A stretch of DNA of 58,720 bases from assembly GCA_964611515.1 (NCBI GenBank), contig CAZTAH010000001.1, forward strand, positions 1 to 58,720, in the 5' to 3' direction. The stretch comes from an uncultured Candidatus Saccharibacteria bacterium (GTDB taxonomy: Bacteria; Patescibacteriota; Minisyncoccia; Phycocordibacterales; UBA9973). Positions within the stretch are counted from its first letter, which is position 1; the number at the start of each line of letters is the position of its first letter. Below are positions 1 to 58,720 of the stretch, in pieces. Both the position numbers and the translations under genes were made by a program. Below the pieces are notes generated by a model. The model was not told where the DNA came from. It made no database searches and saw only the letters and a list, made by a program, of their open reading frames with translations.

Positions 1-22
1 ATTAATAATATTAAATTCAAAT

Positions 23-817
23 ATGGAATCTTTAACGAATATAATTGCTACAATAGGACCAGCTAGTAATAATAAAGAAATAATTCGCCAACTAATGAAA
101 AATCACACTAATATGTTTAGGTTGAATTTTTCTTGGAACGATCACGCTTGGCATAAAAATGTAATAGACATTATAAGGTCCTTAGAAAAAGAGATGGGAA
201 TTAAAGTTGCTATCATACAAGATCTCTCTGGACCAAGAATTCAAAAAGGAGATGAGCATTATTTTGGGGGAGTAGAAGGAGAGGGGATTATCACAGAGAA
301 GGACAAAAACGACCTAGCTTTTGGAGTCAAACAAGGTGTTGATTATATTGCTATGTCTTTTGTTTGTTGTTGCAATGATATTCTGGAATTAAGAAGGTTG
401 ATAAAAGAAGGAGGGGGAGAACAAAAAATAATAGCAAAAATTGAAAGAAAATCTGCAGTAGAAAACCTAGACTCTATAATGGAACAAACAGATGGAGTTT
501 TGGTGGCAAGAGGGGACTTGGGAAATGAATTCCCCTTAGAAGAGATACCGTTTATTCAACATCATATAATTAAAAAAGCAAAAAAAGCTGGAAAAATGGT
601 AATTGTTGCTACTCAAATGCTATTGTCTATGGAGCACAATCCTTTTCCGACTAGAGCAGAAGTCTCAGATGTGGCTTATGCAATAGTAGATGGAGCTGAT
701 GGAGTTATGTTATCAGAAGAATCTGCCAGGGGTAAATATCCAGTAGAAACAGTAGCTTTTATGGAAAAAATAGCATTGATGGCTGAAAAGTATAAAGGGG
801 AGACTTTAATAGGGTAA
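23..817 (+). CDS. pyk: pyruvate kinase, short form (catalytic barrel only)
   Basis: 264 aa. Has [35 protein letters not shown] and MLSEESA motifs of the PK barrel. No lid or C-terminal domain before the next gene. Confidence 0.8.
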
Positions 818-830
818 AATAATTAAAAAA

Positions 831-1805
831 ATGAAAAATCATATATTTATAACAAGACCAATTCCGGAAACTGGATTAGAAGAACTAAGAAACAATGGTA
901 TTACTTTTGATATAGGAAATTTTAAAAAACCTCCGACTAAAAAACAATTAATTGAGGCCTTAAAAAAGAAACCATATGTTGGGGTTATTTCTTTTTTAAC
1001 AGATAAATTAGAAGCTGATGTTTTTGATGCTTGTCCAACTGCCAAGTTTTTCTGTAATTTTTCTGTAGGTTATGACAATGTGGACATAGAAGAATGTAAA
1101 AAAAGGAAAATACAGGTCTCTAATACCCCTGGAACTTCTGCTGTTGCTGTAGCAGAGCATACAGTAGCCCTAATGCTTTGTTTAACCGCTAGAGTAGCTG
1201 AGGGAGACAGATTTGTGAGAAGTGGTAAATATAAAGGATGGGACCCAGATCTATTAGTGGGAACAGATTTAAGGGGAAAAACAATTGGGTTAATTGGAGT
1301 GGGAGAAATTGGAACTGAGGTAGCTAAAATACTACACTACGGCTTTGGTTCAAAAATTATTTATAGCGACTTAAAACCAAGCATTGAACTAGAAAGAATG
1401 GATGGAACCTTAAAATTAGATATCTCAGAGGTAATAAAACAGGCAGATATTTTATCGCTACATGTACCTCTTTTACCAAGCACAAGACACTTAATAAATA
1501 AAGACACCTTAGCCACAATGAAAAAAAATGCTTTTATAGTCAACACTTCAAGAGGGGCAGTAATAGATGAAAAAGCCCTAGTTAAAGCACTAGAAGATGA
1601 TGTTATAAAAGGAGCAGCTATTGATGTTTTTGAAAGGGAGCCTAAATTAACGAAAGGACTAACTACTCTACATGACATAGTTCTTACTCCTCACATAGCT
1701 TCTGCTAGGATATCTGCTAGAGAAAAAATGTCCTTGATTGCTGCTATGAACATTATTTCTGGAATAAAGACAGGAAGTGTTATTAATAATGTTTGTGATT
1801 ATTAA
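831..1805 (+). CDS. D-isomer-specific 2-hydroxyacid dehydrogenase (glyoxylate/hydroxypyruvate reductase-like)
   Basis: 324 aa. NAD fold GLIGVGEIG, catalytic region NTSRG..ID and TPHIAS. Confidence 0.85.
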   Translation: MKNHIFITRPIPETGLEELRNNGITFDIGNFKKPPTKKQLIEALKKKPYVGVISFLTDKLEADVFDACPTAKFFCNFSVGYDNVDIEECKKRKIQVSNTPGTSAVAVAEHTVALMLCLTARVAEGDRFVRSGKYKGWDPDLLVGTDLRGKTIGLIGVGEIGTEVAKILHYGFGSKIIYSDLKPSIELERMDGTLKLDISEVIKQADILSLHVPLLPSTRHLINKDTLATMKKNAFIVNTSRGAVIDEKALVKALEDDVIKGAAIDVFEREPKLTKGLTTLHDIVLTPHIASARISAREKMSLIAAMNIISGIKTGSVINNVCDY

Positions 1806-1837
1806 AAAATAATTATTATACTATCCATAAAATAACT

Positions 1838-2590
1838 ATGAAAAAAAACAAAAACGGTAAACTATTTATAATGATTTTAGTTCTTCTTGCTTTTTCTTTT
1901 AATCTTTCTTTGGCTAATGGAACAGATTTACTGGAAGCAAAGAATGAAGAAGGAATAACAGGGGAAGATAGTATTTATGGAATTGATAAAATAATTAATA
2001 AGGTCAGAATTAAAAGAGAGGAATTTAGACAAAAACTAGACTGGACTAATTCTAATAGCTCAAAAACAAGTTCCTCTATAGTTGGGTTTAATAAAATAAA
2101 AGACGAGGAAAAGAAAGAGGCAGTGTTAAAAATAATTAATAATATAAAAGAGTTAAATATAAAATACATAGAAACACTGTCACTAGGAGTAAATAAAATA
2201 GAAGACATATTAGCCAAAGTAGAACATAAGGTTTGTGAATTAAATGAAAACTTAGACCTGGATGAGAAAACTTTTTTTCTAGAGATTAAGTTATCGGAAA
2301 TGGGAGAAAGAATAAACTTGTTAAGAGATAGAATGATTGAACAAGCAAAAAATCAATACATTTTAATTATTAATAGCGAAGATTCACTAAGGGAAGATGT
2401 TTTGACAATAAGAAATAGTTTTGAAGAAAAGATTAATGACTTGTTCTTAAGTAGTAAAAACCTAAAAACAGAATTGAGATCTCTAGTCTTAATGCTTGGT
2501 CAAGAGTACCAAGAATACATTGAAGATGGAGAAGAAAATCAAACAAAAGAAGAAGCTGAGGAAATCATCAGCTTCTTGGATAAAGAGTAA
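1838..2590 (+). CDS. hypothetical secreted coiled-coil protein
   Basis: 250-aa ORF with N-terminal signal-like hydrophobic segment. K/E-rich helical remainder with no recognisable family. Confidence 0.5.
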   Translation: MKKNKNGKLFIMILVLLAFSFNLSLANGTDLLEAKNEEGITGEDSIYGIDKIINKVRIKREEFRQKLDWTNSNSSKTSSSIVGFNKIKDEEKKEAVLKIINNIKELNIKYIETLSLGVNKIEDILAKVEHKVCELNENLDLDEKTFFLEIKLSEMGERINLLRDRMIEQAKNQYILIINSEDSLREDVLTIRNSFEEKINDLFLSSKNLKTELRSLVLMLGQEYQEYIEDGEENQTKEEAEEIISFLDKE

Positions 2591-2592
2591 TA

Positions 2593-2814
2593 ATGAAAAA
2601 AAAGATAAATACAACTCCTCTTATTATTATAATAGTACTTATTGTTACTATTATATTATCATTTATCATAAACAAAGAATTAGATAAGCCAAGGAAAAAA
2701 GAGCTGCCTAATGAGACAGAAGACTCCTTAATTAGAGAAATAGAAACTATAAAAATAGAAAATACTCTTGAGTCTGACCTTATAGACATAGACAGAGTAC
2801 TAGATTTATTATAA
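2593..2814 (+). CDS. small membrane protein
   Basis: 73 aa with one TM segment (PLIIIIVLIVTIILSFII). Tightly packed between neighbouring genes. Confidence 0.4.
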   Translation: MKKKINTTPLIIIIVLIVTIILSFIINKELDKPRKKELPNETEDSLIREIETIKIENTLESDLIDIDRVLDLL

Positions 2815-2817
2815 AAA

Positions 2818-3993
2818 ATGGAACCACTAGCTTCAAAAATAAGACCAAAAAATCTGAAGGATTTTATTGGACAAAAACACCTAGTAGGAGAAAATAAACC
2901 CCTTCGCTTAGCAATAGAATCTAAGCATATTTTTTCTTTTATACTTTGGGGGCCTCCAGGTGTTGGAAAAACTACCTTGGCCAGAATATATGCAAATTCT
3001 ATTAATGCTGATTTTCACGAACTATCTGCTGTTTCAGCTGGAAAAGAAGATATAAGAAGAATAGTAGACAGTGAGTCGAAGAATTACACAGGAACACTCT
3101 TGGGTCCAAAGATTATCTTCCTGGATGAAATTCATCGTTTTAATAAAGCTCAGCAGGATTATCTTCTTCCTTTCGTAGAAAGTGGCAAATTAATTTTAAT
3201 TGGAGCTACTACAGAAAACCCTAGTTTTGAAGTTATCCCAGCCTTATTGTCTAGAATGAGAATTTTTGTCTTAGAGGAATTAACCGAAGAAGACATAGAA
3301 AAGATAATAAAGGGTACTAAATACAAAATAAATAAAAAAGAAATTTCTTGGTTGTATAAAATGTCCAATGGAGATGCTCGGCAAGTATTATCTATGGTAG
3401 AGAACACACTATCTCTTTATGGAAAAATTACTCTTGACAACTTAAAGAATACATTGCAAAATAAATTCATTCGCTATGACAAAAGGGGAGGAGAGCATTA
3501 TCATACTATAAGTGCTTTCATTAAAAGCATGCGAGCTAGTCAGCCAGATCCAGCTTTATACTATTTAGCTAGAATGATAGAAGGCGGAGAAGATCCCAAG
3601 TTTATAGCCCGTAGAATGATTATATTTGCTAGTGAAGACATAGGATTAGCTCAGCCAACTGCTTTAGTCGTAGCTAATGATGTCTTTAGAGCTGTAGAAA
3701 ATGTAGGAATGCCTGAATGTGCTAACAATTTAGCATTTGGAGCAACTTATCTATCTTTAGCAAAAAAGGATCGTAAGACATATGATGCATATATGAAAGC
3801 CAAGAAAGATGTCTTAAGTTATGGAAGTTTGCCAGTTCCTATGGAGATCAGAAATGCTCCTAATGATCTAATGAAAGAGCTAGGATATGGAAAAGACTAC
3901 GATATGTATTCAAAAGAAAGCTTAATGCCTAAACGACTTAAAAACAGGAGATATCTTAAAATCAGTGATTTAAGAAAAAAGGGAGAAAAATAA
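2818..3993 (+). CDS. rarA: replication-associated recombination protein A (AAA ATPase)
   Basis: 391 aa. Walker A GPPGVGKTT, FLDEIHRFNK, and C-terminal MgsA helical domain (DPALYYLARM, EDIGLA). Confidence 0.9.
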   Translation: MEPLASKIRPKNLKDFIGQKHLVGENKPLRLAIESKHIFSFILWGPPGVGKTTLARIYANSINADFHELSAVSAGKEDIRRIVDSESKNYTGTLLGPKIIFLDEIHRFNKAQQDYLLPFVESGKLILIGATTENPSFEVIPALLSRMRIFVLEELTEEDIEKIIKGTKYKINKKEISWLYKMSNGDARQVLSMVENTLSLYGKITLDNLKNTLQNKFIRYDKRGGEHYHTISAFIKSMRASQPDPALYYLARMIEGGEDPKFIARRMIIFASEDIGLAQPTALVVANDVFRAVENVGMPECANNLAFGATYLSLAKKDRKTYDAYMKAKKDVLSYGSLPVPMEIRNAPNDLMKELGYGKDYDMYSKESLMPKRLKNRRYLKISDLRKKGEK

Positions 3994-4040
3994 GAGATTA
4001 AGAGGTTGCTATAAAAACATTAAAATGCGAAAATATACTA

Positions 4041-4643
4041 ATGAAAAGATATGCTTTCATAGATGTAGCAAATACTAAAGGATCAGCCAAAGCGTTAGGC
4101 TTCCAGATTGATCCAGAAAAACTCTATAAATACTTAAAATATGACAAATGGTCTTGTGATAAGATGTTTTGGTATGATGGAAGGATAATAAATGAAAAAA
4201 ATGAGAAAAATAGAGAAAAAATAAAAAATATTGGATACGAAATGAGAGACAAAAGAACTCATTCTTTTAAAGACAAGAGAGATTTGATTATAGACGTTGA
4301 GTGTCCAAAGTGTCATGTCTCTTTCACGCATAGGCATAAAAGAAAAATAAAACCAAAAGCCAATTGTGATGTAGAGTTAACAATAGATTGCTTAGAGTTA
4401 TCAAGCCCTGGCAATGAACTATTAATATTTACAGGAGATGGTGATTTTAGAGATTTACTAGAAAAAATACACGAAAAAGGGTCTATGGTTAGATTATTCT
4501 CTACGACGAAAGAGGATAAAGACGGGAACTACAGACTATCAACCAGATTAAAGGAACTTTTTACTAAAAAAGAAAATATAGATTGGTTAATATTTACAGA
4601 ACTGAATAATCTTAAGAATAGATTAAAAAAAGAAGACAAGTAA
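4041..4643 (+). CDS. NYN/LabA-like domain protein with inserted CxxC..C zinc-ribbon-like segment
   Basis: 200 aa. Has AFIDVAN, DVELTIDCL and FTGDGDF motifs of NYN (PIN-like) nucleases. Confidence 0.6.
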   Translation: MKRYAFIDVANTKGSAKALGFQIDPEKLYKYLKYDKWSCDKMFWYDGRIINEKNEKNREKIKNIGYEMRDKRTHSFKDKRDLIIDVECPKCHVSFTHRHKRKIKPKANCDVELTIDCLELSSPGNELLIFTGDGDFRDLLEKIHEKGSMVRLFSTTKEDKDGNYRLSTRLKELFTKKENIDWLIFTELNNLKNRLKKEDK

Positions 4644-4647
4644 TAAG

Positions 4648-4686
4648 AAATAGCCACGAGGGATTGCTCCTTTAGCGTGGCTATTT
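4648..4686 (+). terminator. hairpin after NYN gene
   Basis: AAATAGCCACG..CGTGGCTATTT 11-bp stem, but only a short T run. Confidence 0.4.
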
Positions 4687-4829
4687 CGAACGATATATAA
4701 ATAATACACCACTTTGGTATAAAAATCAACAAGAGGGTTGTCCACACTTACTATGCTTGATTTAGTGTCGCAAAAGATATATTGTGCGACTATCTACCTT
4801 ATTTAAATATAGCCACCCTATTAACAAAT

Positions 4830-4854
4830 AAAGCCCTATTGGGCTTTTCTTTTG
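4830..4854 (-). terminator. rho-independent terminator of CAP-domain gene (bidirectional shape)
   Basis: AAAGCCC tatt GGGCTTT flanked by T/A runs, about 30 nt downstream of the minus-strand stop. Confidence 0.6.
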
Positions 4855-4880
4855 AATAAAAATAAAATGTCTAAATAAAA

Positions 4881-5792
4881 CTACAAAATATCTTGCAAGC
4901 AATCATTAAATAATCTCACCTGCTCATTATAAAGACTTGTTTTCTTTGATAAACTTTTTAGTAAGAAATTATATTCTTCTACTTTTTCATTATAACTATC
5001 TACCAGCCTAACTCTTTCTTCTGCTTTTTCTCTGTCTCTCTTCCCTTCTTTTGTACTATCTATTTCTTTAGACAAAAAAGAAAAATCACCGATTAGAGCA
5101 TCTAGTCTTTTTTTGCCTCTTTCTATTTCCTCTCTTAATTCTTCCTTAACTTCTGGGCAAACAGATTTTGGAGTTCCAAAGTGGACAACTATAACCCAAA
5201 TCTCTCCTGAATTAAATACCCCTCTTTCAACTGCTACCCCTGTTTCTGTATAACTGTGATTAAGAATATTTTCTCTATGACCTGTGCTTTCTATCCAAGC
5301 ATCTACTAATTCTCTAGGATTTTCAAAATCCCCCATGGCAAGATTTTCTCCTAATAAAATAAAATCATAGCCTACTTCCCTGCCCAAATCTTCAACTGAT
5401 AATCCTTCTGGAGAGATATGATCAAAGTATTGTTTTTCCAAAATATCTTTTGCTTTCTTTTTTGCACTCAAGTTTAATTTATCATTTTCAGACAGAGCAG
5501 TTATTTTATTATTTAAACGGTACTCATTGCTGTATTCTGTGACTAAATCTGCGCCTAGGGTCTTTTCAGCTAGCTTTCTTTCTCTATTAATAACTAGAGG
5601 ACCCAAATTACTTATTCCTCCTAATTTTCTTATCTCCTCTATTTTAAACTTTTTATTAAAAACAAATTTTTGCTCTAAGTAAACATTAACTTTATGATAA
5701 ATCCTAGATAAATCATTTATGCTAAAAGAAAAGAAAAACACAACTAGGAGAAATATTATTACTGCTATAATTCCCCCTGTTCTTCTTTTCAT
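4881..5792 (-). CDS. membrane-anchored CAP/SCP (YkwD-like) domain protein
   Basis: 303 aa. N-terminal TM segment; GENLAMG, AWIESTGHRENIL and YTETGVAV motifs of the CAP superfamily. Confidence 0.7.
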   Translation of the reverse strand: MKRRTGGIIAVIIFLLVVFFFSFSINDLSRIYHKVNVYLEQKFVFNKKFKIEEIRKLGGISNLGPLVINRERKLAEKTLGADLVTEYSNEYRLNNKITALSENDKLNLSAKKKAKDILEKQYFDHISPEGLSVEDLGREVGYDFILLGENLAMGDFENPRELVDAWIESTGHRENILNHSYTETGVAVERGVFNSGEIWVIVVHFGTPKSVCPEVKEELREEIERGKKRLDALIGDFSFLSKEIDSTKEGKRDREKAEERVRLVDSYNEKVEEYNFLLKSLSKKTSLYNEQVRLFNDCLQDIL

Positions 5793-5793
5793 A

Positions 5794-6162
5794 TTATTTA
5801 CAAGTAGCAGATAGCGAATACCCTAGCTTCTCTGCTTCTTCTTTACTACTAAACCAAATTTTATTTTCTTCTTTAATACGATTGCCCCCTGCACAACCTA
5901 AGGGATAATATTTTGTTCCGTTTTTAGAGGCAACATATCTCTTTTCGGGTGTATCCCTCCTTTTCTCTGGAAAACCGCTATTCTCCCCTTCTACAAGCAT
6001 TATAGGGGCATCTGACACACTAGCTGGGCCTATTCCGACTGATAGTCTACCAATACCGAAGGAGCCTAGTCCTACTCCTATTATTACAATAGAGAACAAA
6101 AATATCATTTTGTCAAGCCCTGTTGTTCTCTTGATTTTATTTAATAAATTATGTATACTCAT
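5794..6162 (-). CDS. membrane-anchored protein with C-terminal Ada-like (sunset-type) motif
   Basis: 122 aa. TM segment, then KYYPLGC....I...N..WFSS.EEAEKLGY....CK pattern. Confidence 0.4.
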   Translation of the reverse strand: MSIHNLLNKIKRTTGLDKMIFLFSIVIIGVGLGSFGIGRLSVGIGPASVSDAPIMLVEGENSGFPEKRRDTPEKRYVASKNGTKYYPLGCAGGNRIKEENKIWFSSKEEAEKLGYSLSATCK

Positions 6163-6215
6163 ATCTACTTAATTATAAATAAAAAATTAGTAATTGGCTA
6201 ATAAATAGTTAAAAT

Positions 6216-6497
6216 ATGGCACAGAGGAAAGCTGGAGGAGCAGCAAAAAATATAAGAGATTCAAATCCTAAATACTTAGGAACTAAACTTTACGACGGAG
6301 AAGTTGCTAAGGCTGGCTCTATTATTGTAAGACAAAGAGGGAGCAAGATATTAGCAGGAGAAAATGTTGGTATGGGGAAAGACCACACTCTTTTTTCCTT
6401 GATTAATGGGAAGGTAAAATTTGGAACAAAAAGAAAGAAAAGTTTTGACAATACGATAGTTAGAAAAAGTATTGTAAGCGTAGAGCCAGATAATTAA
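6216..6497 (+). CDS. rpmA: 50S ribosomal protein L27
   Basis: Has [22 protein letters not shown]....GSIIVRQRG...AGENVG.GKDHTLF. Confidence 0.95.
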
Positions 6498-6508
6498 TTT
6501 GAATAATC

Positions 6509-6538
6509 AAAAAACCCACCTCAATCGGTGGGTTTTTT
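6509..6538. terminator. bidirectional terminator between rpmA and rplI
   Basis: AAAAAACCCACC tcaatc GGTGGGTTTTTT. Confidence 0.8.
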
Positions 6539-6973
6539 CTATTCTATTGTTATGTTTATTTCTTTGACTAACTCCTGATTTTTTATTCTTATTTTATGAA
6601 TACCCACTTCCTTAATATTGCTCATTTCAATCATTTTTTCAGTCAATTGGTAGCCAGTATTTTCTTTAACTGATTTTATTATATCCTTAGGCCCAACTGC
6701 CTTGAACAAGTGACCCTTTTCATTAGACTTGGACTTTATTATTATCTCCCTATCTTTTAATTTAGCCAAAGCTTCCTTGAACGACTGAGCATCCTCATTT
6801 TTTCTTTCCCTGACCTGTTCTTTCTGATTTTTCAATTTAGCCAGTTCTGATTTAGTTGCTAAGACTGCTAGCCCTCTTGCTATTAAGACATTTTGAGCAA
6901 AACCGCTTTTCAGGTCTTTTATTTCGTGTCTATTTCCTACTCCAGGAACATCTGCAAGTAATATTACTTTCAT
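6539..6973 (-). CDS. rplI: 50S ribosomal protein L9
   Basis: MKVILLADVPGVG......DLK.GFA.N.LI..GLAV N-terminal L9 signature. Confidence 0.9.
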   Translation of the reverse strand: MKVILLADVPGVGNRHEIKDLKSGFAQNVLIARGLAVLATKSELAKLKNQKEQVRERKNEDAQSFKEALAKLKDREIIIKSKSNEKGHLFKAVGPKDIIKSVKENTGYQLTEKMIEMSNIKEVGIHKIRIKNQELVKEINITIE

Positions 6974-7007
6974 GTTTCTTTTTTTATTAAACTATTAATT
7001 TCAACCT

Positions 7008-8234
7008 TTATTTTGAAATCAAAAACTCTACTGCTTTTTCAAGTTGAGGGTCTTTGTTTTCCTCTGCGTCTTTTCTAGTATATGGAACCTCTATGTCTGG
7101 CTCTAGCCCCCCTTCTGATATTGAAACTCCTTTTGGTGTTAACCAAGATGCCACTGTGACCTTAATAGAGGTATTGTCTGTAACTTTAATAAGTTCCTGA
7201 ACGGAACCCTTTCCAAAAGTTTTAGTTCCAATTAGAGTAGCTATGCCATATTCTCTTAATGCCCCTGCTAATATCTCTGAAGCTGAAGCTGATCCTCCGT
7301 CTATTAAGACTACCATGGATAAGTTTTTATTAAATAAAGCTGGTCCCTTGCTTAAATATAACTTTGGTTTCTTTTTGCTCTTAATTTCTTCTTTTAGTAT
7401 AACCTCCCCTTCTTCAATAAACCAAGAAGCTATTCTAACAGCAGATTCTAAATACCCTCCTGGGTTTCCTCTTAAATCTAAAATTAATTTACTCTTTTTA
7501 GAGTCTATAAATTCCAATAATGCATCTCTAAATAAAGCGAGAGAGTTTTCTGAGAAGCTATAAAAACTAATAACGAAAACTTCGTCATTTTTAATTTCTG
7601 TTTCTATTGTAGGAATTTGAATTTCTTCTCTGGTAACTGTAATTGTCCTAGGCTCTTCTTCGTCTTCCCTTCTTATAATTAAATCAATACTAGTTCCGTC
7701 AGGACCCCTAATTAGATCAACAGCAGCCTCTGTGGAAAGATTGGTCGCCTCCACTTCCCCTATCTTCATTATCTTGTCTCCTGCCTTTAGTCCAGATCGC
7801 CAAGCAGGTGTGTCTTTTAAAGGAGCCACTATGGTTAGAGCATCGTCTCTTATTCCAACTTCTGCTCCTATTCCTTGAAAAGTGCCCCTTATTTCTTCAG
7901 CAAAATTTTCATTTTCTTCGGGAGGAAAAAATACTGTATAAGGGTCTCCAAAAGAAGAAGCCAGACCTGAAATTGCTCCCCAGACCCTTTCTTGATTAGT
8001 AATATCTTCCGCATAAATAGATTTTTCATTTAAAATATTCCATGCTTTCCAAAAAGTATTAAAATCAACCGTAGAGTCTAGTATGTGATTTTTGTTAATT
8101 AAAGAAGAAACTTTTTCTATTTCTGGCCTATTGTTATATCCTAAATATATACCAACTGAAAGTAGGAAAATTACTATGGCCAAAGAAAAAACTACATATC
8201 CTGTGTTTCTTAAAAATAAGTTCTTTTTATTCAT
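7008..8234 (-). CDS. ctpA: S41 carboxy-terminal processing peptidase
   Basis: PDZ region (GD.I..I.G) and S41 core (LILDLRGNPGGYL, GGSASASEI, TFGKGSVQ). Start placed at MNKKNLF, which avoids overlap with the upstream gene; the ORF extends to 8270. Confidence 0.85.
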   Translation of the reverse strand: MNKKNLFLRNTGYVVFSLAIVIFLLSVGIYLGYNNRPEIEKVSSLINKNHILDSTVDFNTFWKAWNILNEKSIYAEDITNQERVWGAISGLASSFGDPYTVFFPPEENENFAEEIRGTFQGIGAEVGIRDDALTIVAPLKDTPAWRSGLKAGDKIMKIGEVEATNLSTEAAVDLIRGPDGTSIDLIIRREDEEEPRTITVTREEIQIPTIETEIKNDEVFVISFYSFSENSLALFRDALLEFIDSKKSKLILDLRGNPGGYLESAVRIASWFIEEGEVILKEEIKSKKKPKLYLSKGPALFNKNLSMVVLIDGGSASASEILAGALREYGIATLIGTKTFGKGSVQELIKVTDNTSIKVTVASWLTPKGVSISEGGLEPDIEVPYTRKDAEENKDPQLEKAVEFLISK

Positions 8235-8253
8235 CTTGTTTATTATCTCAAAA

Positions 8254-9498
8254 TTAATAACTATTTTCAATCTCAGGCATTAGTGCATCTGGTGTGTATT
8301 TATTGCTAGGATCCCATAACATCCAAGAAGAAAGGCCTTGATCATAAGTTGCTTCTATTTGGTCCCTGACTAATTCTTTTGTATAAATAGCTCCTAAGTT
8401 AAAATCTTGTAGCCAAGGTCGAATTTTATTTATATCTTCTCCTTTTCTCTCTGTTTTAATTTTTGCATTTAATAATGCTCTTTCCACTACTTCGTAAGGA
8501 TATAAAGCTGGGTTATCATAACCATTATAAGTGGTTGGATAGTGAGAAGGATAAACCATAGGACAAATAAAATCAAAATAAGGTAGAGTTTTCTCCCATA
8601 TTTGACCAATTCCCATATCATCAGCAGCTTCAGTAGTTAGGCCGAACAAATCAGCAGAGATTGGAATATCTCCTTCTTTTTTTATTCCATCAGACAGAAA
8701 TACAAAAAAGTCCTCCATATTATCAGCTCTATTCTCCCCTTCCTTTAAATTATAATCTATATCTTTTATGTCTCCATCTGAGGGATATCTAATATAATCA
8801 AAATTTAATTCATCAAAGCCAACCTCATAAGCTCCTAATGCTACAGCCAAAGTGTAGTCCCTAACTTCTTGATTCATTGGGTCTAAAAAAGATAATCCCT
8901 TTTTGTCCTTCCATACTCCCCCATCGCTTAGTTTCTTTATTGCCCACTCAGGCTTAATACTGGTCAGATAAGCATCTTGAAAAACAGATATCCTTCCTAT
9001 GATATAAATTCCTTTGCTGTGTAATAAATTAGTTAATTCTCTAATGTTAGAAATTCTATTTTCTGCACTATTTAATTCTTTAATGAGGGGGTCGTCTATA
9101 TTAAAACTTATTTTCCCAGTGGAATCTTTTATATCTATAACAATAGAATTTAATTCACTTTCTTCTATTATGTTAATAAGTCTATCTCTTAAGTTTTTTG
9201 TCCCTGCCACCCAGCCTGATAAATAAATAGCTCTCACTATTTCAGGGGTGTCTAAGTGGCTAATTTCTATCGGAGGAATAACTAGTTCATTTTTTTTCTC
9301 TGTCTCCTCCTCTTCTTGTTCTTCCTCTAAGGTGTCTTTTTCCTCTTTCTCTAGATCTTCTTTGTCTGTTAAATCAAATTCCATCTGCCTATTAAAAAGA
9401 CTGAGAATAACTGGAGGGTAAAAATAAAGAATAACCCCACTTATTACAAAAATGAGGCCTATTAGTATTGTTTTTTGTATCTTATTGTTCTTCTTCAT
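8254..9498 (-). CDS. putative glycoside hydrolase, DUF4015/COG1306 TIM-barrel family
   Basis: 414 aa. TM anchor and acidic linker, then VRAIYLSGW..IVIDIKD..G, FDELNFDYIRYP pattern. Confidence 0.6.
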   Translation of the reverse strand: MKKNNKIQKTILIGLIFVISGVILYFYPPVILSLFNRQMEFDLTDKEDLEKEEKDTLEEEQEEEETEKKNELVIPPIEISHLDTPEIVRAIYLSGWVAGTKNLRDRLINIIEESELNSIVIDIKDSTGKISFNIDDPLIKELNSAENRISNIRELTNLLHSKGIYIIGRISVFQDAYLTSIKPEWAIKKLSDGGVWKDKKGLSFLDPMNQEVRDYTLAVALGAYEVGFDELNFDYIRYPSDGDIKDIDYNLKEGENRADNMEDFFVFLSDGIKKEGDIPISADLFGLTTEAADDMGIGQIWEKTLPYFDFICPMVYPSHYPTTYNGYDNPALYPYEVVERALLNAKIKTERKGEDINKIRPWLQDFNLGAIYTKELVRDQIEATYDQGLSSWMLWDPSNKYTPDALMPEIENSY

Positions 9499-9715
9499 TC
9501 TTATTTACACTATCTACATTGTCTATAAAAGTCTTACTCTGGTTGGTTCTTCTTAGTATCCTCGCCCGAGATTCTATGTAAAAGAGATAAGATAGGTAAA
9601 TAATTAAAACACCTGATATTGAAAATAAAATATTTTTCCAAATCAATGGAAGTCCTAAATAAGACAAAATTGCAATAAATAATCCTAATATAAATAAAGC
9701 TTTTTCCTTTCTCAT
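9482..9715 (-). CDS. small membrane protein
   Basis: 77 aa with two hydrophobic helices. Co-oriented with a 17-nt overlap onto the downstream gene. Confidence 0.4.
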   Translation of the reverse strand: MRKEKALFILGLFIAILSYLGLPLIWKNILFSISGVLIIYLSYLFYIESRARILRRTNQSKTFIDNVDSVNKNEEEQ

Positions 9716-9738
9716 ATTTCTGAATTATAACTTATTTT

Positions 9739-10437
9739 TTAAGGTTCTACAATGACAACAAATTCTCCCTTTAAGCTGTCGTTATTTTCTTCTAAATATT
9801 TAATTAGATCTTTAGCTTGCCCCTCCAAGAATTCCTCAAATTTTTTTGTCATTTCCCTAGCTATAATTATTCTCCGTTTTGGCATATATTCACTTAAAGA
9901 AATCAGGGTCTTTAGAATACGGTGAGTAGATTCATAAAAAACTATAACTTTTTTGCTTTCGGCTATCTCTTTAAAAATTTTTTCTCTTCCTTTTTTATGA
10001 GGAATAAAACCCAGAAAAATAAACTTAGCTGAAGGCACACCACTAGCAGAAAGAGCAGAAACTAAAGCACTAGGACCAGGAATAGGAGAAACTCTCACGG
10101 TGTCCTTTAATTCTTTTTTAATCCTAGAAACAAGCAAAAGACCGGGATCAGAAATACAAGGAGTTCCTGCTTCTGAAACCATGGCTAGATTTTTTCCTGC
10201 TTTTAATAAATTAATGATTTCGTCTTCTTTGTTTGAGGTGGAGTGAGAATGATAGCTAATAGTTTTAGTGTTGATGTTATATTTATTTAATAAAATCTGA
10301 GTAGTTCTTGTATCCTCACAAAGAATATAATCTACTTCTTTTAATATCTTTACAGCACGATAAGTAATATCCTCCAAGTTCCCTATTGGAGTTCCAACTA
10401 TGTATAAAGTAGAGATGATTTTATCATCGTTTTCCAT
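9739..10437 (-). CDS. rsmI: 16S rRNA (cytidine1402-2'-O)-methyltransferase
   Basis: LYIVGTPIGNLEDIT.RA...L, CEDTR.T..LL and SEAGTP.ISDPG motifs. Confidence 0.9.
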   Translation of the reverse strand: MENDDKIISTLYIVGTPIGNLEDITYRAVKILKEVDYILCEDTRTTQILLNKYNINTKTISYHSHSTSNKEDEIINLLKAGKNLAMVSEAGTPCISDPGLLLVSRIKKELKDTVRVSPIPGPSALVSALSASGVPSAKFIFLGFIPHKKGREKIFKEIAESKKVIVFYESTHRILKTLISLSEYMPKRRIIIAREMTKKFEEFLEGQAKDLIKYLEENNDSLKGEFVVIVEP

Positions 10438-10460
10438 ATAAAAATTATATCATAAATAAA

Positions 10461-10486
10461 AAAAAGCCCCGAGGGCTCATTTTTTA
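10461..10486 (-). terminator. terminator after the 80-aa membrane gene
   Basis: Minus sense reads GAGCCC tcg GGGCT followed by T8. Confidence 0.6.
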
Positions 10487-10719
10487 TAGAATTTCTTAAA
10501 ATGTATAAAATACATTAGAAAAAGAAAGACCAATGAGGGAATTCCGGTCCACAAATACGCCTTCCTGGCCTGCTCCATAAGACTTGGTTTATCTAAGTAA
10601 TAATGAAGAGCTCCAAAAAAAGCAATGACCGAAATAAAAAAAGTAACAACTATCGCTAGTTCATAGTAGCGATAACCGAGAAACTGCTTTTTCTCGGATT
10701 TTTTATTTAATTTTTTCAT
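10477..10719 (-). CDS. small membrane protein
   Basis: 80 aa with two TM helices. Confidence 0.4.
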   Translation of the reverse strand: MKKLNKKSEKKQFLGYRYYELAIVVTFFISVIAFFGALHYYLDKPSLMEQARKAYLWTGIPSLVFLFLMYFIHFKKFYKK

Positions 10720-10730
10720 ATTTTGTATAG

Positions 10731-10781
10731 TTTTTGATTAATTTAAAAAGGCAATTGTTGCCTGCTTAAATTAACCAAAAA
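10731..10781. other. long AT-rich hairpin with GC tip
   Basis: TTTTTGATTAATTTAA / TTAAATTAACCAAAAA pair at 15 of 16 positions, enclosing GGCAA ttg TTGCC. Confidence 0.5.
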
Positions 10782-10890
10782 CTAACACTACTTCGCCTAA
10801 AGACTATCATAAATAAAAAACTTTATCAACCTATGTTTGTAGCTTAAATATTTGTATTTATTCAATTTTTCTGGTATTTTATAAGAGTCC

Positions 10891-10962
10891 GGCCCCATCG
10901 TCTAGTGGTTAGGACATATCCTTCTCAAGGATAAAACCAGAGTTCGATTCTCTGTGGGGTCA
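10891..10962 (+). tRNA. tRNA-Glu(CTC)
   Basis: Acceptor GGCCCCA/TGGGGTC. Anticodon arm TATCC-TTCTCAA-GGATA. T-loop GTTCGATTC. Discriminator A; no CCA. Confidence 0.9.
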
Positions 10963-11152
10963 CAAAAGCGCGAATTCAAAAAGACTGGACTGCTCCAGTC
11001 TTTTTCGCTTTTGTGAAGACGGAAGCATGTTTTTCTAGCAAGAAAAACAGCTGAGTCCGGGGCTGGAAAATTTGCGAGCCCACCACTACCCACTTCTAAA
11101 AATAAAGAGAAGTGGGTGTGCGGACAGGCGACGGCGAGCAAATTATTGTGGC
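10963..11152 (+). repeat. tRNA-trailer structured element, Glu-linked member
   Basis: Starts AAAGCG directly after tRNA...ACA. Shares CGCTTTTGTGA(A/G)G, GTTTTNNT-AGCA-ANNAAAAC, a CCGGGG-loop hairpin and AAATT..AATTATTGTGGCC with the Arg and Leu arrays. Confidence 0.75.
10978..11005 (+). terminator. hairpin/terminator in tRNA-Glu trailer
   Basis: AAAAAGACTGGA ctgc TCCAGTCTTTTT (12-bp stem plus T run). Confidence 0.7.
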
Positions 11153-11205
11153 CCACACCACTCCTGCATGCGAAGCATTCCTTTTTAATAATCGTAAAAT
11201 AAAAA
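11153..11205 (+). repeat. direct repeat copy A (orphan tRNA-3'-like CCACACCACTCCTGCA + TGCGAAGCATTCC..)
   Basis: Near-identical to 11625-11676, 472 bp away. Confidence 0.85.
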
Positions 11206-11274
11206 ACACCGATTAGGTGTTTTTTATTTTAAAAAGCAAACTGCTTTGCTTTTGTGCGATTTGTGAGGGCGGAT

Positions 11275-11410
11275 CCCCACAAACCCATATTTCCATTGCT
11301 TTTTGTGGTTAGATTAAGTTTCTTCAGAATAAAACTGAGGAATTGTCTTTTAGTTAAATAAATATTTACTAATAATAAAAAAGCTAAAGGATGGAAATAT
11401 AGGTGTGGGG
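11275..11410 (+). repeat. MITE-like ~135-bp element, copy 1
   Basis: Termini CCCCACAAACCCATATTTCCAT.. and ..ATGGAAATATAGGTGTGGGG are imperfect inverted repeats. Homologous to 29719, 42804, 57891 and 58253. Confidence 0.8.
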
Positions 11411-11624
11411 ATTTAGCATAATTTCGCCAGCCCGCCTGCTAATGCTTAGCATTTCGGGCAGGCAGGCGAAATAGCCGAGCCGGGTGAGAAAGCGAACACT
11501 TGGAGCTTTTGCAAGACCTTGAGCGTTTTGTAATCAAAATGCGAAAGGTGTACAGATCCTGAAAGGATCGCGAGTACTTACATATTTTGCGAATACTTGG
11601 AGCAAAATATTTAGTAACTTGTGA

Positions 11625-11676
11625 CCACACCACTCCTGCATGCGAAGCATTCCTCTTAACTAATCGTAAAATAAAA
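11625..11676 (+). repeat. direct repeat copy B
   Basis: GTGACC|ACACCACTCCTGCA|TGCGAAGCATTCC.., matching 11153-11205. Confidence 0.85.
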
Positions 11677-11678
11677 TA

Positions 11679-12062
11679 TTAATAAGAAAACATGTTTATT
11701 GCCCCACTGAATGACTCTCCGAGACAATTTTCGCAATAATAACTTACATTTCTTGAGGACAGAAATTTTGTAGAGTGAATTGAAGGGTGCTTGTCCATGT
11801 AATATATAAATAATTCTCTGTTGGAGCAATGCAGGTATTCCCTTTTTAACTTATTTAAATAACTTTTTAAACTTTTTGGACTGAAATTTCTACGCACTTT
11901 ATCAACATAGGCTCTTGGTTCAAGAGAGGTATTAAAGGGGTTTTTGATTTCAGATAAGTTTTCATGACAATTAGACCCATGAGTCCTTAGGTAAGGTAAA
12001 TAATATCCCAGAGACCCAGAGAATAATATAATAATTATAGCCAATATAAGAAGTTTTTTCAC
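11679..12062 (-). CDS. hypothetical secreted Cys-containing protein
   Basis: 127 aa. Signal-like N-terminus; no recognisable family. Confidence 0.4.
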   Translation of the reverse strand: MKKLLILAIIIILFSGSLGYYLPYLRTHGSNCHENLSEIKNPFNTSLEPRAYVDKVRRNFSPKSLKSYLNKLKREYLHCSNRELFIYYMDKHPSIHSTKFLSSRNVSYYCENCLGESFSGAINMFSY

Positions 12063-12161
12063 AAGTCAATTATACCATTTTAGATTTTATATTTCCTTAA
12101 AAAAATTGACAAATGAGTAAAACTGTGGGAGTATGAGGGAAAACATCTAAAAAATTGAAGA

Positions 12162-12449
12162 ATGAAAAAACTAAGAAAGAAATTCTCAGATAAAATCTGG
12201 GAAAAGGGCAGGTCTCTTTCAAAAGGAGATCTGGTTGTTATAATTATTAAGGATGACCTTAATAATTATAAAGTCAACCTTATTAGAAGAGAATTGTTAG
12301 ATGAAAGTCATTTAACAATTCCCTGGTATGATTTGCCTGATTATGCAAAAAAATTAGGAAAATACACCGGGAGAAGAGTTTTTATTTCTAAGGAAATAAA
12401 GACAGTTCTGAAAATATCTGAGATTATTTTCAGAGATTGTGAAAAATAA
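12162..12449 (+). CDS. hypothetical protein
   Basis: 95-aa ORF followed by a terminator; no recognisable family. Confidence 0.4.
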   Translation: MKKLRKKFSDKIWEKGRSLSKGDLVVIIIKDDLNNYKVNLIRRELLDESHLTIPWYDLPDYAKKLGKYTGRRVFISKEIKTVLKISEIIFRDCEK

Positions 12450-12468
12450 GGGCTAAGCCCTTTTTTTT
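12448..12468. terminator. bidirectional terminator
   Basis: AAGGGCT a AGCCCTT followed by T8. Lies between convergent genes. Confidence 0.7.
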
Positions 12469-13744
12469 ATTTCCACTCTTTATTTTGCCTACACAAAAGT
12501 TCTGATTTTTTATCTTTTTCTAAAATTATTCTTTCAACTATTTTCTCCATTCTCATTTTTTGAGAGCCTTTTACTAAAACCACATCCCCTTCTCTTATTT
12601 CTTTTTCTACATAATTCCCTATTTTTTCTAAATCATTAAAGGAGGCAATGTCTCTTTTGTTAAACCCACTACTCAAAGCTCCTTCCATAATAAACTCAGC
12701 TCTTTGTCCAACCACTATTATCTTATCCGCTGACTCTGCTGCTTTCACTCCCACAGAAAAATGCTCCTCGTCTGTGTGTTTCCCTAATTCCAGCATGTCT
12801 CCTAATATTGCTATCTTACGAATCCCTGGGCTTTCTTTTAAGACATCTAGAGCAATTTGTTGAGCCAAAGGAGAGGAGTTGTAGCTGTCATCTATTATCA
12901 AGGAATTATTAATACCTTTTAGTAACGATAACCTTCCTGGAGGATTTTTATATTTAGAAATAATTTCTATGCTCTCTAACAAATCAAAACCCAACTCCCT
13001 AGCACAAGCTAGAGCCGAAGTGATTATTCCTGCATAATGTAATCCGAGAATATTAGACAAAGAAACAGGATAGGTGTTTCCCTCATAGTTAATTTTAAAA
13101 TTAATCCCAGGAGCTTCTTCTCTCTCTTTCTCCATATGAACTATTTGATAAGTAGAATTTGAGTCAGATCCAAAAGAAATTGTTCTGGCTTCAGAATACT
13201 GACGAAGATCATAAACCCTAGGATCATCATTGTTTAAAATTAACAAACCGTCTTTTTTCAGAGCTTGCACTAATGATTTTTTCTCACTCTCTAATTCTTC
13301 TATGTTTTCAAAAAACTCAATATGGGCTGGGCAGTCAGAAAACTTAGTAACAATTACAATGTCTGGTTTTAACCATTTAGCTATTTTGTTTTTTATGTCT
13401 CCCGCTTTCCTTAATCCAATTTCTAAAATTATATATTGTGGATATTTATGTTTCCAAAAAATTAAGCTTAGGCCATGTATCATTACCCCTATCCACATAA
13501 AAAAATCATGGCCCCCGTCATAGCAACCTAAAATAGTTAAGGGTAATCCAATTTCATTATAATAATTTTTCTCACTCATCCTTACTGCGGCACTAGAAGA
13601 GATTATTGAGTATAGTGCTTGTTTGGTAGAAGTTTTACCCACCGAACCAGTAATGGCTATTATCTTAGGCTTATATTTTAATATTACAACCTTTGATTGC
13701 CAGGTTATAATTTTAATTAAAATTTTTTTAAAAAATTTTTTCAT
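12467..13744 (-). CDS. murF: UDP-N-acetylmuramoyl-tripeptide--D-alanyl-D-alanine ligase
   Basis: Mur ligase P-loop ITGSVGKTSTK, middle and C-terminal domains (DDSYNSSP, LGDMLELG). Position in the dcw cluster. Confidence 0.85.
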   Translation of the reverse strand: MKKFFKKILIKIITWQSKVVILKYKPKIIAITGSVGKTSTKQALYSIISSSAAVRMSEKNYYNEIGLPLTILGCYDGGHDFFMWIGVMIHGLSLIFWKHKYPQYIILEIGLRKAGDIKNKIAKWLKPDIVIVTKFSDCPAHIEFFENIEELESEKKSLVQALKKDGLLILNNDDPRVYDLRQYSEARTISFGSDSNSTYQIVHMEKEREEAPGINFKINYEGNTYPVSLSNILGLHYAGIITSALACARELGFDLLESIEIISKYKNPPGRLSLLKGINNSLIIDDSYNSSPLAQQIALDVLKESPGIRKIAILGDMLELGKHTDEEHFSVGVKAAESADKIIVVGQRAEFIMEGALSSGFNKRDIASFNDLEKIGNYVEKEIREGDVVLVKGSQKMRMEKIVERIILEKDKKSELLCRQNKEWK

Positions 13745-13788
13745 TAGGTCTTAGTGTTACCTATCTACTTATATTTTATCACAAAAAG

Positions 13789-15513
13789 CTATCTATCTGG
13801 AGAAACATTATAGTACCCTAGGAGAAATTTAGCGATATTAACAAAAGGAGGAATTAGTGTTTGAGAAGCATATTTTACATTTTTAGGATTTTTTAAATAA
13901 ATAAAAACTAAAAACTTGGGATCATAAGCAGGAAAATAAGCAAAGAAGGAGTGAGTATGTCTATCCTCATAATACCCTCCTTGTTTTTCATTGGCTATTT
14001 GAGCTGTTCCTGTTTTTGCTGCGACAGTATAGTGGTCAAATTTATAAGAGCCATTATCATAACTATCAAAAACTTTAACTAACATTTTAGTTATAGTTTC
14101 TGCTGTTTCTTCTTTTATTATATTTTCAGCTACATGGGAGGGATTATTTTTTTGATTAGACCCTCCATTGTACCTAATTTCTTTCATTAAGTGTGGCACA
14201 ATTAAATTTCCCCCGTTGGCTAAAATACTCAAACTCCTAACTACACCCACTGGACTAAAGGCTATTCCTTGGCCAAAAGAAGCATTAGCGTGCTCTATGT
14301 CTCTGGGACTATCTAGTAAGTTTTTAACCAAACCAGGAGTCTCATTTGGTAAATCTATGTTAGTTTTTTCTCCTAATCCAAACAATTTAATATATTCTTT
14401 TAAGTTCTTATTTCCTAGTTTACTTTGAACAAAAACCATCCCTGTATTAAGAGACTGATTTAAAACCTCTTGCATGTCTATGTGTCCCCTGCCTTTTTTA
14501 TCAAAGTTATTAATTATCTTTTTCTCTACTACTACATATCCTTCGTCATAATAAGTTGTCTCTGGACTAATCACTCCTACATCTAATGCACTAGCCATTA
14601 CTATTGGTTTTATAATAGAGCCAAATTCTAAAACATTTTCCACTAGTGGGTTTCTATACACCTCTGGATCAGAAACATTTCTAAAATCATTTAAATCAAA
14701 ATCAGGAAAAGCAGCTAGGGCATAAATTTCACCACTTTGAGGATCAATGATAATCCCACCTGCTTCATCTGCGTTCCACTTGTTCATTACAGACAATAAT
14801 TCTGTTTCAAAAGTATAAGAAACTACTGGCTCTAAAGTAGTCACTATGTCTCCTTTTTTCTTTTCTGTATTACCTTTTTTTAAATCAGAAAAAGTTTCTG
14901 CAAAAAAATTAACATGGGGCTGATCCTGAGGCCTAGCTAAAACGGACTCATAAAAACTCTCTAATCCATATCTCCCCTTTAGTTCATTTTCTTTGTATGC
15001 TAAAAATCCAATAGAGTGAGCAGCCACATCTCCACTTGGATAACTTCGCCAGTTTTCCTTGTGAACAGATAGTCCTTTTATCTTAAGGCCAGAAATCTCA
15101 TCTGCTTCTTCTTTTGTCAATTTATTCGCTATTTCTTCATATGGATCTCCTTTTTTATTAGCACGAAAAACAAAGGTGTCGTAATCTATTTCTAAATAGG
15201 GTTCTAGTTTTTCATATAAAATATCTGGTTCTTCTTCTAGATCATCAGGCTTAATGGACACCTTGTATCCTGATGTCACAGTAGCAGCAGAAACCAAGCT
15301 TCCATCTTTCTTAGAAAAGAAAATAGATCCACGAGTAAAAATATCACCAGATGAAGAGATGTGCTGACTATTCACCTCATTTATGTAAATGTCTTTATCT
15401 ATTACCTGAAAAATAAATAGTTTTCTTAATATCAGAATAGCAACTAAAAAAAATAAAAGAATTACCACTCTTATTCTTCCTTTGTACCCTATTCTTCTAT
15501 TTTTTTTAAACAT
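13789..15513 (-). CDS. ftsI: penicillin-binding protein (FtsI-type transpeptidase)
   Basis: TM anchor, dimerisation domain, transpeptidase motifs (GSIIKP, SLNTG, KTGTA). Lies between ftsL and murF. Confidence 0.85.
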   Translation of the reverse strand: MFKKNRRIGYKGRIRVVILLFFLVAILILRKLFIFQVIDKDIYINEVNSQHISSSGDIFTRGSIFFSKKDGSLVSAATVTSGYKVSIKPDDLEEEPDILYEKLEPYLEIDYDTFVFRANKKGDPYEEIANKLTKEEADEISGLKIKGLSVHKENWRSYPSGDVAAHSIGFLAYKENELKGRYGLESFYESVLARPQDQPHVNFFAETFSDLKKGNTEKKKGDIVTTLEPVVSYTFETELLSVMNKWNADEAGGIIIDPQSGEIYALAAFPDFDLNDFRNVSDPEVYRNPLVENVLEFGSIIKPIVMASALDVGVISPETTYYDEGYVVVEKKIINNFDKKGRGHIDMQEVLNQSLNTGMVFVQSKLGNKNLKEYIKLFGLGEKTNIDLPNETPGLVKNLLDSPRDIEHANASFGQGIAFSPVGVVRSLSILANGGNLIVPHLMKEIRYNGGSNQKNNPSHVAENIIKEETAETITKMLVKVFDSYDNGSYKFDHYTVAAKTGTAQIANEKQGGYYEDRHTHSFFAYFPAYDPKFLVFIYLKNPKNVKYASQTLIPPFVNIAKFLLGYYNVSPDR

Positions 15514-15836
15514 TATCTAATCGCCATATGATTAATCCCCTTGGAAACATAGAGATTTTGCTGGTTTTCAGTAAAGCCATTAGAGAAAGCATACTCCTTA
15601 TCTAAACCCTTAATCATATTTAAATAAATTAAATCTAGCTCATTTACCTGTTCAGTTAAAACAGATATTTTATTCTCAAGAAGACCTCTTTTTACCGTAT
15701 CTGAAGTTGCTGATATGATTAAGTACCCATAAAGAGAAGAGACAACAAGAAAAAAAGACATTAGTGTGTAAAATATTTTTTTTCTTATTTTTAAAGATTT
15801 ATTATTTTCTTTTTTTTGAACTGTTCTTGTTGTCAT
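15513..15836 (-). CDS. ftsL: FtsL-like cell-division membrane protein
   Basis: 107 aa: basic N-terminus, one TM, then coiled coil. Canonical position after rsmH. Confidence 0.5.
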   Translation of the reverse strand: MTTRTVQKKENNKSLKIRKKIFYTLMSFFLVVSSLYGYLIISATSDTVKRGLLENKISVLTEQVNELDLIYLNMIKGLDKEYAFSNGFTENQQNLYVSKGINHMAIR

Positions 15837-15839
15837 TTG

Positions 15840-16736
15840 TTAAACTATTTTTTCTATTAATCTTAATTTTGAACTCCTAGAACGAGGATTTATTTTTATT
15901 TCTTCTTCGTCTGGAACATATGGTTTTTTATTTATTAAAATTGCTTGACCGTTTTTGCTTAATTCTCTAAAGCTTCTTTTTACTATACGATCTTCCAGGC
16001 TGTGAAAAGAAATTATTGCCATTCTTCCTTTTTTATTAAGCAAATTAAATCCTTTATAAATAACTTCTTCTAAGTTTTCTAGCTCCCTATTAGTTGCTAT
16101 TCTTAAGGCTTGAAAAGTTTTTGTGGCAAAGTGTATCTTTTTTCCTTTATAAAAATGACCCACTGTTTTATCAAGGATAGAAACTAAATCAAAAGTATTT
16201 TCTATCTTTTTTTCTTTTCTTGCTTCTACTATTGCTCTTGCTATTTTCCTAGAATGTTTTTCTTCTCCAAAACCGAAGATTATATCTGCTAGGCTTTCTT
16301 CAGACCAATAATTGACTATTTCTTGAGCTGTAACATCATCTTCTTTGGGATTTTTTTTCATAGTCATTAAAAGAGGTTCATTTTTAAGAAAAGAAAAACC
16401 TCTCTCCCCTTCCTCAAGCTGAAAAGAAGAAATCCCTAGATCAAGAATAATCTTGTCTACTTTTTCTATTCCTAGATTTTTGAGCTCTAAATCTATCTCT
16501 TGGAAACCACTGTTTACATAAATAATATCTGCATTTTTATCTTTAGTTATGATCTTGACTCTATTGATAGCATCTATGTCTAAGTCAAAACCTATAATTT
16601 TAACATCAGAATTAAATCTCCTGATGATCTCTAAAGAATGACCCCCGCCTCCTAATGTTCCATCGACTACTATGTCACCAGGTTTTAAATCTAGCTCATC
16701 TATCGTCTTGCTAAGCAAAACCGGTATATGTTTCAT
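15840..16736 (-). CDS. rsmH: 16S rRNA m4C1402 methyltransferase
   Basis: Has HIPVLL, VDGTLGGGGHS, DLGISS.QL and SFHSLEDR.VK. Confidence 0.95.
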   Translation of the reverse strand: MKHIPVLLSKTIDELDLKPGDIVVDGTLGGGGHSLEIIRRFNSDVKIIGFDLDIDAINRVKIITKDKNADIIYVNSGFQEIDLELKNLGIEKVDKIILDLGISSFQLEEGERGFSFLKNEPLLMTMKKNPKEDDVTAQEIVNYWSEESLADIIFGFGEEKHSRKIARAIVEARKEKKIENTFDLVSILDKTVGHFYKGKKIHFATKTFQALRIATNRELENLEEVIYKGFNLLNKKGRMAIISFHSLEDRIVKRSFRELSKNGQAILINKKPYVPDEEEIKINPRSRSSKLRLIEKIV

Positions 16737-16737
16737 A

Positions 16738-17172
16738 TTAAAGAACTCCTCCCTGCCCTAATTTATCTGCCAGGGCGTCTGCTTCATTTTCTACTTCTAG
16801 CTTGTATTCATTCCAAATTCTTTCATTCCAAATTTCTAGCCTATTTTGAACTCCAATAACTACTACCCTGTCTGATAACTCAGAACGATCTTTTAAATTT
16901 TCTGGAATTAATATCCTGCCACTTCCATCAACTTCTACAACCACAGCCTGACCAAACATAAATCTAGAAAAACTCCTATTGTCACTAGCCAACATTGAAG
17001 AATCTGATATCTTGTTAGATATTTTTTCCCACTCTTTAAGAGTATATAAAGACAAACAACGATCTAGGCCTGGAGCCAAGACCATATTTTTTCCCATTTC
17101 TTTTCTAAACCTAGCTGGTAGAGAAATTCTATTCTTGTCATCTAGTGTATGTTTGTATTCTCCAATTAGCAT
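16738..17172 (-). CDS. mraZ: transcriptional regulator MraZ
   Basis: Two SpoVT/AbrB-like repeats: DDKNRISLPARFR and DGSGRILIP. Confidence 0.95.
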   Translation of the reverse strand: MLIGEYKHTLDDKNRISLPARFRKEMGKNMVLAPGLDRCLSLYTLKEWEKISNKISDSSMLASDNRSFSRFMFGQAVVVEVDGSGRILIPENLKDRSELSDRVVVIGVQNRLEIWNERIWNEYKLEVENEADALADKLGQGGVL

Positions 17173-17197
17173 AATAACTGGTGGAATGATTAATTAT

Positions 17198-17251
17198 TCC
17201 CACTTCATCCCACTTAATAGTTATTATAGACCACTTTCCCCCACAAGACAA
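17198..17251 (-). promoter_or_regulatory. mraZ/dcw promoter with putative MraZ operator boxes
   Basis: Minus sense reads TTGTCT-17 nt-TATAAT. AAGTGGGA is repeated twice at a 10-bp period just downstream, and AAAGTGG lies in the spacer 21 bp away. Confidence 0.5.
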
Positions 17252-17283
17252 ATTATTGTTTTTTATCAAAACTGTGGATAAGT

Positions 17284-17310
17284 AAAAAAAGCCCCCTGAG
17301 GGGCTTTTTT
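17284..17310 (-). terminator. lysS terminator (bidirectional shape)
   Basis: A7 GCCCC ctga GGGGC T6. Confidence 0.8.
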
Positions 17311-17319
17311 GCTAGTTTT

Positions 17320-18807
17320 TTATTTAGGCTGAGTTATTGGAAAAAATATTACATCTCTTAGGTTCTTTTGTTCAGTTAAAATAGCCACTAAACGATCAAT
17401 CCCCATACCGAAACCAGTCATTGGAGGCATTCCATGTTCCATGGCAGTTAAAAAATCTTCATCTATTTCCATTGCTTCCTCGTCTCCTTCTTCTTTCGCC
17501 TTAGCTTGTACGGTTAACAAATCTCTTTGGACCAAAGGGTTAACCAACTCTGCATATTGATTAGTTATTTCTGCTCCTCCTATTATTAACTGGGCCACTC
17601 TGGCTGTTTTATTTTCTTCATCTTGCTGAGCTAGGGGCTTTAATTCTCCAGGAAAATCAATTACGAAAGTAGGATTGATTATCTTAGGTCTGGATGATTT
17701 TTTATAAATGAAATCTAATAAATTCCCCCTACCTGTTTTCTCTGCCTCTTCTTTCTTCATTCCCCATTTTATGGCCTCTTCTCTTGCTTCCTCCAAACTA
17801 ATTGTCTTTATGTTAATATTAGCATTTTCTTTTAATAGATCAGCAAATGATATTCTGGGCCAAGCTCCACTAAAATCTACTTTCACTTCTTTTCCCTCTC
17901 TGTTATACACTGAAAAAACATTTTTTTGCATAATGTTTTCAGCTAAAGACCTAATTAGCTCTTCAGTCCACATCATACTAGTTTCCAATGTTTGATAAGC
18001 AGCATACCATTCTATCATTGTAAATTCTTGTAAATGAGTTGGGTCTGACCCCTCATTTCTAAAGTTCTTTCCAATTTCATAAACTCTTTCATATCCCCCC
18101 ACCATTACTTTTTTATGATCTAATTCTAGGGCTATCCTTAAAACCATTGGCATATCATAATCATTGTGGTGAGTTTCAAAAACTCTTGCCATTGCTCCCC
18201 CTGCTTGATTTTGTAAAATCGGAGTTTCTATTTCCATAAAACCCTTATCGTCCAAATATTTTCTTATTGCTTGTATTACCTTAAACCGAACTTCAAACCT
18301 TTCATAGGTTTCTTCATTTGTTAATATGTCTAAATATTTTTTTCTTCTTATTTCTTCTTGATCCTGTAATCCACACCACTTATCTGGCATTGGTAAAAGA
18401 GCCTTAGAGCCCATTATCCAATCTTTTATTAAAATACTTTCTTCTCCCCTAGCCGTCACAAAAATAGAACCTGTTACTCCTATGTAATCTCCGCAGTCTA
18501 CACAATTTTTAAATAAATCAAATAAATCATTACTTATTTCTTCCTTTTTTAGAACTGCCTGAAAACGACTTCCCCCTGATTGCAAAACAACAAAAAGAAT
18601 AGACCCTTGACCTCTTATAATCATCACCCTCCCTGCTGTAGAAACATCTTTGTCTCCTAATGAATCTTTTAGTTCACTAAATTTATTTTTTACCTCTGAG
18701 ACCGAATAATCAAAAGGCACAGACACTGGATAGGCCTCCATGCCTGCTTCTTTTAATAATTCTATTTTCTTTAGTCGCACATTGCGTAATTCTCTCAAAG
18801 TAGACAT
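17320..18807 (-). CDS. lysS: lysine--tRNA ligase, class II
   Basis: OB anticodon-binding domain plus class II motifs (FRNEG, GGYERVYEIG, GMGIDRL). Confidence 0.95.
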   Translation of the reverse strand: MSTLRELRNVRLKKIELLKEAGMEAYPVSVPFDYSVSEVKNKFSELKDSLGDKDVSTAGRVMIIRGQGSILFVVLQSGGSRFQAVLKKEEISNDLFDLFKNCVDCGDYIGVTGSIFVTARGEESILIKDWIMGSKALLPMPDKWCGLQDQEEIRRKKYLDILTNEETYERFEVRFKVIQAIRKYLDDKGFMEIETPILQNQAGGAMARVFETHHNDYDMPMVLRIALELDHKKVMVGGYERVYEIGKNFRNEGSDPTHLQEFTMIEWYAAYQTLETSMMWTEELIRSLAENIMQKNVFSVYNREGKEVKVDFSGAWPRISFADLLKENANINIKTISLEEAREEAIKWGMKKEEAEKTGRGNLLDFIYKKSSRPKIINPTFVIDFPGELKPLAQQDEENKTARVAQLIIGGAEITNQYAELVNPLVQRDLLTVQAKAKEEGDEEAMEIDEDFLTAMEHGMPPMTGFGMGIDRLVAILTEQKNLRDVIFFPITQPK

Positions 18808-18811
18808 AACT

Positions 18812-19276
18812 CTATTCTATATCAATTAGAGTGTATTTGACCAGCCCCTTAGGAGTTTTTATCTCAAACTCTTCTCCTTTCTTTCTTCCCATGAGAGCTT
18901 TGCCCAAAGGAGATTTATAAGAAATTTTACTTTGACTCATGTCTGATTCTTCTGTTCCCACTATGTGATAAGTGATTTCTTTCCTTTCTCCTGCTTTTTT
19001 AACCTTAACCGAAGCACCCACCTCTACCTTAGAACTAGAATGCTTTTTAACTATTACGGCTGTCTTAAGAAGGATTTCTATTCTTCTTATGCGATCCTCT
19101 ATCCTTCCTTGCTCATCTCTAGCTTCGTGATATTCTGAATTCTCAGATAGATCACCTAAGGCCTTGGCAGCCTCTATTGCTTCTATTATTTCTTTTCTTC
19201 TAAAGGTTTTAAGAAAATCTAATTCTCCTTCTAATTCTTTTCTTTTTCCTTCTGTTATGTAATTAATTTCCTCCAT
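18812..19276 (-). CDS. greA: transcription elongation factor GreA
   Basis: Has ITEGKRKELE.EL..L, GDLSENSEY.A and C-terminal FKBP-like SP.G.AL.G. Start moved to the ATG; the ORF-track start at 19282 is TTG. Confidence 0.9.
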   Translation of the reverse strand: MEEINYITEGKRKELEGELDFLKTFRRKEIIEAIEAAKALGDLSENSEYHEARDEQGRIEDRIRRIEILLKTAVIVKKHSSSKVEVGASVKVKKAGERKEITYHIVGTEESDMSQSKISYKSPLGKALMGRKKGEEFEIKTPKGLVKYTLIDIE

Positions 19277-19303
19277 AGTCAATCCATATTATCTTATTTA
19301 TTA

Positions 19304-21001
19304 TCATAAGTCAAAATAAGCAGGAGTATTTCTTTCCATATAGTCCACAACATCTCTCATCACCCTGGTAGCATTACCCGAAGCTGACTTGGGTCCTCTT
19401 TCCATAACCAAAGCAAAAGCATATTGTGGCTTATCAAATGGGAAAAATCCTATAATCCAAGAGTTAGTATTAGTGTTGCCTAATCCCACCTGAGCAGTTC
19501 CTGACTTGGCGGCTATTTTAATATTTGGAGAATTTACTGCCAAGCAGGTTCCTTCTGTAACTGCCATCCTCATTCCTTCTAAAATAACACTTAAGTATTT
19601 TTCATTTATATTAATTTGTTGACTTGGCTTGATGTCTCTGTTCTCTTCTTTTATTAATCTAGGAGAGAAAAACTTTCCTTTATTGGCTAAACCTGCTACT
19701 GCTTTAACCATTTGAATAGGGGTCACCTGAAAACCATATTGACCAATTGCTGTGTTGTAAGTATCTCCTATCCTCCACGGATCTCCTTTGAAGATTTTTT
19801 CTTTCCACTCTGGGTCTGGTATTACTCCTTCTTTTTCTCCAGATAAGTCTACTCCTGTTTTTAATCCTATGCCAAACATCTTTGAATAATTATCTATACC
19901 AGAAATACCTAAGCCTTTTTGATTTTCATATCCTCCACCTATTTGATAAAAATAAACGTCCGAAGAAACCGAGATTGCTTCTCTCATGTCAACATTGCCA
20001 AAAACACCATGGTCCCTAAAGATGGACCTTAATTCAGGATAATAAGGATTGGGAATAGAAATAGACCCACCTGAATAAATTGTCTTCTCGGGGGTGATTA
20101 ATTCTTCAACCAATGCCCCATACCCCAAAAACGGCTTAACAATAGACCCTGGGCTATATAAACCAGAAATAGGCCTATTTAAAAATACTTTTCGGCTATC
20201 GTTTAGATAGAGATTAATTTTATCTCTATCTCTTCCGTCTGAAATAATATTGCTGTCATATTCAGGATAACTAACGATAGATAACAAATCTCCATTATTA
20301 ATGTCCATTAACAACCCAGCCCCTCCCTGAAAACCAACATTTTCTGCCATCTTTGAAATAGCCCTGTACATCTCTTTTTGAATTCCACTGTCTATTGTTA
20401 GAAATAAATCTTCTCCTTCTTTGGGTAATAAAATTTTATTCTCAGACTCTACTTTCCCTATAGCATTCATTTCTCTTATTTTTATGCCATTTTCTCCAGA
20501 GAGCCTATCATTGTAAAATTTCTCCACTCCATCTTTTCCAATAAAAGAATCCTGCCAATAAAACCCAGCAGAGTCTTTGGCTGGAGAGCTTGTGTATCCC
20601 AAAAGTAGAGAAAATCCAGGCTCTGAAATATAAGCTCTTTTTGGATCTGAGCCTTCTGAGCCATCCTCTCTCTTATTCCAAGCCAACAAAACCCCATTAC
20701 GATCATATATCAATCCCCTGTCTGCTATAATTGGCTGTCTCATTAAAGTATTATTCTCACTTTTCTCTAGATAAGCTTGTCCCTTAATTATCTGCAAGTC
20801 TACTAATTTCCAAATAAAAATAAATAGTGCCAATAAAAAAAATGAGCCCAAAAATAAAAGAGATCTCTTTGGTATTGGTTTTTCTAATCTCCCCTCAAAC
20901 TGTTGTTTATTAAAATTCGGCAAGTTCTCTGAATCTAGAAATATCTCATCTAGATTGATTTCTTTTCTTATTTTTTTTCTTTTTTTAAATCTTTTATTCA
21001 T
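19304..21001 (-). CDS. mrdA: penicillin-binding protein 2 (elongasome transpeptidase)
   Basis: TM anchor, R.PI.A.RG.IYDRNG, and SxxK (GSIVKP), SSD and KSGTA motifs. Confidence 0.85.
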   Translation of the reverse strand: MNKRFKKRKKIRKEINLDEIFLDSENLPNFNKQQFEGRLEKPIPKRSLLFLGSFFLLALFIFIWKLVDLQIIKGQAYLEKSENNTLMRQPIIADRGLIYDRNGVLLAWNKREDGSEGSDPKRAYISEPGFSLLLGYTSSPAKDSAGFYWQDSFIGKDGVEKFYNDRLSGENGIKIREMNAIGKVESENKILLPKEGEDLFLTIDSGIQKEMYRAISKMAENVGFQGGAGLLMDINNGDLLSIVSYPEYDSNIISDGRDRDKINLYLNDSRKVFLNRPISGLYSPGSIVKPFLGYGALVEELITPEKTIYSGGSISIPNPYYPELRSIFRDHGVFGNVDMREAISVSSDVYFYQIGGGYENQKGLGISGIDNYSKMFGIGLKTGVDLSGEKEGVIPDPEWKEKIFKGDPWRIGDTYNTAIGQYGFQVTPIQMVKAVAGLANKGKFFSPRLIKEENRDIKPSQQININEKYLSVILEGMRMAVTEGTCLAVNSPNIKIAAKSGTAQVGLGNTNTNSWIIGFFPFDKPQYAFALVMERGPKSASGNATRVMRDVVDYMERNTPAYFDL

Positions 21002-21264
21002 TTGTTAAAAAAAATAGTTTGTCTTTTTATGTATTCTGTAAAAACAAAAAAGGCTAAAGATGTGGATAAATAAAAGTACTCATTAGAAATTAACTGTTCG
21101 CTCTCAGGAGAATACAAAGAAAACATCATTATGGAGAAAAATAGAAATTCAAAAAAATTCTTAAAAATAAATAACCCTACTATTAGCAACAATACACTTA
21201 TCCACCAAGGGCAGATAAAAATAGAGAGAAACAACAATAGGTCAAATAATATCCTTTTAGCCAT
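20998..21264 (-). CDS. small polytopic membrane protein, possibly MreD-like
   Basis: 88 aa with three hydrophobic helices. Sits immediately upstream of mrdA with a 4-nt overlap. Assignment rests on position only. Confidence 0.3.
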   Translation of the reverse strand: MAKRILFDLLLFLSIFICPWWISVLLLIVGLFIFKNFFEFLFFSIMMFSLYSPESEQLISNEYFYLSTSLAFFVFTEYIKRQTIFFNK

Positions 21265-21299
21265 AGGGTCATTATACCACTCAGTCCCAAAAAGCTCTA

Positions 21300-22085
21300 T
21301 TATCTATATCTAAAAGACCGGTAAATAGCTCTTATTAAACCGAGGACAAGCAAGGTGAAGAAAACATAGAAAGCAGCTTGTTTATTGAATATAAAATTAA
21401 AAACTTTCCAGAAATATAATTTAGCATAATTAGAAATCAAGCCTTCTTCCTCGTTTTCTTTTTTATTATCTAATTCTTTTTGGCTTTTTTCTACATTAGA
21501 AATAATCTCATTTCCCTTTTTTTGGCGATATAATTCAAGCCAATTAAACCACTTGTATACTTTTTCCTTTGTTTCTTTGCTAACAACTTTGCCCACCTTT
21601 TCTTCTGCTTTATCTATTAAATCCTCTATAGTATCTGAAACATTTACCTCCTCTCCTTCTTCATTTCTAATTGTTACAGGCACACTTATCCTACTGCCAC
21701 CAGTGCTATTTGTTTTTATCTTTAAGTCCTCCTCTTTTCCATTTTTAATTAATTTTGGAGAGATAATTTTAGCACTCATTGTGTGAGCCCCGGCTGTTGC
21801 TTCCCAGGAAACAGAAACCTCTTTCAGCTCTTGAGGATTAATGGAAACATCACGGCTTCCTAGTATCAGACTCTTGTCGTAAAATTCAATTTTAGCCTTA
21901 ATTATCTCTCCTGTTCCATTCCAAAGAGCTGTATGTATTTTAATATTTTGTCCTTCTTTTAATTCCCCTCCTGAATACCACAATTGGTCAGGCATAAAAA
22001 CTAAATCATTAGTAGTCTTAGCTAGAACAGTTAAAGATAACGAAAAGGTCAGAATACATAGAGATAAAAAAATATATTTTTTCAT
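21300..22085 (-). CDS. hypothetical surface protein (signal peptide, beta-rich domain, C-terminal TM)
   Basis: 261 aa; no confident family. Confidence 0.4.
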   Translation of the reverse strand: MKKYIFLSLCILTFSLSLTVLAKTTNDLVFMPDQLWYSGGELKEGQNIKIHTALWNGTGEIIKAKIEFYDKSLILGSRDVSINPQELKEVSVSWEATAGAHTMSAKIISPKLIKNGKEEDLKIKTNSTGGSRISVPVTIRNEEGEEVNVSDTIEDLIDKAEEKVGKVVSKETKEKVYKWFNWLELYRQKKGNEIISNVEKSQKELDNKKENEEEGLISNYAKLYFWKVFNFIFNKQAAFYVFFTLLVLGLIRAIYRSFRYR

Positions 22086-22109
22086 TTTATTTAAAATTAT
22101 TTAATAATA

Positions 22110-22685
22110 TTAATTCCCAAGCCAATCATTGTATTTTTCTATTATTTTCTCAACAACTCCTTCTAGTGGCAAAAGAGATGTGTCCACAATTAAATCAAAA
22201 TTATTTGGATCTGTGTAGTCTCTTATGTGATACATTTCTTGATATCTCTTTCTTTCGCTCTCTTGCCTGGCCTTAATATTTCTTGCTACTCCTTCTTGGG
22301 TATCAAAATCAGAACTAGCTTCATTTAAACGATTGGGTTTTTCTTTGTCTTTTAAAATTCTACCTGCGGCTATTTCTGGATCTAATTTTAAAAATACCTT
22401 AAATGACTTTGGGATAAAATAAAAACCTAAACGAGAGTCTATGACTACCCTTTCCTTTTTTCCTACTTCCTTGTTTTTATTGTCTAGCTCTTCGTCTATG
22501 CTCCTGTCTTCTTCCGCTAATAAATTTAACTCCGCCAGAGAAATATTTTTTTCCTCTGCTAGTGATCTCATAAAATCCCCAGTTGAATAATGTTCATAAT
22601 TCAAACTTTCTGATAATTTTTTAGCCGTAGATGACTTCCCGCTTCCTAAGTTACCTGCTATTGTAATTATCTGTTTTTTGTTCAT
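22110..22685 (-). CDS. cmk: cytidylate kinase-like NMP kinase
   Basis: P-loop IAGNLGSGKSS, STGDFMR and VIDSRLG, consistent with the short (archaeal-type) CMP kinase family. Confidence 0.7.
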   Translation of the reverse strand: MNKKQIITIAGNLGSGKSSTAKKLSESLNYEHYSTGDFMRSLAEEKNISLAELNLLAEEDRSIDEELDNKNKEVGKKERVVIDSRLGFYFIPKSFKVFLKLDPEIAAGRILKDKEKPNRLNEASSDFDTQEGVARNIKARQESERKRYQEMYHIRDYTDPNNFDLIVDTSLLPLEGVVEKIIEKYNDWLGN

Positions 22686-22786
22686 ATAATTATTAGTATT
22701 ATCTATATTCTAATAATACCACAAAATGGTCAAATAATTAACAATATGCTATATTAAAGCTGTAATAATAAGGTTAAATTTTAAAA

Positions 22787-24013
22787 ATGAAAATTCTTGC
22801 CATTGAAACATCTTGTGACGAAACAGCCATTGCTTTACTTGAAATTGACAGAAAAAAAAATGTAGATCATTTCAAAATACTAAGCAATCAGATTTCTTCT
22901 CAAACCATTCATTCTCAATATGGGGGTGTTTTCCCAATGATGGCAAAAAGGGAGCATTCTAAAAATATTTTAGATATTTTTAAAAAAACATTGGAAGAGG
23001 CAGGTTTGTTAAAAGAAAAAGAAGTAAAAAAACCTCTTAGTAAAAAAACTGAAATAAAAATAAAAGAAATCTTAAACAGAGAAGATGATTTAGCTAAAAA
23101 CTTTATTGATTTTTTTGAAAAAACAGAGAAGGTAAAAATAGACGCAATAGCTGTAACTGAAGGTCCGGGATTAGAACCAGCTTTGTGGGTTGGAATTAAT
23201 TTTGCTAAAGCTCTTAGTTTGTACTTGGACGCTCCTTTAATTCCTGTTAACCATATGGAGGGGCATATTTTTTCTACTTATATTACAGGAGACGAGTCTT
23301 TTAAGATTGAAAAAGGAAAAGAAAAATTCCCCATCATCTCTTTGCTTGTTTCTGGGGGACATACAGAGTTAATTCTAATTGAAAAATGGGGAAAATATAA
23401 AAAAATTGGAAAGACAAGAGATGATGCTTCAGGGGAAGCCTTTGATAAGGTAGCAAGAATGCTTGGCCTCCCTTACCCAGGAGGTCCTCACATTTCTAAA
23501 TTAGCAGAAAAAGAACGAGAAAGTTCTAGCAAAAAAAATGAACCACTGGTGGATGTTTATTTTCCTAGGCCTATGATTAATTCTAAAGATTATGATTTTT
23601 CCTTTTCTGGACTTAAGACTTCTGTTCTTTATTTAATTAGAGACTTGGAAAAAAAAGATGAAAAAATATTAGAAAAAAGGAGAGTTAAAGAAGTAATAGC
23701 TAAAGAGTTTGAAGACTCTGTAGTTGAAGTCTTGGTCTCGAAGACTTCAAAAGCAATAAAAGAGTTTGGGGCTAAAAAACTTATAGTAGGCGGAGGAGTG
23801 TCTGCTAATAAATACTTGCGGCTAAAATTGTTAGAGAAAATAAATACACTAAACAACAAAGGAGAAAAGGAGGAAATAACCCTACACTTCCCTTCCCTGA
23901 AACATTGTGGGGACAATGCCCTAATGATAGCCATTGCTGGTTTTTATCAAAGCAAAAAAACAAGAAAAAGTAAAAAAATAGAAGCAGACGGAACAAAGGC
24001 TATGCCTTGTTAA
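22787..24013 (+). CDS. tsaD: tRNA N6-adenosine threonylcarbamoyltransferase
   Basis: Has ILAIETSCDET, HMEGH, SGGHTEL, GEAFDKVAR.LGL.YPGGP and GGGVSAN. Confidence 0.95.
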   Translation: MKILAIETSCDETAIALLEIDRKKNVDHFKILSNQISSQTIHSQYGGVFPMMAKREHSKNILDIFKKTLEEAGLLKEKEVKKPLSKKTEIKIKEILNREDDLAKNFIDFFEKTEKVKIDAIAVTEGPGLEPALWVGINFAKALSLYLDAPLIPVNHMEGHIFSTYITGDESFKIEKGKEKFPIISLLVSGGHTELILIEKWGKYKKIGKTRDDASGEAFDKVARMLGLPYPGGPHISKLAEKERESSSKKNEPLVDVYFPRPMINSKDYDFSFSGLKTSVLYLIRDLEKKDEKILEKRRVKEVIAKEFEDSVVEVLVSKTSKAIKEFGAKKLIVGGGVSANKYLRLKLLEKINTLNNKGEKEEITLHFPSLKHCGDNALMIAIAGFYQSKKTRKSKKIEADGTKAMPC

Positions 24014-24098
24014 TTTGCCCACAGATAAACAGTGTCTGTCAATGATGTTTTAGGTATTATTTTTTGGAAAAAAAACCTAAAAATGCTATATTTTAATA

Positions 24099-26291
24099 AT
24101 GGAAAAAGAAATAGATAGTAAGCTCTTGAGCCCTTATAATCCACAAGAAACAGAATCAAGAATATATGAAATTTGGGAAAAATCAGGGTTTTTTAATCCA
24201 GATAATTTACCAGAGAGACATAAGGAAAAATTTACTATTGTAATGCCTCCTCCCAATGTAACTGGGGTTCTTCATATGGGTCATGCTTTGATGGTCACCA
24301 TAGAAGACATAATGATTAGATACCAAAGAATGCAAGGAAAAAAAACCCTCTGGTTGCCAGGAACAGATCATGCTGCTATAGCCACTCAGTCTAAGGTAGA
24401 AAAAGATATTAAGAAAAAAGAAAAGAAATCCAGATACGATTTAGGAAGAGAAGAATTGCTTAAAAGAATTGAAGTCTTTGCTGAAGAGAGCCACAAGATT
24501 ATCACGTCTCAAATTAAAACATTTGGGGCTTCTTGTGATTGGTCTAGGGAGGCTTTCACTTTAGACGAAAAAAGAAATTTGGCTGTTAGAACTGTTTTTA
24601 AAAAAATGTATGATGATGGGCTTATTTACAGAGGCCACAGAATTATAAATTGGGACCCAAGAGGGCAAACAACTATTTCTGATGATGAAATAGTTCACGA
24701 AGAAAGAAAAGCCAAACTATATACCTTTAAATATTCTAAAGACTTCCCTATTCCTATCTCTACAACTAGGCCTGAGACTAAACTGGGAGACTCTGCTGTA
24801 GCTGTTCACCCTGAAGACACTCGCTATCAGAAATACATTGGAAAAACTTTTATAGTAGAAGATTTTTGTGGAGTTAAGTTAAATATAAAAATAATAGCAG
24901 ATAAAGAAGTTGATCAAGATTTTGGTACAGGGGCACTAGGAGTAACACCTGCCCACTCTATGACTGACTGGGAAATGGGCATAGAAAACGATCTTCCTGT
25001 AATTCAAGTAATAGATGAAAGAGCCAGAATGATTGTCGGAAATGAGGACATAATAGGAAAGAAAACAACAGAAGCAAGGGAAAATATTGTTAATTATCTT
25101 AAGGAAAATAACTTATTAGAAAAAGAGGAAGAAGTAGAGCAGAATGTGTCCACCGCAGAAAGAACTGGTGGTATTATAGAGCCTTTACCGAAATTACAAT
25201 GGTTTATAGCAGTTGAAAAACCTTTTGTTGTGAAAAATTCTAATATAAAAGGAATAGAAAGTGGTTCAACCACTACTCTAAAGGAAATAATGAGAAAAAC
25301 TGTTTCAGAAAAAGATATTGAGATTATCCCAGAATATTTTAATAAAACTTATTTTCATTGGATAGATAATTTGAAAGATTGGTGCATTTCTCGTCAAATA
25401 TGGTATGGGCACAGAATTCCTGTCTGGTATAAAGAAGAAAAAGTATATTGCGACATAGAAGAACCTAAAGAAGATGGTTGGGCTCAAGACGAAGACACTC
25501 TGGACACTTGGTTTTCTTCTGCTTTGTGGACTTTTTCTACTCTAGGATGGCCAAAAGAAACAGAGGATCTTTCATTTTTTCATCCGACTGATGTTTTAGA
25601 AACTGGATATGAAATTCTGTTTTTCTGGGTGGCTAGAATGATTTTAATGTCTGGATATGTCCTTGGAACTATTCCATTTAATACTGTTTATCTTCATGGA
25701 ACAGTGAGAGATCATAAGGGAAGAAAAATGTCTAAGTCGTTAAACAATGGAGTAGATCCAATAGACATAGCTAATAAATTCGGAGCTGATGCCGGAAGAA
25801 TGGCTCTAGTTGTTGGAAATACCCCAGGTACAGATATGAAATGGAGCGAGGACAGAGTTAGGGCTAATAAGAATTTTGCTAACAAGATTTGGAATATAGC
25901 CAGATTTGTTCTAGAGAGCACCAAGGGCACTCAACCTGATTTATCTTTTCAAAATTTTAGCAAAAAAGATCTTGAGCTAAAGAAAGAGAGAGATGATTTT
26001 GTTCAGGATATCACCAAGGACATGGAGAACTTTAGGTTCTATATGGCTGGAGAAAAAATATATCAATACTCTTGGCATTCTTTTGCTGATTTAATACTAG
26101 AAGAAAGTAAGGAAATATTTGCAAGTAATAATGAGGATGAGAAAAAATCTAGAAAACAATTCTTGCTTCAAACATTATCTGTTATCATTAAAGTACTCCA
26201 TCCTTTTATGCCTTTTTTAACAGAAGAACTTTGGTCTCTTTTTCCAATTAAAGAAAAGAACTTATTAATAATAGAGGAATGGCCTAGTTAA
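24099..26291 (+). CDS. valS: valine--tRNA ligase (short, no C-terminal coiled coil)
   Basis: Has PPPNVTGVLHMGHA, the editing domain (TTRPET) and KMSKSLNN. Confidence 0.95.
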   Translation: MEKEIDSKLLSPYNPQETESRIYEIWEKSGFFNPDNLPERHKEKFTIVMPPPNVTGVLHMGHALMVTIEDIMIRYQRMQGKKTLWLPGTDHAAIATQSKVEKDIKKKEKKSRYDLGREELLKRIEVFAEESHKIITSQIKTFGASCDWSREAFTLDEKRNLAVRTVFKKMYDDGLIYRGHRIINWDPRGQTTISDDEIVHEERKAKLYTFKYSKDFPIPISTTRPETKLGDSAVAVHPEDTRYQKYIGKTFIVEDFCGVKLNIKIIADKEVDQDFGTGALGVTPAHSMTDWEMGIENDLPVIQVIDERARMIVGNEDIIGKKTTEARENIVNYLKENNLLEKEEEVEQNVSTAERTGGIIEPLPKLQWFIAVEKPFVVKNSNIKGIESGSTTTLKEIMRKTVSEKDIEIIPEYFNKTYFHWIDNLKDWCISRQIWYGHRIPVWYKEEKVYCDIEEPKEDGWAQDEDTLDTWFSSALWTFSTLGWPKETEDLSFFHPTDVLETGYEILFFWVARMILMSGYVLGTIPFNTVYLHGTVRDHKGRKMSKSLNNGVDPIDIANKFGADAGRMALVVGNTPGTDMKWSEDRVRANKNFANKIWNIARFVLESTKGTQPDLSFQNFSKKDLELKKERDDFVQDITKDMENFRFYMAGEKIYQYSWHSFADLILEESKEIFASNNEDEKKSRKQFLLQTLSVIIKVLHPFMPFLTEELWSLFPIKEKNLLIIEEWPS

Positions 26292-27023
26292 ATGTTGGCT
26301 AAAATAACACAAGATCCAAAAGTTTTTATATTGGCTGTTTTAAGTGGTCTTATTCCTGCTATTTTCTGGCTTTGGTTCTGGTTAAGAAATGAAGACAAAG
26401 AAAGACCTGAACCGTTAGGCCTTATTGTTCTTTCTTTTATAGTAGGAGCGTTAGTTGTTTTTCCTACTATGGCCCTAGAAAAATATTCTCTATTTTTCTT
26501 TAGAGAAAACAGTGATCTTAAAATAGTTATATGGGCCACAATAGAAGAGCTTCTCAAGTTTTTAGCGGCCTTTTTAATTATTTACAAAAACAAATATGTA
26601 GACGAGCCAATAGATTTTCCTATGTATTTTATTGCTGTTGCATTAGGGTTTGCCGCCCTAGAAAATACTCTTTATCTATTAGGGGCCTTTGATTCTAGTG
26701 GGGCTACTGTTGGATTATTGACTGGAAATCTTAGGTTTTTAGGATCAACCCTGCTTCATGCTATAGCAAGCTCAATGATAGGAAGCTCCCTGGGAATGGC
26801 CTTCTTTTTAAAAAAAAGAAAAGGTCGCTATCTCTGGATAGGAATATCTGGAGCTATCGTATTGCATAGTGTTTTCAATTTACTTATAATGAGAGAAGGA
26901 GGCAGAAATTTTCTACCAGTCTTTGGTTTTCTGTGGGTCACAACAATTATAAATCTTCTCGTTTTTGAGAAACTTAAGCGTATGGGAAACTATCTTCCTG
27001 TACTAAAAGAAAAATCAACATGA
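26292..27023 (+). CDS. prsW: PrsW-family intramembrane protease
   Basis: Polytopic, with EELLKF and HAI.S motifs. Confidence 0.75.
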   Translation: MLAKITQDPKVFILAVLSGLIPAIFWLWFWLRNEDKERPEPLGLIVLSFIVGALVVFPTMALEKYSLFFFRENSDLKIVIWATIEELLKFLAAFLIIYKNKYVDEPIDFPMYFIAVALGFAALENTLYLLGAFDSSGATVGLLTGNLRFLGSTLLHAIASSMIGSSLGMAFFLKKRKGRYLWIGISGAIVLHSVFNLLIMREGGRNFLPVFGFLWVTTIINLLVFEKLKRMGNYLPVLKEKST

Positions 27024-27517
27024 AAAAGAAATCATTTTTAGAAAGATTAACGGGCAATTTAAGAGTAGATGAAGAAGAATTAGAGGAAGATTTTTTTGAA
27101 GAAAAATCATCTAAGAGGAACTCAAAAAGCCTAGATACAGCAAAAGGAGCAGCTGAGGAAAAAGAAGAAGGCTGGGAAGAGGAACAAGAGGCAGAATTAA
27201 CGATAGATCTTTATCAGACTCCGACAGATATAATAGTTCAGACCATGGTAGCTGGAGTTCAGCCAGATAATCTTTCTATAACGATTACGAGAGACATGAT
27301 AACAATAAAAGGAAAAAGAGAAGAAAGTCATACAGTAGAAAAAGATAATTATTTTGTTAGAGAATTATACTGGGGATCATTCTCTAGATCTATATCACTA
27401 CCAGAAGAGGTTGACCCTGAAGAAGCAGAAGCAATCGAAAAACATGGACTTTTAATTATAAAATTACCTAAATTAGATAAAAACAGAGAAACAAAACTGA
27501 AAATTAAGTCCATATAA
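27020..27517 (+). CDS. Hsp20/alpha-crystallin small heat-shock protein
   Basis: Has the alpha-crystallin core (DLYQT.., V.G....L.I......I.G.R, F.R...LP......EA....GLL.I.LPK). Confidence 0.85.
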   Translation: MKKKSFLERLTGNLRVDEEELEEDFFEEKSSKRNSKSLDTAKGAAEEKEEGWEEEQEAELTIDLYQTPTDIIVQTMVAGVQPDNLSITITRDMITIKGKREESHTVEKDNYFVRELYWGSFSRSISLPEEVDPEEAEAIEKHGLLIIKLPKLDKNRETKLKIKSI

Positions 27518-27532
27518 CAACTTAATTTAAAG

Positions 27533-27561
27533 TTGAAAGAGGTTTTTTTATATGCTATTAT
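27533..27561 (+). promoter_or_regulatory. sigma70-like promoter (TTGAAA-17-TATTAT)
   Basis: The -10 box ends 7 nt before ATG 27569, implying a leaderless or near-leaderless mRNA. Confidence 0.45.
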
Positions 27562-27568
27562 TTTACCT

Positions 27569-27823
27569 ATGGAGAAGGGAGAAAAAGAACTACTGAAGGA
27601 GATATTAGCTCTTCAAAAAGAAAATAAGGAAATATTATTATCTCTAAAGAAAAGCATAAGATGGACTTCTCTTTCTAGAGCTTTTTATTGGATCTTAATC
27701 GCCGCTATGGCACTAGGCGCTTTTCTTTATATAAAACCTTATTTGGGAGGATTTCTTAATATATATAGCGGAAATGTTTCGGGGGTAAATATATTGGAGT
27801 TAAGAAAAAGTTTAACAGAATAA
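27569..27823 (+). CDS. hypothetical membrane protein
   Basis: 84 aa from the ATG with one TM segment. The track's TTG start at 27533 coincides with the -35 box. Confidence 0.4.
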   Translation: MEKGEKELLKEILALQKENKEILLSLKKSIRWTSLSRAFYWILIAAMALGAFLYIKPYLGGFLNIYSGNVSGVNILELRKSLTE

Positions 27824-27827
27824 TAAT

Positions 27828-27900
27828 GCTTGGGTAGCTCAGTTGGTAGAGCGCTCCCCTGAAGAGGGATAGGTCGGCAGTTCAATTCTGCCCCCAAGCA
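27828..27900 (+). tRNA. tRNA-Phe(GAA)
   Basis: Acceptor GCTTGGG/CCCAAGC. D arm GCTCAGTTGGTAGAGC. Anticodon loop CTGAAGA. T arm GGCAG-TTCAATT-CTGCC. Confidence 0.9.
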
Positions 27901-27906
27901 CAGAAC

Positions 27907-27940
27907 CACAGGACCGTCCTAGACACAGGACGGTCCTGTG
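27907..27940 (+). other. perfect 14-bp GC-rich hairpin just after tRNA-Phe
   Basis: CACAGGACCGTCCT agacac AGGACGGTCCTGTG. The AGGACCGTCCTAGAC module recurs at 57829-57846. Confidence 0.7.
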
Positions 27941-27988
27941 TAATATCTCTACGCCTAATAGAGATATTGGTTTGTGGGGGGGGCCTGT

Positions 27989-28034
27989 CCCCACATCAAT
28001 ATCTCCACACCTAATGGAGATATTGGTAGTGGGG
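27989..28034. repeat. 46-bp mini-palindrome with MITE-type termini
   Basis: CCCCACATCAATATCTCCA cacctaa TGGAGATATTGGTAGTGGGG. A half-copy lies at 27942-27979. Confidence 0.75.
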
Positions 28035-28069
28035 ATAACCAAGTGTCCGGCCGGACCTCTTGTTACACC
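28033..28069. repeat. REP-like palindrome, degenerate copy a
   Basis: GGATAACCAAGTGTCCGGCCGGACCTCTTGTTACACC. Confidence 0.6.
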
Positions 28070-28093
28070 AAGAGACTTTCTGTTATTATTTCA

Positions 28094-28424
28094 TAAGGGT
28101 TATTTTTGATTTTTAGACTTAAGGTCTCCCGAGTCTTTTTTCCATTTTTACCCTTATATAGTAATGCTTATTCTATACTCAGCTTACACGATCGTACGTT
28201 TTGAGTATAAATAGGCCTTTATAAAATAAGGGTTATTTTTGATTTTTAGACTTAAAGTCTCCCGAGTCTTTTTTCCATTTTTACCCTTATATAGTAATGC
28301 TTATTCTATACTCAGCTTACACGATCGTACGTTTTGAGTATAAATAGGCCTTTATAAAATAAGGGTTATTTTTGATTTTTAGACTTAAAGTCTCCCGAGT
28401 CTTTTTTCCATTTTTACCCTTATA
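28094..28424. repeat. 132/133-bp tandem repeat, ~2.5 copies
   Basis: Unit starts at 28094, 28226 and 28359. One poly-T indel and one A/G difference. Two hairpins per unit. Confidence 0.9.
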
Positions 28425-28445
28425 ACATAAACCTAGAAATTAACA

Positions 28446-28483
28446 GGTGTAACAAGACGGACGGCCGTCCGTCTTGTTACACC
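28446..28483. repeat. REP-like palindrome, perfect 38-bp copy b
   Basis: GGTGTAACAAGACGGACGGCCGTCCGTCTTGTTACACC. Confidence 0.9.
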
Positions 28484-28485
28484 TA

Positions 28486-28946
28486 GCGAAACAGAGCAAA
28501 TAAATTTGCTATATTTTAACTCACGCTTTTGGTCACAAATAATTCCTCTGTCGTCACATCGGAATTTTCGCGACCCCGGCTCGCGGTTTTGTTTGCTAAC
28601 AAAACATCGCTCCGCCTCACAAAAGCGAAACAGAGCAAATAAATTTGCTATATTTTAACTCACGCTTTTGGTCACAAATAATTCCTCTGTCGTCACATCG
28701 GAATTTTCGCGACCCCGGCTCGCGGTTTTGTTTGCTAACAAAACATCGCTCCGCCTCACAAAAGCGAAATATAGCAAATAAATTTGCTATATTTTAACTC
28801 ACGCTTTTGGTCACAAATAATTCCTCTGTCGTCACATCGGAATTTTCGCGACCCCGGCTCGCGGTTTTGTTTGCTAACAAAACATCGCTCCGCCTCACAA
28901 AAGCGAAATATAGCAAATAAATTTGCTATATTTTAACTCACGCTTT
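28486..28946 (-). repeat. 139-bp tandem array (3.3 copies), Arg-linked tRNA-trailer family
   Basis: Unit starts at 28486, 28625, 28764 and 28903. The minus strand is in the sense of tRNA-Arg. Confidence 0.9.
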
Positions 28947-28965
28947 TGTGCCCTCGGCAGGAATC
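28947..28965 (-). repeat. displaced exact copy of tRNA-Arg 3' end (19 nt)
   Basis: Minus sense GATTCCTGCCGAGGGCACA equals the end of the gene at 29167-29185. Flanked by GTGACC and AAAGCG. Confidence 0.9.
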
Positions 28966-29096
28966 GGTCACTCTCGTGGATATTTTGTTTCTGGTTCGAC
29001 AAGCTCACCATCACAAAATATCTCACTCCATCGGCCCCCACTCGGTCGTTTCCTTTTTCCTAATCTTAATTAGGAAAAAGGGCTTTGCGCGACCTC

Positions 29097-29119
29097 GGTT
29101 CGATTCCCGCGAATTGCAC
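29097..29119 (+). other. orphan tRNA T-loop/3'-end-like fragment
   Basis: GGTTCGATTCCCGCGAATTGCAC. No matching 5' half. Confidence 0.4.
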
Positions 29120-29168
29120 TAAAATTCTAAATCCCAAGAACTCCGTTCTTGGTCTTAAGTATTTTATG

Positions 29169-29240
29169 TGCCCTCGGCAGGAATCGAACCCACATCTATT
29201 CCTTAGGACGGAACTGTTCTATCCATTGAACTACGAGGGC
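29169..29240 (-). tRNA. tRNA-Arg(CCT)
   Basis: Minus sense GCCCTCG..CGAGGGC-A. Anticodon arm GTTCC-GTCCTAA-GGAAT. T arm GTGGG-TTCGATT-CCTGC. Confidence 0.9.
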
Positions 29241-29246
29241 TTTTAT

Positions 29247-29272
29247 AAAAACACTCCCTTCGGAATGTTTTT
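29247..29272 (-). terminator. terminator after glutaredoxin-like gene
   Basis: Minus sense AAAAACATTCC gaag GGAGTGTTTTT. Confidence 0.5.
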
Positions 29273-29286
29273 ATATTCTAATTATC

Positions 29287-29526
29287 TTATTCTTCTATGT
29301 CTAGAAGTTTGCTTAGTTTTTCCTTGTCAAAACCAATAACTAAGTCATCTCCAATTACAGTTACAGGTACCCCCATTTGTCCACTTTTATCTAGCATCTC
29401 CTTTCTTTTTTCTAAATCGGTGGCCACATTAAATTCCTCATAAACAATTCCATTAGCAGTAAAAAAATCTTTTACTAGATTGCAAAAATGGCAAGAAGGG
29501 GTAGAATAAATTGTTACTTTTTTCAT
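29287..29526 (-). CDS. glutaredoxin/NrdH-like thioredoxin-fold protein
   Basis: 79 aa with a CHFC active site after beta1 (VTIYSTPSCHFC) and GVPVTVI. Confidence 0.75.
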   Translation of the reverse strand: MKKVTIYSTPSCHFCNLVKDFFTANGIVYEEFNVATDLEKRKEMLDKSGQMGVPVTVIGDDLVIGFDKEKLSKLLDIEE

Positions 29527-29607
29527 ATTTTTATTTATTAATTATTAATATTTAACTTTTTTATTATAGCATATTTTACCAAATGCTTAAATTATAAAAA
29601 TTGATGA

Positions 29608-29646
29608 GGGGGTAACAAGGTGGACGGCCGTCCGTCTTGTTACACC
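29608..29646. repeat. REP-like palindrome copy c
   Basis: GGGGGTAACAAGGTGGACGGCCGTCCGTCTTGTTACACC. Confidence 0.85.
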
Positions 29647-29673
29647 AATGAAGCATTACTAGTTAGTAATTTG

Positions 29674-29711
29674 GATTCTCGCACGCAAGCAAAAGATTGC
29701 TTGCTTACCTG
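29674..29711 (+). repeat. second copy of split tRNA-Gly-3'-like module
   Basis: GATTCTCGC-ACGCAAGCAAAAGATTGCTTGCT-TACCTG resembles 29958-30000. Confidence 0.7.
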
Positions 29712-29718
29712 AAATAAT

Positions 29719-29853
29719 CCCCACACCTATATTTCCATCCTTTAGCTTTTTTGTTATTAGTAAATATTTATTTAATTAAAAAAAACCTCTCAGTTTTGCT
29801 CTGAAGATTTTTCAACTAACCACAAAAAGCAATGGAAATATTGGTTTGTGGGG
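29719..29853 (-). repeat. MITE-like element, copy 2 (inverted)
   Basis: Runs from CCCCACACCTATATTTCCAT.. to ..ATGGAAATATTGGTTTGTGGGG. Confidence 0.8.
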
Positions 29854-30032
29854 GTGCGGGTAGCGAGACCGCGAGTACGCTTATCGATCCTTACAGGATC
29901 TGTACACTCTTCGTATTATTTGGAATTAAAAATTCCAAATAATATACTCAGAGTCTTCGATTCTCGCACGCAAGCAAAACTATTTGCTTGCTTACCCGCA
30001 TTAAAAAGCTCCACTGGAGATTTTTAATTTAG
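29854..30032 (-). repeat. Gly-linked trailer unit bounded by tRNA-Gly 3'-end copy
   Basis: Minus sense holds a weak hairpin, then TGCGGGTA-[hairpin]-GCGAGAATCG (antisense to the tRNA 3' end). After more hairpins it ends TCTCGCTACCCGCAC (29854-29868), a 15-nt direct copy of the tRNA end. Confidence 0.75.
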
Positions 30033-30103
30033 TGCGGGTAGCGAGAATCGAACTCGCGTCTCAACCTTGGGAAGGTCGCATGCTGCCACTATACCATACC
30101 CGC
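30033..30103 (-). tRNA. tRNA-Gly(CCC)
   Basis: Minus sense GCGGGTA..TACCCGC-A. Anticodon arm CGACC-TTCCCAA-GGTTG. T arm GCGAG-TTCGATT-CTCGC. Confidence 0.9.
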
Positions 30104-30108
30104 TTATT

Positions 30109-30486
30109 TTAATTTATAAAAAAACTCTTCATCTTATCTAAAAAACTTTTATTTTTTTCTGGTTCTTCTTTTTCTAGATCCTCTGGTTCTTCCTCTATGA
30201 TATTTAACACTTTTTCTCCTTCTTTTGCCACCTGATACTTAATCCTTATTATCCCTTCTTTTCCCTCCTCTGTGCCAAGATCATGAATTTCCTGATTTAA
30301 GCCTTCTATTCTTTTATTTAAATCATTAACCTCATTTTCTACCACACCTCTAATAAATTTGGCATTTTGGTATCTTTTAAATAAATCAAGAGTTTTATAA
30401 GAAAAGAGTATTAATAAACCGAATAAAAAGAGTAAAACTACAGGTGAGTACCAAAGTTTATTTTTCTTTTTCTTGTGCTTCCTCAT
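30109..30486 (-). CDS. FtsB/DivIC-like septum-formation protein
   Basis: 125 aa: basic N-terminus, one TM, then a leucine-zipper-like coiled coil. Confidence 0.5.
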   Translation of the reverse strand: MRKHKKKKNKLWYSPVVLLFLFGLLILFSYKTLDLFKRYQNAKFIRGVVENEVNDLNKRIEGLNQEIHDLGTEEGKEGIIRIKYQVAKEGEKVLNIIEEEPEDLEKEEPEKNKSFLDKMKSFFIN

Positions 30487-30507
30487 AAAGAATGCTAATA
30501 TTATAAC

Positions 30508-30618
30508 ATGTTTTTCAGTTCAAAAAATAAAAAAAAGATAGAAAAAATATTTGGGATAATATCAGTGCTGATAATAATTAGTATGATCCTTCTCTACATG
30601 CCTGGTATTTTTAAATAA
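30508..30618 (+). CDS. possible 36-aa membrane peptide
   Basis: ATG..TAA ORF MFFSSKNKKKIEKIFGIISVLIIISMILLYMPGIFK, found by eye in the gap. No other support. Confidence 0.2.
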   Translation: MFFSSKNKKKIEKIFGIISVLIIISMILLYMPGIFK

Positions 30619-30619
30619 T

Positions 30620-32440
30620 TTAAGAACCTCCTTTTCTAATCATTTTTAAAAAGACATCGTGGGAAATATTTATCTTCGCCCCTGACTGTAATCTCTTTTT
30701 TCCTTTCTTTTGTTTCTCTAATAATTTTTTCTTACGACTAACATCTCCACCTCCTACTACCTTACTGCCATGCATTAAGACATCTTTTCTAAAGGCAGAA
30801 ACTGACTCAGAGGCTATTATCCTGCCTAATGCTTTAGCTTGAATCTTAAAAGCAAATTGCTGTCTCGGCATAATTTCTTTTAGTTTTTCTACTTGAGCCC
30901 TAGCCTCTTCATTTACCTTCCTTCTTGATATAACCCTGCTGAAAGCTGGAATTAGTTCATCTGCTACTATAATATCTAGCCTAATTACATCCGCCTCTCT
31001 CAGTTCTCCTATCTCGTAAGAGATTGAGGAGTACCCAGAAGTAACACTTTTTAAATTATCAAAAAAATTTCTCATCATTTCCCTTAAGGGCATTTCTAGG
31101 TCTAGAGAAGAACGGTTGTCTCCGAAGCTATGAGTTTCTTTTACTATTGCTTCATGTTCGTAAAGAAAAGGAATTAAAGAATTGAGATAAAAAGAAGGTG
31201 TAATTATTTTTAAATTAACCCAAGGTTCAAATATTTTAACTATCTGACCATCTTCTGGAAAAAGATGAGGAGAATAAATAATTTCTTCTTTCCCCCCTTT
31301 TGTTATAACTTTATAGGTAATAGAAGGAATAGTCACTATTAACTCTATGCTAAATTCCCTACTTAGCCTCTCAGTGACTATTTCTAGATGCAACATTCCC
31401 AAAAAACCACATCTAAATCCTCTGCCTAAAGACCCAGAAGACTCTTCCTCAAAAGAAAAGGATGAGTCTGATAATTTTAATCTACTTAAGGCTTGTTTTA
31501 ACAAGGGAAAATCATCCTGACTTTCTGGGTAAACAGAAGCCCAAACTACTGGTTTTGGATTTTGGTAACCAGATAAAGCAGACATTGGTTTTCTGAGAAA
31601 GGTGATAGTGTCTCCCACTGAAGCAATTCCTGGTTTTTTTATACCTGTAACTATGTACCCTATTTCCCCACAACTAAGAAACTCAACAGGCTTTTCTTCA
31701 GGAGAAAAAATTCCAGTTTCCAAAGAGTTAAATCTTTCATTAGAAACTGCAAAAAGAAGAGAGTCTCCTTTTTTAAAAGAACCACTCATTACCCTTATGT
31801 AAACTATTACTCCTCTATGATTATCATACTCAAAATCAAAAACTAAGGACCTTCCTGAATCCTGAGAACTGTCCTCTTTTTCTGGATGGGGAATTCTTTT
31901 AACTATTTGGTCTAATAAAGAAGAAACCCCCTCCCCTGTTTTACCTGAAACAGACAGAATAGAATCTGGGTCAATATCTAATAGCAGAGCAACCTCCATC
32001 TTTACCTCGTCCACTCTGGCTAAAGGAGAGTCTATTTTTGATAAAACTGGAATAATTTCTAAGCCTGAGTCCCTTGCCATTTGTAAAGTGGTTAAAGTTT
32101 GAGCTTGTACTCCTTGGGTGGCATCTACCAACAAGATAGATCCCTCAACAGCCTTCAGGGCTCTTGAAACTTCATAAGAAAAATCAATATGCCCGGGAGT
32201 GTCTATTAGGTTTAACGCATACCTCTTCCCTTCTTTCTCATGCTCCATTCTCACAGGTTGCATTTTTATCGTTATCCCTCTTTCTCTCTCTAGTTCCATA
32301 GAGTCTAGAACTTGGTCCTTCATCTTTCTTTTTTCTATTGTCCCTGTCTCTTCTAGCATCCGATCAGCCAGGGTGCTTTTCCCGTGATCTATATGAGCTA
32401 TGATAGAAAAATTTCTAATTAAATTAATGTCTGGATTCAT
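30620..32440 (-). CDS. lepA: elongation factor 4
   Basis: GTPase motifs AHIDHGKST and DTPGH, plus the LepA-specific C-terminal domain. Confidence 0.95.
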   Translation of the reverse strand: MNPDINLIRNFSIIAHIDHGKSTLADRMLEETGTIEKRKMKDQVLDSMELERERGITIKMQPVRMEHEKEGKRYALNLIDTPGHIDFSYEVSRALKAVEGSILLVDATQGVQAQTLTTLQMARDSGLEIIPVLSKIDSPLARVDEVKMEVALLLDIDPDSILSVSGKTGEGVSSLLDQIVKRIPHPEKEDSSQDSGRSLVFDFEYDNHRGVIVYIRVMSGSFKKGDSLLFAVSNERFNSLETGIFSPEEKPVEFLSCGEIGYIVTGIKKPGIASVGDTITFLRKPMSALSGYQNPKPVVWASVYPESQDDFPLLKQALSRLKLSDSSFSFEEESSGSLGRGFRCGFLGMLHLEIVTERLSREFSIELIVTIPSITYKVITKGGKEEIIYSPHLFPEDGQIVKIFEPWVNLKIITPSFYLNSLIPFLYEHEAIVKETHSFGDNRSSLDLEMPLREMMRNFFDNLKSVTSGYSSISYEIGELREADVIRLDIIVADELIPAFSRVISRRKVNEEARAQVEKLKEIMPRQQFAFKIQAKALGRIIASESVSAFRKDVLMHGSKVVGGGDVSRKKKLLEKQKKGKKRLQSGAKINISHDVFLKMIRKGGS

Positions 32441-32477
32441 AGTCCTATCTTAGCAAAAAAGGCTTGAAAACAAAAGG

Positions 32478-34169
32478 TTATTGTAAATCATCTAATTCTG
32501 GAGCAAGAACATCTTTCTTTTTCCAGAACTTATTCCTTAAAGCCTTGATAATATTAAAGAATTCTTCATTTTTAACTAAATAAAGAACTGAAATCCCTCC
32601 TATTATTCCAATTAATCCTGAAAGTAGTCCTTGCATAAAAACACCCCACCCTGTTGTTAAATCAAAAACTTTATCAAATATATTTAAAAACACATAAGCT
32701 GTTGAGCTCATTGTTAGAGCAGACAAAAGACTATCCATTGTGGTTTTGAATATTCCTATTTTCTTATTTTTTAAGAAATCTTTTTTAAATAATACCCAAA
32801 TGAAAACTAGGTTGACAATTGATCCCAAAGCATAAGCTAAAGGCAGAGCCAGCATTATCGTCCCTGGCACATCTTTTACTCTTAAAAAAGATTCTATATG
32901 TGTGATTATTTCGGGATAAGTATTAAACAAATAAAGAAAAAATTTCGCCAAAACAATCACCAAGACAGAGGAAGAAACATTCGTTATAAAAGGCTTTTTA
33001 GTATTTCCTGCAGCATAATAACCTCTTACTAATAATAAAACTAATCCTTGGGAGACTAGGGAGATAACAAATAGAGCCACAGAGGCTGCTGTTAATCTTG
33101 TATCCATCCAGCTAAAGTGACCAGTGCCTAATATCACCCTCACTATTTGAGCTCGCAAGACAATAAGTAAACCAGTTATAGGTAGAGACCAAAAAATTAT
33201 CTGTCTGGCTGCCACAGTCAGTTGTTTTATAAAATCCCTTAAATTTCTTTGGCTAAATGACCTAACTAAAGTCGGAAAAGCTGCTACAGAATAAGAAGTT
33301 CCTACTATCCCGACTGGGACTGACTGTAAATTATAGGCAAAGGTAAAAAGAGAAATAGATCCAGACTTTAAGGTAGATGCAATAGAAATTAAAACAAGAA
33401 AAGCCAAGCTGTTACAAGATAAGGTTAAGGTTCTAGGAGCTGACAGTTTAACCACTTGTCCTATTTCTTTCCAGTTTATATTAAGAGTAAATTTTGGGAA
33501 AAAGTTATTTTTATAAACCACTATAGCCTGAATTAAGAAATGAAAAACAGCTCCTACAATCACCCCCAAAGCTAGACCATAAACTCCAAAATAAGGAAAA
33601 AGGAAGATTATCCCTAATATTATCCCTATGTTATAAAATACAGGAGACAGAGAAAAGACTAGAAACTTTTTTAATAGCTGAGTCACTGATCCTAGTAAAT
33701 TAGACAACCCAATAAAAATGGGTGATAGTAACATTATTCTACTCATTGTAATTAAAGAGGTTAGTTGGCTTTGAGAAAAACCTGGAGCAATGTAATTAAC
33801 CAATTTTGGCATCAAAATTGCAATTAAGATACTAGCAACAGCCATAAACATAGCATAGGCACTAAAGATATTATTCAAAAAAGACCTTGCCTTCTTCATT
33901 GACCTATCTTTATTTATTCTTTCCATTAAAAAAGGCATTAAAACTGTTATGGAAGCCAAAGATGCAATTGAAATATAAAGAAAATCTGGAATTCTAAATG
34001 CAGCATAGTATACATCTAAAACTGGACCAGCTCCAACAAAGTGAGCTAGAGACCTGTCTCTTAAAAGACCTAATATTTGAGAAAGAAAAGTAAAGCCGCC
34101 GAGTAATAAGGCGGCTTCGTTCACTCCCTTAAACTCCTTGTTAAGAAATCTAAATATCCTGCTAGCCAT
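32478..34169 (-). CDS. murJ: lipid II flippase MurJ
   Basis: 563 aa, polytopic. N-terminal SRI.G..RD...A..FG signature. Confidence 0.9.
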   Translation of the reverse strand: MASRIFRFLNKEFKGVNEAALLLGGFTFLSQILGLLRDRSLAHFVGAGPVLDVYYAAFRIPDFLYISIASLASITVLMPFLMERINKDRSMKKARSFLNNIFSAYAMFMAVASILIAILMPKLVNYIAPGFSQSQLTSLITMSRIMLLSPIFIGLSNLLGSVTQLLKKFLVFSLSPVFYNIGIILGIIFLFPYFGVYGLALGVIVGAVFHFLIQAIVVYKNNFFPKFTLNINWKEIGQVVKLSAPRTLTLSCNSLAFLVLISIASTLKSGSISLFTFAYNLQSVPVGIVGTSYSVAAFPTLVRSFSQRNLRDFIKQLTVAARQIIFWSLPITGLLIVLRAQIVRVILGTGHFSWMDTRLTAASVALFVISLVSQGLVLLLVRGYYAAGNTKKPFITNVSSSVLVIVLAKFFLYLFNTYPEIITHIESFLRVKDVPGTIMLALPLAYALGSIVNLVFIWVLFKKDFLKNKKIGIFKTTMDSLLSALTMSSTAYVFLNIFDKVFDLTTGWGVFMQGLLSGLIGIIGGISVLYLVKNEEFFNIIKALRNKFWKKKDVLAPELDDLQ

Positions 34170-34176
34170 TTATTTT

Positions 34177-36585
34177 TTAATTTTCTTCTTGTAAAGGAGG
34201 CTTGATTGCTTCCAGTTCTGATTTTATTACCTCTGTTTGCTCTTCCTCTTCCCCTGTTTCTCCTAATCCTTCTTCTTCCTCTTTCTCAGTCTCTGATGAC
34301 TTAACTCCTAGAGACTTAATTGCATTTTTAACCTCTTGGTTATCAGGAGCCACTTCCTTGAGAAGATTAAATTGAACTAAGGCATCGTCATTTTTACCCA
34401 TTTTCTGATAAGATAGCCCTAAGTAGTAATGAGCATTTAAATAAGAACTATTCTGTATGGCTGCCTTTTCTATTGCTGCTATAAATGACTCACTGGCCTC
34501 TTTGTAGTCTTCTTTGTTGTATCTTAATAATCCCAGCCTAAAGTAAACAGTTGGGTCCTCTGGCGACACCTGACTTGCGTATTCAGCTTGGTTTATTGCT
34601 TCTTCTAAGTTTCCTTCTGTTGTTTCTAGTTGAGCCAATAAGAATATCGCGTCTGTATAATTAGCCTTAAGGTCTAAAGCTTGCTTAATGTATTTTCTAG
34701 CCTCACTATTATTTTCATTTAAGTACTCAAGACTTGCTTTGGCTAGAAACACAGAAGGATTGTTGGGTGCGTAAATTAAAGCCTTATCATAGGCCATTGT
34801 TGCATTTTCATAACTTCCCTCTACAGGAATTAAAGATAACTCTGTATATATGTTCCCGAGGTTCATATAGTTTTGATAATACTTCGGATTTTGATCTATT
34901 GCCCCAGAAGCAGCAGTAACTAAATTGCTTATTAACTGCTCCAAACTAGTCTTTAGTGTGCTCTCTGATATGGAAGAATCTTGAATTAAGACCCCCATTT
35001 GAGCTAAATAAACCTGGGAGAGAGCTCTGTAGTAAACATCGTTTCTATCTAAGTTAATAGCTCTTAATAACATTGTTTCTGACCTAGCCAAAGACTCTAG
35101 GTTTTCTTCTACTTCTATGCCTCTTGAGTAGTAAATCAAAGAAGTGAATTTCTCTACATAAATATAAGTGAGAGAGATAGAAGCTACCATTAACACCACT
35201 AATCCCAGAATAGAGAAAAAACTGTTCCTAGGGTCTTCTAAGAATGAATATTCTTTTCTTTTGATTGCCTGCTTATAAGCAAGTATACCTATAAGCATCC
35301 CACTAGTCATAAAAGCTAACATCAACATTACAATATTAGGGTTATACAATATTACCGAAATCCAAGAGTATAAAGATAGGACCAATGTGGTAATTATGAA
35401 ATAATTAGAGGCATTTCTTTGTAGGGCCATCTTTATAGACTGAACACTTCTTACTGCATATAGAACCAAAAACCACAATAAGGCTACAAGCCCAAACAAG
35501 CCAACAGTAACTGCAAAAGTTGACAATAAGCTATACCCACTAGAGAAATCTATTCCCCAAAAAACAGTTTGGGCTAACTCCTTTGGTTGCCAAAGAGACC
35601 AATCTAAAGCAAATGTATTAGGCCCTGTTCCAAAAGCAGGATTATGCTTAAAAGACCGGAGGGCCAGCTGAGCAGTAGTAGCAAAAGAAGGCCTAATATC
35701 TGGGTTGTTAAAAACTATTTTATTAGAAATTAAGTCTACAAATAAACTATTACCAACTAAGGAGATAAAAGCAATGAACACTACAAGTAAAGACACGAAA
35801 GGAAACTTCCTTATGGGCTTAGCTTTTTCTGCTGTACTGCTAGCTGAGTGCTGAATAGATAAACTGTAAACAAATACTACTAAGGAAAAAACTCCAACCA
35901 AGACCCAGACTAATTGCATATTAACTATTATTAAGAAAAATAAACCAAGGGCTAATAGTAAATATGGTATAAACTTAAAAATCTTTTTAAACCCAGCTAG
36001 CTCTAAAGAGATAATGGACAACAGGACAATAGCGCCAACCATTAAAGCAAAGTTATTCCAACTTCCAACCAAGTTCCCTGAGGTCAAACCCTGAACCAAT
36101 TCTGGAAACCTCTGATTAAAATTAATAAAAAGATCTAGGCTTTGATACAATAAAACTATTGCCCCGGACAAGAAAAGAGACCAGATTAAGTAGTAATTTT
36201 TTCTATCTGACTGAAAATAACAAGCAGAAAGGAAAAAAACAATATACATAATAAGCATAGAGCCAAATGTTCCTACTTCAAATCCACTGCCAAATAAAGA
36301 CAAGCGCAGAGAAGAAGAAAAGAAAGAGGAGAGCAAGAAAACGAGAGGAATGGCCCCGGCAAATAATATTAGCTTATCCTTGGGGATAACAAACTTCCCT
36401 TCTCCCAACCTGGCTATAAACCAAAAAAATAGGGATAGGGTTGCTCCTACTGACAAAAGAAAACCCTTGCTTGCTTCTATGGTCACAGGAGAAAAAGGAA
36501 TAAAGAAGAAAACGCTAACTACAATAGTGAATAATAAAGTTATAAACGAAAGCTTATTAAAGAAATTAATTTTTTTTGACTCCAT
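34177..36585 (-). CDS. O-antigen ligase-like (Wzy_C) polytopic protein with C-terminal TPR repeats
   Basis: 802 aa with more than 10 TM helices. KHNPAFGTGPNTF loop motif, then TPR-like repeats and an acidic tail. Confidence 0.7.
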   Translation of the reverse strand: MESKKINFFNKLSFITLLFTIVVSVFFFIPFSPVTIEASKGFLLSVGATLSLFFWFIARLGEGKFVIPKDKLILFAGAIPLVFLLSSFFSSSLRLSLFGSGFEVGTFGSMLIMYIVFFLSACYFQSDRKNYYLIWSLFLSGAIVLLYQSLDLFINFNQRFPELVQGLTSGNLVGSWNNFALMVGAIVLLSIISLELAGFKKIFKFIPYLLLALGLFFLIIVNMQLVWVLVGVFSLVVFVYSLSIQHSASSTAEKAKPIRKFPFVSLLVVFIAFISLVGNSLFVDLISNKIVFNNPDIRPSFATTAQLALRSFKHNPAFGTGPNTFALDWSLWQPKELAQTVFWGIDFSSGYSLLSTFAVTVGLFGLVALLWFLVLYAVRSVQSIKMALQRNASNYFIITTLVLSLYSWISVILYNPNIVMLMLAFMTSGMLIGILAYKQAIKRKEYSFLEDPRNSFFSILGLVVLMVASISLTYIYVEKFTSLIYYSRGIEVEENLESLARSETMLLRAINLDRNDVYYRALSQVYLAQMGVLIQDSSISESTLKTSLEQLISNLVTAASGAIDQNPKYYQNYMNLGNIYTELSLIPVEGSYENATMAYDKALIYAPNNPSVFLAKASLEYLNENNSEARKYIKQALDLKANYTDAIFLLAQLETTEGNLEEAINQAEYASQVSPEDPTVYFRLGLLRYNKEDYKEASESFIAAIEKAAIQNSSYLNAHYYLGLSYQKMGKNDDALVQFNLLKEVAPDNQEVKNAIKSLGVKSSETEKEEEEGLGETGEEEEQTEVIKSELEAIKPPLQEEN

Positions 36586-36639
36586 TTTATTTGTTTTTTT
36601 AAATTACCAAAAACGACTTTTTATTTTTTTACACATAAA

Positions 36640-39222
36640 CTATACCACGATATTAATAATCTTGCCAGGTATGTAAATAAATCTTTTTATTTCCTTTTCC
36701 CCTATCCATTTTTTTACATTAGGAGTAGAGACAACAACATTTTTAATATCTCTTTCGTCCATGTTTTTGTCCACCTCTATCTCATCTCTTACTTTTCCGT
36801 TTACTTGTATGGCTATCCTTATCATGTCTTCTTCTAATAATTTTTCATCCCAAGATGGCCAAAAAGACTGTGTGATAGAATTTTTCTCTCCTAAGAAAGA
36901 CCAGAGTTCTTCTGTTAAATGAGGAGCAAAAGGACTTAGTATCTTTAAGAAATCCTTAAAGTCTTCTTTTCTCATCTCTTTTTCTTTATCTAACTCATTT
37001 ATAAATATCATCATGGATGAAACAGCTGTATTAAATGAAAAGCTTTCTATGTCTTGATCTGTTTTCTTTATAGTTTTATGTAACAAGGATTTCAGTTTTT
37101 GACTAGTCTCTCCGTCTTCTTTTTCTATTATTCCTAAGCCTATTCGCCAGACTTTTTCAAGAAAACGACGAGAACCAATAATGCTTTCAGTTGACCAAGG
37201 AAGCATTTGATCAAAAGGACCCATGAACATTGTGTAAACCCTTAAAGTATCTGCTCCGTATGTCTTAATGATGTCATCTGGGTTTACTACATTGCCCCAT
37301 CTTTTACTCATTTTTCTATTATCAGAACCAAGAATCATTCCTTGGTTTTTCATTTTTTTAAAAGGCTCATTAAACGGTAGGTGCCCTAAATCATATAATA
37401 AATTAGTCCAAAACCTAGAATACAATAAGTGTCCAGTTGAGTGTTCTTGACCCCCAATATACATATCAACTTGATTCCAGTACTCTAAACTCTTCTTGCT
37501 AGCAAAATCTTTGTTGTTTTTTGGATCCATGTATCTCAAGAAATACCAAGAAGACCCTGCCCATCCTGGCATAGTGTTTGTTTCATATCCTTTTTTTACC
37601 CAAGAAGAAACTAATGATAAAGGAGACTCCCCTGTTCCTGAAGGAGAATAAGACTTAATACTCGGTAGCTTGAGAGGCAAATCTTCTTCTTTTAGAGCAG
37701 TTATTGTTTGGTCTTTATTATGAATTAATGGGATTGGCTCACCCCAATATCTCTGTCTAGCAAAAATTGCATCTCTCATTTTATATTTAACTACTTCTTT
37801 TCCTAACCCTTTATACTCTAGCTCTTCAATGATTTCAAGCATTGCATCTTGGCTTAACAGGCCATTAGCCCAGGACATTTCTTCGCTATTAATAACAATT
37901 CCGTAATCAGTATATGGTTTATCTTTTGGATAGTCTTTTGGGTATTCTATTACAACTTTAATTGGTAATTTATATTTATTTGCAAAATCCCAATCTCTTT
38001 CATCATGAGCTGGAACAGCCATAACAGCCCCTGTTCCATAAGAAACTAAAACATAATCTGCAATCCAAACTGGAACTTCTTCTTTATTAGCTGGATTAAT
38101 AGCCATTATTCCTTTTAGACAAATTCCGTTTTTTTCCTTACTGACAGAAGTTCTCTCTTCTTCTGTTTTGTTTTTTACCATATCCCTAAATCTTTCTACC
38201 TCTTTCCAGTTTGAAATTTTATTTTTTAGCTCATCTACTAGCTTGTGTTCTGGGGATAAAACAACATAAGTAGCACCAAACAAAGTATCCGCCCTCGTAG
38301 TAAATACTTTTATTTTTAAATCACTATCTTTAATTAGAAAATCTATCTCTGCTCCCTCTGAGCGACCTATCCAGTTTCTTTGTATTTCTTTAATGTGATC
38401 ACTCCAGTCTAATTCCTCTAGATTATCTAGCAACCGATCTGCATAAGCTGTAATTCTCATAAACCATTGTCTCATTAGCTTCTTCTCCACTGGATGATGA
38501 CCTCTTTCAGATATTAAGTTTCCATTTTTATCATTTATAATTTCATCATTTGCTAATACAGTTCCTAGCTTCGGGCACCAATTTACCTCACTATGTCCCT
38601 CATAAGCCAAACGATATTTCATTAAAATATTCTCTTTTTCCTTTCGAGAAAATTTATTCCAATCTGTAGCTGAAAAAAGATAATCAATATCAGTGTGAGC
38701 GCTTAATTCTTCATTTCCATTTTTTGAAAAGATTTCTTCTAGCTCTTTTATTGGGCGAGCTTTATCTTCTAATAAATCAAACCAAGAATTATATATCTTT
38801 AGAAAAATCCACTGAGTCCATTTATAATAACTTGGATCTGTGGTGTTTACTTCTCTGTCCCAATCGTAAGAAAGCCCTATCATTGAAAGCTGTTTCTTAA
38901 AAGTTGCTATGTTCTCCTTGACTGCTTTTTCTGGGTGAATATTATGCTCTAGTGCATATTGCTCTGCAGGTAAACCAAAAGCATCATACCCCATAGGATG
39001 AAGAACATTAAAGCCCTCCATTCTTTTTTTTCTTGCATAAACATCACTCCCTATGTATCCGCGTGGGTGACCAACATGAAGCCCAGAACCAGAAGGATAA
39101 GGAAACATATCTAAGACATATTTTTTTGGCTTATCAAAATCAGTGGGTGTTTTATATGTTTTTTTATTCTCCCACTCTTTTTGCCATTTTTTTTCTATTT
39201 TTAAGTGTTGGTACTCTTTCAT
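36640..39222 (-). CDS. leuS: leucine--tRNA ligase
   Basis: Has PYPSGSGLHVGH, the CP1 editing domain and KMSKRWGN. Confidence 0.95.
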   Translation of the reverse strand: MKEYQHLKIEKKWQKEWENKKTYKTPTDFDKPKKYVLDMFPYPSGSGLHVGHPRGYIGSDVYARKKRMEGFNVLHPMGYDAFGLPAEQYALEHNIHPEKAVKENIATFKKQLSMIGLSYDWDREVNTTDPSYYKWTQWIFLKIYNSWFDLLEDKARPIKELEEIFSKNGNEELSAHTDIDYLFSATDWNKFSRKEKENILMKYRLAYEGHSEVNWCPKLGTVLANDEIINDKNGNLISERGHHPVEKKLMRQWFMRITAYADRLLDNLEELDWSDHIKEIQRNWIGRSEGAEIDFLIKDSDLKIKVFTTRADTLFGATYVVLSPEHKLVDELKNKISNWKEVERFRDMVKNKTEEERTSVSKEKNGICLKGIMAINPANKEEVPVWIADYVLVSYGTGAVMAVPAHDERDWDFANKYKLPIKVVIEYPKDYPKDKPYTDYGIVINSEEMSWANGLLSQDAMLEIIEELEYKGLGKEVVKYKMRDAIFARQRYWGEPIPLIHNKDQTITALKEEDLPLKLPSIKSYSPSGTGESPLSLVSSWVKKGYETNTMPGWAGSSWYFLRYMDPKNNKDFASKKSLEYWNQVDMYIGGQEHSTGHLLYSRFWTNLLYDLGHLPFNEPFKKMKNQGMILGSDNRKMSKRWGNVVNPDDIIKTYGADTLRVYTMFMGPFDQMLPWSTESIIGSRRFLEKVWRIGLGIIEKEDGETSQKLKSLLHKTIKKTDQDIESFSFNTAVSSMMIFINELDKEKEMRKEDFKDFLKILSPFAPHLTEELWSFLGEKNSITQSFWPSWDEKLLEEDMIRIAIQVNGKVRDEIEVDKNMDERDIKNVVVSTPNVKKWIGEKEIKRFIYIPGKIINIVV

Positions 39223-39346
39223 AATTTATTAAATGTAACCCTTATATTATAACAAAAAACCAGTTATAAAGGGAAAATTATCGTTAGTAAGAGCCTGAGA
39301 GCTTGGTATCAAAAACAGGCAATAGTTAGAATCGTTGGGTTCAAGA

Positions 39347-40456
39347 TTAGATTTTGAACTCAATGACATCCCCATCTTTAACTATATACTCCTTTCCTTC
39401 TGTTCTTATTTTTCCCCTAGCCCTAGCTTCCGCATAGCCCCCAGCTTGCAATAATTCTTTCCAGTTTATAATCTCCGCTCTAATAAATTTATCATGAAAA
39501 TCTGAATGGATAGCGAAACCCGCCACAGGAGCCGTACTTCCTTTTTTTATAGTCCAAGCCCTAGTTTCATCTGGGCCTGTTGTAAAAAAGGTTTCCAGTC
39601 CCAACAACTCATAGCTCTCTTTAATTAATTTATCTATTCCATCATCCTCTCCTCCCATTTCTTTTCTAAAAAGCTCTTTTTCTTCACCCTCAAACTCTTT
39701 TAATTCCTCTTCTATTTTGGCATCTATTAATACAAAAGAAGAGCCTATTCCTTTTATGTAATTTATAACCTGATTAAATAATTCTGGATTTGTTTCATCT
39801 AAGTTCCCCCCTCCTCCTCTTTTGTTTAATCCAAATATAAATGGCTTCATTGTTAATAAGTTTAGTGTTTTGATGTAGGTTAATTCTTTTTCTATAAAAT
39901 CTATAGTGTTGGCCATCTTGCCTTCATTAAAAGACTTTTCTAATTTCAATAAAATTTGATTTTCAAAAATAGACTCTTTTTCTCCTTTTTTTATATTTCT
40001 GATCAAGCTCTCTTTTCTTTTTAAGACTGTGTCTAGATCTGCTAAAATTAACTCTGAATTAATTATCTCTATGTCTCTTAGGGGGTCCACTTCTCCGTAA
40101 ATATGAACCACTTCATTCTCTTTACTCGCCTTAACTGGAAATATTCTAACTATTTCTAGTATGGCATCTACTTCTCTGATGTTTGCTAAAAACTTATTTC
40201 CTAACCCCTCCCCCTTAGAAGCACCTTTTACTAGTCCAGCTATATCAACAAACTCAATAACAGCTGGTATTGTTTTAATTGACTTTGAGAATTCTGATAA
40301 TTTAAGCAACCGAATGTCTGGAACTGGAACTATCCCTACTGATGGATCTATTGTGCAAAAAGGATAATTATCAGAAGGAACACCTTTTTTAGTTAAGGCG
40401 TTAAAGAGAGTGCTTTTCCCAACATTCGGCAATCCAACTATTCCAATTTTTAACAT
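39347..40456 (-). CDS. ychF: ribosome-binding ATPase YchF
   Basis: Has GIVGLPNVGKSTLFNALT, the coiled-coil insert and the C-terminal TGS-like domain. Confidence 0.95.
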   Translation of the reverse strand: MLKIGIVGLPNVGKSTLFNALTKKGVPSDNYPFCTIDPSVGIVPVPDIRLLKLSEFSKSIKTIPAVIEFVDIAGLVKGASKGEGLGNKFLANIREVDAILEIVRIFPVKASKENEVVHIYGEVDPLRDIEIINSELILADLDTVLKRKESLIRNIKKGEKESIFENQILLKLEKSFNEGKMANTIDFIEKELTYIKTLNLLTMKPFIFGLNKRGGGGNLDETNPELFNQVINYIKGIGSSFVLIDAKIEEELKEFEGEEKELFRKEMGGEDDGIDKLIKESYELLGLETFFTTGPDETRAWTIKKGSTAPVAGFAIHSDFHDKFIRAEIINWKELLQAGGYAEARARGKIRTEGKEYIVKDGDVIEFKI

Positions 40457-40497
40457 AAGATCAAATGTAGCATAAATTGAAGTTCAAGAAAAGAAGA

Positions 40498-41034
40498 CTA
40501 CTTGGCTATCCTTACGGTCTTTATAGCATCTATCTGTTTTGTCTGAGCTTCAAATATAATATCCTTAACCCGAATTGGGTTCCTTATTCCTCTCATTATA
40601 AATTCATTGTCTGTTCCAGCTGATTGAACCTTTATGTCCCCTATTCTCAAAATAGTATTGATTGCTCCCTTGGTCACTATGCTGACATCTTGTATTTTGT
40701 CTAACCTTAAAATAGAAACCTCTCTGGAGAAAAACCCTTTCTGATCTACACTTATAAGCCTCTTATTCGTTAAGATCCAAATATCTAAATAGTAATTAGT
40801 CCAAGCATAAAAAGCTATTGTCCAAAAAATAGAAATAAATACCAAATAGAGAAAAACTAATAAACTAAATAAGCCAGTCCCTTTTTCTGCCTTGATTAAA
40901 TCCGTGAAAAGAAAAAGAATGAGGGGTAAAATAGCAAAGACTCCTAATAAAAATATCTCAAAAATAATATAAAAACTATGCTTCTTAAAGGTATTTAATA
41001 CTTTTTCCTCTGTGTCTAAAATTTTCATATTCAA
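40498..41034 (-). CDS. membrane protein with bacterial PH (bPH_2/YdbT-like) domain
   Basis: Two TM helices, then W.LTN.RLI....G.FSR......L..IQD. Confidence 0.6.
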   Translation of the reverse strand: MNMKILDTEEKVLNTFKKHSFYIIFEIFLLGVFAILPLILFLFTDLIKAEKGTGLFSLLVFLYLVFISIFWTIAFYAWTNYYLDIWILTNKRLISVDQKGFFSREVSILRLDKIQDVSIVTKGAINTILRIGDIKVQSAGTDNEFIMRGIRNPIRVKDIIFEAQTKQIDAIKTVRIAK

Positions 41035-41312
41035 TAAAGATAGTTGATAAGAAAAGATCCCGAGAAATATAAGAGCAAAATAGTTCCCCCTATGTAGATG
41101 AACCTAGCAACTACTATAGTGGGGCTATAGGCTCTGTATCTATGCCAATGATAAAGAAGTGTTGTAGAGTAAATTAAAAATGCCACAAGAAAAATAATAT
41201 AAAAAATTGACCAGACATGGTTGGGAATTGATAAAATAAAATTGGAAAGATTTATTTCATTAAAAATATTTGTATACCCTAAATTATTTAAAGTGTCTGG
41301 ATAATATTCCAT
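41031..41312 (-). CDS. small membrane protein
   Basis: 93 aa with two TM helices. 4-nt overlap with the downstream gene. Confidence 0.4.
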   Translation of the reverse strand: MEYYPDTLNNLGYTNIFNEINLSNFILSIPNHVWSIFYIIFLVAFLIYSTTLLYHWHRYRAYSPTIVVARFIYIGGTILLLYFSGSFLINYLY

Positions 41313-41317
41313 TGTTT

Positions 41318-41620
41318 TTATTTTTGCATTAGTTGTATTAGTGGCTCAAGTTCTTCTCTGTGTTTCATTATTTCATTTTTGTATTTACTCATCACTAAGA
41401 CCCCAGCATACTGCTCATCTAATCCTTCTTTTTTCTTTTTTTCTATTTCTTTAGTAATTTTCTCAAATAACTCTTTGACTTCTTTGTTTTTATCTAAGCC
41501 TTTAATGCTATCCATTATCTCTGGGTTGTCGTCTATTTTTTTAGCGATCTCATCTGCTTGCTTGGCAGAAACCCCTTTTAGCCTTAGGGCCTTTTTAGTT
41601 ATAAATGATTTAAATCCCAT
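41318..41620 (-). CDS. hypothetical helical protein
   Basis: 100 aa, K/E-rich; no recognisable family. Confidence 0.4.
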   Translation of the reverse strand: MGFKSFITKKALRLKGVSAKQADEIAKKIDDNPEIMDSIKGLDKNKEVKELFEKITKEIEKKKKEGLDEQYAGVLVMSKYKNEIMKHREELEPLIQLMQK

Positions 41621-41695
41621 TTCTATTTTTTAGTATTTTAAAATTCTAATAGCTAAATTATAGCAAAAAAAGAATTTTTGTGCGAATATGAATAG

Positions 41696-42634
41696 GTGAA
41701 AGAAAAAGAAAAAATTATTGTTATCTTAGGACAAACTGCTACTGGAAAAAGTGATTTTGCAGTAGAAATTGCCAAAGAGTTTAATGGGGAGATTGTTTCT
41801 GCAGACTCAAGACAGGTTTACAAAGGAATGAACTTAGGGACTGGGAAAATAACTAAAAAAGAAATTAAGGGTGTCCCCCATTATTTACTAGATATTGTTT
41901 CTCCTAAAAGTAAAACATTTTCAGTTGTTGATTTTCAGAAATTAGCCCAGAAAAAGATAGAGAAAATTTTATCAAGAAATAAAATTCCTATAATCTGTGG
42001 CGGAACTGGATATTACATAGACTCTATTCTTAATAACATCATCTTTCCTAAGGTGCCTCCTAATAAAGAGCTAAGAAAAGAGCTTTCACTCAAAACTCCT
42101 GATGAAATTTTTAACATTCTAAAAAAACTAGATAAAAAAAGAGCAGATGAAATTGATAAAAATAATACCGTGAGAATCATTAGAGCCATTGAAATTGCTC
42201 AAGCTCTTGGAAAAGTTCCTATTTTGAAAAAAAATAAAACAAAATATCAGTTTGTAAAAATTGGATTAGAGTTTCCTGATGATGAATTAAAAGAAAGAAT
42301 TAAAATTAGGCTTAAAAAAAGAATTAAATTAGGAATGATAGAGGAAGTCAGAAGACTAAAAGAGAAAGGTGTTTCTTGGAAAAAATTATATTCATTTGGG
42401 CTGGAATATAGATTTGTTTCTGGTTATTTAAGAAGAACAAAAAACCTGCCTTCTTCAGAACTAAAAAAAGAAAAAGAAAAGATGGAAGAAGAATTATTTT
42501 CAGCTATTTGGAATTTTGCAAAAAGACAAAAAACTTGGTTTAAAAGAGATAAAGAGATAATATGGATAAATCCTAGCAAAAAGAAAGAAGTAGCTATCGC
42601 TAAAAGTAAGGTTAAGGATTTTTTGAAAAAATAG
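41696..42634 (+). CDS. miaA: tRNA dimethylallyltransferase
   Basis: GTG start. Has GQTATGKSD, SADSRQVYKGM..GT.K, PHYLLD and GGTGYY. Confidence 0.9.
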   Translation: MKEKEKIIVILGQTATGKSDFAVEIAKEFNGEIVSADSRQVYKGMNLGTGKITKKEIKGVPHYLLDIVSPKSKTFSVVDFQKLAQKKIEKILSRNKIPIICGGTGYYIDSILNNIIFPKVPPNKELRKELSLKTPDEIFNILKKLDKKRADEIDKNNTVRIIRAIEIAQALGKVPILKKNKTKYQFVKIGLEFPDDELKERIKIRLKKRIKLGMIEEVRRLKEKGVSWKKLYSFGLEYRFVSGYLRRTKNLPSSELKKEKEKMEEELFSAIWNFAKRQKTWFKRDKEIIWINPSKKKEVAIAKSKVKDFLKK

Positions 42635-42660
42635 ATTTTTTAATGTATACTGTTTTTTGT

Positions 42661-42731
42661 GGGCGATTAGTTTAGTGGTAGAACAGCGGTCTCCAAAACC
42701 GTTAGCGGGAGTTCGATTCTTCCATCGCCCG
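42661..42731 (+). tRNA. tRNA-Trp(CCA)
   Basis: Acceptor GGGCGAT/ATCGCCC, discriminator G. Anticodon arm GCGGT-CTCCAAA-ACCGT. T-loop TTCGATT. Confidence 0.9.
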
Positions 42732-42745
42732 CAACAAAATAATGA

Positions 42746-42777
42746 ACCCAGTGTGGAGCACTGGGTGATTATATTTT
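42746..42777 (+). terminator. terminator after tRNA-Trp
   Basis: ACCCAGTG tggag CACTGGGT followed by a T-rich tail. Confidence 0.7.
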
Positions 42778-42798
42778 GTGGGAGATGGAAGACTCGAA
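42777..42798 (-). repeat. inverted Trp-like tRNA 3'-end copy
   Basis: Minus sense TTCGAGTCTTCCATCTCCCACA matches the tRNA-Trp end TTCGATTCTTCCATCGCCCGCA at 19 of 22 positions. Confidence 0.7.
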
Positions 42799-42803
42799 CC
42801 GAT

Positions 42804-42938
42804 CCCCACAAACCCATATTTCCATTGCTTTTTGTGGCTAGCTAAAATCTCTTCAGAACAAGAGCTGAAGATCTTTTTTTAATTAAACAAAACTTTCTAA
42901 TAATAAAAAAGCTAGGGGATAGAAATATAGGTGTGGGG
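42804..42938 (+). repeat. MITE-like element, copy 3
   Basis: Runs from CCCCACAAACCCATATTTCCAT.. to ..ATAGAAATATAGGTGTGGGG. Confidence 0.8.
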
Positions 42939-43040
42939 CTTGTCCCGAGTAGCTTTAGCGAAGTGGGAATTTATCTCACAAGCTCATGTTTCCTTCAGTG
43001 CTCCAAGTACTTGTTGCTTTACTTAGAGTATTAGCTAATT

Positions 43041-43078
43041 GGTGTAACAAGACTGACGGCCGTCAACTTCGTTACCCC
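43041..43078. repeat. REP-like palindrome copy d
   Basis: GGTGTAACAAGACTGACGGCCGTCAACTTCGTTACCCC. Confidence 0.8.
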
Positions 43079-43085
43079 TTAAAAT

Positions 43086-43110
43086 AAAAAATCCTCAATT
43101 GAGGATTTTT
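43086..43110 (-). terminator. rpmG terminator (bidirectional shape)
   Basis: AAAAATCCTC aatt GAGGATTTTT. Confidence 0.8.
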
Positions 43111-43271
43111 TATTTTTTAAGCTCCTTGTGCAGTGTTCTTTTCCTGCACCATTTACAAAACTTATTAAGCTCAATCTTTCTAGTGACGAGTTTTTTGTTC
43201 TTGCTTGTCCAGTAATTAACACGATTACATTCGCTACAAGCTAATTTAAAAAGTCTATCCTGTGATGACAT
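43110..43271 (-). CDS. rpmG: 50S ribosomal protein L33
   Basis: Hand-translated 53 aa: MSSQDRLFKLACSECNRVNYWTSKNKKLVTRKIELNKFCKWCRKRTLHKELKK. CxxC..CxxC L33 pattern. Below the ORF-track length cutoff. Confidence 0.85.
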   Translation of the reverse strand: MSSQDRLFKLACSECNRVNYWTSKNKKLVTRKIELNKFCKWCRKRTLHKELKK

Positions 43272-43400
43272 AATGAAATATACTACTATAATTTAATTAT
43301 AAAAGCAATAATATGATTTTTTAGAGTTATTTGATATACTAGAACTTGAAAATATTTAATTAATGAATAAATAGAAAAATTCGGAGTATATTTTTCATTT

Positions 43401-43482
43401 GCCGGAGTGGCGGAATTGGTATACGCGCGCGACTCAAAATCGCGTCTCGCAAGAGTTGTGGGTTCAAGTCCCACCTCCGGCA
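43401..43482 (+). tRNA. tRNA-Leu(CAA)
   Basis: Acceptor GCCGGAG/CTCCGGC. Anticodon arm CGCGA-CTCAAAA-TCGCG. Long variable arm. T arm GTGGG-TTCAAGT-CCCAC. Confidence 0.9.
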
Positions 43483-44250
43483 CAAAGCGAAGCTTTGGGC
43501 AAAAACTAAGTGATGGGGTTATCACTTGGTTTTTAGGTGGTGGGACTTGAAAGCCGGAGCGCGACGGCGCGAGGCGGGGTCGCGGAAATTTTTAGTAAAA
43601 AATTATCTGTGACCAAGTCCCACCTCCGGCACAAAGCGAAGCTTTGGGCAAAAACTAAGTGATGGGGTTATCACTTGGTTTTTAGGTGGTGGGACTTGAA
43701 AGCCGGAGCGCGACGGCGCGAGGCGGGGTCGCGGAAATTTTTAGTAAAAAATTATCTGTGACCAAGTCCCACCTCCGGCACAAAGCGAAGCTTTGGGCAA
43801 AAACTAAGTGATGGGGTTATCACTTGGTTTTTAGGTGGTGGGACTTGAAAGCCGGAGCGCGACGGCGCGAGGCGGGGTCGCGGACTTTTTCAGCAGAAAA
43901 AGATCTGTGACCAAGTCCCACCTCCGGCACAAAATGAAGTTTTGGGTAAAAACTAAGTGATGGGGTTATCACTTGGTTTTTAGGTGGTGGGACTTGAAAG
44001 CCGGAGCGCGACGGCGCGAGGCGGGGTCGCGGAAATTTTTAGTAAAAAATTATCTGTGACCAAGTCCCACCTCCGGCACAAAATGAAGTTTTGGGTAAAA
44101 ACTAAGTGATGGGGTTATCACTTGGTTTTTAGGTGGTGGGACTTGAAAGCCGGAGCGCGACGGCGCGAGGCGGGGTCGCGGAAATTTTTAGTAAAAAATT
44201 ATCTGTGACCAAGTCCCACCTCCGGCACAAAATGAAGTTTTGGGTAAAAA
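43465..44250 (+). repeat. 149-bp tandem array (5.3 copies), Leu-linked tRNA-trailer family
   Basis: Unit starts at 43465, 43614, 43763, 43912, 44061 and 44210. Each carries CAAGTCCCACCTCCGGCACA, the last 20 nt of the tRNA-Leu gene region. Confidence 0.95.
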
Positions 44251-44263
44251 AGAAACGATATTG

Positions 44264-44851
44264 CTATGTCTGTTGATTAATCTTTTCTACTGCCTTTAGT
44301 ATTTTTTTAAAATCTTTCATTAAGACTTCTCTCATTGCCCCATTGTATAAAGCAGCTGCGGGATGATAGATAGGCATAAAGTAAAGTTTTTCCTCAAATT
44401 CTGGAATTTTCCTAATTAATAATTTCCCATGAACTTCAGATATTTTAGCTTCTGGAAAAAACCTGAGCATGGAATGTTTTCCTAATAGAACTATTAATTT
44501 TGGAGATATTATCTTGAGCTCACCGATAAGCCAATCATTGCAGTCTTCCTTCTCTTTTATTTCTGGGTCCCTGTTTGATGGGGGGCGATATTTAACAATG
44601 TTCGTAATATAAACATCTTTTCTTTCTAGTCCTACAGAATTTAATAATTCTGATAAAAACTTTCCAGCTGAGCCAACAAAAGGAATCCCCTCTTCGTCTT
44701 CTTTTTTTCCAGGGGCTTCTCCTATAAAGACGATTTGACTATTTGGGTTACCGTTTCCAAAAACAGCTTGAGTGGCTGTTTTTTTTAAACTACACTCACA
44801 GTTTTCTTTCCAATAACTATTAAGCTCGCCTAGTTTTTGCTTTTTGCTCAT
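44264..44851 (-). CDS. uracil-DNA glycosylase, family 4
   Basis: Has GEAPGKKEDEEGIPFVGSAG..L and C-terminal HPAA. Confidence 0.85.
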   Translation of the reverse strand: MSKKQKLGELNSYWKENCECSLKKTATQAVFGNGNPNSQIVFIGEAPGKKEDEEGIPFVGSAGKFLSELLNSVGLERKDVYITNIVKYRPPSNRDPEIKEKEDCNDWLIGELKIISPKLIVLLGKHSMLRFFPEAKISEVHGKLLIRKIPEFEEKLYFMPIYHPAAALYNGAMREVLMKDFKKILKAVEKINQQT

Positions 44852-44878
44852 AGCTCTTTTATTTTAGCAAAAAAAAAC

Positions 44879-46345
44879 TTATTCCACTAAATCAAAATCA
44901 TTTATATCAATTTTTCCTTCTGAGTCCTTTTTCTTCAATAAGAACACACTGGTAATTCCTAGAAAAATAATTACCCCCAGTCCAACTATTGGATAAATTA
45001 TTTTTGTTTTTTCTGCATCTCCCACACTAGCGCTTAATAAATTTAGATTTATCGGACCCTCTTCTTCAAAAAGATTAAGATTCTCAAGAATACTTTCTCC
45101 TTCATCAAGAACCTCCAAGGGCTCACTTCCTTCTTCTTTGTTTTCTATTATTTTTTCTACAACTAAATCTTCTATTTTTGTTTTTGGGGTTATTTGCACA
45201 GTAGGTACCGTCGTTTTTAATTCAACAGAATTAGCAAGAGAGATGTATGATGAGTTAATAGCAAAATTTGGGCTAGAAATTACTATTTTTGACAAATCTT
45301 GTCCTGTAAAGTTAGTGATTTTAGGAGAAATTTTAATTTTATTATTAGCAGAAATAATCATTCCGTCTGGTAGTGTAAAACTTCTACTCCCTCCCCTTAT
45401 GGTCCAACCAGACAAAGAAACATCATGATTTGTTCTATTCTCTATTTCTACATAAGGATCTTGTTGGTCGCCAACAGAACTAATGACAATTTCAGCGGGA
45501 ATCACCTTAATTTTAAGCGTTACACTTGAATCTGGTAGTTCTATGAATAAATTATTGTAATACGATAAAGACAACAGATAATCACCTGGGTACTCATAAG
45601 TATACTCAAATGGCTTATTGTCTTTTAGAACAAAAGAGCGACCATCTCCAAAATTCCAAACAAACTTACCAACATAATATGTTCCTCCTTTATTAGAAAC
45701 TGTTTCTGATCCTAGGGTAAAAGGAACTCCTGCCATTATTGTTTTTGGAATAATAATCCTAGAGTTTATCTTTGCGAAACCAGCATCCTCTTTCTTTTTC
45801 TCACTCTCCTCTTCTTCCCACTCCTCCACCTCATCATTTACATCCTGAGTATTCGCTTTCCTTGGCGTCGGAACACCTATTATCCAACCTCCATTTGTCC
45901 TGTTGATACTCCTTCCCTCTGGAGGATTTGCTACTGAAGATCCTGGCACATCTCCCCAGGCTATAATATCTTCTATTTCCTGGCTAGAACTTTTTAATTG
46001 GATAGTATTAGACTCGGTTAAAGTCAAATTATCCATTATGATATCGGCTTGATTAAAATTAGTTCTAGAGATAACAAAAAAGCTATTGGGTGGTATGCTC
46101 TTGTTTTCAAAATAAGTCTTAGAAACAAGAGATCCAAAGTTTTCTGCTGTAGCTGTTTTTCTTTGTATATACCAACCAGTCAAACTAACTGCATTTGGTC
46201 CAGAGTTGTATAATTCAATAAATCGCTCCTCTGTTGGTTTTATTTGAATCTCATTAATATAAACATCTGCCTCTGCTAAACTAGTAAAAAAGAGGGAAAA
46301 TAAAAAAAACAAAATACCTCCCAATAAAAACCTTATTGTTTTCAT
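44879..46345 (-). CDS. surface protein with two lamin-tail (LTD) domains, PKD-like module and C-terminal TM anchor
   Basis: Signal peptide. VYINEI......ERFIELYN.....SLTGW and DPYVEIEN.....VSLSGW motifs, plus WNFGDG. Confidence 0.65.
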   Translation of the reverse strand: MKTIRFLLGGILFFLFSLFFTSLAEADVYINEIQIKPTEERFIELYNSGPNAVSLTGWYIQRKTATAENFGSLVSKTYFENKSIPPNSFFVISRTNFNQADIIMDNLTLTESNTIQLKSSSQEIEDIIAWGDVPGSSVANPPEGRSINRTNGGWIIGVPTPRKANTQDVNDEVEEWEEEESEKKKEDAGFAKINSRIIIPKTIMAGVPFTLGSETVSNKGGTYYVGKFVWNFGDGRSFVLKDNKPFEYTYEYPGDYLLSLSYYNNLFIELPDSSVTLKIKVIPAEIVISSVGDQQDPYVEIENRTNHDVSLSGWTIRGGSRSFTLPDGMIISANNKIKISPKITNFTGQDLSKIVISSPNFAINSSYISLANSVELKTTVPTVQITPKTKIEDLVVEKIIENKEEGSEPLEVLDEGESILENLNLFEEEGPINLNLLSASVGDAEKTKIIYPIVGLGVIIFLGITSVFLLKKKDSEGKIDINDFDLVE

Positions 46346-46350
46346 TTGTC

Positions 46351-48411
46351 TTATTCTAAAATTTTACGCAAAACTTCCTCTGGGACCTCCCTTTTGGCTC
46401 TAGGTTTTTGCCAAGAGGCATCTGTTTCTTTCTTAGAATTATTATTAATAATATTAATATCTTCTTTTTCCGCTTTCTTTAGAGAACTACCAGGGGTGCT
46501 ATCTGTCTTTTGGCTATTTGGTAAAATCTTGTCTTTTGAGACGATATCTGGTTCTTTTTTTTCTGTTTCCCTTTCCTTCTTGGGTCCTGATTTCTCTCTG
46601 TCTCTGCTTGGAGCTTTCCCGTAAATAATTCCTGATCTAGCGATACTGTTAAGCAAGTCGCCCCTACTCTCTTCGCTAATCTCTTTAGTCGGCCTATCAT
46701 CTTTATTTTTTTTCTTTGTCCCACTCTTTAGCTCACTCAAAGATATAGCTTCTGTTTGTTTTTTTGCTTTAACTTTTTTTACCTCTTTGATAGTTCCCTT
46801 TTCTTCTTCTTCTTTTATTTTTTCTAATAATTCTTTTAGCCCTAATTTCTCTGGTGTCCTTGGCGAACTACTTGATTCTTTATTATTCTCCGTATACTTA
46901 ACTGTTTTTTCTCTTTCTATTTTTTTCTGACTAGCAGAAGAAGCATTTCTTTTGTCTGGCGTACTTATTTTTCCTTCTCTTGCTTTAGCTAGACAGTCCT
47001 GACAGTAGACAGGGCGACCTTTTTCTGGTTTAAAGGGAACAAAAAATGGCTTATTGCAATTTGTGCACTCTGCCTTATGTTTTTTTTCTTGCTTAGAGAC
47101 CTGCAGGGTATTACTCCATTCATCTATCTCTCTTTCTACATCCTCTCTTCTTTTTGTATAAAGCTCTCTAGAGCACTCTATAATTCTATCCTTAATTCCT
47201 TTAGTAGGGTCTACTTTCATTGGGGGTAAGGTTATAGCAGAAAAAGGACGACTAGTGACTCCGTCTATCATTAATTTTAAGTAGATATGGTAATTTGGTA
47301 AATTAACTAAATCCTGAGCAGTAAATTCTGGACTAAATTCTTTTTCTAGAAAGTCTGCGTCATCAGCTCCTACTCTAAAAATTATCATTGTCCCAACGTT
47401 GCCAAAAACTGCATCTTTCACCTTGTTGTTTTCAGCATTAGTTAATTGAGCGGTATATTGATGAGCTACAATTAAGTTCAGCCTGTATTTTCTTGCTTCT
47501 GATAAAATATCAGCAAAAGAATCAGTGGCAAAGTTTTGAAATTCATCCACATATAAATAAAAATCTCTCCTTCTGTCTTCTGGTATTCTTACTCTTTCCA
47601 TGGCTGCTAATTGTATTTTGGTAATTATCATTCCACCCAAAAGAGCAGAGTTATCCTCCCCTATTCTTCCCTTTGCGACATTAACCAGAAATATCTTTCC
47701 CTCATTCATAATGTCAAAAACATTTATAGTGGACTCAGCTTGGCCTACCACATTTCTGATGATTGAAGAAGATAAAAATTGTCCTACCTTGTTTTGAATT
47801 GGGGCAATTGCTTCATTTCTAAACTGGTCTCTCCATTGCTCATATTCATTGGTCCAAAAAGATTTAACGACTGGGTCCTTTAGATTACTAATAACCATTT
47901 GACGGTAATCTTTGTCTACTAGTAAGCGAGGAATTCCAAGAAGAGTAGAGTCTGGTGTGTCTAATAGGGCCAAGATGGTATTATTTAGAATATATTCCAT
48001 TCTAGCGCTCCAAGCATTAGCCCATATCTTAGTAAATATACCCATTAAACCAGAAGCAACTAAATGCTTGTGCTTGGGATCATTTATCTGTATTACATTA
48101 AATCCTATATGATGATCCCTGTCTGCTGGATTAAAATAAACAACATCTTTTGCCCTTTCTTCTGGGATAAAATTCAATATCTCTTCTACTAATTCTCCAT
48201 GTGGATCAACAACACAAACTCCTTCTCCGTTTTTTATATTTTGAATTATTAAATTAGACAATAGAACAGATTTACCTGTTCCTGATTTTCCCAATACATA
48301 CATATGCTGACGACGGTCTTTTCTCTTTATTCCAAAAACTGTATTAGAGTTACGAAAATCTGTTTTCGCAAAATAAGTGACTTCTTTATTTATAGGAATT
48401 TCATTATCCAT
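46351..48411 (-). CDS. TraD/VirD4-like (T4SS coupling protein family) P-loop ATPase with CxxC..CxxC zinc ribbon and long K/E/S-rich tail
   Basis: Walker A GKSGTGKS, Walker B YLYVDEFQ, ARKYRLNLIVAHQY. Zinc ribbon CTNCNKPFFVPFKPEKGRPVYCQDC. Confidence 0.7.
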   Translation of the reverse strand: MDNEIPINKEVTYFAKTDFRNSNTVFGIKRKDRRQHMYVLGKSGTGKSVLLSNLIIQNIKNGEGVCVVDPHGELVEEILNFIPEERAKDVVYFNPADRDHHIGFNVIQINDPKHKHLVASGLMGIFTKIWANAWSARMEYILNNTILALLDTPDSTLLGIPRLLVDKDYRQMVISNLKDPVVKSFWTNEYEQWRDQFRNEAIAPIQNKVGQFLSSSIIRNVVGQAESTINVFDIMNEGKIFLVNVAKGRIGEDNSALLGGMIITKIQLAAMERVRIPEDRRRDFYLYVDEFQNFATDSFADILSEARKYRLNLIVAHQYTAQLTNAENNKVKDAVFGNVGTMIIFRVGADDADFLEKEFSPEFTAQDLVNLPNYHIYLKLMIDGVTSRPFSAITLPPMKVDPTKGIKDRIIECSRELYTKRREDVEREIDEWSNTLQVSKQEKKHKAECTNCNKPFFVPFKPEKGRPVYCQDCLAKAREGKISTPDKRNASSASQKKIEREKTVKYTENNKESSSSPRTPEKLGLKELLEKIKEEEEKGTIKEVKKVKAKKQTEAISLSELKSGTKKKNKDDRPTKEISEESRGDLLNSIARSGIIYGKAPSRDREKSGPKKERETEKKEPDIVSKDKILPNSQKTDSTPGSSLKKAEKEDINIINNNSKKETDASWQKPRAKREVPEEVLRKILE

Positions 48412-48551
48412 AATCTGTTTCTATTATACATCTTTCAAGTTAAATATAAAAATAAGAAATATATTTATATCTCGTTTTCTTGTAAAAAACAGAAAAATGA
48501 GTTAATATAATTAGGATCATTTGAAATTATTTCAAATTATTTTTAAATTCT

Positions 48552-48624
48552 GGGCCCTTAGCTTAGTTGGTAGAGCGCCTCATTTGCAATGAGGAGGTCA
48601 TCGGTTCAAATCCGATAGGGTCCA
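48552..48624 (+). tRNA. tRNA-Ala(TGC)
   Basis: Acceptor GGGCCCT/AGGGTCC with G3:U70. Anticodon arm CCTCA-TTTGCAA-TGAGG. Confidence 0.9.
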
Positions 48625-48637
48625 CTAGAAAACATTA

Positions 48638-48660
48638 AATAGCACATAAGTGCTATTTTT
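48638..48660 (+). terminator. terminator after tRNA-Ala(TGC)
   Basis: AATAGCAC ataa GTGCTATT followed by a T run. Confidence 0.7.
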
Positions 48661-48686
48661 AATTTTAGAAAACATAAATTCTTCTC

Positions 48687-48715
48687 TTGACAGAAACTAT
48701 TTTATATACTATAAT
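48687..48715 (+). promoter_or_regulatory. consensus sigma70 promoter TTGACA-17-TATAAT
   Basis: Exact consensus hexamers with a 17-nt spacer. Confidence 0.65.
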
Positions 48716-48779
48716 TAAAGAGAGTCAGGAGAAAACCGAAAATCCTAAAAAGAGTAGGTGCTATTTAAAAAAACAAGAG

Positions 48780-49013
48780 ATGGCAGATGGATTTGTTAAA
48801 AACTTCAGATCCGGTGTAAGATTTACTGAAAGATTTTTTAAAAATCTTAAGATACAGACAAAGTGTATTATTAAAACCAGTAAACAAATATATACCTGGA
48901 TGAAAACAAGAAAATCAAACCCGCTGCCTATTTTTTGTGGCCTAGTTGTTTTCTTGTTTATTTGTATAGCTATTATACCAATTATATTTTGGGTAATAGT
49001 TAAATCAATATAA
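48780..49013 (+). CDS. hypothetical protein with C-terminal TM segment
   Basis: 77 aa from the ATG. The track's TTG start at 48687 is the -35 box of the promoter. Confidence 0.35.
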   Translation: MADGFVKNFRSGVRFTERFFKNLKIQTKCIIKTSKQIYTWMKTRKSNPLPIFCGLVVFLFICIAIIPIIFWVIVKSI

Positions 49014-49070
49014 CATTAGGAGAAAGCCGAAAATCCTTAAAAGAGTAGGCAAAATTAAAAATTTAAAAAA

Positions 49071-49277
49071 ATGGAAAAAATCCATGAACTCGCCTTCAAG
49101 GCGCTCCTTGAAAAATTTAGGGAGGATGGTCTGTGGCTCAGGCCTAAGACTATCAAAAGAGACCTTCACAACTTCTCAAAGAAGTTAGGAGTGGAACCAT
49201 CCCAAGCAAAGGAGTTGTTCCGGGAGATTATTCAAACTCTTCATTGTGAAGTAATGAGGGAAATTGAAGGTGTCTAG
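49071..49277 (+). CDS. hypothetical small helical protein
   Basis: 68-aa ORF preceded by the same 32-nt leader motif as the previous ORF. Confidence 0.35.
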   Translation: MEKIHELAFKALLEKFREDGLWLRPKTIKRDLHNFSKKLGVEPSQAKELFREIIQTLHCEVMREIEGV

Positions 49278-49376
49278 GTGGCAGGGTTGAGTTTAAAAAA
49301 ACTCAGTAAAAGGGTAATTCCGATTTCAGTATTTTAAGAAATCCGAGAACAAGAACCTATCCCCCCACAATTTGCA

Positions 49377-49402
49377 AGCCCCATCCCCTGTGGGGCTTTT
49401 TT
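49377..49402 (+). terminator. rho-independent terminator
   Basis: AGCCCCA tcccctg TGGGGCT followed by T6. Confidence 0.75.
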
Positions 49403-49453
49403 ATTTCCTAATAATCCTGGAAGATTAATTAAATAAAATAGGACAAAAATATC

Positions 49454-49525
49454 AGGCCATCAGCTCAATTTGGTAAAATATTCCCACGACATGGAAGAAA
49501 CGGACTGCTCAAGATCCGGTATAAT
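49454..49525 (+). pseudogene. decayed tRNA-Ala-like pseudo-tRNA
   Basis: Aligns with tRNA-Ala(GGC) at 50156 and about 35 nt of its upstream flank (roughly three quarters identical by eye). Acceptor, anticodon and T stems are disrupted. Confidence 0.55.
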
Positions 49526-49632
49526 TAACAATTTTATAAATAAATAAACCCCTATCATGACTAATAGGGGCCTTGTTTTCTCTTGGCAACGCCAATCCCT
49601 GAAGAGAAGTCAGGGTATGAATGTAGTTACAA

Positions 49633-49953
49633 CTAGCAAACCTTGATTAACGGATGATACCCAGATTCCTTGATGCCCATAATTTTTCTTTCCGTCTTGG
49701 TCAGAGTTTTCCTTACTGTGTCCATCGGCTTTATGGGTTTTCCATTAAAAATCCTTGTAGAGACAAGAAACCTCCTTTTGTCTATGCTTATTTCTTCTAT
49801 AACAGAAGAAACTTTGTCTATGCTTATTACCCTGAAGTAATAATCAGGAAGATCTTTAGAGTCAAAGATAACTGTTTCATTTTTTTTGAATATTCCAACT
49901 AAATATCCACTTAAAAGGGAAATAAAAGTTACAACTAAAATTACAAAAATCAT
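49633..49953 (-). CDS. hypothetical membrane-anchored protein
   Basis: 106 aa with an N-terminal TM segment; no recognisable family. Confidence 0.35.
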   Translation of the reverse strand: MIFVILVVTFISLLSGYLVGIFKKNETVIFDSKDLPDYYFRVISIDKVSSVIEEISIDKRRFLVSTRIFNGKPIKPMDTVRKTLTKTERKIMGIKESGYHPLIKVC

Positions 49954-50155
49954 AGTGCATAATTTTTTAGAAACAATAACAGGTCTGGCAAAGATTTAAA
50001 AAAATATTTACTTTTCTTGTAACTGTCTCTGGGTTAGAAAATAGGAATTCAAGTATGACCTTATCATGCTTTTTTAATTATATCAAGGAGCTATTAATAA
50101 TCAGTAATCGGGCTATAGTTGGCAAGATTAATTAAATAAGATAGAATAAAAATAT

Positions 50156-50228
50156 TGGGCCATTAGCTCATTTGGTAGAGCGTTCCCATGGCATGGGAGA
50201 GGCGACCGGTTCAAATCCGGTATGGTCC
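50156..50228 (+). tRNA. tRNA-Ala(GGC)
   Basis: Acceptor GGGCCAT/ATGGTCC with G3:U70. Anticodon arm TTCCC-ATGGCAT-GGGAG. T arm ACCGG-TTCAAAT-CCGGT. Confidence 0.9.
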
Positions 50229-50342
50229 ACAATTATTCCTTGATTTATTTAGGAAAAGATCTAAAATACAAATGTAAAAGAAAAACCATCTTTTGTTGTG
50301 TTTATTAATAATTAGTTTAGGTAGACATAAAATTTAAAAAAC

Positions 50343-50891
50343 ATGAAAAACATCACATTTATAACAGGCAATCAAAACAAAGCTGATTATCTCGCAAGAT
50401 ATTTGGGTTACTCAGTTGATCATATAAAACTTGATCTAGATGAAATACAATCTCTTGATCTGAAAGAAATTGTTGAACATAAGGTTCGTCAGGCACACGA
50501 AAAGATAAACAAACCAGTGATAGTCGAAGATGTCTCTTTAGAATTTAAAGCACTTGGTGGATTACCTGGACCATTTATTAAATTTTTTATTGAGAACACT
50601 CCCCTTAAAACAATTTGTTCAATGATTGATGACAAGAACAGAGAGGCTACAGCTCGTTGTGTTTTTGGATTTTTTGATGGAAAAAACTTAGAGTTATTTG
50701 AAGGAGAATTATCAGGAGAAATAGCAAAAGAACCCTCAGGAGACAGGGGTTACGGCTGGGACAAAATATTTATCCCACAAGGATATTCCAAGACCCGTGC
50801 CTCATTAAGTGAAGAAGATGATAAAAAAACCTACTTGAAAATTAAGCCATTTCAAAAACTAAAAGAATTTTTAGAAAAACAAGAAAATTAA
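50343..50891 (+). CDS. rdgB: non-canonical purine NTP pyrophosphatase (HAM1/RdgB family)
   Basis: Has ITFITGN..K, EDVSLEF.AL.G.PG and GYGWD.IF. Confidence 0.9.
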   Translation: MKNITFITGNQNKADYLARYLGYSVDHIKLDLDEIQSLDLKEIVEHKVRQAHEKINKPVIVEDVSLEFKALGGLPGPFIKFFIENTPLKTICSMIDDKNREATARCVFGFFDGKNLELFEGELSGEIAKEPSGDRGYGWDKIFIPQGYSKTRASLSEEDDKKTYLKIKPFQKLKEFLEKQEN

Positions 50892-50933
50892 AAAATCTTA
50901 TTTTTAAATAATTACAATATTCTCTTGGATTTT

Positions 50934-51962
50934 TTATCTTTTTATGACTACTGAATCTAGGGAGTGTAATAAAAATTCTTCCATGTTAGAACCAACAGCT
51001 TCTAAGGATTTATCCAGAATACCATTTTCTCTATAGTCTGGAATAGAATTAATTTCTATAATATAAATATCCTTTTTAGTCACGATAAAATCAATTTTGG
51101 AATAGTAACGGAGGCCAAGATCTTCATGAGTTAACTCTGCCACTTTTTCTATTTGACGACTTAATTCTGGCTTAAAATTTCCTGGGCAAATAATTTTCAT
51201 TTCTTCAGAGTTTTTTAACTCATTATCACAAAAAGCTCTTCCTTCTGGAATAATTATCTCAACTGGAAGAAAAGTATAAACTTCTTTATTTCTAAAATTA
51301 TTTATAGTAATGATGGATCCTTCTTGTCCTTTTATAAACTCTTCTGCCAGCAAGCTTATCCCTTTATCAGCAGCTTCTATTAAGGAAAAAACAAGAGCCT
51401 CAAAAGAGTTATTCACTCTAACACCAAGAGAGGATCCACTAGTTAGAGGTTTAGTTATCCAAGGTGGTGAAAGTTTTGCCCAGATGTCCCTAGCTTTATT
51501 TAGGGCATATTCTCTCTTTTGCTCTTCTTCCTTACTTTCATTTTGACTAGAATCCAAGTCTTTAAAATAAGCAGGGAGTAGTGCATATCTAGGTGTTTTT
51601 ATATTAAGATGAACTAGGGCTTTTTTTGTGGTCCCCTTGTCGTAACTAAAAGCAGACACAGAAGAGCTAGATCCAATATGTGGGATATCTAACTTTTCTA
51701 ATATTTTTTGTATTTTTCCATCTTCTCCAAAATCACCATAAATAGTATTGATGGCAATATCTATTTTTCCCCTTAGTCTATCTGGCTTGATCTTTACCCC
51801 ATTTAGATACCACTTCTCCCCTTCTTCTATGAAGATATCTACAGGTTTGTATTTTTCTTTTAATTTAGAATTAGACAAGAGGGAGAGGATTCTTCCACCA
51901 CTCTCTAAGCTAGCTTGAGTTTGTTTATTCAAGATCCCTCTTATTACTCCAACTTTTATCAT
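50934..51962 (-). CDS. ddl: D-alanine--D-alanine ligase
   Basis: ATP-grasp fold (GEDG.IQ..LE...IP..GS, K....GSS.GV, E.N..P). Confidence 0.9.
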   Translation of the reverse strand: MIKVGVIRGILNKQTQASLESGGRILSLLSNSKLKEKYKPVDIFIEEGEKWYLNGVKIKPDRLRGKIDIAINTIYGDFGEDGKIQKILEKLDIPHIGSSSSVSAFSYDKGTTKKALVHLNIKTPRYALLPAYFKDLDSSQNESKEEEQKREYALNKARDIWAKLSPPWITKPLTSGSSLGVRVNNSFEALVFSLIEAADKGISLLAEEFIKGQEGSIITINNFRNKEVYTFLPVEIIIPEGRAFCDNELKNSEEMKIICPGNFKPELSRQIEKVAELTHEDLGLRYYSKIDFIVTKKDIYIIEINSIPDYRENGILDKSLEAVGSNMEEFLLHSLDSVVIKR

Positions 51963-51977
51963 CTATTTAAAATTAAA

Positions 51978-52829
51978 CTAGTAATCTCTGTTGTAATCTT
52001 TGTTATTTATGATTTCTACTTCAGGCATTCCTATGGAGTAAGGACCAACCTGATATTGAGCAAAGTATATTTTTATTCCATCTGGGGTAAAAGTAAATAC
52101 CTGAAAGTTTTTTTCTTCAGGTTTCGTTCCTTCATTTATAAATTCTTTCATGTTTTCAATATAAGCTTCTATGGCAGACGGATCAGAACCCTCAGCTTCC
52201 TCTGGGTTTATTACTGCATATTTCTCCATTAGCTCTTTTCTGCTCACCTTAGATATTCTATTTAAGAAATCTGAGTCATTATAAAAAACATCTGCTAATG
52301 AGACTTCTTTCTCGTTTTTTATATCATAGTTATATGATTTTTTAATTTGATATCCATGAGCACCTCCGGTATATGCCTGATAGGTTAAGATAAAACTTAT
52401 GTAGGAGGAGTTGCTCTGTATAACATCAAAATCTGAGGAAAAATAAAACCTGTCTTCGGGTTCTGGCACTTCTGGAATATTCTCATCTGGAAACTGATTT
52501 TCATACCTAGCTTTCCAGTTTTCCTTAGAAACTAACCTGTCCCCTTCCATTTGTTCTTTAAGATAATTCTCTATGGATAAATTAAAATCTAAATCTGCGT
52601 TTTCAAAATAAGGATATCTGGCATCAAAATTAATATAGGGGTCTTCTGTGTTCAACTCCCTCGTCTTATAAGAACCTTCTATTACCAGAGGTTCATTTTG
52701 CTCATATTTTATAAGATCTCTCTTTGTCGGAGGGTTTTGCTCTTTATTAAGAAAGAAAACAAGAATACCTATAATTAATGATAAAGTTAAGAAAACTGTG
52801 GCTAAAATTATGAGTTGATATCTTTTCAT
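51978..52829 (-). CDS. DUF3298/DUF4163 (RsiV/PdaC-like) domain protein
   Basis: TM anchor, the YQAYTGGAHGY hallmark, and a C-terminal QVGPY..G pattern. Confidence 0.7.
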   Translation of the reverse strand: MKRYQLIILATVFLTLSLIIGILVFFLNKEQNPPTKRDLIKYEQNEPLVIEGSYKTRELNTEDPYINFDARYPYFENADLDFNLSIENYLKEQMEGDRLVSKENWKARYENQFPDENIPEVPEPEDRFYFSSDFDVIQSNSSYISFILTYQAYTGGAHGYQIKKSYNYDIKNEKEVSLADVFYNDSDFLNRISKVSRKELMEKYAVINPEEAEGSDPSAIEAYIENMKEFINEGTKPEEKNFQVFTFTPDGIKIYFAQYQVGPYSIGMPEVEIINNKDYNRDY

Positions 52830-52932
52830 GTTTACATTATACCCCTATTTCAAATTTTTAGAAACACTTAATATACCTTGTCAAAGATCAAGATTTTTGT
52901 TTCTTGATTCTGCTGAGAAATTATTATTTTAA

Positions 52933-52941
52933 TGATATAAT
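52933..52941 (+). promoter_or_regulatory. extended -10 element TGATATAAT
   Basis: Lies 13 nt before ATG 52955. No good -35 box. Confidence 0.35.
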
Positions 52942-52954
52942 TAACTTATATAAA

Positions 52955-53242
52955 ATGGAAAAAATAAATATAAATAAATACGATAAAATAGAAAAAGCGT
53001 CAGAGTCTCTTAGGGATAGGATGGAGTCTCCTAGTAAGTCAGAAGAATTAAAAAGTCTAATAGAGAAAATAGAAAAACTGAAAGAGGATCTTAGAAAATA
53101 TGGTATCCATGGTGTGTCCTTAGAGAATGCTAGGCCTATTCCAGATCATCTGACTCCTCAGGAAAAGAAAGAGATCTTCAGAGTCCAAAGAGATCTACAA
53201 GAAGCAAAAGTTAGATTGGAATTCTTTAAAAAATGGAAATAA
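52955..53242 (+). CDS. hypothetical coiled-coil protein
   Basis: 95 aa from the ATG; the track's start at 52904 is TTG. Confidence 0.4.
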   Translation: MEKININKYDKIEKASESLRDRMESPSKSEELKSLIEKIEKLKEDLRKYGIHGVSLENARPIPDHLTPQEKKEIFRVQRDLQEAKVRLEFFKKWK

Positions 53243-53257
53243 AGCTAGAAAAAGATA

Positions 53258-53286
53258 TTGACGAAATAATCCTTCTCTAGTAAAAT
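53258..53286 (+). promoter_or_regulatory. promoter-like TTGACG-17-TAAAAT
   Basis: Lies after the stop of the previous CDS and about 45 nt before a terminator. Confidence 0.4.
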
Positions 53287-53332
53287 AAGTGTGGTTCAAA
53301 AAATATATATTGTTTATTTGTTTTCCATCCCA

Positions 53333-53363
53333 GCCAGGGCCCTGAACCATCCCTGGCTTTTTT
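53333..53363 (+). terminator. rho-independent terminator
   Basis: GCCAGGG (11-nt loop) CCCTGGC followed by T6. Confidence 0.7.
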
Positions 53364-54597
53364 ATTTATATTTATCTAAAAATTCTTTTTTAAATTCAAA
53401 ATACCTATCATTCAATATAGACTCGCGAATATTTGATACCAACTTGTTGATAAAATAAGTATTATGAACAGAGGCTAATGTTGCTCCCAGCATCTCCTTG
53501 GCTCTAAAAAGATGGGCTATATATGCTTTAGTGTATTTTTGACAAGTATCACACTGACATTCTTTTTCTATTTTAGAAAAATCATTTTTAAATTTTTCAT
53601 TAGTAATATTTATTTTTCCGTTTTTGGTAAACAAGGTTCCATTTCTAGCTATTCTTGTTGGGGAAACACAATCAAATAAATCTACTCCATTTTCTATTCC
53701 CATAAACAAGTCTTCTGGCTCCCCTATTCCTAAAAGATGTCTAGGTTTATCTTTTGGTAAAATTTCATTAACCCATTTTACGGCAGAGGACATATCTTCT
53801 TTTGCAAAAGAGCCCCCTATCCCAAAACCATCAAAACCTCTTCCCTTAATTTTCATCTCGGATATAATTCTTGCTGATTTTTGACGCAATTCTTTTTCTC
53901 TTCCGCCTTGTACTATGCCAAACAAAAACTGAGGAAGAGAGTTTTGTTTTTCCGCCTCTAGATCAAGGTGTTTCTTGAGGCTTCTTTTTGCCCAAGAATG
54001 AGTTCTGTGTAAAGCTTCTTCCTGGTAATTAAAAGTCTCTACCGGAGAAGTGCATTCATCAAAAGCAAAAATCATATCTGCTCCTAAATTGTGTTGAATT
54101 TCTATTGATTTTTCGGGAGTGATGTAGTGCAAAGAACCATCTAAATGAGAGCGAAAAGAGACTCCATCGTTTCCTATTTTAGCCAACCTAGGGGCTCCAT
54201 CCTCTGATGAAGATCTCTCTGGAATTAATAAACTAGGGTCAGTTATAGATACAACTTTAGACAATTCTTTTCCATAAGCAACCCCTAAGGAGAAAACTTG
54301 AAATCCTCCCGAATCAGTCATTAACGGCCCTTCCCAGTTCATGAACTTATGTAATCCTCCAGCCTCTTTAACTAGTCTATCTCCTGGCTGTAGATATAAA
54401 TGATAAGTATTAGCTAGAACAACTTGTGTTTCATTTTTTTTCAAATCTTCAGGTAAAACACTCTTGACCGTTCCTTTTGTTCCGACTACTACGAAAGAGG
54501 GGGTTTTTATTTCCCCGTGTGGAGTTTTTAGTAAACCAGCTCTTGCTAATGTTCCCTTGAGTTCTTTTTCTATTTTAAAATCAAAACTTCTTTGCAT
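53362..54597 (-). CDS. tgt: tRNA-guanine transglycosylase
   Basis: Has TPHG...TP.F..VGT.G.VK, TDSGGFQV and the zinc site CQCDTC...H. Confidence 0.95.
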   Translation of the reverse strand: MQRSFDFKIEKELKGTLARAGLLKTPHGEIKTPSFVVVGTKGTVKSVLPEDLKKNETQVVLANTYHLYLQPGDRLVKEAGGLHKFMNWEGPLMTDSGGFQVFSLGVAYGKELSKVVSITDPSLLIPERSSSEDGAPRLAKIGNDGVSFRSHLDGSLHYITPEKSIEIQHNLGADMIFAFDECTSPVETFNYQEEALHRTHSWAKRSLKKHLDLEAEKQNSLPQFLFGIVQGGREKELRQKSARIISEMKIKGRGFDGFGIGGSFAKEDMSSAVKWVNEILPKDKPRHLLGIGEPEDLFMGIENGVDLFDCVSPTRIARNGTLFTKNGKINITNEKFKNDFSKIEKECQCDTCQKYTKAYIAHLFRAKEMLGATLASVHNTYFINKLVSNIRESILNDRYFEFKKEFLDKYK

Positions 54598-54630
54598 TAA
54601 TCTTTATATAACAGTCTTTTTTGTCTTATA

Positions 54631-54671
54631 AAAAACTTTCTATCTTCAAATTTTATAATTTGAAGATAGAA
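54631..54671 (-). terminator. mreC terminator
   Basis: 15-bp stem TTCTATCTTCAAATT/AATTTGAAGATAGAA followed by a T run on the minus strand. Confidence 0.75.
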
Positions 54672-54686
54672 AAATGGTTTCCGAGA

Positions 54687-55466
54687 CTAATCAGTCTCAA
54701 CCACTACCCATTTTAAGTCTTGAGTGTTAACAGGAGACCTTAGTATTATCTTTTTATGTGGCTCTGCTGGTTCTGATATTATTTCTTCTACTACCGCTAA
54801 AACTGATAAGTTTTTACTTGGTAAAAAGACACTTGTCCCACTTTCAACTGGCAGATCCATTGGCACACTAGTCTCAAAGTTTCCACCACCTCTTCCTATT
54901 AAATTAATACTAATATTTAGCCCTTCTATAAAGGCTTCAGTCTCTTGTTGTGGACTAGAGAATATGGTTACCAGAGATGTTTTTTTATAAACTTTTTCTG
55001 TTTTACCTATAGGTATTTCTCCATTTGCTAAGACCAAGCTTCCTTCTCTTAGTCCATGGTCATCTCCCACATCTATTATAAAAGTATTATAAAAAGACTG
55101 GTTGTTCTTGCTTAGTATATTTGCCAATACAAAGTTTTCTTTAGGTAAACGATTCAGGGTTTCTTTTAATTTAATATTTTCATTTTCTAATATTTGATAA
55201 TTTATATGAAATAACTTCAAGCTAAAATTCTCTTCTCTTAAATTCTGATTTTCCTTTTGTAGTGATTTTTTATCTTTAAATAAATAGGTTAAATCTTTAA
55301 TCTTTTCCGAAATAAAATTGCTAGAAAGCCATAAGGGGCGACCTAGAAAATTAAAAAAAGTTCCGGAGTAAAAAATTAATCCTAATCCTAGCAAAATAGT
55401 GACAATTATTATTATAATTTTTTTAGAGCCTCTAGGTTTTTTTTTATTTAGAAATTGTTTCTTCAT
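54687..55466 (-). CDS. mreC: rod shape-determining protein MreC
   Basis: TM anchor and coiled coil (LQKENQNLREEN), then a beta-barrel domain. Sits directly after mreB. Confidence 0.85.
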   Translation of the reverse strand: MKKQFLNKKKPRGSKKIIIIIVTILLGLGLIFYSGTFFNFLGRPLWLSSNFISEKIKDLTYLFKDKKSLQKENQNLREENFSLKLFHINYQILENENIKLKETLNRLPKENFVLANILSKNNQSFYNTFIIDVGDDHGLREGSLVLANGEIPIGKTEKVYKKTSLVTIFSSPQQETEAFIEGLNISINLIGRGGGNFETSVPMDLPVESGTSVFLPSKNLSVLAVVEEIISEPAEPHKKIILRSPVNTQDLKWVVVETD

Positions 55467-56493
55467 CTGTTTTCAATAAAACCTCCTTATATTCCTCAAA
55501 CTCATCTAGTATAACTCCTGCTCCTCTAGCAACAGCAGTAAGAGAGTCTTCGGCAATATAAACAGGTATCTTTAAAGAGCTTTCTAGAAAAGAATCTATC
55601 CCTTTTAGCATGGCCCCTCCTCCTGATAAAACCAAACCATTTTTTATTATATCGGAAAGTAACTCCGGGGGAGTTGTTTCAAGAACTTCTTTTACTCCCT
55701 CAGCCAAACTAAGTATTGATGGCATTATTGCTTCCCTGATATCAGTGTCTGTGATAATAACCTGTCTTGGTAAACCTGTTATTAAATCTCTCCCTCTAAC
55801 TTCTGCCTCTAAGGTGGTCTCATCTTCTTCTACTCCAGCGATAGCTATTTTAATATTTTCTGCTGTTCTCTCCCCTATCAATAATTTAAACTCTTCCTTT
55901 ATGTAATTAATAATATCTGATATTAATAAATCCCCTGCTATTTTAATGTTCTTAGAACAAACCACTCCGGATAAAGAAATAACTGCAACATCTGTGGTTC
56001 CTCCTCCTATGTCTACAATCACAGACCCTAGGGCTTCCTTAACCGGCAAGTGAATTCCAATAGCAGCAGACATTGGTTCTTCTACAATATAGACCTCTCT
56101 TGCTCCTGCTGACCTAGCAGCATCTTCTACCGCTCTAATTTCTACATTAGTTATTCCTGTTGGCACTCCTATTACAACTCTTGGTCTAAATAGTTTTTTT
56201 GAAATTCTTTCTGCTTTGTTTATTAAATAAGAAATCATCTCTTCTGTAATTTCAAAATCAGAAATAACTCCATCTACTATAGGCTTTACTGCTTTAACAT
56301 GGCCTGGTGTTCTTCCTAGCATTTGCTTTGCCTCAGATCCGACTGCTACTATTTGCCCTGTTTTTTTATTTACTACAACAACGGAGGGTTCATTGATTAT
56401 AATTCCTTGCCCTCTTAAATACACCAAAGTATTAGCAGACCCTAAGTCTATTCCTATATCATTAGAGAACATTTGGTATATCTTCTTAAGCAT
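55444..56493 (-). CDS. mreB: rod shape-determining protein MreB
   Basis: The start MLKKIYQMFSNDIGIDLGSANTLVY parallels the canonical MreB N-terminus. Actin-fold motifs are present throughout. The ORF extends to 56532. Confidence 0.95.
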   Translation of the reverse strand: MLKKIYQMFSNDIGIDLGSANTLVYLRGQGIIINEPSVVVVNKKTGQIVAVGSEAKQMLGRTPGHVKAVKPIVDGVISDFEITEEMISYLINKAERISKKLFRPRVVIGVPTGITNVEIRAVEDAARSAGAREVYIVEEPMSAAIGIHLPVKEALGSVIVDIGGGTTDVAVISLSGVVCSKNIKIAGDLLISDIINYIKEEFKLLIGERTAENIKIAIAGVEEDETTLEAEVRGRDLITGLPRQVIITDTDIREAIMPSILSLAEGVKEVLETTPPELLSDIIKNGLVLSGGGAMLKGIDSFLESSLKIPVYIAEDSLTAVARGAGVILDEFEEYKEVLLKTDEETISK

Positions 56494-56500
56494 AAATCTT

Positions 56501-57745
56501 TTACAGGTTAAATAATTCTTCTTTTTTAACAATGACTTCCTTTTCTTCTGTTCTCTTCTTTAACTCATATCCACCTTCTGAAATACTTCTGTCTGATACG
56601 ACCACCCTATAAGGAATTCCAATTAGATCAGAGTCTGCAAATTTTTCTCCAGCACTAAGGTCCTCTCTGTCATCAAATAATACTTCAATTCCCCTGTCAA
56701 TTAATTCCTTATACAGATCCTCTGCTTCTTTTAAAACAGACTCGTCTTTTCCAAGACTTAATAAGTGAATCTTAAAAGGAGAAATACTTTCTGGCCAAAT
56801 TATCCCCTTTTCATCAGATAAAACTTCTACTATAGTACCCATCAATCTTCCTAATCCTATTCCATAAGACCCCATTACTACTAATTTCTCCTCCCCTTTT
56901 TTATTTTTATAAGTTAAATCAAAAGGCTCAGTAAATTTTGTTCCTAGGGAAAATATATTCCCAACTTCTATGGCCTTTTTCTCCACCAATTCCTCTTTTT
57001 TTAGACCGAGCGACTCTAGTTCTTCATCATTATATATTTCTTTATTTATAGCCAATCCCTTATTTTCATCCAAGTAAATCAAATCTTCTCCTGCCCCTGT
57101 TATTGTTTGAAATTCGTGAGAATATTTTGAGAAAGTACCACCTGAAGACAAAGTCACATAAGTTAAATGTCCAATACCAACTCTCTTAAATATATTTTTA
57201 TATGCCTCTTTAGCTTTCTCATAAAAAAGATCATGACTCTCTTCGTCTTCTGAGAAAGAATATAAGGCCTTCCAGTAAAACTCTCTTCCTCTCAATAGCC
57301 CAGACTTACTTCTAGCTTCATTTCTAAAGATCTCTTTAAAATCATATGGGTAAGCGGGTAGATCTTTATAGGAACTGATGTGTTGTTTTAATATATTAGA
57401 ATAAGCTTCCTCATTGGTAAAAGATAATCCTATTTCTCCCCCATTTTTTAGCTTTGACTTAAACCATATGTCCACAACTTCATCACTCCACCTATCTGTT
57501 TTCTCCCAGATGTCTTTATTTTGAATTATTGATGTTTTCATCTCTGTTCCTCCGATCTTATTCATTTCTTCTCTGATTATTCCTTCTATTTTTTTAATTA
57601 CTCTTAACCCAAGTGGCAAATAGGAAAATACTCCTGATATTTCCTTGTGTATAAAACCTCCTCTAATTAATAATTCTGCATTAAGAGAGACCTCATCAGA
57701 TGGGTTCTCTTTTTGTGTTTTAGTAAATAAAAATGATTGTTTCAT
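56501..57745 (-). CDS. proS: proline--tRNA ligase, short INS-less form
   Basis: N-terminal F..T.KE.P.D.E..S..LL.R.GFI, class II motif 2 FRNEARSKSGLLRGREF, motif 3 GSYGIGLGR and a C-terminal anticodon-binding domain. Confidence 0.9.
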   Translation of the reverse strand: MKQSFLFTKTQKENPSDEVSLNAELLIRGGFIHKEISGVFSYLPLGLRVIKKIEGIIREEMNKIGGTEMKTSIIQNKDIWEKTDRWSDEVVDIWFKSKLKNGGEIGLSFTNEEAYSNILKQHISSYKDLPAYPYDFKEIFRNEARSKSGLLRGREFYWKALYSFSEDEESHDLFYEKAKEAYKNIFKRVGIGHLTYVTLSSGGTFSKYSHEFQTITGAGEDLIYLDENKGLAINKEIYNDEELESLGLKKEELVEKKAIEVGNIFSLGTKFTEPFDLTYKNKKGEEKLVVMGSYGIGLGRLMGTIVEVLSDEKGIIWPESISPFKIHLLSLGKDESVLKEAEDLYKELIDRGIEVLFDDREDLSAGEKFADSDLIGIPYRVVVSDRSISEGGYELKKRTEEKEVIVKKEELFNL

Positions 57746-57890
57746 ATAATTTCATATTACTCTAAAAGATACTTTTTTACAATTAGAAGATTCCTAGGCT
57801 TGTCCTGGGTTCATTTTTTTAACCTCAGCCTAGGACCGTCCTAGACTCACTAGAAACAAGCAAGGGGCCTGTCTGCGCAGGCAGGCCTGT

Positions 57891-58024
57891 CCCTAACACC
57901 AATGTTTTCATTCTAATGCTTTTTTGTTATTAGAAAGTTTAATTTAATTAAAAGACAATCTCTCACTCTTGTTCTGAAGAGATTTTAGTTGAATACAAAA
58001 AGCAATGGAAATATTGGTGTGGGG
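57891..58024 (-). repeat. MITE-like element, copy 4 (inverted, left terminus degenerate)
   Basis: Preceded by a GC palindrome at 57864-57890. The 57864-58024 block is repeated at 58226-58385. Confidence 0.75.
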
Positions 58025-58059
58025 GTAACCAAGTGGACGGCCGTCCGTTTGGTTACCCC
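58021..58059. repeat. REP-like palindrome copy e
   Basis: GGGGGTAACCAAGTGGACGGCCGTCCGTTTGGTTACCCC. Confidence 0.85.
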
Positions 58060-58100
58060 TTAGAACTTTTTTTGATTTTTATAGTTTTAGGTATTTGTTT

Positions 58101-58130
58101 GAGCCGCTTCCCAGACTTGAACTGGGGACC
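58101..58130 (-). pseudogene. tRNA-like 3' half (intact T arm + acceptor 3' strand) of a tRNA not present in the window
   Basis: Minus sense GGTC-CCCAG-TTCAAGT-CTGGG-AAGCGGC-TCA. No matching 5' acceptor strand nearby. Confidence 0.5.
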
Positions 58131-58252
58131 TTCGCTTTAGTTATGCGCCTGTTCCCACTTCGCCAAGGCTACGCGGGACAAGCTCGCACACCCACTTTTC
58201 TCAATTCTTAGAGGTGGGTTTCGTGGGGGCCTGCCTGCGCAGGCGGGCCTGT

Positions 58253-58385
58253 CCCCACACCAATGTTTTCATTCTTTTGCTTTTTTGTTATTAGAAAGTT
58301 TAATTTAATTAAAAAATAATCTCTCACTCTTGCTCTGAAGAGATTTTAGTTGAATACAAAAAGCTATGGAAATATTGGTGTGGGG
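58253..58385 (-). repeat. MITE-like element, copy 5 (inverted)
   Basis: Runs from CCCCACACCAATGTTTTCAT.. to ..ATGGAAATATTGGTGTGGGG. Confidence 0.8.
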
Positions 58386-58720
58386 ATTGACATAGCCTAG
58401 ATTGATTACTTTTCGTGAGCCGCTTCCCAGACTTAAGCTAGGATTCTTTGCTTTAGTTATGCGCCTGTCCGCACACCTACTTTTCTTGATTCTTAAAAGT
58501 GGGTGTGGGGATTGACATAACCTAGATAAGTTACAATACTTGAGCCGCTTCCCAGACTTAAGCTAGGATTCTTTGCTTTAGTTATGCGCCTGTCCGCACA
58601 CCTACTTTTCTTGATTCTTAAAAGTGGGTGTGGGGATTGACATAGCCTAGATTGATTACTTTTCGTGAGCCGCTTCCCAGACTTAAGCTAGGATTCTTTG
58701 CTTTAGTTATGCTTTGACAT
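58382..58720 (-). repeat. 125-bp tandem array (at least 2.7 copies) running into the contig end
   Basis: Unit starts at 58382, 58507 and 58632. Each unit carries CTTAAGTCTGGGAAGCGGCTCA (minus sense) and the hairpin CACACCCACTTTT..AAAAGTAGGTGTG. Confidence 0.9.

What the first reader, a model, noticed from the sequence alone, without database searches (positions are those of the whole stretch)
10963..11676. tRNA-Glu trailer is a third family member with covarying hairpins; 52-bp direct repeats carrying an orphan tRNA-3'-like piece bracket a MITE
Seen: AAAGCG follows tRNA-Glu ...GGGGTCACA directly, the same ACA|AAAGCG junction as at Arg and Leu. The trailer aligns with the Arg unit. In one hairpin GTTTTTCT-AGCA-AGAAAAAC corresponds to GTTTTGTT-AGCA-AACAAAAC, with two compensatory pair changes and an identical loop. 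In another, CAGC-..CCGGGG-GCTG corresponds to CGCGA-GCCGGGG-TCGCG, a different stem with a similar G-rich loop. The last helix AATTTGC..GCAAATT carries an inserted CCCACTTCT..AGAAGTGGGTGTGCGGACAGGCG module, and that module recurs in the 125-bp array at 58.4-58.7 kb. The unit ends ATTGTGGCC|CACACCACTCCTGCA|TGCGAAGC. The 15-nt piece is not the tRNA-Glu end but looks like the 3' end of another tRNA. The same piece and its flank recur 472 bp downstream (11625-11676). The interval holds a MITE-like copy and a ~50-nt extended hairpin at 11421-11471. Inference: the locus is a mosaic built by repeated insertion or recombination of the same module set.
Basis: partly seen in the sequence, partly recalled or inferred. 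Interest (0 to 1): 0.7.

Follow-up and report, generated by a model that had tools for sequence, protein, structure and literature searches.

The report
Decayed tRNA-trailer repeat array, new family
The DNA after this tRNA-Glu gene is a worn-down tandem array of small, hairpin-rich, non-coding repeat elements from a widespread and apparently undescribed family that sits at the 3' ends of tRNA and tmRNA genes in Patescibacteria; the supposed fragment of another tRNA is just part of the repeat.

Summary
These are the ACA|AAAGCG junction, homology to the Arg unit, covarying hairpins, a 50-nt nested insert that recurs at 58.4 kb, 52-nt direct repeats, a MITE and a long hairpin. Syntenic relatives (L201, L010) change the reading. 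The locus is a degenerate array: unit A, unit B and a truncated third start. The 52-nt repeats are the inter-unit junction. The "orphan tRNA 3' piece" aligns to ACATAGATTTTGCA... in relatives, so it is not a tRNA end.

In relatives each unit ends with an invariant 19-mer, TCGATAAGCGTACTCGCGG, followed by a copy of the host tRNA's 3' end from T60. That 19-mer occurs in at least 120 metagenome contigs. It lies about 140 nt downstream of tRNA-Glu, Arg, Gln, Gly, Lys, Met, His, Leu, Pro and tmRNA genes. The surrounding element also carries the exact reverse complement of the tRNA's positions 54-76.

Covariation is strong and favours the tRNA-sense strand. Unit A is 98.6% identical between genomes whose flanking genes are about 70% identical, which argues for mobility. 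No linked protein, Rfam family, phage, plasmid or paper matches.

Best reading: a new family of non-autonomous, strand-specifically structured elements that target tRNA ends. The mechanism is inferred, not shown.

The parts
10891..10963 (+). tRNA-Glu(CTC) gene. No CCA is encoded; discriminator A10962 is followed by CA. This is the host gene of the array.
   Evidence: ARAGORN; Rfam tRNA, 63.3 bits.
10964..11153 (+). Unit A (A-type module). It is a deletion derivative of the canonical element in which the anti-tRNA arms are lost (GTGA|AGAC joint). It ends in GTGGCC.
   Evidence: 98.6% identical (137/139, insert removed) to the unit after tRNA-Glu in L201, and 86% to L010 unit 2. Profile E 1e-36. 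Fold z-score -5.6.
10964..11012 (+). Outer stem AAAAGCG/CGCTTTT enclosing a terminator-like hairpin (10978-11005) followed by a T-run.
   Evidence: Terminator scan hit. Fold -20.5 kcal/mol, z -4.6. Helices 1-2 carry 8 pairs changed on both sides.
11029..11048 (+). Hairpin GTTTTTCT-AGCA-AGAAAAAC.
   Evidence: 8 bp, 100% paired in 10 sequences, 3 pairs with compensatory changes (helix 3). The same hairpin recurs in canonical-type elements L124 and L207.
11048..11065 (+). CAGC-TGAGTCCGGG-GCTG hairpin with a G-rich loop. The CCGGGG is probably a relic of the anti-T-stem segment of a tRNA-Glu-type canonical element.
   Evidence: Alignments A1 and A2. Comparison with canonical ...GCGTCCGGGAATCGAA. 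The relic reading is an inference.
11069..11144 (+). Helix AATTTGC/GCAAATT, with a tip that carries the nested insert.
   Evidence: 6 bp, 100% paired, 3 pairs with compensatory changes (helix 4).
11080..11129 (+). 50-nt nested insertion: hairpin CCCACTTCT..AGAAGTGGG plus TGTGCGGACAGGC.
   Evidence: Absent from all related units. 88% match to the minus strand of the 58.4-kb array. Fold z -4.2.
11153..11204 (+). Direct repeat copy 1, the inter-unit junction. It holds ACA, the variable 7-mer CCACTCC, a GAA mini-hairpin (11168-11178), a decayed remnant of hpB/19-mer, and the start of a B-type unit (AATCGTAAAATAAAA).
   Evidence: the repeat finder D1. Alignment to the L010, L201 and L123 junctions. 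No stable fold of its own.
11190..11624 (+). Unit B (B-type module). It begins like the sequence that directly follows tRNA-Glu in L010 and ends in CTTGTGACC. It is interrupted three times (see the next four parts).
   Evidence: Alignment of its ends with the B units of L201 and L010.
11195..11231 (+). Perfect 16-bp palindrome, the terminator-like hairpin that opens unit B.
   Evidence: the repeat finder I3, 100% complementary.
11275..11412 (.). MITE-like element with terminal inverted repeat CCCCACAAACCCATATTTCCAT. It is a secondary insertion into unit B.
   Evidence: Inverted repeat I1. Five copies in the window at 77-89% identity; none in any other locus held and none in the B units of relatives.
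11421..11471 (+). Extended hairpin replacing the short ATAATTTTTTAGTAAAAAAAT hairpin of related B units.
   Evidence: Fold -30.3 kcal/mol, z -5.5. Comparison with L010 and L201.
11490..11570 (+). Nested fragment of the canonical element core (..AAGACCTTGAG-hairpin-AAAGGTGTACAGA-TCCTGAAAGGA-TCG), lacking the 19-mer.
   Evidence: nhmmer with a profile of 45 canonical elements from other contigs: E 2.3e-7, profile positions 38-114.
11625..11676 (+). Direct repeat copy 2: the same junction, followed by only 15 nt of a third (B-type) unit start before unrelated flank.
   Evidence: the repeat finder D1, 94%.

Best explanation
The interval 10964-11676 is a decayed tandem array. Its order is unit A, junction, unit B, junction, and a truncated third start. 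The units belong to a family of small (about 140-240 bp), non-coding, hairpin-rich repeat elements that live immediately downstream of tRNA and tmRNA genes in Patescibacteria (Paceibacteria-type genomes).

The intact ("canonical") form of the family reads as follows:
- the tRNA, ending in A73-CA;
- a palindromic, terminator-like hairpin;
- the exact reverse complement of the tRNA's acceptor 3' strand;
- an optional hairpin (hp3);
- the reverse complement of T-stem 3' strand plus T-loop (..AATCGAA);
- a variable hairpin (hpA);
- an invariant ~40-nt core: GGTGTAC-TGA-hpB-TCGATAAG-hpC-GG;
- a direct copy of the tRNA 3' end from T60, typically 15-19 nt.

The window's Glu units are derivatives.
- Unit A has lost the anti-tRNA arms and gained a 50-nt hairpin module.
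- Unit B has gained a MITE, an expanded hairpin and a piece of canonical core.
- Both junctions have lost the 19-mer and the tRNA copy.

How it works, with steps marked as shown or inferred:
- Shown: the hairpins are kept by compensatory change.
- Shown: the fold is asymmetric in favour of the tRNA-sense strand.
- Shown: the arms always match the adjacent tRNA.
- Shown: unit similarity is incongruent with flanking-gene similarity.
- Shown: no protein gene travels with the elements.
- Inferred: these are non-autonomous mobile elements that home to tRNA/tmRNA 3' ends.
- Inferred: insertion duplicates the T60-C74 segment, so the tRNA stays intact.
- Inferred: an enzyme encoded elsewhere recognises them in single-stranded form. 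That form could be a folded sense-strand DNA that rebuilds a duplex mimic of the target, or a read-through transcript.
- Inferred: arrays grow and shrink by unequal recombination between the repeated tRNA-end copies or junctions, and then decay by deletion and nested insertion.
For: Array identity:
- L201 and L010 keep the RsmI/tRNA-Glu(CTC) synteny.
- They carry arrays A-B and B-A-B with intact junctions of the form ...GTG(A/G)C(C/T)C-ACAnnnnnnnTGCATGCGAAGCAT...hpB-TCGATAAGCGTACTCGCGG-TCTCTGTAGGGTCACA.

Family size and architecture:
- 60 distinct tRNA-adjacent copies were recovered, next to 9 tRNA types and tmRNA. The 19-mer usually lies 130-150 nt after the gene.
- The anti-acceptor segment is exact in most copies and follows the 3' strand even where the tRNA has a G-U pair.
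- The anti-T-loop covaries with two deviant T-loops, in L129 and L093.

Structure:
- Canonical alignment: 25 of 33 pairs compensatory, 89.8% of cells paired against 69.8% in shuffles, 0 of 500 shuffles reach it.
- A/Arg-type alignment: 16 of 37 pairs compensatory, 98.3% paired.
- Hairpin hpB shows 26 distinct stem/loop variants.

Strand asymmetry:
- Summed minimum free energy -3132 against -2917 kcal/mol and 177 against 115 G-U pairs (canonical).
- -581 against -503 kcal/mol and 47 against 8 G-U pairs (A-type).

Mobility:
- Unit A is 98.6% identical between the window and L201, although tRNA-Glu is 84% and the flanking genes 67-71% identical.
- L201 and L010 flanks are closer to each other (78%), yet their A units are only about 84-86% identical.
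- The same core and hpA variants occur with different tRNAs.
- L199 holds a tandem duplicate that includes the same leader hairpin.
- The downstream tRNA copy is full length in 24 of 60 copies and truncated in the rest.

Non-autonomy: the largest protein cluster near the motif occurs in 7 of about 120 loci and the clusters are housekeeping genes.

Link to the window: a canonical copy lies after tRNA-Gly (E 2e-31) and a core fragment lies inside unit B (E 2.3e-7).
Against: - No recombinase, transposase or reverse transcriptase was found to act on the elements, and no excised circle or empty-site/filled-site pair was observed.
- How three tRNA-matching segments are acquired at each new tRNA is unexplained. 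Frequent retargeting by a classical integrase would create chimeric tRNAs.
- G-U asymmetry, compensatory changes in several hairpins and an invariant single-stranded core are also the classic signature of a functional RNA. Constant orientation behind strong tRNA promoters fits co-transcription.
- The 98.6% identity could in principle reflect transfer of a functional RNA gene rather than selfish mobility.
- The window's own Glu units lack the tRNA copies and the 19-mer, so their membership rests on homology to arrays in relatives.
- Sampling of canonical copies was conditioned on an exact 19-mer, which inflates the apparent invariance of that stretch.
Confidence: 0.55

Rival explanations
1. The elements are functional non-coding RNA genes made as tRNA trailers. 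They are read through from the tRNA promoter. The anti-arm and the distal tRNA-end copy close each unit into a tRNA-like acceptor/T minihelix, so that RNase P, RNase Z and perhaps the CCA-adding enzyme cut it out. The invariant core does the work, by binding a conserved partner or by catalysis. The Glu units would be diverged or decaying paralogues.
For: - Sense-strand G-U asymmetry.
- Strong covariation in 5-6 helices, with conserved loops and linkers.
- Always co-oriented with, and directly behind, a tRNA or tmRNA gene.
- The T-like stem is 96% paired and the acceptor-like stem is 7 bp with exactly 0-1 nt linkers.
- The core is invariant across contigs of very different base composition.
- Known precedents, from my own knowledge: MALAT1-mascRNA and plant tRNA-snoRNA dicistrons processed by RNase P/Z.
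Against: - A consensus intrinsic terminator (GC hairpin plus T-run) sits between every tRNA and its element, and no promoter is evident.
- The acceptor part of the distal copy is lost in more than half of the copies while the anti-acceptor stays exact.
- A generic minihelix would not need to copy the neighbouring tRNA, its T-loop and its trailer base for base.
- Unit similarity is incongruent with the flanking genes.
- No Rfam family matches.
Confidence: 0.3
2. The 15-nt CACACCACTCCTGCA is the displaced 3' end of another tRNA, brought in by recombination, and the 52-bp repeats are the duplicated insertion or attachment site of the MITE-containing insert.
For: - In this window, real displaced tRNA 3' ends do follow GTGACC at the Leu and Arg loci.
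- The piece ends in a plausible 7-nt acceptor strand plus A.
Against: - Homologous junctions in 8 related units read ACATAGAnnTnGCA and continue into the same covarying GAA mini-hairpin.
- The position that would be A58 is C in both copies.
- None of 178 tRNAs held has that end.
- The repeats flank a complete family unit whose ends align with the B units of L201 and L010, which lack the MITE.
- The MITE's own ends lie 70 and 212 nt inside the repeats.
Confidence: 0.04
3. The units are scars of ordinary integrase-mediated genomic islands or prophages at tRNA genes (att arms left after internal deletion, as in cis-mobilisable elements). They would have no structure-dependent function of their own.
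For: - Direct repeats of the tRNA 3' end that start in the T-loop and run to the end of the gene.
- tmRNA is also used as a site.
- 2-kb gene-bearing inserts lie between the tRNA and an element in L202 and L106.
- From my own knowledge: integrases prefer the T-loop and anticodon-loop sublocations of tRNA and tmRNA genes (Williams 2002).
Against: - Element size is constant at about 150-185 bp, and the core is invariant in at least 120 contigs.
- There are compensatory changes and strand asymmetry.
- No T-stem 5' strand/T-loop core site lies next to the distal copy. The junction is CGCGG|T60.
- No integrase is linked.
- There are no hits in IMG/VR, phage or plasmid collections.
Confidence: 0.07
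4. The element is the guide RNA of an RNA-guided system encoded elsewhere (TnpB/IscB-like, IS110 bridge-RNA-like, or CAST-like homing). It would be a conserved scaffold followed by a 15-16-nt 3' guide equal to the tRNA gene sequence that lies just 3' of a TTCGAT motif.
For: - Scaffold plus variable 15-19-nt 3' tail.
- The tail's target in the tRNA gene is always preceded by TTCGAT.
- From my own knowledge: TnpB guide RNAs carry about 16-nt 3' guides next to a TTGAT-type motif.
Against: - No TnpB, IscB or IS110 gene was seen near any copy.
- The anti-arm would sequester the guide.
- More than half of the tails are truncated.
- No match to Rfam guide-RNA families.
Confidence: 0.04

Closest known systems
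Integron cassettes (attC) and CTX-phi-type IMEX elements, which integrate as folded single-stranded DNA using a host or trans-acting tyrosine recombinase (my own knowledge)
   Same: - Non-autonomous units with no recombinase of their own.
- Tandem arrays at one chromosomal site.
- Function depends on an imperfect hairpin of one particular strand, with extrahelical bulges.
- In CTX-phi, two inverted target-like sequences fold into a duplex mimic of the target. Here the sense copy or core TTCGAT together with the anti-arm can rebuild duplex tRNA positions 54-76, with hpC and hp3 as bulges.
   Different: - The target is the T-loop/3' end of many different tRNA and tmRNA genes, not attI or dif.
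- No IntI or Xer involvement has been shown.
- The units carry no genes.
- The arms change with the host tRNA.
- The folding model is an inference only.
Genomic islands and cis-mobilisable elements integrated at tRNA/tmRNA 3' ends
   Same: - Direct repeat of the tRNA 3' end starting in the T-loop.
- The tRNA is kept intact.
- tmRNA is also a site.
- Accretion into arrays.
   Different: - Only about 150-240 bp long, with no integrase and no cargo.
- An internal inverted copy of the target.
- An invariant structured core with covariation.
REP/BIME and REPIN repeats, MITEs, and palindrome-associated elements of the IS200/IS605 family
   Same: - Short, non-coding, multi-copy and hairpin-forming.
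- Strand-asymmetric.
- Mobilised in trans.
- Nested and clustered.
   Different: - Strict association with tRNA/tmRNA 3' ends.
- Target-derived arms.
- Duplication of 15-19 nt of the target.
- No RAYT or TnpA gene was identified.
tRNA-like processing modules of non-coding RNAs (MALAT1-mascRNA, plant tRNA-snoRNA dicistrons, bacterial YrlA/Y RNA)
   Same: - A tRNA-linked structured RNA whose ends could be set by RNase P/Z acting on an acceptor/T-arm mimic.
   Different: - The mimic copies the neighbouring tRNA exactly.
- A terminator separates it from the tRNA.
- No Rfam match, including YrlA and mascRNA, above noise.

Membership tests
A/Arg-type tRNA-trailer repeat (as defined by the window's Arg array and by L201, L123, L196, L135 and L010 units) | Starts at ..ACA|AAAGCG, with an outer stem AAAGCG/CGCTTT enclosing a terminator-like hairpin. 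| tested here: met
   10964-11012.
A/Arg-type tRNA-trailer repeat | Conserved GTGA(A/G)G.CGGA linker, the ATG-GTTTTnnn-AGCA-nnnAAAAC hairpin, the CCGGGG-loop hairpin, the AAAATTnn helix, and the end ATT(A/T)TTGTG(A/G)CC. | tested here: met
   Alignment A2, profile E 1e-36. Unit A is 98.6% identical to L201.
A/Arg-type tRNA-trailer repeat | Helices are kept by compensatory changes when more members are added. | tested here: met
   16 of 37 pairs; 0 of 500 shuffles.
Canonical tRNA-mirror element (19-mer family) | Reverse complement of the host tRNA's acceptor 3' strand and of T-stem 3' strand plus T-loop (..AATCGAA). | tested here: not met
   Units A and B at the Glu locus lack it; only GTGA and CCGGGG relics remain. 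It is met at the window's tRNA-Gly trailer.
Canonical tRNA-mirror element (19-mer family) | Core GGTGTAC-TGA-hpB-TCGATAAGCGTACTCGCGG. | tested here: inconclusive
   The Glu locus has only a nested partial core at 11490-11570 (E 2.3e-7) and a decayed TAATC-GTAA-ATAA remnant in each repeat; there is no 19-mer. Syntenic arrays in L201 and L010 have it.
Canonical tRNA-mirror element (19-mer family) | Direct copy of the host tRNA 3' end from T60 immediately after the core. | tested here: not met
   No copy of TCTCTGTGGGGTCA lies downstream of tRNA-Glu in the window. It is present in L010 (twice) and in L201 and L123.
Orphan tRNA 3' fragment | Sequence equals the 3' end (T-loop to discriminator) of a real tRNA in the genome or in relatives. 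| tested here: not met
   0 of 178 tRNAs in 1.6 Mb. Homologous positions in relatives are not tRNA-like. The whole genome was not available.
MITE (the 11275-11412 insert) | Terminal inverted repeats, multiple dispersed copies, no coding capacity. | tested here: met
   20-nt terminal inverted repeats; 5 copies at 77-89% identity.
MITE (the 11275-11412 insert) | Target-site duplication flanking each copy. | tested here: inconclusive
   No consistent duplication could be read at the three copies inspected by eye.
tRNA-targeting integrative element (tyrosine integrase att sites) | An integrase gene inside or next to the element, or a matching attP on a phage or plasmid. | tested here: not met
   No recurrent recombinase near about 120 copies. 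No hits in IMG/VR, phages or plasmids.
Any Rfam 15 RNA family | A covariance-model hit at or near the gathering score. | tested here: not met
   Only tRNA and DUF805b reach threshold in the window. E-value scans of the Glu, Leu and Gly trailers give noise only.
Folded-ssDNA recombination site (attC / CTX attP type) | Recombination of one folded strand by a tyrosine recombinase. | not testable with these tools
   Only indirect evidence is available: strand-asymmetric pairing and a possible duplex mimic with bulged hairpins.

The most novel reading that the evidence does not exclude
The canonical elements are a protein-less, self-guiding homing system for tRNA genes.
- The anti-arm would be an internal guide that base-pairs with positions 54-76 of the target tRNA gene or transcript.
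- The invariant 40-nt core would be a ribozyme, or a landing pad for a universal host enzyme.
- The element would sit in the tRNA like a T-loop (59/60) intervening sequence that carries its own spare 3' exon plus a terminator.

The predicted lowest-energy fold of tRNA plus element is exactly such a strand-swapped, intron-like topology. The arms track each host tRNA, including deviant T-loops. If true, this would be a new class of RNA- or ssDNA-guided mobile element, or a new tRNA intron type in bacteria.
Probability: 0.15. Interest if true: 0.92.

Novelty: new variant of a known kind. Interest (0 to 1): 0.7.

Why it matters
- tRNA genes are the classic landing sites of mobile DNA. Here a very small element with no gene of its own appears to colonise many different tRNA and tmRNA genes in reduced Patescibacteria genomes without breaking them, and it carries both a direct and a mirror copy of its target.
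- If the mechanism is folded-strand or guide-based, it would be a compact and naturally reprogrammable way to insert at a specific site.
- If instead the elements are RNAs, they form a large unannotated RNA family linked to tRNA processing in a major uncultured bacterial lineage.
- In practice these arrays break short-read assemblies. They can also be mistaken for tRNA fragments, att sites or CRISPR-like arrays during annotation.

Tried and rejected
- **Known RNA families.** Rfam at gathering score on the whole window, and E-value scans of the Glu, Leu and Gly trailers, gave only tRNA, DUF805b and noise.
- **Phage or plasmid origin.** Five IMG/VR pattern scans and blastn against the phage and plasmid collections found nothing.
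- **A linked enzyme.**
  - Open reading frames within 4 kb of about 120 copies were clustered. There was no recurrent family, only housekeeping genes.
  - Two small HTH-LAGLIDADG clusters (7 loci) have no fixed position relative to the element.
  - The neighbours of the Glu, Arg, Gly and Leu loci in the window are housekeeping genes.
- **Orphan piece read on the minus strand** as the 5' end of a class II tRNA (GCAGGAGTGGTG, compare tRNA-Leu GCCGGAGTGGCG). I dropped this because the homologous junctions in relatives are not tRNA-like, and no tRNA held begins GCAGGAG.
- **GTGACC as the reverse complement of the tRNA-Glu end.** This is attractive, but in A-type units the motif aligns with the core linker GGTGTAC, so I left it open.
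- **Hammerhead, twister, pistol or hatchet cores by eye.** No match, and Rfam agrees.
- **A pseudoknot in the Leu unit** between GCCGGAG and the tRNA copy. The 4-nt linker cannot span the helix, so I rejected it.
- **Minus-strand transcription** (a tRNA-like RNA convergent with the tRNA). This is disfavoured by the strand test.
- **Islands in L202 and L106** between the tRNA and the element. They hold no recombinase and look like secondary insertions.
- **Literature.** Four usable full-text searches, including the core sequence itself, found no description. Two further searches failed on syntax.
- **Not possible.** A genome-wide search for a tRNA ending CACCACTCCTGCA could therefore not be run.
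Full report
**Setting**

The window is AT-rich (about 33% G+C) chromosomal DNA with housekeeping genes. These include an RsmI-like methylase at 9739-10437(-), a Mur ligase, MiaA, UDG and a class II aminoacyl-tRNA synthetase. It holds eight tRNA genes, none of which encodes CCA. The best relatives of the RsmI protein are Patescibacteria (Paceibacterota/Nomurabacteria-type MAGs, 71-79% identity). Short-read contigs of the very same strain exist in several public samples. They break at 11001-11006, inside the first hairpin of the finding. One contig, L005, reaches 11158 at 99.9% identity, so the sequence is not an assembly artefact.

**Checking the observation**

- tRNA-Glu(CTC) ends ...GGGGTCACA and AAAGCG follows.
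- The trailer is homologous to the 139-bp Arg repeat.
- The hairpin at 11029-11048 differs from its Arg counterpart by paired changes.
- The tip of the AATTTGC/GCAAATT helix carries a 50-nt insert (11080-11129). Its sequence recurs, on the other strand, in the 125-bp array at 58.4-58.7 kb.
- A 52-nt direct repeat lies at 11153-11204 and 11625-11676, 94% identical.
- Between the repeats lie a MITE-like copy (11275-11412) and a 50-nt hairpin (z -5.5).

One correction is needed. At Arg, the ACA|AAAGCG junction follows a 19-nt duplicate of the tRNA-Arg 3' end that comes after a separate 190-bp element. It does not follow the tRNA gene itself.

**What relatives show**

Two loci keep the RsmI/tRNA-Glu(CTC) synteny: L010 (a GTDB species representative) and L201 (a metagenome contig).

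- In L010 the trailer is three tandem composite units, of types B, A, B.
- In L201 the units are A then B, the same order as in the window.
- Each intact unit ends ...TTGTG(A/G)C(C/T)C | ACA + 7 variable nt + TGCATGCGAAGCAT.. + a small hairpin + TCGATAAGCGTACTCGCGG | TCTCTGTAGGGTCACA.
- The last 16 nt of that string are a copy of the tRNA-Glu 3' end from position T60.

Four conclusions follow.

- The window's ACACCACTCCTGCATGCGAAGCATTCC aligns base for base with ACATAGATTTTGCATGCGAAGCATACC and ACATAGAATTAGCACGCGAAGCGTTCG. The supposed orphan tRNA piece is therefore ACA, a variable 7-mer, and the 5' half of a GAA-loop mini-hairpin that covaries (ATGC/GCAT, ACGC/GCGT, ACAT/GTGT).
- The rest of each 52-nt repeat is a decayed remnant of the small hairpin and 19-mer, followed by the first 15 nt of a B-type unit. 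The repeats are therefore two copies of the inter-unit junction. The interval between them is a complete unit B, and a third unit is cut off after 15 nt.
- Compared with the B units of L201 and L010, the window's unit B has acquired three things: the MITE, an expanded hairpin (11421-11471), and a roughly 77-nt piece that a profile of canonical elements recognises (11490-11570, E 2.3e-7).
- None of 178 tRNAs in the 1.6 Mb held ends in CTCCTGCA.

**The family behind it**

In nearly every contig with enough upstream sequence, a tRNA or tmRNA gene lies about 130-150 nt upstream on the same strand. The bases after the 19-mer repeat that gene's 3' end from T60.

Sixty distinct copies next to tRNA-Glu, Arg, Gln, Gly, Lys, Met, His, Leu, Pro and tmRNA share one architecture:

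1. A palindromic A-tract/GC-hairpin/T-tract that scores as an intrinsic terminator.
2. GTG plus the exact reverse complement of the acceptor 3' strand.
3. An optional hairpin (hp3), absent in L152.
4. The reverse complement of the T-stem 3' strand and T-loop (..AATCGAA).
5. A variable hairpin (hpA).
6. The core GGTGTAC-TGA-hpB-TCGATAAG-hpC(GCG UACU CGC)-GG.
7. The direct tRNA-end copy.

Further details of the arms and the copy:

- The anti-arm follows the tRNA's 3' strand even where the tRNA has a G-U pair.
- The anti-arm tracks two deviant T-loops: TCCGATT with AATCGGA in L129, and TGCGATT with AATCGCA in L093.
- The direct copy is full length (mode 15 nt, T60-C74) in 24 of 60 copies and truncated or mutated in the rest. 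The T-stem part is almost always kept.

The window has one canonical copy, after tRNA-Gly (29855-30031 minus strand, E 2e-31), and partial ones after tRNA-Gly and tRNA-Trp. Unit A looks like a canonical tRNA-Glu element whose segment from the anti-acceptor to AATCGA was deleted (joint GTGA|AGAC) and whose hairpins were then elaborated. This is inferred.

**Structure and strand**

- On 30 canonical elements, 25 of 33 proposed pairs show changes on both sides. 89.8% of cells pair, against 69.8% in shuffles and at most 47% when partners are slid.
- On 10 A/Arg-type units the figures are 16 of 37 pairs and 98.3%.
- Folding favours the tRNA-sense strand: summed energies -3132 against -2917 and -581 against -503 kcal/mol, and G-U pairs 177 against 115 and 47 against 8.
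- Folding tRNA plus element together gives a strand-swapped structure. The native tRNA 3' half and trailer pair with the anti-arm, and the tRNA's 5' strands pair with the distal copy. This fold is 14-18 kcal/mol below the sum of separate folds in the full-copy cases. Its relevance is unknown.

**Mobile or resident?**

- Unit A is 98.6% identical (137/139) between the window and L201. Their tRNA-Glu genes are 84% identical and their flanking genes 67-71%.
- L201 and L010 are closer to each other in flanking genes (78%), yet their A units are only about 84-86% identical. This incongruence argues for recent transfer.
- Identical core and hpA variants occur with different tRNAs, for example tRNA-Glu in L195 and tmRNA in L191.
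- Array composition differs among contigs that share the same first element.
- L199 holds a clean tandem duplicate.
- No protein family recurs near the elements.
- The elements are absent from IMG/VR, phage and plasmid collections.
- No Rfam family matches, and four usable full-text searches, one of them for the core sequence itself, found no description.

**Interpretation**

My best-supported reading has two parts.

- Descriptive part (about 0.85). The finding is a decayed array of this family. It carries nested insertions and has lost the tRNA copies and the 19-mer.
- Mechanistic part (about 0.4-0.5). The family is non-autonomous mobile DNA that homes to tRNA/tmRNA 3' ends and duplicates T60-C74, so the tRNA survives. 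It is handled in a single-stranded, sense-strand form by an enzyme encoded elsewhere. Arrays arise by unequal recombination between the repeated ends.

The main rival (about 0.3) is a functional trailer RNA whose tRNA-like ends recruit RNase P/Z. The terminator in front of every element, the frequent loss of the acceptor part of the distal copy, and the base-for-base copying of the neighbouring tRNA weigh against it. The G-U asymmetry and the invariant core weigh for it. The two readings are not exclusive.

How the arms come to match each new tRNA remains unexplained. Possibilities are templated snap-back copying, a folded duplex mimic of the target as in CTX-phi, or a selected guide.

**Verdict**

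Family membership, covariation and the mosaic nature hold. The orphan-tRNA reading and the idea that the repeats bracket a MITE do not.
- The locus itself is a relic, but it led to a large and architecturally unusual element family that appears to be unannotated.

Noticed in passing
window 29855-30031 (-), with a partial second copy at 29671-29708 (-): An intact canonical tRNA-mirror element lies after tRNA-Gly: anti-acceptor GCGGGTA, hairpin, GCGAGAATCGAAG, core with the 19-mer, and a 15-nt tRNA-Gly 3' copy. A MITE and a partial second element follow.
   Followed up: yes
window 28947-29167 (-): A distinct 190-bp element ending GAGTGACC, plus a 19-nt duplicate of the tRNA-Arg 3' end (positions 57-73 plus CA), lies between tRNA-Arg and the 139-bp Arg array. 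The array units themselves have no tRNA copy between them.
   Followed up: partly
window 43465-44250 (+): A 149-bp array (5.3 copies) follows tRNA-Leu. Each unit ends CTGTGACC plus a 19-nt tRNA-Leu 3' copy and contains GGTGGGACTTGAA (the reverse complement of T-loop/T-stem 3') and GCCGGAG in permuted order. Units differ by paired hairpin changes.
   Followed up: partly
window 58100-58712: The 125-bp array (2.7 copies) carries, on the minus strand, a tRNA-3'-like piece TTAAGTCTGGGAAGCGGCTCA. This suggests another trailer array whose host tRNA lies beyond the window end. The array shares the module that is inserted in unit A.
   Followed up: partly
window 42777-42799 (+): The tRNA-Trp trailer holds TGTGGGAGATGGAAGACTCGAAC, which matches the reverse complement of the tRNA-Trp 3' end at 20 of 23 positions. 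It is cut off by a MITE copy at 42804-42938.
   Followed up: partly
window 11275-11412, 29717-29853, 42804-42938, 57896-58025, 58252-58385: Five copies of a ~137-bp MITE-like element (terminal inverted repeat CCCCACA.ACC.ATATTTCCAT), all inside tRNA trailers. None occurs in any other locus fetched, and no clear target-site duplication was seen.
   Followed up: partly
window ~28035-28070, 28446-28484, ~29610-29650, ~43045-43075, ~58030-58060: A recurrent long GC-rich hairpin of the type GGTGTAACAAGACGGACGGCCGTCCGTCTTGTTACACC closes several tRNA trailers or arrays.
   Followed up: no
window 28093-28424: A separate 133-bp tandem repeat (2.5 copies, 99% identical) lies between the Phe trailer and the end of the Arg array.
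   Followed up: no
window 48726-48760 and 49017-49051 (+): Two Rfam DUF805b RNA motif hits (44.7 and 52 bits) lie downstream of tRNA-Ala(TGC), each ahead of a small open reading frame.
   Followed up: no
L001-L006 (same strain), ends at window 11001-11006: Short-read assemblies of this strain from at least six samples all break inside the first hairpin of unit A, which is shared nearly identically by several genomes. The repeat family fragments assemblies.
   Followed up: partly
L202 3390-5500; L106 ~590-2680: Gene-bearing inserts of 2.0-2.3 kb (small membrane or unknown proteins; NTase-like, kinase-like and SDR genes) sit between a tRNA and its displaced mirror element. No recombinase gene is present.
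   Followed up: partly
L036 4440-4660 (-); L049 3369-3545 (+): Unrelated-looking ~160-200-nt inserts are flanked by 18-19-nt duplicates of the tRNA-Thr and tRNA-Met 3' ends in other Paceibacterota (Pacebacteria, Yanofskybacteria). Duplication of the tRNA end with small inserts therefore extends beyond the 19-mer family.
   Followed up: no
L105, L138, L156, L153 (downstream of the tRNA-end copy): Another recurrent palindromic module, ..GAGAGCTAGTTCGAGCTCTCGAGAA.., follows the distal tRNA copy in several metagenome loci.
   Followed up: no

What the first reader, a model, noticed from the sequence alone, without database searches (positions are those of the whole stretch)
27901..29168. 1.27-kb coding desert between convergent tRNA-Phe and tRNA-Arg made entirely of stacked repeat modules
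Seen: no credible ORF lies in this interval. In order it contains a perfect 14-bp GC hairpin, two mini-palindromes with TGTGGGG ends and a degenerate REP-like palindrome. Then come a 132/133-bp repeat x2.5, a perfect 38-bp palindrome and a 139-bp repeat x3.3. It ends with a displaced tRNA-Arg 3' copy and a 203-bp segment with an orphan T-loop-like fragment. A tightly packed reduced genome (most intergenic gaps here are under 50 bp) is spending over 2% of this window on the region. That suggests function or active turnover.
Basis: seen in the sequence. Interest (0 to 1): 0.6.

Follow-up and report, generated by a model that had tools for sequence, protein, structure and literature searches.

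The report
Repeat island in fused tRNA trailers
The gene-free 1.27 kb between tRNA-Phe and tRNA-Arg is real: it is the two tRNA tails, brought face to face by a local inversion and filled with small protein-less, hairpin-forming repeats, including an apparently undescribed family that sits at tRNA gene ends and carries an arm complementary to its own tRNA.

Summary
Observation confirmed. No ORF over 67 aa lies there and no Rfam family matches except the tRNAs.

The interval is two tRNA 3' trailers fused. In seven same-genus genomes the order is Hsp20 | <-Phe <-96-aa ORF <-Arg. Here the block ORF96 + tRNA-Phe is inverted.

- **Arg side:** one ~200-nt "type A" element sits in the T-loop of tRNA-Arg(CCT). 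It regenerates the tRNA end and displaces the old end (28948-28965). Beyond that lie 3.3 tandem ~139-nt "type B" elements.
- **Shared design of A and B:** a hairpin made of the tRNA end plus a complementary arm, then a domain closed by GGUCGCG:GUGACC. The fold forms on the tRNA-sense strand only.
- **Spread of type B:** 55/61 genomes of the genus, 86/121 of the order, almost none elsewhere in the phylum. 84 metagenome contigs hold it, mostly directly behind tRNA genes.
- **Phe side:** dispersed palindromes, mini-foldbacks and a 133-bp repeat. Matches were seen only in this genome.

Turnover is supported. The enzyme and any host function are unknown. This scan has met the same family before on other DNA.

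The parts
27533..27823 (+). 96-aa ORF (no Pfam hit). With tRNA-Phe it forms the block that is inverted relative to relatives.
   Evidence: In seven same-genus genomes it lies between tRNA-Arg and tRNA-Phe on their strand. The Hsp20-ORF96-tRNA-Phe order found here recurs in Logan contigs of at least 5 runs.
27828..27901 (+). tRNA-Phe(GAA); left border of the island
   Evidence: ARAGORN; Rfam tRNA 68.2 bits
27907..27940 (.). REP1: perfect 14-bp-arm GC hairpin. It belongs to a dispersed palindrome family.
   Evidence: I9. 31 hits at about 17 loci in this genome. Logan contigs break inside it.
27942..28035 (+). Two mini-foldbacks (30-nt units at 27942-27971 and 27998-28027), each followed by a G-rich motif: GGTTTGTGGGG after the first, GGTAGTGGGG after the second. 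Their ends resemble those of the ~135-bp MITE-like element at 29716-29853.
   Evidence: D3, I10. 12 hits at about 7 loci. The MITE ends CCCCACA...TGTGGGG are read from the sequence.
28036..28075 (.). Degenerate copy of the REP2 palindrome
   Evidence: (I11, D4, I8): 82-86% match to 28445-28484
28086..28424 (+). 133-bp two-hairpin repeat, 2.5 tandem copies. Related single copies are dispersed in this genome. It carries no tRNA piece.
   Evidence: TRF. 29 hits at about 16 loci, none inside ORFs of at least 100 aa. Fold z-score is -4.5 on the + strand and -2.7 on the - strand. No match from another genome appears among the listed hits.
28445..28484 (.). REP2: perfect 40-bp palindrome
   Evidence: I7. 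24 hits at about 17 loci.
28485..28947 (-). Type B tRNA-end elements: three full 139-nt units (28809-28947, 28670-28808, 28531-28669) plus a partial fourth (28485-28530, first hairpin only)
   Evidence: TRF. Model R1 gives 81.6 bits for each of the three cores. The core aligns column for column with 55 metagenome copies. Three-hairpin fold of -60.9 kcal/mol, z = -8.3, against -48.6 kcal/mol on the other strand.
28948..28965 (-). Displaced copy of the last 18 nt of tRNA-Arg(CCT), running from the T-loop to the discriminator plus C
   Evidence: Exact 18/18 match; 22/23 over 28944-28966 (D6)
28966..29167 (-). Type A tRNA-end element, 202 nt. Left hairpin; an arm at 29097-29119 complementary to the T-arm of tRNA-Arg; a three-way junction closed by GGUCGC:GUGACC.
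   Evidence: Homologous units sit behind tRNA-Lys(CTT), Gly(TCC), Arg(TCT) and Ser(GCT) here and behind Leu(TAA), Gln(CTG) and Lys(CTT) in relatives. In the alignment, 17 of 39 predicted pairs show compensatory changes. Fold z = -8.3.
29168..29240 (-). tRNA-Arg(CCT); right border. Its present 3' end is the copy supplied with the type A element.
   Evidence: ARAGORN and Rfam. That the element supplied this end is inferred from the direct repeat.

Best explanation
The interval is non-coding DNA built from small mobile repeats that piled up in the 3' trailers of two tRNA genes.

**How the two trailers came together (inferred by parsimony).** A lineage-specific inversion of the block [96-aa ORF + tRNA-Phe] turned the Phe trailer to face the Arg trailer. 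That produced one 1.27-kb desert.

**Arg side: read outward from the tRNA, newest first.**
1. A ~200-nt type A element lies in the T-loop of tRNA-Arg(CCT). It brings its own copy of the tRNA 3' end, so the gene stays intact.
2. This pushed the old 3' end (28948-28965) outward.
3. Behind the old end lie type B elements, which sit directly after the tRNA's terminal ...CAC. There are three full units plus a partial fourth.

A and B share a design: a first hairpin in which the tRNA end pairs with a complementary arm of the element, then a domain closed by the helix GGUCGCG:GUGACC. The conserved G.U pairs exist only on the tRNA-sense strand. The active form is therefore a single strand, either RNA or ssDNA.

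**Phe side.** REP-like palindromes, mini-foldbacks and a 133-bp two-hairpin repeat, all dispersed through this genome.

**Shown:** the anatomy, the family membership, the strand-specific fold, the tRNA-matched arms, presence/absence differences among relatives, and an identical copy at two loci in one relative.

**Inferred:**
- Insertion is site-specific and done in trans, since no element encodes a protein.
- Candidate enzymes are the genus's large serine recombinases, one clade of which overlaps tRNA gene 3' ends; one such element ends in a displaced tRNA 3' copy that starts in the T-loop.
- The tandem copies arose by unequal recombination or repeated insertion.
For: **Anatomy.**

**Dispersal in this genome.** 35 sizeable non-coding repeat islands. 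At least 13 lie on the 3' side of a tRNA gene and none was scored on a 5' side. 12 lie at contig ends. Seven or more tRNAs carry downstream copies of their own last 18 nt at spacings of 125-220 bp.

**Inversion.** Seven same-genus genomes show Hsp20(+) | Phe(-) ORF96(-) Arg(-). The left junction found here is in Logan contigs of at least 5 runs.

**Type B family.**
- A 24-mer from its core occurs exactly in 84 metagenome contigs.
- 64 of the 80 contigs read have a co-oriented tRNA or tmRNA within 130 nt upstream; the modal distance is 69-71 nt.
- 35 of 40 arms contain the complement of the last 5 nt of their own tRNA, against 4.5% for other tRNAs.
- In the predicted pairs, G.U/U.G fill 114 cells and A.C/C.A 11.
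- Model R1 hits 55/61 genomes of the genus, 86/121 of the order and 3/151 in a phylum-wide sample that includes this genome.

**Type A family.** Compensatory changes in 17 of 39 predicted pairs. Fold z = -8.3.

**Mobility.**
- The tRNA-Arg(CCT) 3' end has no such repeat elements in G013, G007, G003, G015 and G016.
- G017 has 147 nt identical at the tRNA-Lys and tRNA-Leu loci.
- The order of A and B differs between G000 and G017 at tRNA-Lys.
- Tandem pairs of type B occur in many genomes.

**No cis protein.**

**Serine recombinases at tRNA ends.**. The 6-kb element at tRNA-Tyr in G003 ends with a displaced tRNA 3' copy that starts in the T-loop, followed by an older mini-element.
Against: - No enzyme is tied to the elements.
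- This assembly has no tyrosine recombinase and only one serine recombinase, which sits at tRNA-Glu.
- Genomes of the genus with no serine-recombinase match still carry type B.
- The Y1 transposase homologue does not track type B: 53/86 against 20/35.
- Type B units show no clear target duplication, and the 139-bp array lacks the tRNA piece between units. Simple repeated T-loop integration therefore cannot explain that array.
- The near-invariant 24-mer and the recurrence between the same tRNA pairs in different organisms would also fit a selected RNA function.
- The inside of the island could not be checked against reads.
Confidence: 0.7

Rival explanations
1. The type A and B units are host-serving structured RNAs, co-transcribed with or released from the tRNA precursor. 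They could be cis-acting trailers that control 3' processing, termination or stability of their own tRNA, or small RNAs made by the tRNA-processing enzymes. Their spread is only a by-product.
For: - The fold is strand-specific, on the tRNA-sense strand, with invariant G.U pairs.
- The 24-mer core is identical in 84 contigs.
- The arm pairs with the very end of its own tRNA.
- Orientation is constant and there is no gap after the tRNA.
- The element recurs between the same tRNA pairs, e.g. Arg(GCG)-Arg(CCG) and Lys(CTT)-Leu(TAG), in contigs of different sequence.
Against: - Only a minority of tRNAs in any genome carry one. There are 0-18 copies per genome, and 35/121 genomes of the order gave no match, some of them near-complete in 3-5 contigs.
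- The first hairpin looks like an intrinsic terminator placed before the conserved core.
- Tandem arrays, displaced tRNA ends and identical copies at two loci are marks of insertion.
- No expression data could be obtained.
Confidence: 0.2
2. The units are decayed scars: attL/attR remnants of large integrase-borne islands or prophages that once sat in these tRNA genes. They were later amplified by slippage and have no activity of their own.
For: - A direct repeat of the tRNA 3' end starting in the T-loop is the classic mark of tRNA-integrating elements (own knowledge: Williams 2002, Nucleic Acids Res 30:866).
- Elements carrying a serine recombinase occupy tRNA ends in this genus and leave the same kind of repeat.
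Against: - Random decay would not leave a 93-nt core aligned column for column in 56 copies, with compensatory changes and strand-specific G.U pairs.
- It would not leave arms matched to each tRNA.
- It would not leave units of constant length (128-131 nt in most copies).
- No similarity was found between the units and the serine-recombinase/Rep element on contig C9.
Confidence: 0.07
3. The interval is an assembly artefact: a chimeric or collapsed path through dispersed repeats.
For: - Most modules here recur elsewhere in this genome at roughly 80-100% identity; REP1, REP2 and the 133-bp repeat each sit at about 16-17 loci.
- Independent unitigs stop at 27939 and at about 29723.
- 12 repeat islands lie at contig ends.
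- Two consecutive identical 139-bp units cannot be counted from short reads.
Against: - Both flanks are neighbours in every relative examined: Hsp20, Phe, ORF96, Arg, grx and Gly lie within about 2 kb. The join therefore links the right loci.
- The tRNA-Arg / type A / displaced end / type B layout matches the layout at tRNA-Lys, Gly and Leu on other contigs and in relatives.
- Unit variants (ACAGAG versus ATATAG) give the array an internal order.
Confidence: 0.05

Closest known systems
Mosaic clusters of small intergenic repeats: REP/BIME of enterobacteria, NIME/Correia elements of Neisseria (own knowledge)
   Same: Non-coding, palindromic or foldback units of 30-150 bp. They are dispersed at many intergenic sites, stacked in varying order and orientation, and break short-read assemblies. 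A Y1 (RAYT-like) transposase homologue is encoded in the genome.
   Different: Here the clusters favour the 3' side of tRNA genes. The Y1 gene is not flanked by the palindromes. Two of the unit types carry arms and copies tailored to the adjacent tRNA, which REP and BIME units do not.
Integrative elements in tRNA/tmRNA gene 3' ends and their integrase-less remnants: P4-type islands, CIME-type cis-mobilisable elements (own knowledge)
   Same: A direct repeat of the tRNA 3' end that begins in the T-loop. The gene is regenerated. Successive elements pile up behind one tRNA. tmRNA is also a target.
   Different: The units are 110-220 nt with no gene. They have a conserved, covarying, strand-specific fold and an inverted arm complementary to the tRNA end. 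Type B has no evident repeat of the target. No tyrosine integrase is in this assembly.
Recombination sites that act as folded single strands: integron attC sites, CTX-phi-type elements using Xer (own knowledge)
   Same: Structure is conserved more than sequence in the variable stems. Only one strand folds properly. Tandem arrays are common. A duplex that mimics the target is formed by pairing within the element.
   Different: No integron integrase and no Xer link is shown. The target is a tRNA end, not attI or dif. A long invariant core is present.
IS200/IS605-type single-strand transposons and their protein-less derivatives (PATEs), which read their target by pairing with an internal guide (own knowledge)
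   Same: For type B: insertion directly 3' of a short fixed sequence (...CAC) with no clear duplication, a fixed orientation, hairpins near both ends, and an internal segment complementary to the flank.
   Different: The arms are 8-13 nt rather than 4. The presence of the Y1 homologue does not track the element across 121 genomes. Type A and some type B copies do carry a long direct repeat of the tRNA end.

Membership tests
REP/BIME (RAYT-mobilised palindromes) | Short imperfect palindromes dispersed in intergenic DNA, often clustered | tested here: met
   REP1 has 31 hits and REP2 has 24, at about 17 loci each, mostly outside long ORFs
REP/BIME (RAYT-mobilised palindromes) | A cognate RAYT gene flanked by its REPs | tested here: not met
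   A Y1_Tnp homologue exists (C16:2493-3269; 25-26 bits against a cut-off of 23). No REP1/REP2 copy and no other palindrome flanks it.
MITE | Terminal inverted repeats, a target-site duplication, and a parent transposon with the same ends | tested here: inconclusive
   Inverted ends CCCCACA...TGTGGGG are seen on the ~135-bp element and the mini-foldbacks. Duplications and a parent element were not sought systematically.
tRNA-integrating genomic island / prophage | Direct repeat of the tRNA 3' part bracketing the element | tested here: met
   18/18 copy located 220 bp downstream of tRNA-Arg. The same holds at tRNA-Leu, Thr, Lys, Pro and Gly.
tRNA-integrating genomic island / prophage | Integrase gene inside the element, next to the att site | tested here: not met
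   No ORF over 67 aa in the interval. No PF00589 match in the genome. No recurrent protein lies next to 80 metagenome copies.
Integron cassette array (attC) | IntI integrase with attI upstream; attC sites with R/L boxes separating ORFs | not tested
   No integrase of that family is in the assembly. The boxes were not searched for.
CRISPR or TIGR guide arrays | Constant repeats separated by unique spacers | tested here: not met
   Units abut head to tail and are 98-100% identical throughout. TIGR arrays were met only as a literature hit (PMC12045711, abstract only).
Hammerhead ribozyme | Core CUGANGA ... GAAA around three helices | tested here: not met
   Type A units read (A)CAGUGA-stem-GAAAC, one core nucleotide short. 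No Rfam hit even at E <= 10.
Any Rfam 15 family | Score at or above the gathering threshold | tested here: not met
   Only tRNAs reach it in 27800-30150
tRNA-end-linked structured mini-elements of this CPR order (working name; undescribed) | Directly behind a tRNA and co-oriented with it; an arm complementary to that tRNA's end; 3' helix GGUCGCG:GUGACC | tested here: met
   The three 139-nt units score 81.6 bits against model R1 and align fully. The type A unit has the arm at 29097-29119 and the closing helix.

The most novel reading that the evidence does not exclude
Types A and B are a new class of protein-less element that chooses its insertion site by base pairing. An arm in the folded single strand (RNA or ssDNA) reads the 3' end or T-arm of a tRNA gene, and an enzyme supplied in trans or by the host does the joining. 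Retargeting to another tRNA would then need only changes in the arm. Alternatively the same fold is a cis-acting tRNA-trailer RNA of a kind not yet described.
Probability: 0.25. Interest if true: 0.85.

Novelty: new variant of a known kind. Interest (0 to 1): 0.6.

Why it matters
Ultra-small CPR genomes are usually described as streamlined. Yet about 3.6% of this 497-kb genome is non-coding repeat, much of it stacked behind tRNA genes. This island shows how that happens: repeated insertion, tandem growth and an inversion.

The two tRNA-linked element types belong to a family present in about 70% of the genomes sampled in the order. Their arms match each host tRNA and their fold is strand-specific. 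No Rfam model or paper I could find describes them.

If the arm guides insertion, this would be a very small programmable targeting module. If the fold serves the tRNA, it would be a new layer of tRNA biology in these bacteria. On the practical side, these repeats explain many contig breaks in such genome assemblies.

Tried and rejected
- **Protein coding:** no ORF over 67 aa. The array ORFs are repeats of 32-50 aa.
- **Known RNA families:** nothing at the gathering threshold or at E <= 10.
- **Hammerhead-like motif in type A:** one core nucleotide is missing and Rfam gives no hit.
- **CRISPR/TIGR arrays:** there are no spacers.
- **Reverse transcriptase and IS110-type recombinase:** absent from the genome.
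- **Y1 transposase as the mobiliser of type B:** no association across 121 genomes.
- **Recurrent neighbouring gene:** none near 80 metagenome copies. The only large clusters were spurious ORFs running through the elements themselves.
- **Similarity to the serine-recombinase/Rep element on C9:** none.
- **Other assemblies of the island interior:** looked for through exact products of six ORFs (29287-29526, 29085-29339, 27839-28042, 28645-28797, 28946-29122 and others). None is on record.
- **Literature:** two full-text searches found no description. One search failed on syntax.
- **First script for arm/tRNA matching:** it used a rigid register and gave zeros. A 5-mer test replaced it.
Full report
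**1. Observation**

The window is contig C1 of a 496,864-base, 37-contig, 34% G+C genome rated 99% complete. tRNA-Phe(GAA) lies at 27828-27901 (+) and tRNA-Arg(CCT) at 29168-29240 (-), so they converge.
- a perfect 14-bp-arm hairpin (27907-27940);
- two 30-nt foldbacks, each followed by a G-rich ...GTGGGG motif (27942-28035);
- a degenerate palindrome (28036-28065);
- a 133-bp repeat x2.5 (28093-28424);
- a perfect 40-bp palindrome (28445-28484);
- a 139-bp repeat x3.3 (28485-28948);
- a copy of the last 18 nt of tRNA-Arg (28948-28965);
- a 202-bp segment holding an inverted T-arm-like piece (29097-29124).

No ORF exceeds 67 aa. Rfam finds only the tRNAs, even at E <= 10.

**2. The interval is one of many such islands**

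A self-comparison marks 5.1% of the genome as repeated, and 18 kb of that lies outside long ORFs. Of 35 sizeable non-coding islands, at least 13 start at the 3' end of a tRNA gene and none was scored on a 5' side. Twelve lie at contig ends and about ten are elsewhere. This island is the largest.

Seven or more tRNAs are followed by copies of their own last 18 nt at regular spacing: Leu(CAA) 149 bp x5, Thr(TGT) 125 bp x3, Lys(CTT) 215 bp x2, Arg(CCT) 220 bp, Pro(TGG) 138 bp, and Gly(TCC). The Thr array is the end of this window and joins contig C4.

**3. Two trailers fused by an inversion**

Seven same-genus genomes share one order: Hsp20(+), then tRNA-Phe, a ~96-aa ORF, tRNA-Arg(CCT), glutaredoxin and tRNA-Gly, all on the other strand. 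Among them, contigs of G013 (one of the two best DNA matches to the flank) join at tRNA-Phe to give the same order.

Here the block ORF96 (27533-27823) + tRNA-Phe is inverted. The Phe trailer now faces the Arg trailer. Logan contigs from at least five sequencing runs are 100% identical to the window through Hsp20, ORF96 and tRNA-Phe, and all stop at 27939 inside the first palindrome. From the right they stop at about 29723, in a MITE-like element.

The borders and the inversion's left junction are therefore independently supported. That both flanks are neighbours in all relatives argues against a chimeric join.

**4. Arg side: two members of a tRNA-end-linked family**

Read on the tRNA-Arg strand, the layout is:
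- tRNA-Arg;
- a 202-nt type A unit;
- the displaced 18-nt tRNA end;
- three full 139-nt type B units;
- a partial fourth unit;
- the 40-bp palindrome.

*Type A.* Homologous units follow tRNA-Lys(CTT), Gly(TCC), Arg(TCT) and Ser(GCT) in this genome. In relatives they follow Leu(TAA), Gln(CTG) and Lys(CTT). Each holds an arm that is the complement of its own tRNA's T-loop and T-stem; for Gln the match is a perfect 20 nt.

The predicted fold has two parts. The first is a long hairpin of tRNA end plus arm. The second is a three-way junction closed by GGUCGC:GUGACC (z = -8.3). In a four-sequence alignment, 17 of 39 predicted pairs keep pairing through changes on both sides.

*Type B.* A 24-mer from the 139-nt unit (CAAAACCGCGAGCCGGGGTCGCGA) occurs exactly in 84 metagenome contigs, once each. 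Of the 80 contigs read, 64 have a co-oriented tRNA or tmRNA ending within 130 nt upstream, most often 69-71 nt. The unit is usually 128-131 nt long.

The architecture is constant:
- the tRNA's last nucleotides plus an A-rich start;
- a GC hairpin with a T-run;
- an arm complementary to that start and to the tRNA's end;
- GGCGSAGCG...;
- a short hairpin;
- a long hairpin closed by GGUCGCGA:UUGUGACC.

The window's unit aligns with 55 of these copies column for column. In 35 of 40 non-redundant copies the 15-nt arm contains the complement of the last five nucleotides of its own tRNA. For other tRNAs the figure is 4.5%. A minority of copies pair with the T-loop instead and are followed by a 10-23-nt copy of the tRNA end.

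In the predicted pairs, G.U/U.G fill 114 cells and A.C/C.A 11, and two G.U pairs are nearly invariant. The window's unit folds at -60.9 kcal/mol on the tRNA-sense strand and -48.6 on the other. The structure therefore belongs to one strand only, as RNA or as single-stranded DNA.

A covariance model (R1) finds:
- 11 copies in this genome: three here, five in the Leu array, one behind tRNA-Tyr and two behind tRNA-Ser;
- copies in 55/61 genomes of the genus;
- copies in 86/121 genomes of the order, at 1-18 per genome;
- copies in only 3/151 genomes of a phylum-wide sample, one of them this genome. The filters in these large runs are strict, so the counts are lower bounds.

**5. Evidence of movement**

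- The tRNA-Arg(CCT) 3' end has no such repeat elements in G013, G007, G003, G015 and G016.
- G017 carries a 147-nt stretch identical at its tRNA-Lys(CTT) and tRNA-Leu(TAG) loci. It covers a whole 137-nt type B unit between ...GGGCAC and AAAA.
- At tRNA-Lys the order is tRNA-A-end-A-end-B(remnant) in this genome, but tRNA-B-A-end in G017.
- Adjacent pairs of type B occur in many genomes.

The layout at tRNA-Arg reads like accretion. The B units came first, directly after ...CAC. A then entered the T-loop, supplied a new 3' end and displaced the old one. The 6-kb element at tRNA-Tyr of G003 shows the same logic at large scale: its serine-recombinase gene overlaps the tRNA end, and it finishes with a displaced TTCCTACCCGGCGCAC followed by an older mini-element.

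**6. Who moves them?**

No unit encodes a protein, and no protein recurs beside 80 metagenome copies.

This assembly has no tyrosine recombinase, reverse transcriptase or IS110-type enzyme. Even so, 57/61 genomes of the genus have a single Xer-like tyrosine recombinase, so its absence here may be an assembly gap.

There is one large serine recombinase. Its 3' end overlaps tRNA-Glu(TTC), and it sits next to a rolling-circle Rep of the ORF2/G2P type. Four of the other nine best-scoring serine recombinases in the genus likewise overlap the 3' ends of tRNA-Leu, Tyr, Ala and Glu. That makes serine recombinases the best candidate for the T-loop insertions, but the link is circumstantial, and genomes with no match still carry type B.

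A Y1 (IS200/RAYT-like) homologue is present and is multi-copy in some genomes of the order. It does not track type B: 53/86 positives against 20/35. It remains a candidate for the palindromes.

**7. Phe side**

REP1, the mini-foldbacks, REP2 and the 133-bp unit recur at 7-17 other loci in this genome, in varying order and orientation. Examples are C10:9170-9404 and C5:2236-2632. Among the matches listed, none to this part came from another genome.

The tRNA-Phe trailer of G013 also holds foldback repeats with CCCCACACC ends. The Phe trailer was therefore a landing pad before the inversion. These units behave like REP/BIME or MITE-type repeats. They carry no tRNA piece.

**8. Verdict**

The desert is a junkyard of small mobile repeats in two fused tRNA trailers. 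Two of its components belong to an order-wide, apparently undescribed family whose design is unusual: a tRNA-matched arm, a strand-specific fold and regeneration of the tRNA end.

Earlier follow-ups in this scan reached similar readings on neighbouring stretches and on other genomes. I re-derived the points used here from my own calls.

Three things remain open: the enzyme, the nature of the active strand (RNA or ssDNA), and any benefit to the host.

Noticed in passing
G000 contig C9:7320-9938 (outside the window; loci L001, L147): A 515-aa large serine recombinase whose last codons overlap the 3' end of tRNA-Glu(TTC). Next to it is a 269-aa rolling-circle Rep (Pfam REP_ORF2-G2P). A degenerate copy of the tRNA's 5' half lies about 100 bp upstream. 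It looks like an integrated single-stranded-DNA replicon. The same recombinase clade overlaps tRNA-Leu, Tyr, Ala and Glu ends in four other genomes.
   Followed up: partly
G000 contig C16:2493-3269 (-) (locus L014): A 258-aa Y1_Tnp (IS200/RAYT-like) homologue with no flanking palindromes. Homologues occur in 73/121 genomes of the order, with up to 13 copies in one genome.
   Followed up: partly
whole genome G000: No Phage_integrase (PF00589) match at all, although 57 of 61 genomes of the genus have one Xer-like gene. Either the gene was truly lost or it lies in an assembly gap.
   Followed up: no
window 58101-58712 and G000 contig C4:1-111: The 125-bp array at the window's end carries the 3' end of tRNA-Thr(TGT). 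The parent gene is at the start of contig C4, and the two contig ends overlap by about 14 bases, so C1 and C4 join there.
   Followed up: yes
window 48726-48760 and 49017-49051: Two DUF805b RNA motifs (Rfam RF02914; 44.7 and 52 bits) downstream of tRNA-Ala(TGC).
   Followed up: no
locus L008 (G024:C1, about 287000-287130): In this relative the tRNA-Arg(CCT) gene is bracketed by fragments of a different, older tRNA-Arg copy: a 3' two-thirds on one side and a 5' piece on the other. It looks as if the gene body was replaced by an insertion carrying most of a tRNA.
   Followed up: no
G000 contig C5:16891-16968: ARAGORN calls a tRNA with a four-base anticodon (aacc) inside a 1.4-kb stretch that has no long ORF.
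   Followed up: no
window 29716-29853, 11275-11413, 42804-42938, 58252-58379: A ~135-bp MITE-like element with CCCCACA...TGTGGGG ends lies 70-320 bp behind tRNA-Gly, Glu and Trp and inside the Thr array. It is also where Logan contigs coming from the right stop.
   Followed up: partly
loci L094, L108, L129 (1-70), L143 (6150-6330); window 29860-29900: A third unit type (type C) ends in ...CTGTAAGGAYCGATAAGCGTACTCGCGG followed by a short tRNA piece. It occurs behind tRNA-Gly(CCC) here, behind the serine-recombinase element at tRNA-Tyr in G003, and after type B units in metagenome contigs.
   Followed up: no

Follow-up and report, generated by a model that had tools for sequence, protein, structure and literature searches.

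Two tandem arrays in the 58,720-nucleotide stretch of DNA analyzed here (the window), one beside a tRNA-Arg gene and one at a tRNA-Leu gene, are best explained as tandem copies of one family of structured-RNA elements that is found in Patescibacteria where tRNA and tmRNA genes, and in a few cases topA, have their 3′ ends. On balance, we favor the view that these are small, ORF-less insertion elements whose junction with the host gene is set by an RNA guide and which were later amplified in tandem. The RNA, termed the GUGAC motif, is by sequence comparison a family newly defined here; no Rfam family matched it at E values up to 10, and a literature search found no description of it.

TRF recovered the 3.3 copies of a 139-bp unit that an initial annotation of this DNA had noted, placing them at 28485-28948 with 99% matches. 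Read on the minus strand, the array (28485..28946) represents a long-P2 form of the GUGAC motif and folds with z = -6.1. Each unit consists of a P1 hairpin, running from AAAAGCG via an inner hairpin to CGCUUUUGUG, followed by a scaffold of the order AGGCGGAGCG-P2-CGCGAGCCGGGGUCGCG-P4-UAUUUGUGAC; sequence and fold indicate that the closing helix is formed by CACAAAAGCG, comprising tRNA end and trailer, paired with CGCUUUUGUG. With a covariance model of the motif (R1), cmsearch scored the scaffolds of units 1, 2 and 3 (28810..28895, 28671-28756 and 28532-28617, all on the minus strand) at 97.4 bits each. The guide of unit 1, X, occupies 28896-28905. A GC-rich, perfect hairpin that looks like a terminator in sequence (GGUGUAACAAGACGGACGGCCGUCCGUCUUGUUACACC; 28445..28484, minus strand) closes the array.

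The second array, a short-P2 form of the same RNA family with 5.3 copies of a 149-nt unit (43465..44250, plus strand; TRF, sequence and fold), adjoins an intact tRNA-Leu(CAA) gene (43401..43483, plus strand; ARAGORN). Its first base, 43465, is C56 of tRNA-Leu, so that the Leu units indeed join at the same T-loop position, as initially proposed. Each unit leads from 20 nt of the tRNA-Leu 3′ end through two hairpins and the guide GGUGGUGGGACUUGAA to a scaffold terminating in CUGUGAC, and the duplicated segment extends 22 nt beyond the gene end. R1, which had been built from long-P2 copies alone because MAFFT misaligned short-P2 units, detected the five Leu scaffolds (43552-43613, 43701-43762, 43850-43911, 43999-44060 and 44148-44209, plus strand) at 46-47 bits with E 2e-11. 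As the model contained no Leu unit, the similarity between the Arg and Leu units reflects homology; chance, which the initial annotation had left as an option, is ruled out, the core CGCGAGSCGGGGTCGCG occurring three times in the Arg array, five times in the Leu array and in none of 100 shuffles. In the fold of the Leu array (z = -9.2), X pairs with the actual T arm; P4 and the first hairpin show compensatory changes in variant units, and neighboring units resemble each other most. GCCGGAG in J1/2 of the Leu unit equals the tRNA-Leu acceptor strand, but a tRNA-like pseudo-gene was rejected, since the block is conserved in units at other tRNAs and the two pairings would cross.

The conserved RNA spans about 86 nt and comprises P2, P4, a short, modeled P3, and a GSC:GSC pseudoknot joining the 5′ junction strand to the P3 loop; a bulged A and the 3′ GUGAC are both invariant. 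The R1 signature (J1/2 AGSCGGAGCG, P2, a GSCGGGG loop with the GSC:GSC pseudoknot, P4 with the bulged A, and 3′ YGUGAC) was found in the window in the Arg units (97 bits), the Leu units (46-47 bits) and a diverged copy directly 3′ of tRNA-Glu(CTC) (10964..11152, plus strand; cmsearch 15.6-25.2 bits), in which P1 is formed by UCACAAAAGCG and CGCUUUUGUGA, the pseudoknot reads GAC:GUC, the P4 loop holds a 51-nt insert and the tail is GUGGC. Among 24 sequences in a covariation test, outside which P3 falls because the collection scans needed an exact 17-nt core, 23 pairs changed on both sides and 86% of cells were paired, a result equaled by 0 of 500 shuffles; the pseudoknot pair was GC in 15, CG in 7 and UG in 2 sequences, and unpaired in none. 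Mutual information across 131 distinct copies recovered P2, P4 and the pseudoknot and also yielded G10:C26 and U38:A74, which puts the 3′ tail into the conserved core. In addition, unpaired core nucleotides are strongly conserved in the alignment, and a possible tail helix, GGAGC:GUGAC, is almost invariant.

About 136 copies, a sample biased by the required core, were found in Patescibacteria genomes and metagenomes (about 27 loci in Patescibacteria MAGs and 120 in metagenomes; 139 model matches), while a viral collection gave only chance matches, in high-GC contigs. A co-oriented tRNA or tmRNA end lies no more than 130 nt upstream in 85 of 123 copies (at least 69%; median distance 52 nt), covering 17 tRNA identities and 7 tmRNAs, and two copies sit at the end of topA. 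The motif is always co-oriented with its host gene and lies just 3′ of a terminator-like hairpin, and the upstream tRNA is complete in all tRNA-linked copies. Arrays occur elsewhere as well, with three copies at 137-nt spacing at L220 and multiple copies at L212, L190 and L188, and the architecture of a regenerated tRNA plus a displaced 3′ fragment is likewise present in other genomes.

Directly 5′ of the scaffold lies X, a target-specific arm reverse-complementary to the 3′ portion of the upstream gene. The host gene thus supplies its own 3′ end to the closing helix P1, which usually encloses the terminator-like hairpin. X spans either T54-N65 and beyond, as in the Leu units, or N70-A73 plus trailer, as in the Arg units. 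Its reverse complement matched the copy's own upstream sequence over at least 8 nt in 79 of 123 copies, at least 11 nt in 45 and 16/16 in 14, compared with 3-5, 0 and 0 in controls, and X remains perfect where the downstream copy has decayed. The DNA 3′ of GUGAC restarts the host gene 2 nt inside the X-paired segment; this offset of +2 was seen in 37 of 41 scorable copies versus 6.4 with permuted flanks. The junction is fixed relative to the guide helix, with an offset of 2 for the GUGAC family and of 4 and 6 for two other families of the window, and the same GUGAC-motif RNA joins at acceptor 71|72 where the guide pairs there. The rule also applies to many tRNAs, tmRNA and topA of other genomes. 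The junction marks a genuine, recurring boundary of insertion and is not, as the initial annotation had rightly argued, a product of random slippage.

What follows the junction varies. Displaced tRNA pieces are often truncated to 4-9 nt or interrupted, and in the acceptor-end class the restart comprises just 3-6 nt (CAC.., CGC..), which may belong to the motif itself instead of being duplicated. At L118, the downstream strand keeps pairing with X via G.U wobbles. The displaced topA copy consists of about 70 nt of coding sequence, up to the stop codon; at two loci its frame is open and most of its differences from the upstream copy are synonymous (9 synonymous versus 1 non-synonymous in 23 codons at L118, by hand count), with an identical Ala/Pro difference at L018 and L118. 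Repeat copies are spaced by less than 300 nt, except for about 1.2 kb at L105/L230 and about 5 kb at L005, a decayed case.

At the Arg locus, the intact tRNA-Arg(CCT) gene (29168..29240, minus strand; ARAGORN; Rfam tRNA, 62 bits), with T54/T55/C56 lying within GGGTTCGATTCC, is separated by about 200 nt, in line with the 203 bp first reported, from an exact displaced copy of its 3′ end (28947..28966, minus strand). This copy, CGATTCCTGCCGAGGGCACA, runs from C56 to A73 plus CA, and its last bases, CACA, also begin helix P1 of the first 139-nt unit. The initial annotation had recognized the exact copy; the repeat measures 20 rather than 19 nt because the last C of GTGACC doubles as T-loop C56, which leaves the proposed junction ambiguous by one base. 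What had been taken for a tRNA-proximal 139-bp unit ending in GTGACC is a separate element of about 203 nt ("type 2"; 28967..29167, minus strand) between tRNA-Arg and its old trailer, containing an inner hairpin and a different scaffold that terminates in GAGUGAC. R1 did not recognize it (8 bits, E 2), and blastn gave no match between it and the 139-bp units. It carries its own guide-like segment, GGGAAUCGAACC (29097-29108), complementary to the T-arm sequence GGUUCGAUUCC (an antisense 11-mer). The 139-bp units join the 3′ side of the displaced piece and have their own closing helix; internal Arg units therefore never carried a tRNA piece, rather than having lost one by deletion, as had been considered.

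A syntenic relative, L090, shows junction polymorphism of the kind the initial annotation had called for: its tRNA-Arg is uninterrupted and accompanied by a single motif copy, while the 203-nt element, the displaced piece and the array are all missing. The displaced copy of the window aligns colinearly with the 3′ end of the intact tRNA-Arg of L090. In the window, the 203-nt element has inserted at U55|C56 of tRNA-Arg, ahead of an older motif copy that is conserved as an ortholog. Two genomes with adjacent glutaredoxin-like genes of 57% protein identity share the motif at tRNA-Arg(cct) as a trailer that has kept its structure through compensatory changes; in part, the motif is thus the conserved trailer that the initial annotation had named as a refutation.

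Elements of different families also replace or follow one another. A third family ("type 3") lies 3′ of tRNA-Gly(CCC) (29854..30031, minus strand), with the order anti-acceptor GCGGGUA, side hairpin, anti-T GCGAGAAUCGAAG, scaffold with GUACAGAUCCUGUAAGGAUCG and a displaced tRNA-Gly 3′ end of 15 nt (29854-29868, minus strand). Its homolog follows tRNA-Glu in L090, so that tRNA-Glu(CTC) bears type 1 in the window versus type 3 in L090. L227 shows the order tRNA-Arg, type 3, b1, type 1, b2, and L062 two different copies. Where different families are stacked at one tRNA, each has its own displaced tRNA piece, and the newest element always adjoins the intact tRNA. The displaced fragments of the window bound their inserts as direct repeats (Arg 20 nt, Leu 20 nt, Gly 15 nt). 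The Arg, Leu and Glu copies differ greatly from one another and thus give no sign of recent transposition between loci in the window.

We searched for protein partners and for known element classes. No recombinase was found near the arrays in the window, where the surrounding genes are housekeeping genes, in agreement with the initial annotation; among 834 ORFs at 132 loci, no recombinase family recurred within 3 kb of the motif, and the recurrent neighbors belonged to housekeeping families alone. The inserts measure 130-220 nt and lack an ORF. For both arrays, cmscan with Rfam 15 returned only tRNA and noise, whether gathering thresholds were applied or E values up to 10 were allowed. IS110/IS1111 bridge or seek RNAs were rejected, as there is no adjacent ORF and the alignment contains a single target-specific segment, X; TnpB/IscB omega-RNA or bridge-RNA was rejected on the same lack of an adjacent ORF and because X is an inverted, not a direct, copy of the neighboring sequence. 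CRISPR- or TIGR-type guide arrays do not fit 139-149-nt units that are near-identical throughout, without a variable spacer, and a primer-binding-site or T-box analogy fails as the CCA complement is missing. The units have no terminal inverted repeats and duplicated segments range in length from 3 to about 70 nt, arguing against a MITE or IS-derived repeat with a target duplication of fixed length. A true TIR element, distinct from these units, is present elsewhere in the window.

In the insertion-element reading that we favor, it would be the folded RNA, and not a protein att site, that delimits a unit at the first base past the offset and at GUGAC. The element would spread by copy-insertion: X would select the site, and the scaffold 3′ end would become linked to the target at a set spacing from the guide helix. 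Either a ribozyme-type reaction would cleave and ligate, with the product then copied back into DNA, or an RNA-guided enzyme encoded elsewhere in the genome would act; the return of RNA-defined ends to DNA is pure inference on our part. Direct repeats of the tRNA piece flanking the element would then permit unequal recombination or slippage, giving rise to arrays. This reading gives no mechanical account of why the duplicated segment usually ends at the gene end. The orthologous conservation at tRNA-Arg(cct), and an X:tRNA pairing kept better than the displaced copy, stand against it.

Indeed, conservation and maintained X:tRNA pairing are as compatible with a cis-acting trailer that benefits the host as with a selfish element. 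The motif could be a vertically inherited tRNA or tmRNA trailer serving the host, such as a self-cleaving ribozyme or a processing or termination device, in which the tRNA-like stretch after GUGAC would simply provide the 3′ strand for an alternative closing helix, whose formation releases the tRNA from X. We regard this as unlikely, though deserving of serious attention. Orthologous retention at tRNA-Arg(cct) with compensatory changes, conserved unpaired core nucleotides, the constant orientation and position 3′ of a terminator-like hairpin, the persistence of X pairing while the displaced copy decays, the wobble-maintained pairing at L118 and the precedent of theta ribozymes right after tRNAs (described in PMC10879173) all speak for it. 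However, a structural strand needs neither a whole 20-nt tRNA 3′ end nor about 70 nt of topA up to the stop codon, and one family takes the place of another at orthologous tRNAs, or several form serial stacks in which every element has a displaced piece of its own. Moreover, a reaction at the predicted site, 55|56 or 71|72, would ruin the tRNA instead of maturing it, and pairing of 12-18 nt of X with T arm and acceptor would misfold the tRNA.

A stronger form of the insertion reading, which we consider doubtful, casts the scaffold as a new small ribozyme. X would dock the 3′ end of the upstream tRNA, tmRNA or mRNA, GUGAC would attack the docked strand at a fixed 2 nt from the helix end, and a unit-length RNA (offset base to GUGAC) would be released or circularized, copied into DNA, possibly by rolling-circle reverse transcription, and recombined at the tRNA gene; rolling-circle copying would also account for the head-to-tail arrays. 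The known self-cleaving ribozymes (hammerhead, HDV-like/theta, twister, twister-sister, pistol, hatchet, hairpin and glmS) gave no Rfam 15 match, and the hammerhead, HDV-like, twister and hairpin layouts, compared by eye, differ from the motif in helix and strand order.

An intron-like ribozyme, by which the element is spliced or cut and religated out so that the gene body is joined to the displaced 3′ piece, appears improbable. Here, X would pair with the last 2 nt of an upstream "exon" plus the first nucleotides of the element or restarted copy, and the guide does span the junction like an internal guide sequence, reaching 2 nt to one side of it and 8-14 nt to the other. The 3′ GUGAC is invariant and tied into the core, the host genes are essential, and the displaced topA copy is open with mostly synonymous differences (9 versus 1 at L118). 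Yet the upstream copy is intact wherever an intact gene stands upstream, so that splicing is not needed, many displaced pieces are cut to 4-9 nt or interrupted, and the topA pattern, which comes from two loci, may stem from divergence between donor and recipient or from gene conversion. Rfam revealed no group I or group II intron similarity, and with complete tRNAs upstream these classes were rejected.

Classical integration scars, in which a tyrosine or serine integrase acted at the T loop or 3′ end and the island was then mostly deleted to leave an attL/attR remnant, are highly improbable. A regenerated tRNA with a displaced 3′ direct repeat is the textbook tDNA-island signature, as set out for Islander (PMC4383910), tRNA, tmRNA and gene 3′ ends are the usual targets, and L005 has a tRNA-Gln-like displaced piece 5 kb from tRNA-Gln. 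The direct repeats aside, an integrase-mediated island or prophage fails for want of an integrase in or near the element and of kb-scale cargo: about 130 independent copies have inserts of at most 1.3 kb, mostly 130-220 nt, the "remnant" is a covarying RNA rather than decayed DNA, no integrase lies near any copy, and the junction follows the RNA guide with family-specific offsets. The 5-kb interval at L005, which at first seemed to contain a serine-recombinase fragment, has nothing recombinase-like by Pfam. Site-specific recombination with swappable cassettes, as first proposed, is supported as regards target-specific copies and a recurrent junction; the assignment to the T-loop integrase class is not supported, given ORF-less inserts, no recurrent recombinase family within 3 kb at 132 loci and a junction that tracks the guide. 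Purely local repeat dynamics or MAG mis-assembly with incidental tRNA similarity would suit units that are 97-99% identical, most alike when adjacent in the Leu array and cut off inside units at the array ends, but is scarcely conceivable, as slippage accounts for copy number but fails to explain why phyla-level lineages share the motif, or to explain guide complementarity, the offset rule and stacking, and independent assemblies have the same architecture, including other arrays (L220).

Several known systems share parts of this organization. Like the tyrosine-integrase islands and prophages covered in PMC4383910, the elements target tRNA and tmRNA genes in their 3′ parts and protein genes at their 3′ ends, regenerate the gene, leave a displaced 3′ fragment as a direct repeat and stack serially; unlike them, they carry neither integrase nor cargo, and the 130-220-nt insert is a conserved, pseudoknotted RNA whose junction is fixed by a site-complementary RNA arm. 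Theta (minimal HDV-like) ribozymes, which according to PMC10879173 adjoin phage tRNAs, are likewise small structured RNAs located immediately 3′ of tRNA genes and co-transcribed with them. The GUGAC motif, in contrast, lacks an HDV-like fold or Rfam match, its closing helix invades the tRNA, the tRNA restarts after the motif, and its hosts are Patescibacteria chromosomes, not phages. In the R2 retrotransposon, the P1 helix of the 5′ ribozyme is reportedly formed with upstream 28S rRNA target sequence (Eickbush and Eickbush 2010), again a site-specific element co-transcribed with a host RNA gene from which a ribozyme helix borrows sequence; R2, however, has its own reverse transcriptase and endonuclease as well as an HDV-like ribozyme, none of which the motif elements possess. 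Group I and group II introns pair with their targets through IGS and EBS, and the IS110 bridge RNA is said to be a guide-bearing mobile RNA (Durrant et al. 2024). As in these, a target-complementary segment spans or abuts the reaction site, making specificity programmable, but the motif has no intron core and leaves the host gene uninterrupted, and it has no adjacent DEDD recombinase and one guide instead of two loops. For retrozymes and satellite repeats, we know of neither a link to tRNA 3′ ends nor a guide arm. These satellite-type tandem repeats, as portrayed in PMC4918200 and PMC7229834, carry small ribozymes and resemble the motif elements as ORF-less, head-to-tail units of about 130-150 nt, each with a conserved structured RNA, whose ends may also be RNA-defined; unlike the motif elements, retrozymes are eukaryotic and hammerhead-based.

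If our main reading is correct, Patescibacteria chromosomes harbor many copies of an undescribed structured RNA, a new family with ribozyme-grade conservation, that reads the 3′ ends of tRNAs, tmRNA and topA by base pairing and marks precise, guide-defined insertion junctions without a linked protein gene. It would possess a possible programmable joining or insertion activity with a 10-16-nt guide, and would account for odd repeat arrays and tRNA fragments in reduced genomes that confuse tRNA and island annotation. Should the ribozyme form hold, the motif would be a guide-programmable mobile RNA of bacteria that operates without a protein gene, a prokaryotic counterpart of retrozymes combined with reverse-splicing introns. 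Even the conservative reading, in which a cis-acting RNA in the trailer clamps the 3′ half of the tRNA, would be new biology for this major and poorly understood bacterial radiation.

The window carries two tandem arrays detected by TRF, one of 139-bp units (3.3 copies; 28485–28948) linked to tRNA-Arg(CCT) (29168–29240, minus strand) and one of 149-bp units (5.3 copies; 43465–44250) linked to tRNA-Leu(CAA) (43401–43483, plus strand; both tRNAs by ARAGORN), copy numbers that could be off given that the window is a MAG-like assembly. Read in the sense of the tRNA, the Arg units comprise AGGCGGAGCG, a hairpin, CGCGAGCCGGGGUCGCG, a second hairpin and UAUUUGUGAC, and the Leu units AGCCGGAGCG, CGCGAGGCGGGGUCGCG, a hairpin and UAUCUGUGAC; a 17-nt core occurs eight times in the window and not once in shuffles. 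A k-mer scan located the tRNA-Arg 3′ end a second time, unchanged, at 28947–28966, the tRNA-Leu 3′ end repeated in all Leu units and, missed in the initial annotation, 15 nt of the tRNA-Gly 3′ end repeated at 29854–29868. In all three cases, an antisense T-loop match lies within the sequence between the tRNA and its copied 3′ end. While the earlier observations otherwise hold, the GAGUGAC abutting the displaced tRNA-Arg piece, previously taken as the end of a 139-bp unit, belongs to a separate 203-nt element (28967–29167).

A species-level scan for the core, with one genome searched per species, returned many chance matches in high-GC genomes and ~27 matches in Patescibacteria MAGs (Saccharibacteria, Paceibacteria, Taylor-, Kaiser-, Adler- and Nomurabacteria), which have in common a full ~86-nt scaffold ending in GUGAC (the GUGAC motif). 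An alignment of 24 long-P2 copies supports helices P2 and P4, with an invariant bulged A, and a pseudoknot between G-S-C of the 5′ junction strand and G-S-C of the P3 loop; both sides changed in 23 pairs, 86% of cells were paired, and none of 500 shuffles equalled this. The pseudoknot pair is GC in 15 copies, CG in seven and UG in two, unpaired in none, and has an A:U version in the tRNA-Glu-linked copy of the window. As tandem G·A pairs are frequent in P2 and P4 and G·U pairs are present, the structure belongs to the motif strand as RNA. A covariance model built from this alignment (R1) matches three Arg units at 97 bits, five Leu units at 46–47 bits (E 2e-11) and the Glu-linked copy, placing the previously proposed kinship of Arg and Leu units on a statistical footing. 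The motif had no match in Rfam, and a literature search did not find a description of it. A metagenome scan added 120 further loci; R1 finds 139 copies across 100 sources, on which mutual information recovers the helices. It adds two pairings: G10:C26, a helix closing P2 that minimum-free-energy folding likewise selects and subtype-II copies support, and U38:A74, by which the GUGAC tail is anchored in the core. Only ~200 loci, of many more, were sampled; since the scans demanded an exact 17-nt core, P3 was unable to vary and distant relatives are under-sampled. Judged from these comparisons, the GUGAC motif constitutes a new RNA family.

In 85 of the 123 copies with enough upstream sequence, a tRNA or tmRNA in the same orientation ends at most 130 nt upstream (median 52 nt); these span 17 tRNA identities and seven tmRNAs; in two copies, the motif follows the end of topA. 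X, the 16-nt stretch ahead of the scaffold, reverse-complements the 3′ part of the upstream gene, with matches of at least 8 nt in 79 of the 123 copies, at least 11 nt in 45 and 16/16 in 14 (controls 3–5, 0 and 0, respectively). In one register (Leu type), X pairs with T54–N65 and beyond, in the other (Arg-unit type, CACAAAAGCG/CGCUUUUGUG) with N70–A73 and the trailer, enclosing a hairpin that resembles a terminator; "full" forms have the entire stretch from T54 to the trailer paired to an inverse copy ordered anti-trailer, anti-acceptor, conserved side hairpin, anti-T. A Gly-type family, found after tRNA-Gly, bears the same tRNA-binding module ahead of a different scaffold. In the computed fold of the tRNA-Leu precursor, X pairs with the real T arm (z = −9.2), and the Arg unit folds as predicted (z = −6.1). 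Complementarity and folding together show the predicted closing helix to be made from the 3′ end of the host gene. In short-P2 (Leu-type) copies, P1 is often closed locally, by a hairpin with the conserved loop GCGAA-N5-6-GGAGC (eleven loci from other sources; AAGCGAAGCUUUGGGC at 43484–43500 in the window); some of them adjoin no tRNA, and such copies may represent a standalone or ancestral form of the RNA.

Past GUGAC, sequence of the upstream gene resumes; in 37 of the 41 copies that could be scored, it does so from nucleotide 3 of the stretch paired with X (permuted flanks, 6.4), an offset of 2. Copies of the T-loop register are thus joined at U55|C56 and those of the acceptor register at N71|N72. 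In "GUGACC", the sixth base tracks tRNA position 72 and is G where the motif follows a tRNA-Lys with an acceptor 3′ strand ending in G (L026, L087 and apparently L062), so that the scaffold ends at GUGAC. The two other families in the window have different offsets, 4 for the 203-nt element and 6 for the Gly type, the latter value also in locus L227. Restarted copies are whole in ~12 T-loop cases; many others show decay or interruption, and X is perfectly complementary to the real gene throughout, decayed restarts included. At topA, ~70 nt of coding sequence are repeated, to a stop codon. We conclude from the aligned flanks that the junction is referenced to the guide. In both topA loci (L018, 3640–3925; L118, 6520–6830), the motif is followed by an open second copy of the last ~23–35 codons, diverged from the upstream copy mostly at synonymous sites; the same zinc-ribbon codon specifies Ala in the upstream and Pro in the displaced copy. 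This pattern hints that both C-termini are retained by selection. Displaced tRNA pieces after GUGAC are often broken directly after CGAU (T-loop positions 56–59) by a small hairpin insert (six other loci; 29869–29890 in the window). AGCGUACUCGCGG is common to several of these inserts and also forms the 3′ end of the Gly-type scaffold; the insert may be a module common to several families.

A Paceibacterota contig syntenic with the window (L090, JAGOPR010000005.1) has tRNA-Arg(CCT) between a glutaredoxin-like gene (57% identity) and a single copy of the motif, followed by an opposite-strand tRNA-Phe; its uninterrupted tRNA-Arg, lacking the 203-nt element, supplies the junction polymorphism sought in the initial annotation. 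As its intact tRNA-Arg 3′ end and motif are colinear with the displaced piece and unit 1 of the window, the 203-nt element and second tRNA 3′ end entered at U55|C56 in the window lineage, and the old motif was amplified to 3.3 copies. tRNA-Glu(CTC) is linked to a GUGAC motif in the window, whereas it is linked to a Gly-type element in L090. L227 has tRNA-Arg, a Gly-type element, a displaced piece, a GUGAC motif and another displaced piece in succession; L062 has two differing motif copies in series, and arrays occur in other genomes as well (e.g. L220, three copies at 137-nt spacing). The newest element always adjoins the intact tRNA. Gene order and alignment show serial insertion and tandem amplification. 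The main rival, a host-useful trailer RNA inherited vertically, is favored by orthologous conservation and by the maintenance of X, but the long duplications, the stacking of elements and the turnover of families speak against it. An intron-like element would explain the geometry neatly, yet there is no need to invoke one, since the upstream copy is whole at every locus where an intact gene lies upstream.

The window harbors further repeats. A ~140-nt element in five copies, 78–89% identical (11275–11413, 42801–42941 and, on the minus strand, 29716–29853, 57896–58025 and 58252–58387), has ~20-nt terminal inverted repeats (CCCCACA(A/C)CC(A/T)ATATTTCCAT ... ATGGAAATAT(A/T)GGTGTGGGG) and looks like a MITE; copies often adjoin tRNA-tail elements, e.g. 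directly 3′ of the displaced tRNA-Gly piece, or after tRNA-Trp. Direct repeats of ~50 nt (CACACCACTCCTGCATGCGAAGCATTCC...; 11153–11200 and 11625–11675) bracket a ~470-nt composite insert that lies downstream of the tRNA-Glu-linked motif, ends CTTGTGAC and contains the Gly-type core, GUACAGAUCCUGAAAGGAUCG, plus one MITE-like copy; its GGTGTGGG segment is complementary to the start of the ~50-nt repeat, again at offset 2. Between the terminal hairpin of the Arg array and the tRNA-Phe downstream region, a 133-bp array (2.5 copies, 99% identical; 28093–28424) has no likeness to the GUGAC motif and no homolog among the loci compared. Units of a 125-bp array (2.7 copies; 58377–58712, reaching the window end) start GGTGTGGGGATTGACATAGCC and recur in part at 58100–58158 and, reversed, at 11090–11130, in the insert carried by the P4 loop of the tRNA-Glu-linked motif. 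Repeated perfect palindromes, rich in GC and of the form GGTGTAACAAG(A/G)CGGACGGCCGTCCG..CTTGTTACACC and GGACCGTCCTAG-type hairpins (27901–28090, 28445–28484, 29640–29600, 58030–58060) punctuate the AT-rich intergenic stretches separating repeat elements. Two Rfam DUF805b RNA motifs (48726–48760, 44.7 bits; 49017–49051, 52 bits) closely follow tRNA-Ala(TGC) and lie on either side of a 108-aa ORF lacking a Pfam match.

Genes flanking the arrays are housekeeping genes (UDG, MiaA, YchF, LeuRS, TsaD, MurJ, TGT, MreBC, Ddl and others), with a TrwB/VirD4-like ATPase also among the neighbors. Clustering of 834 ORFs at most 3 kb from the motif in 132 loci yielded housekeeping families only, such as SmpB beside tmRNA, and no shared partner protein; a viral collection yielded no true motif match. 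At these loci, the elements have no linked protein. A classical site-specific integrase, as favored in the initial annotation, explains the direct repeats only, and no recombinase family recurs within 3 kb of the motif in the 132 loci. tDNA islands (PMC4383910) have the direct-repeat signature in common with the elements, but every other defining feature fails here. A protein of 686 aa (46351–48411, minus strand) combines ATPase domains of the TrwB/VirD4 coupling-protein type with a treble-clef zinc finger; it lies 2 kb from the Leu array, adjoins a lamin-tail-domain protein and may belong to machinery related to conjugation or competence in a reduced genome.

The R2 ribozyme, intron guide sequences, bridge RNAs and retrozymes each have one trait in common with the elements. 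Theta ribozymes (PMC10879173) are the nearest precedent for a structured RNA directly after tRNAs, but differ from the GUGAC motif in fold and behavior. In the reading of the sequence that we prefer, the unit ends would be set by the folded RNA, the elements would spread by a guide-directed joining reaction, and arrays would then lengthen via unequal recombination between the flanking tRNA repeats; taking the three steps jointly, we lean slightly towards this account of how the family propagates.
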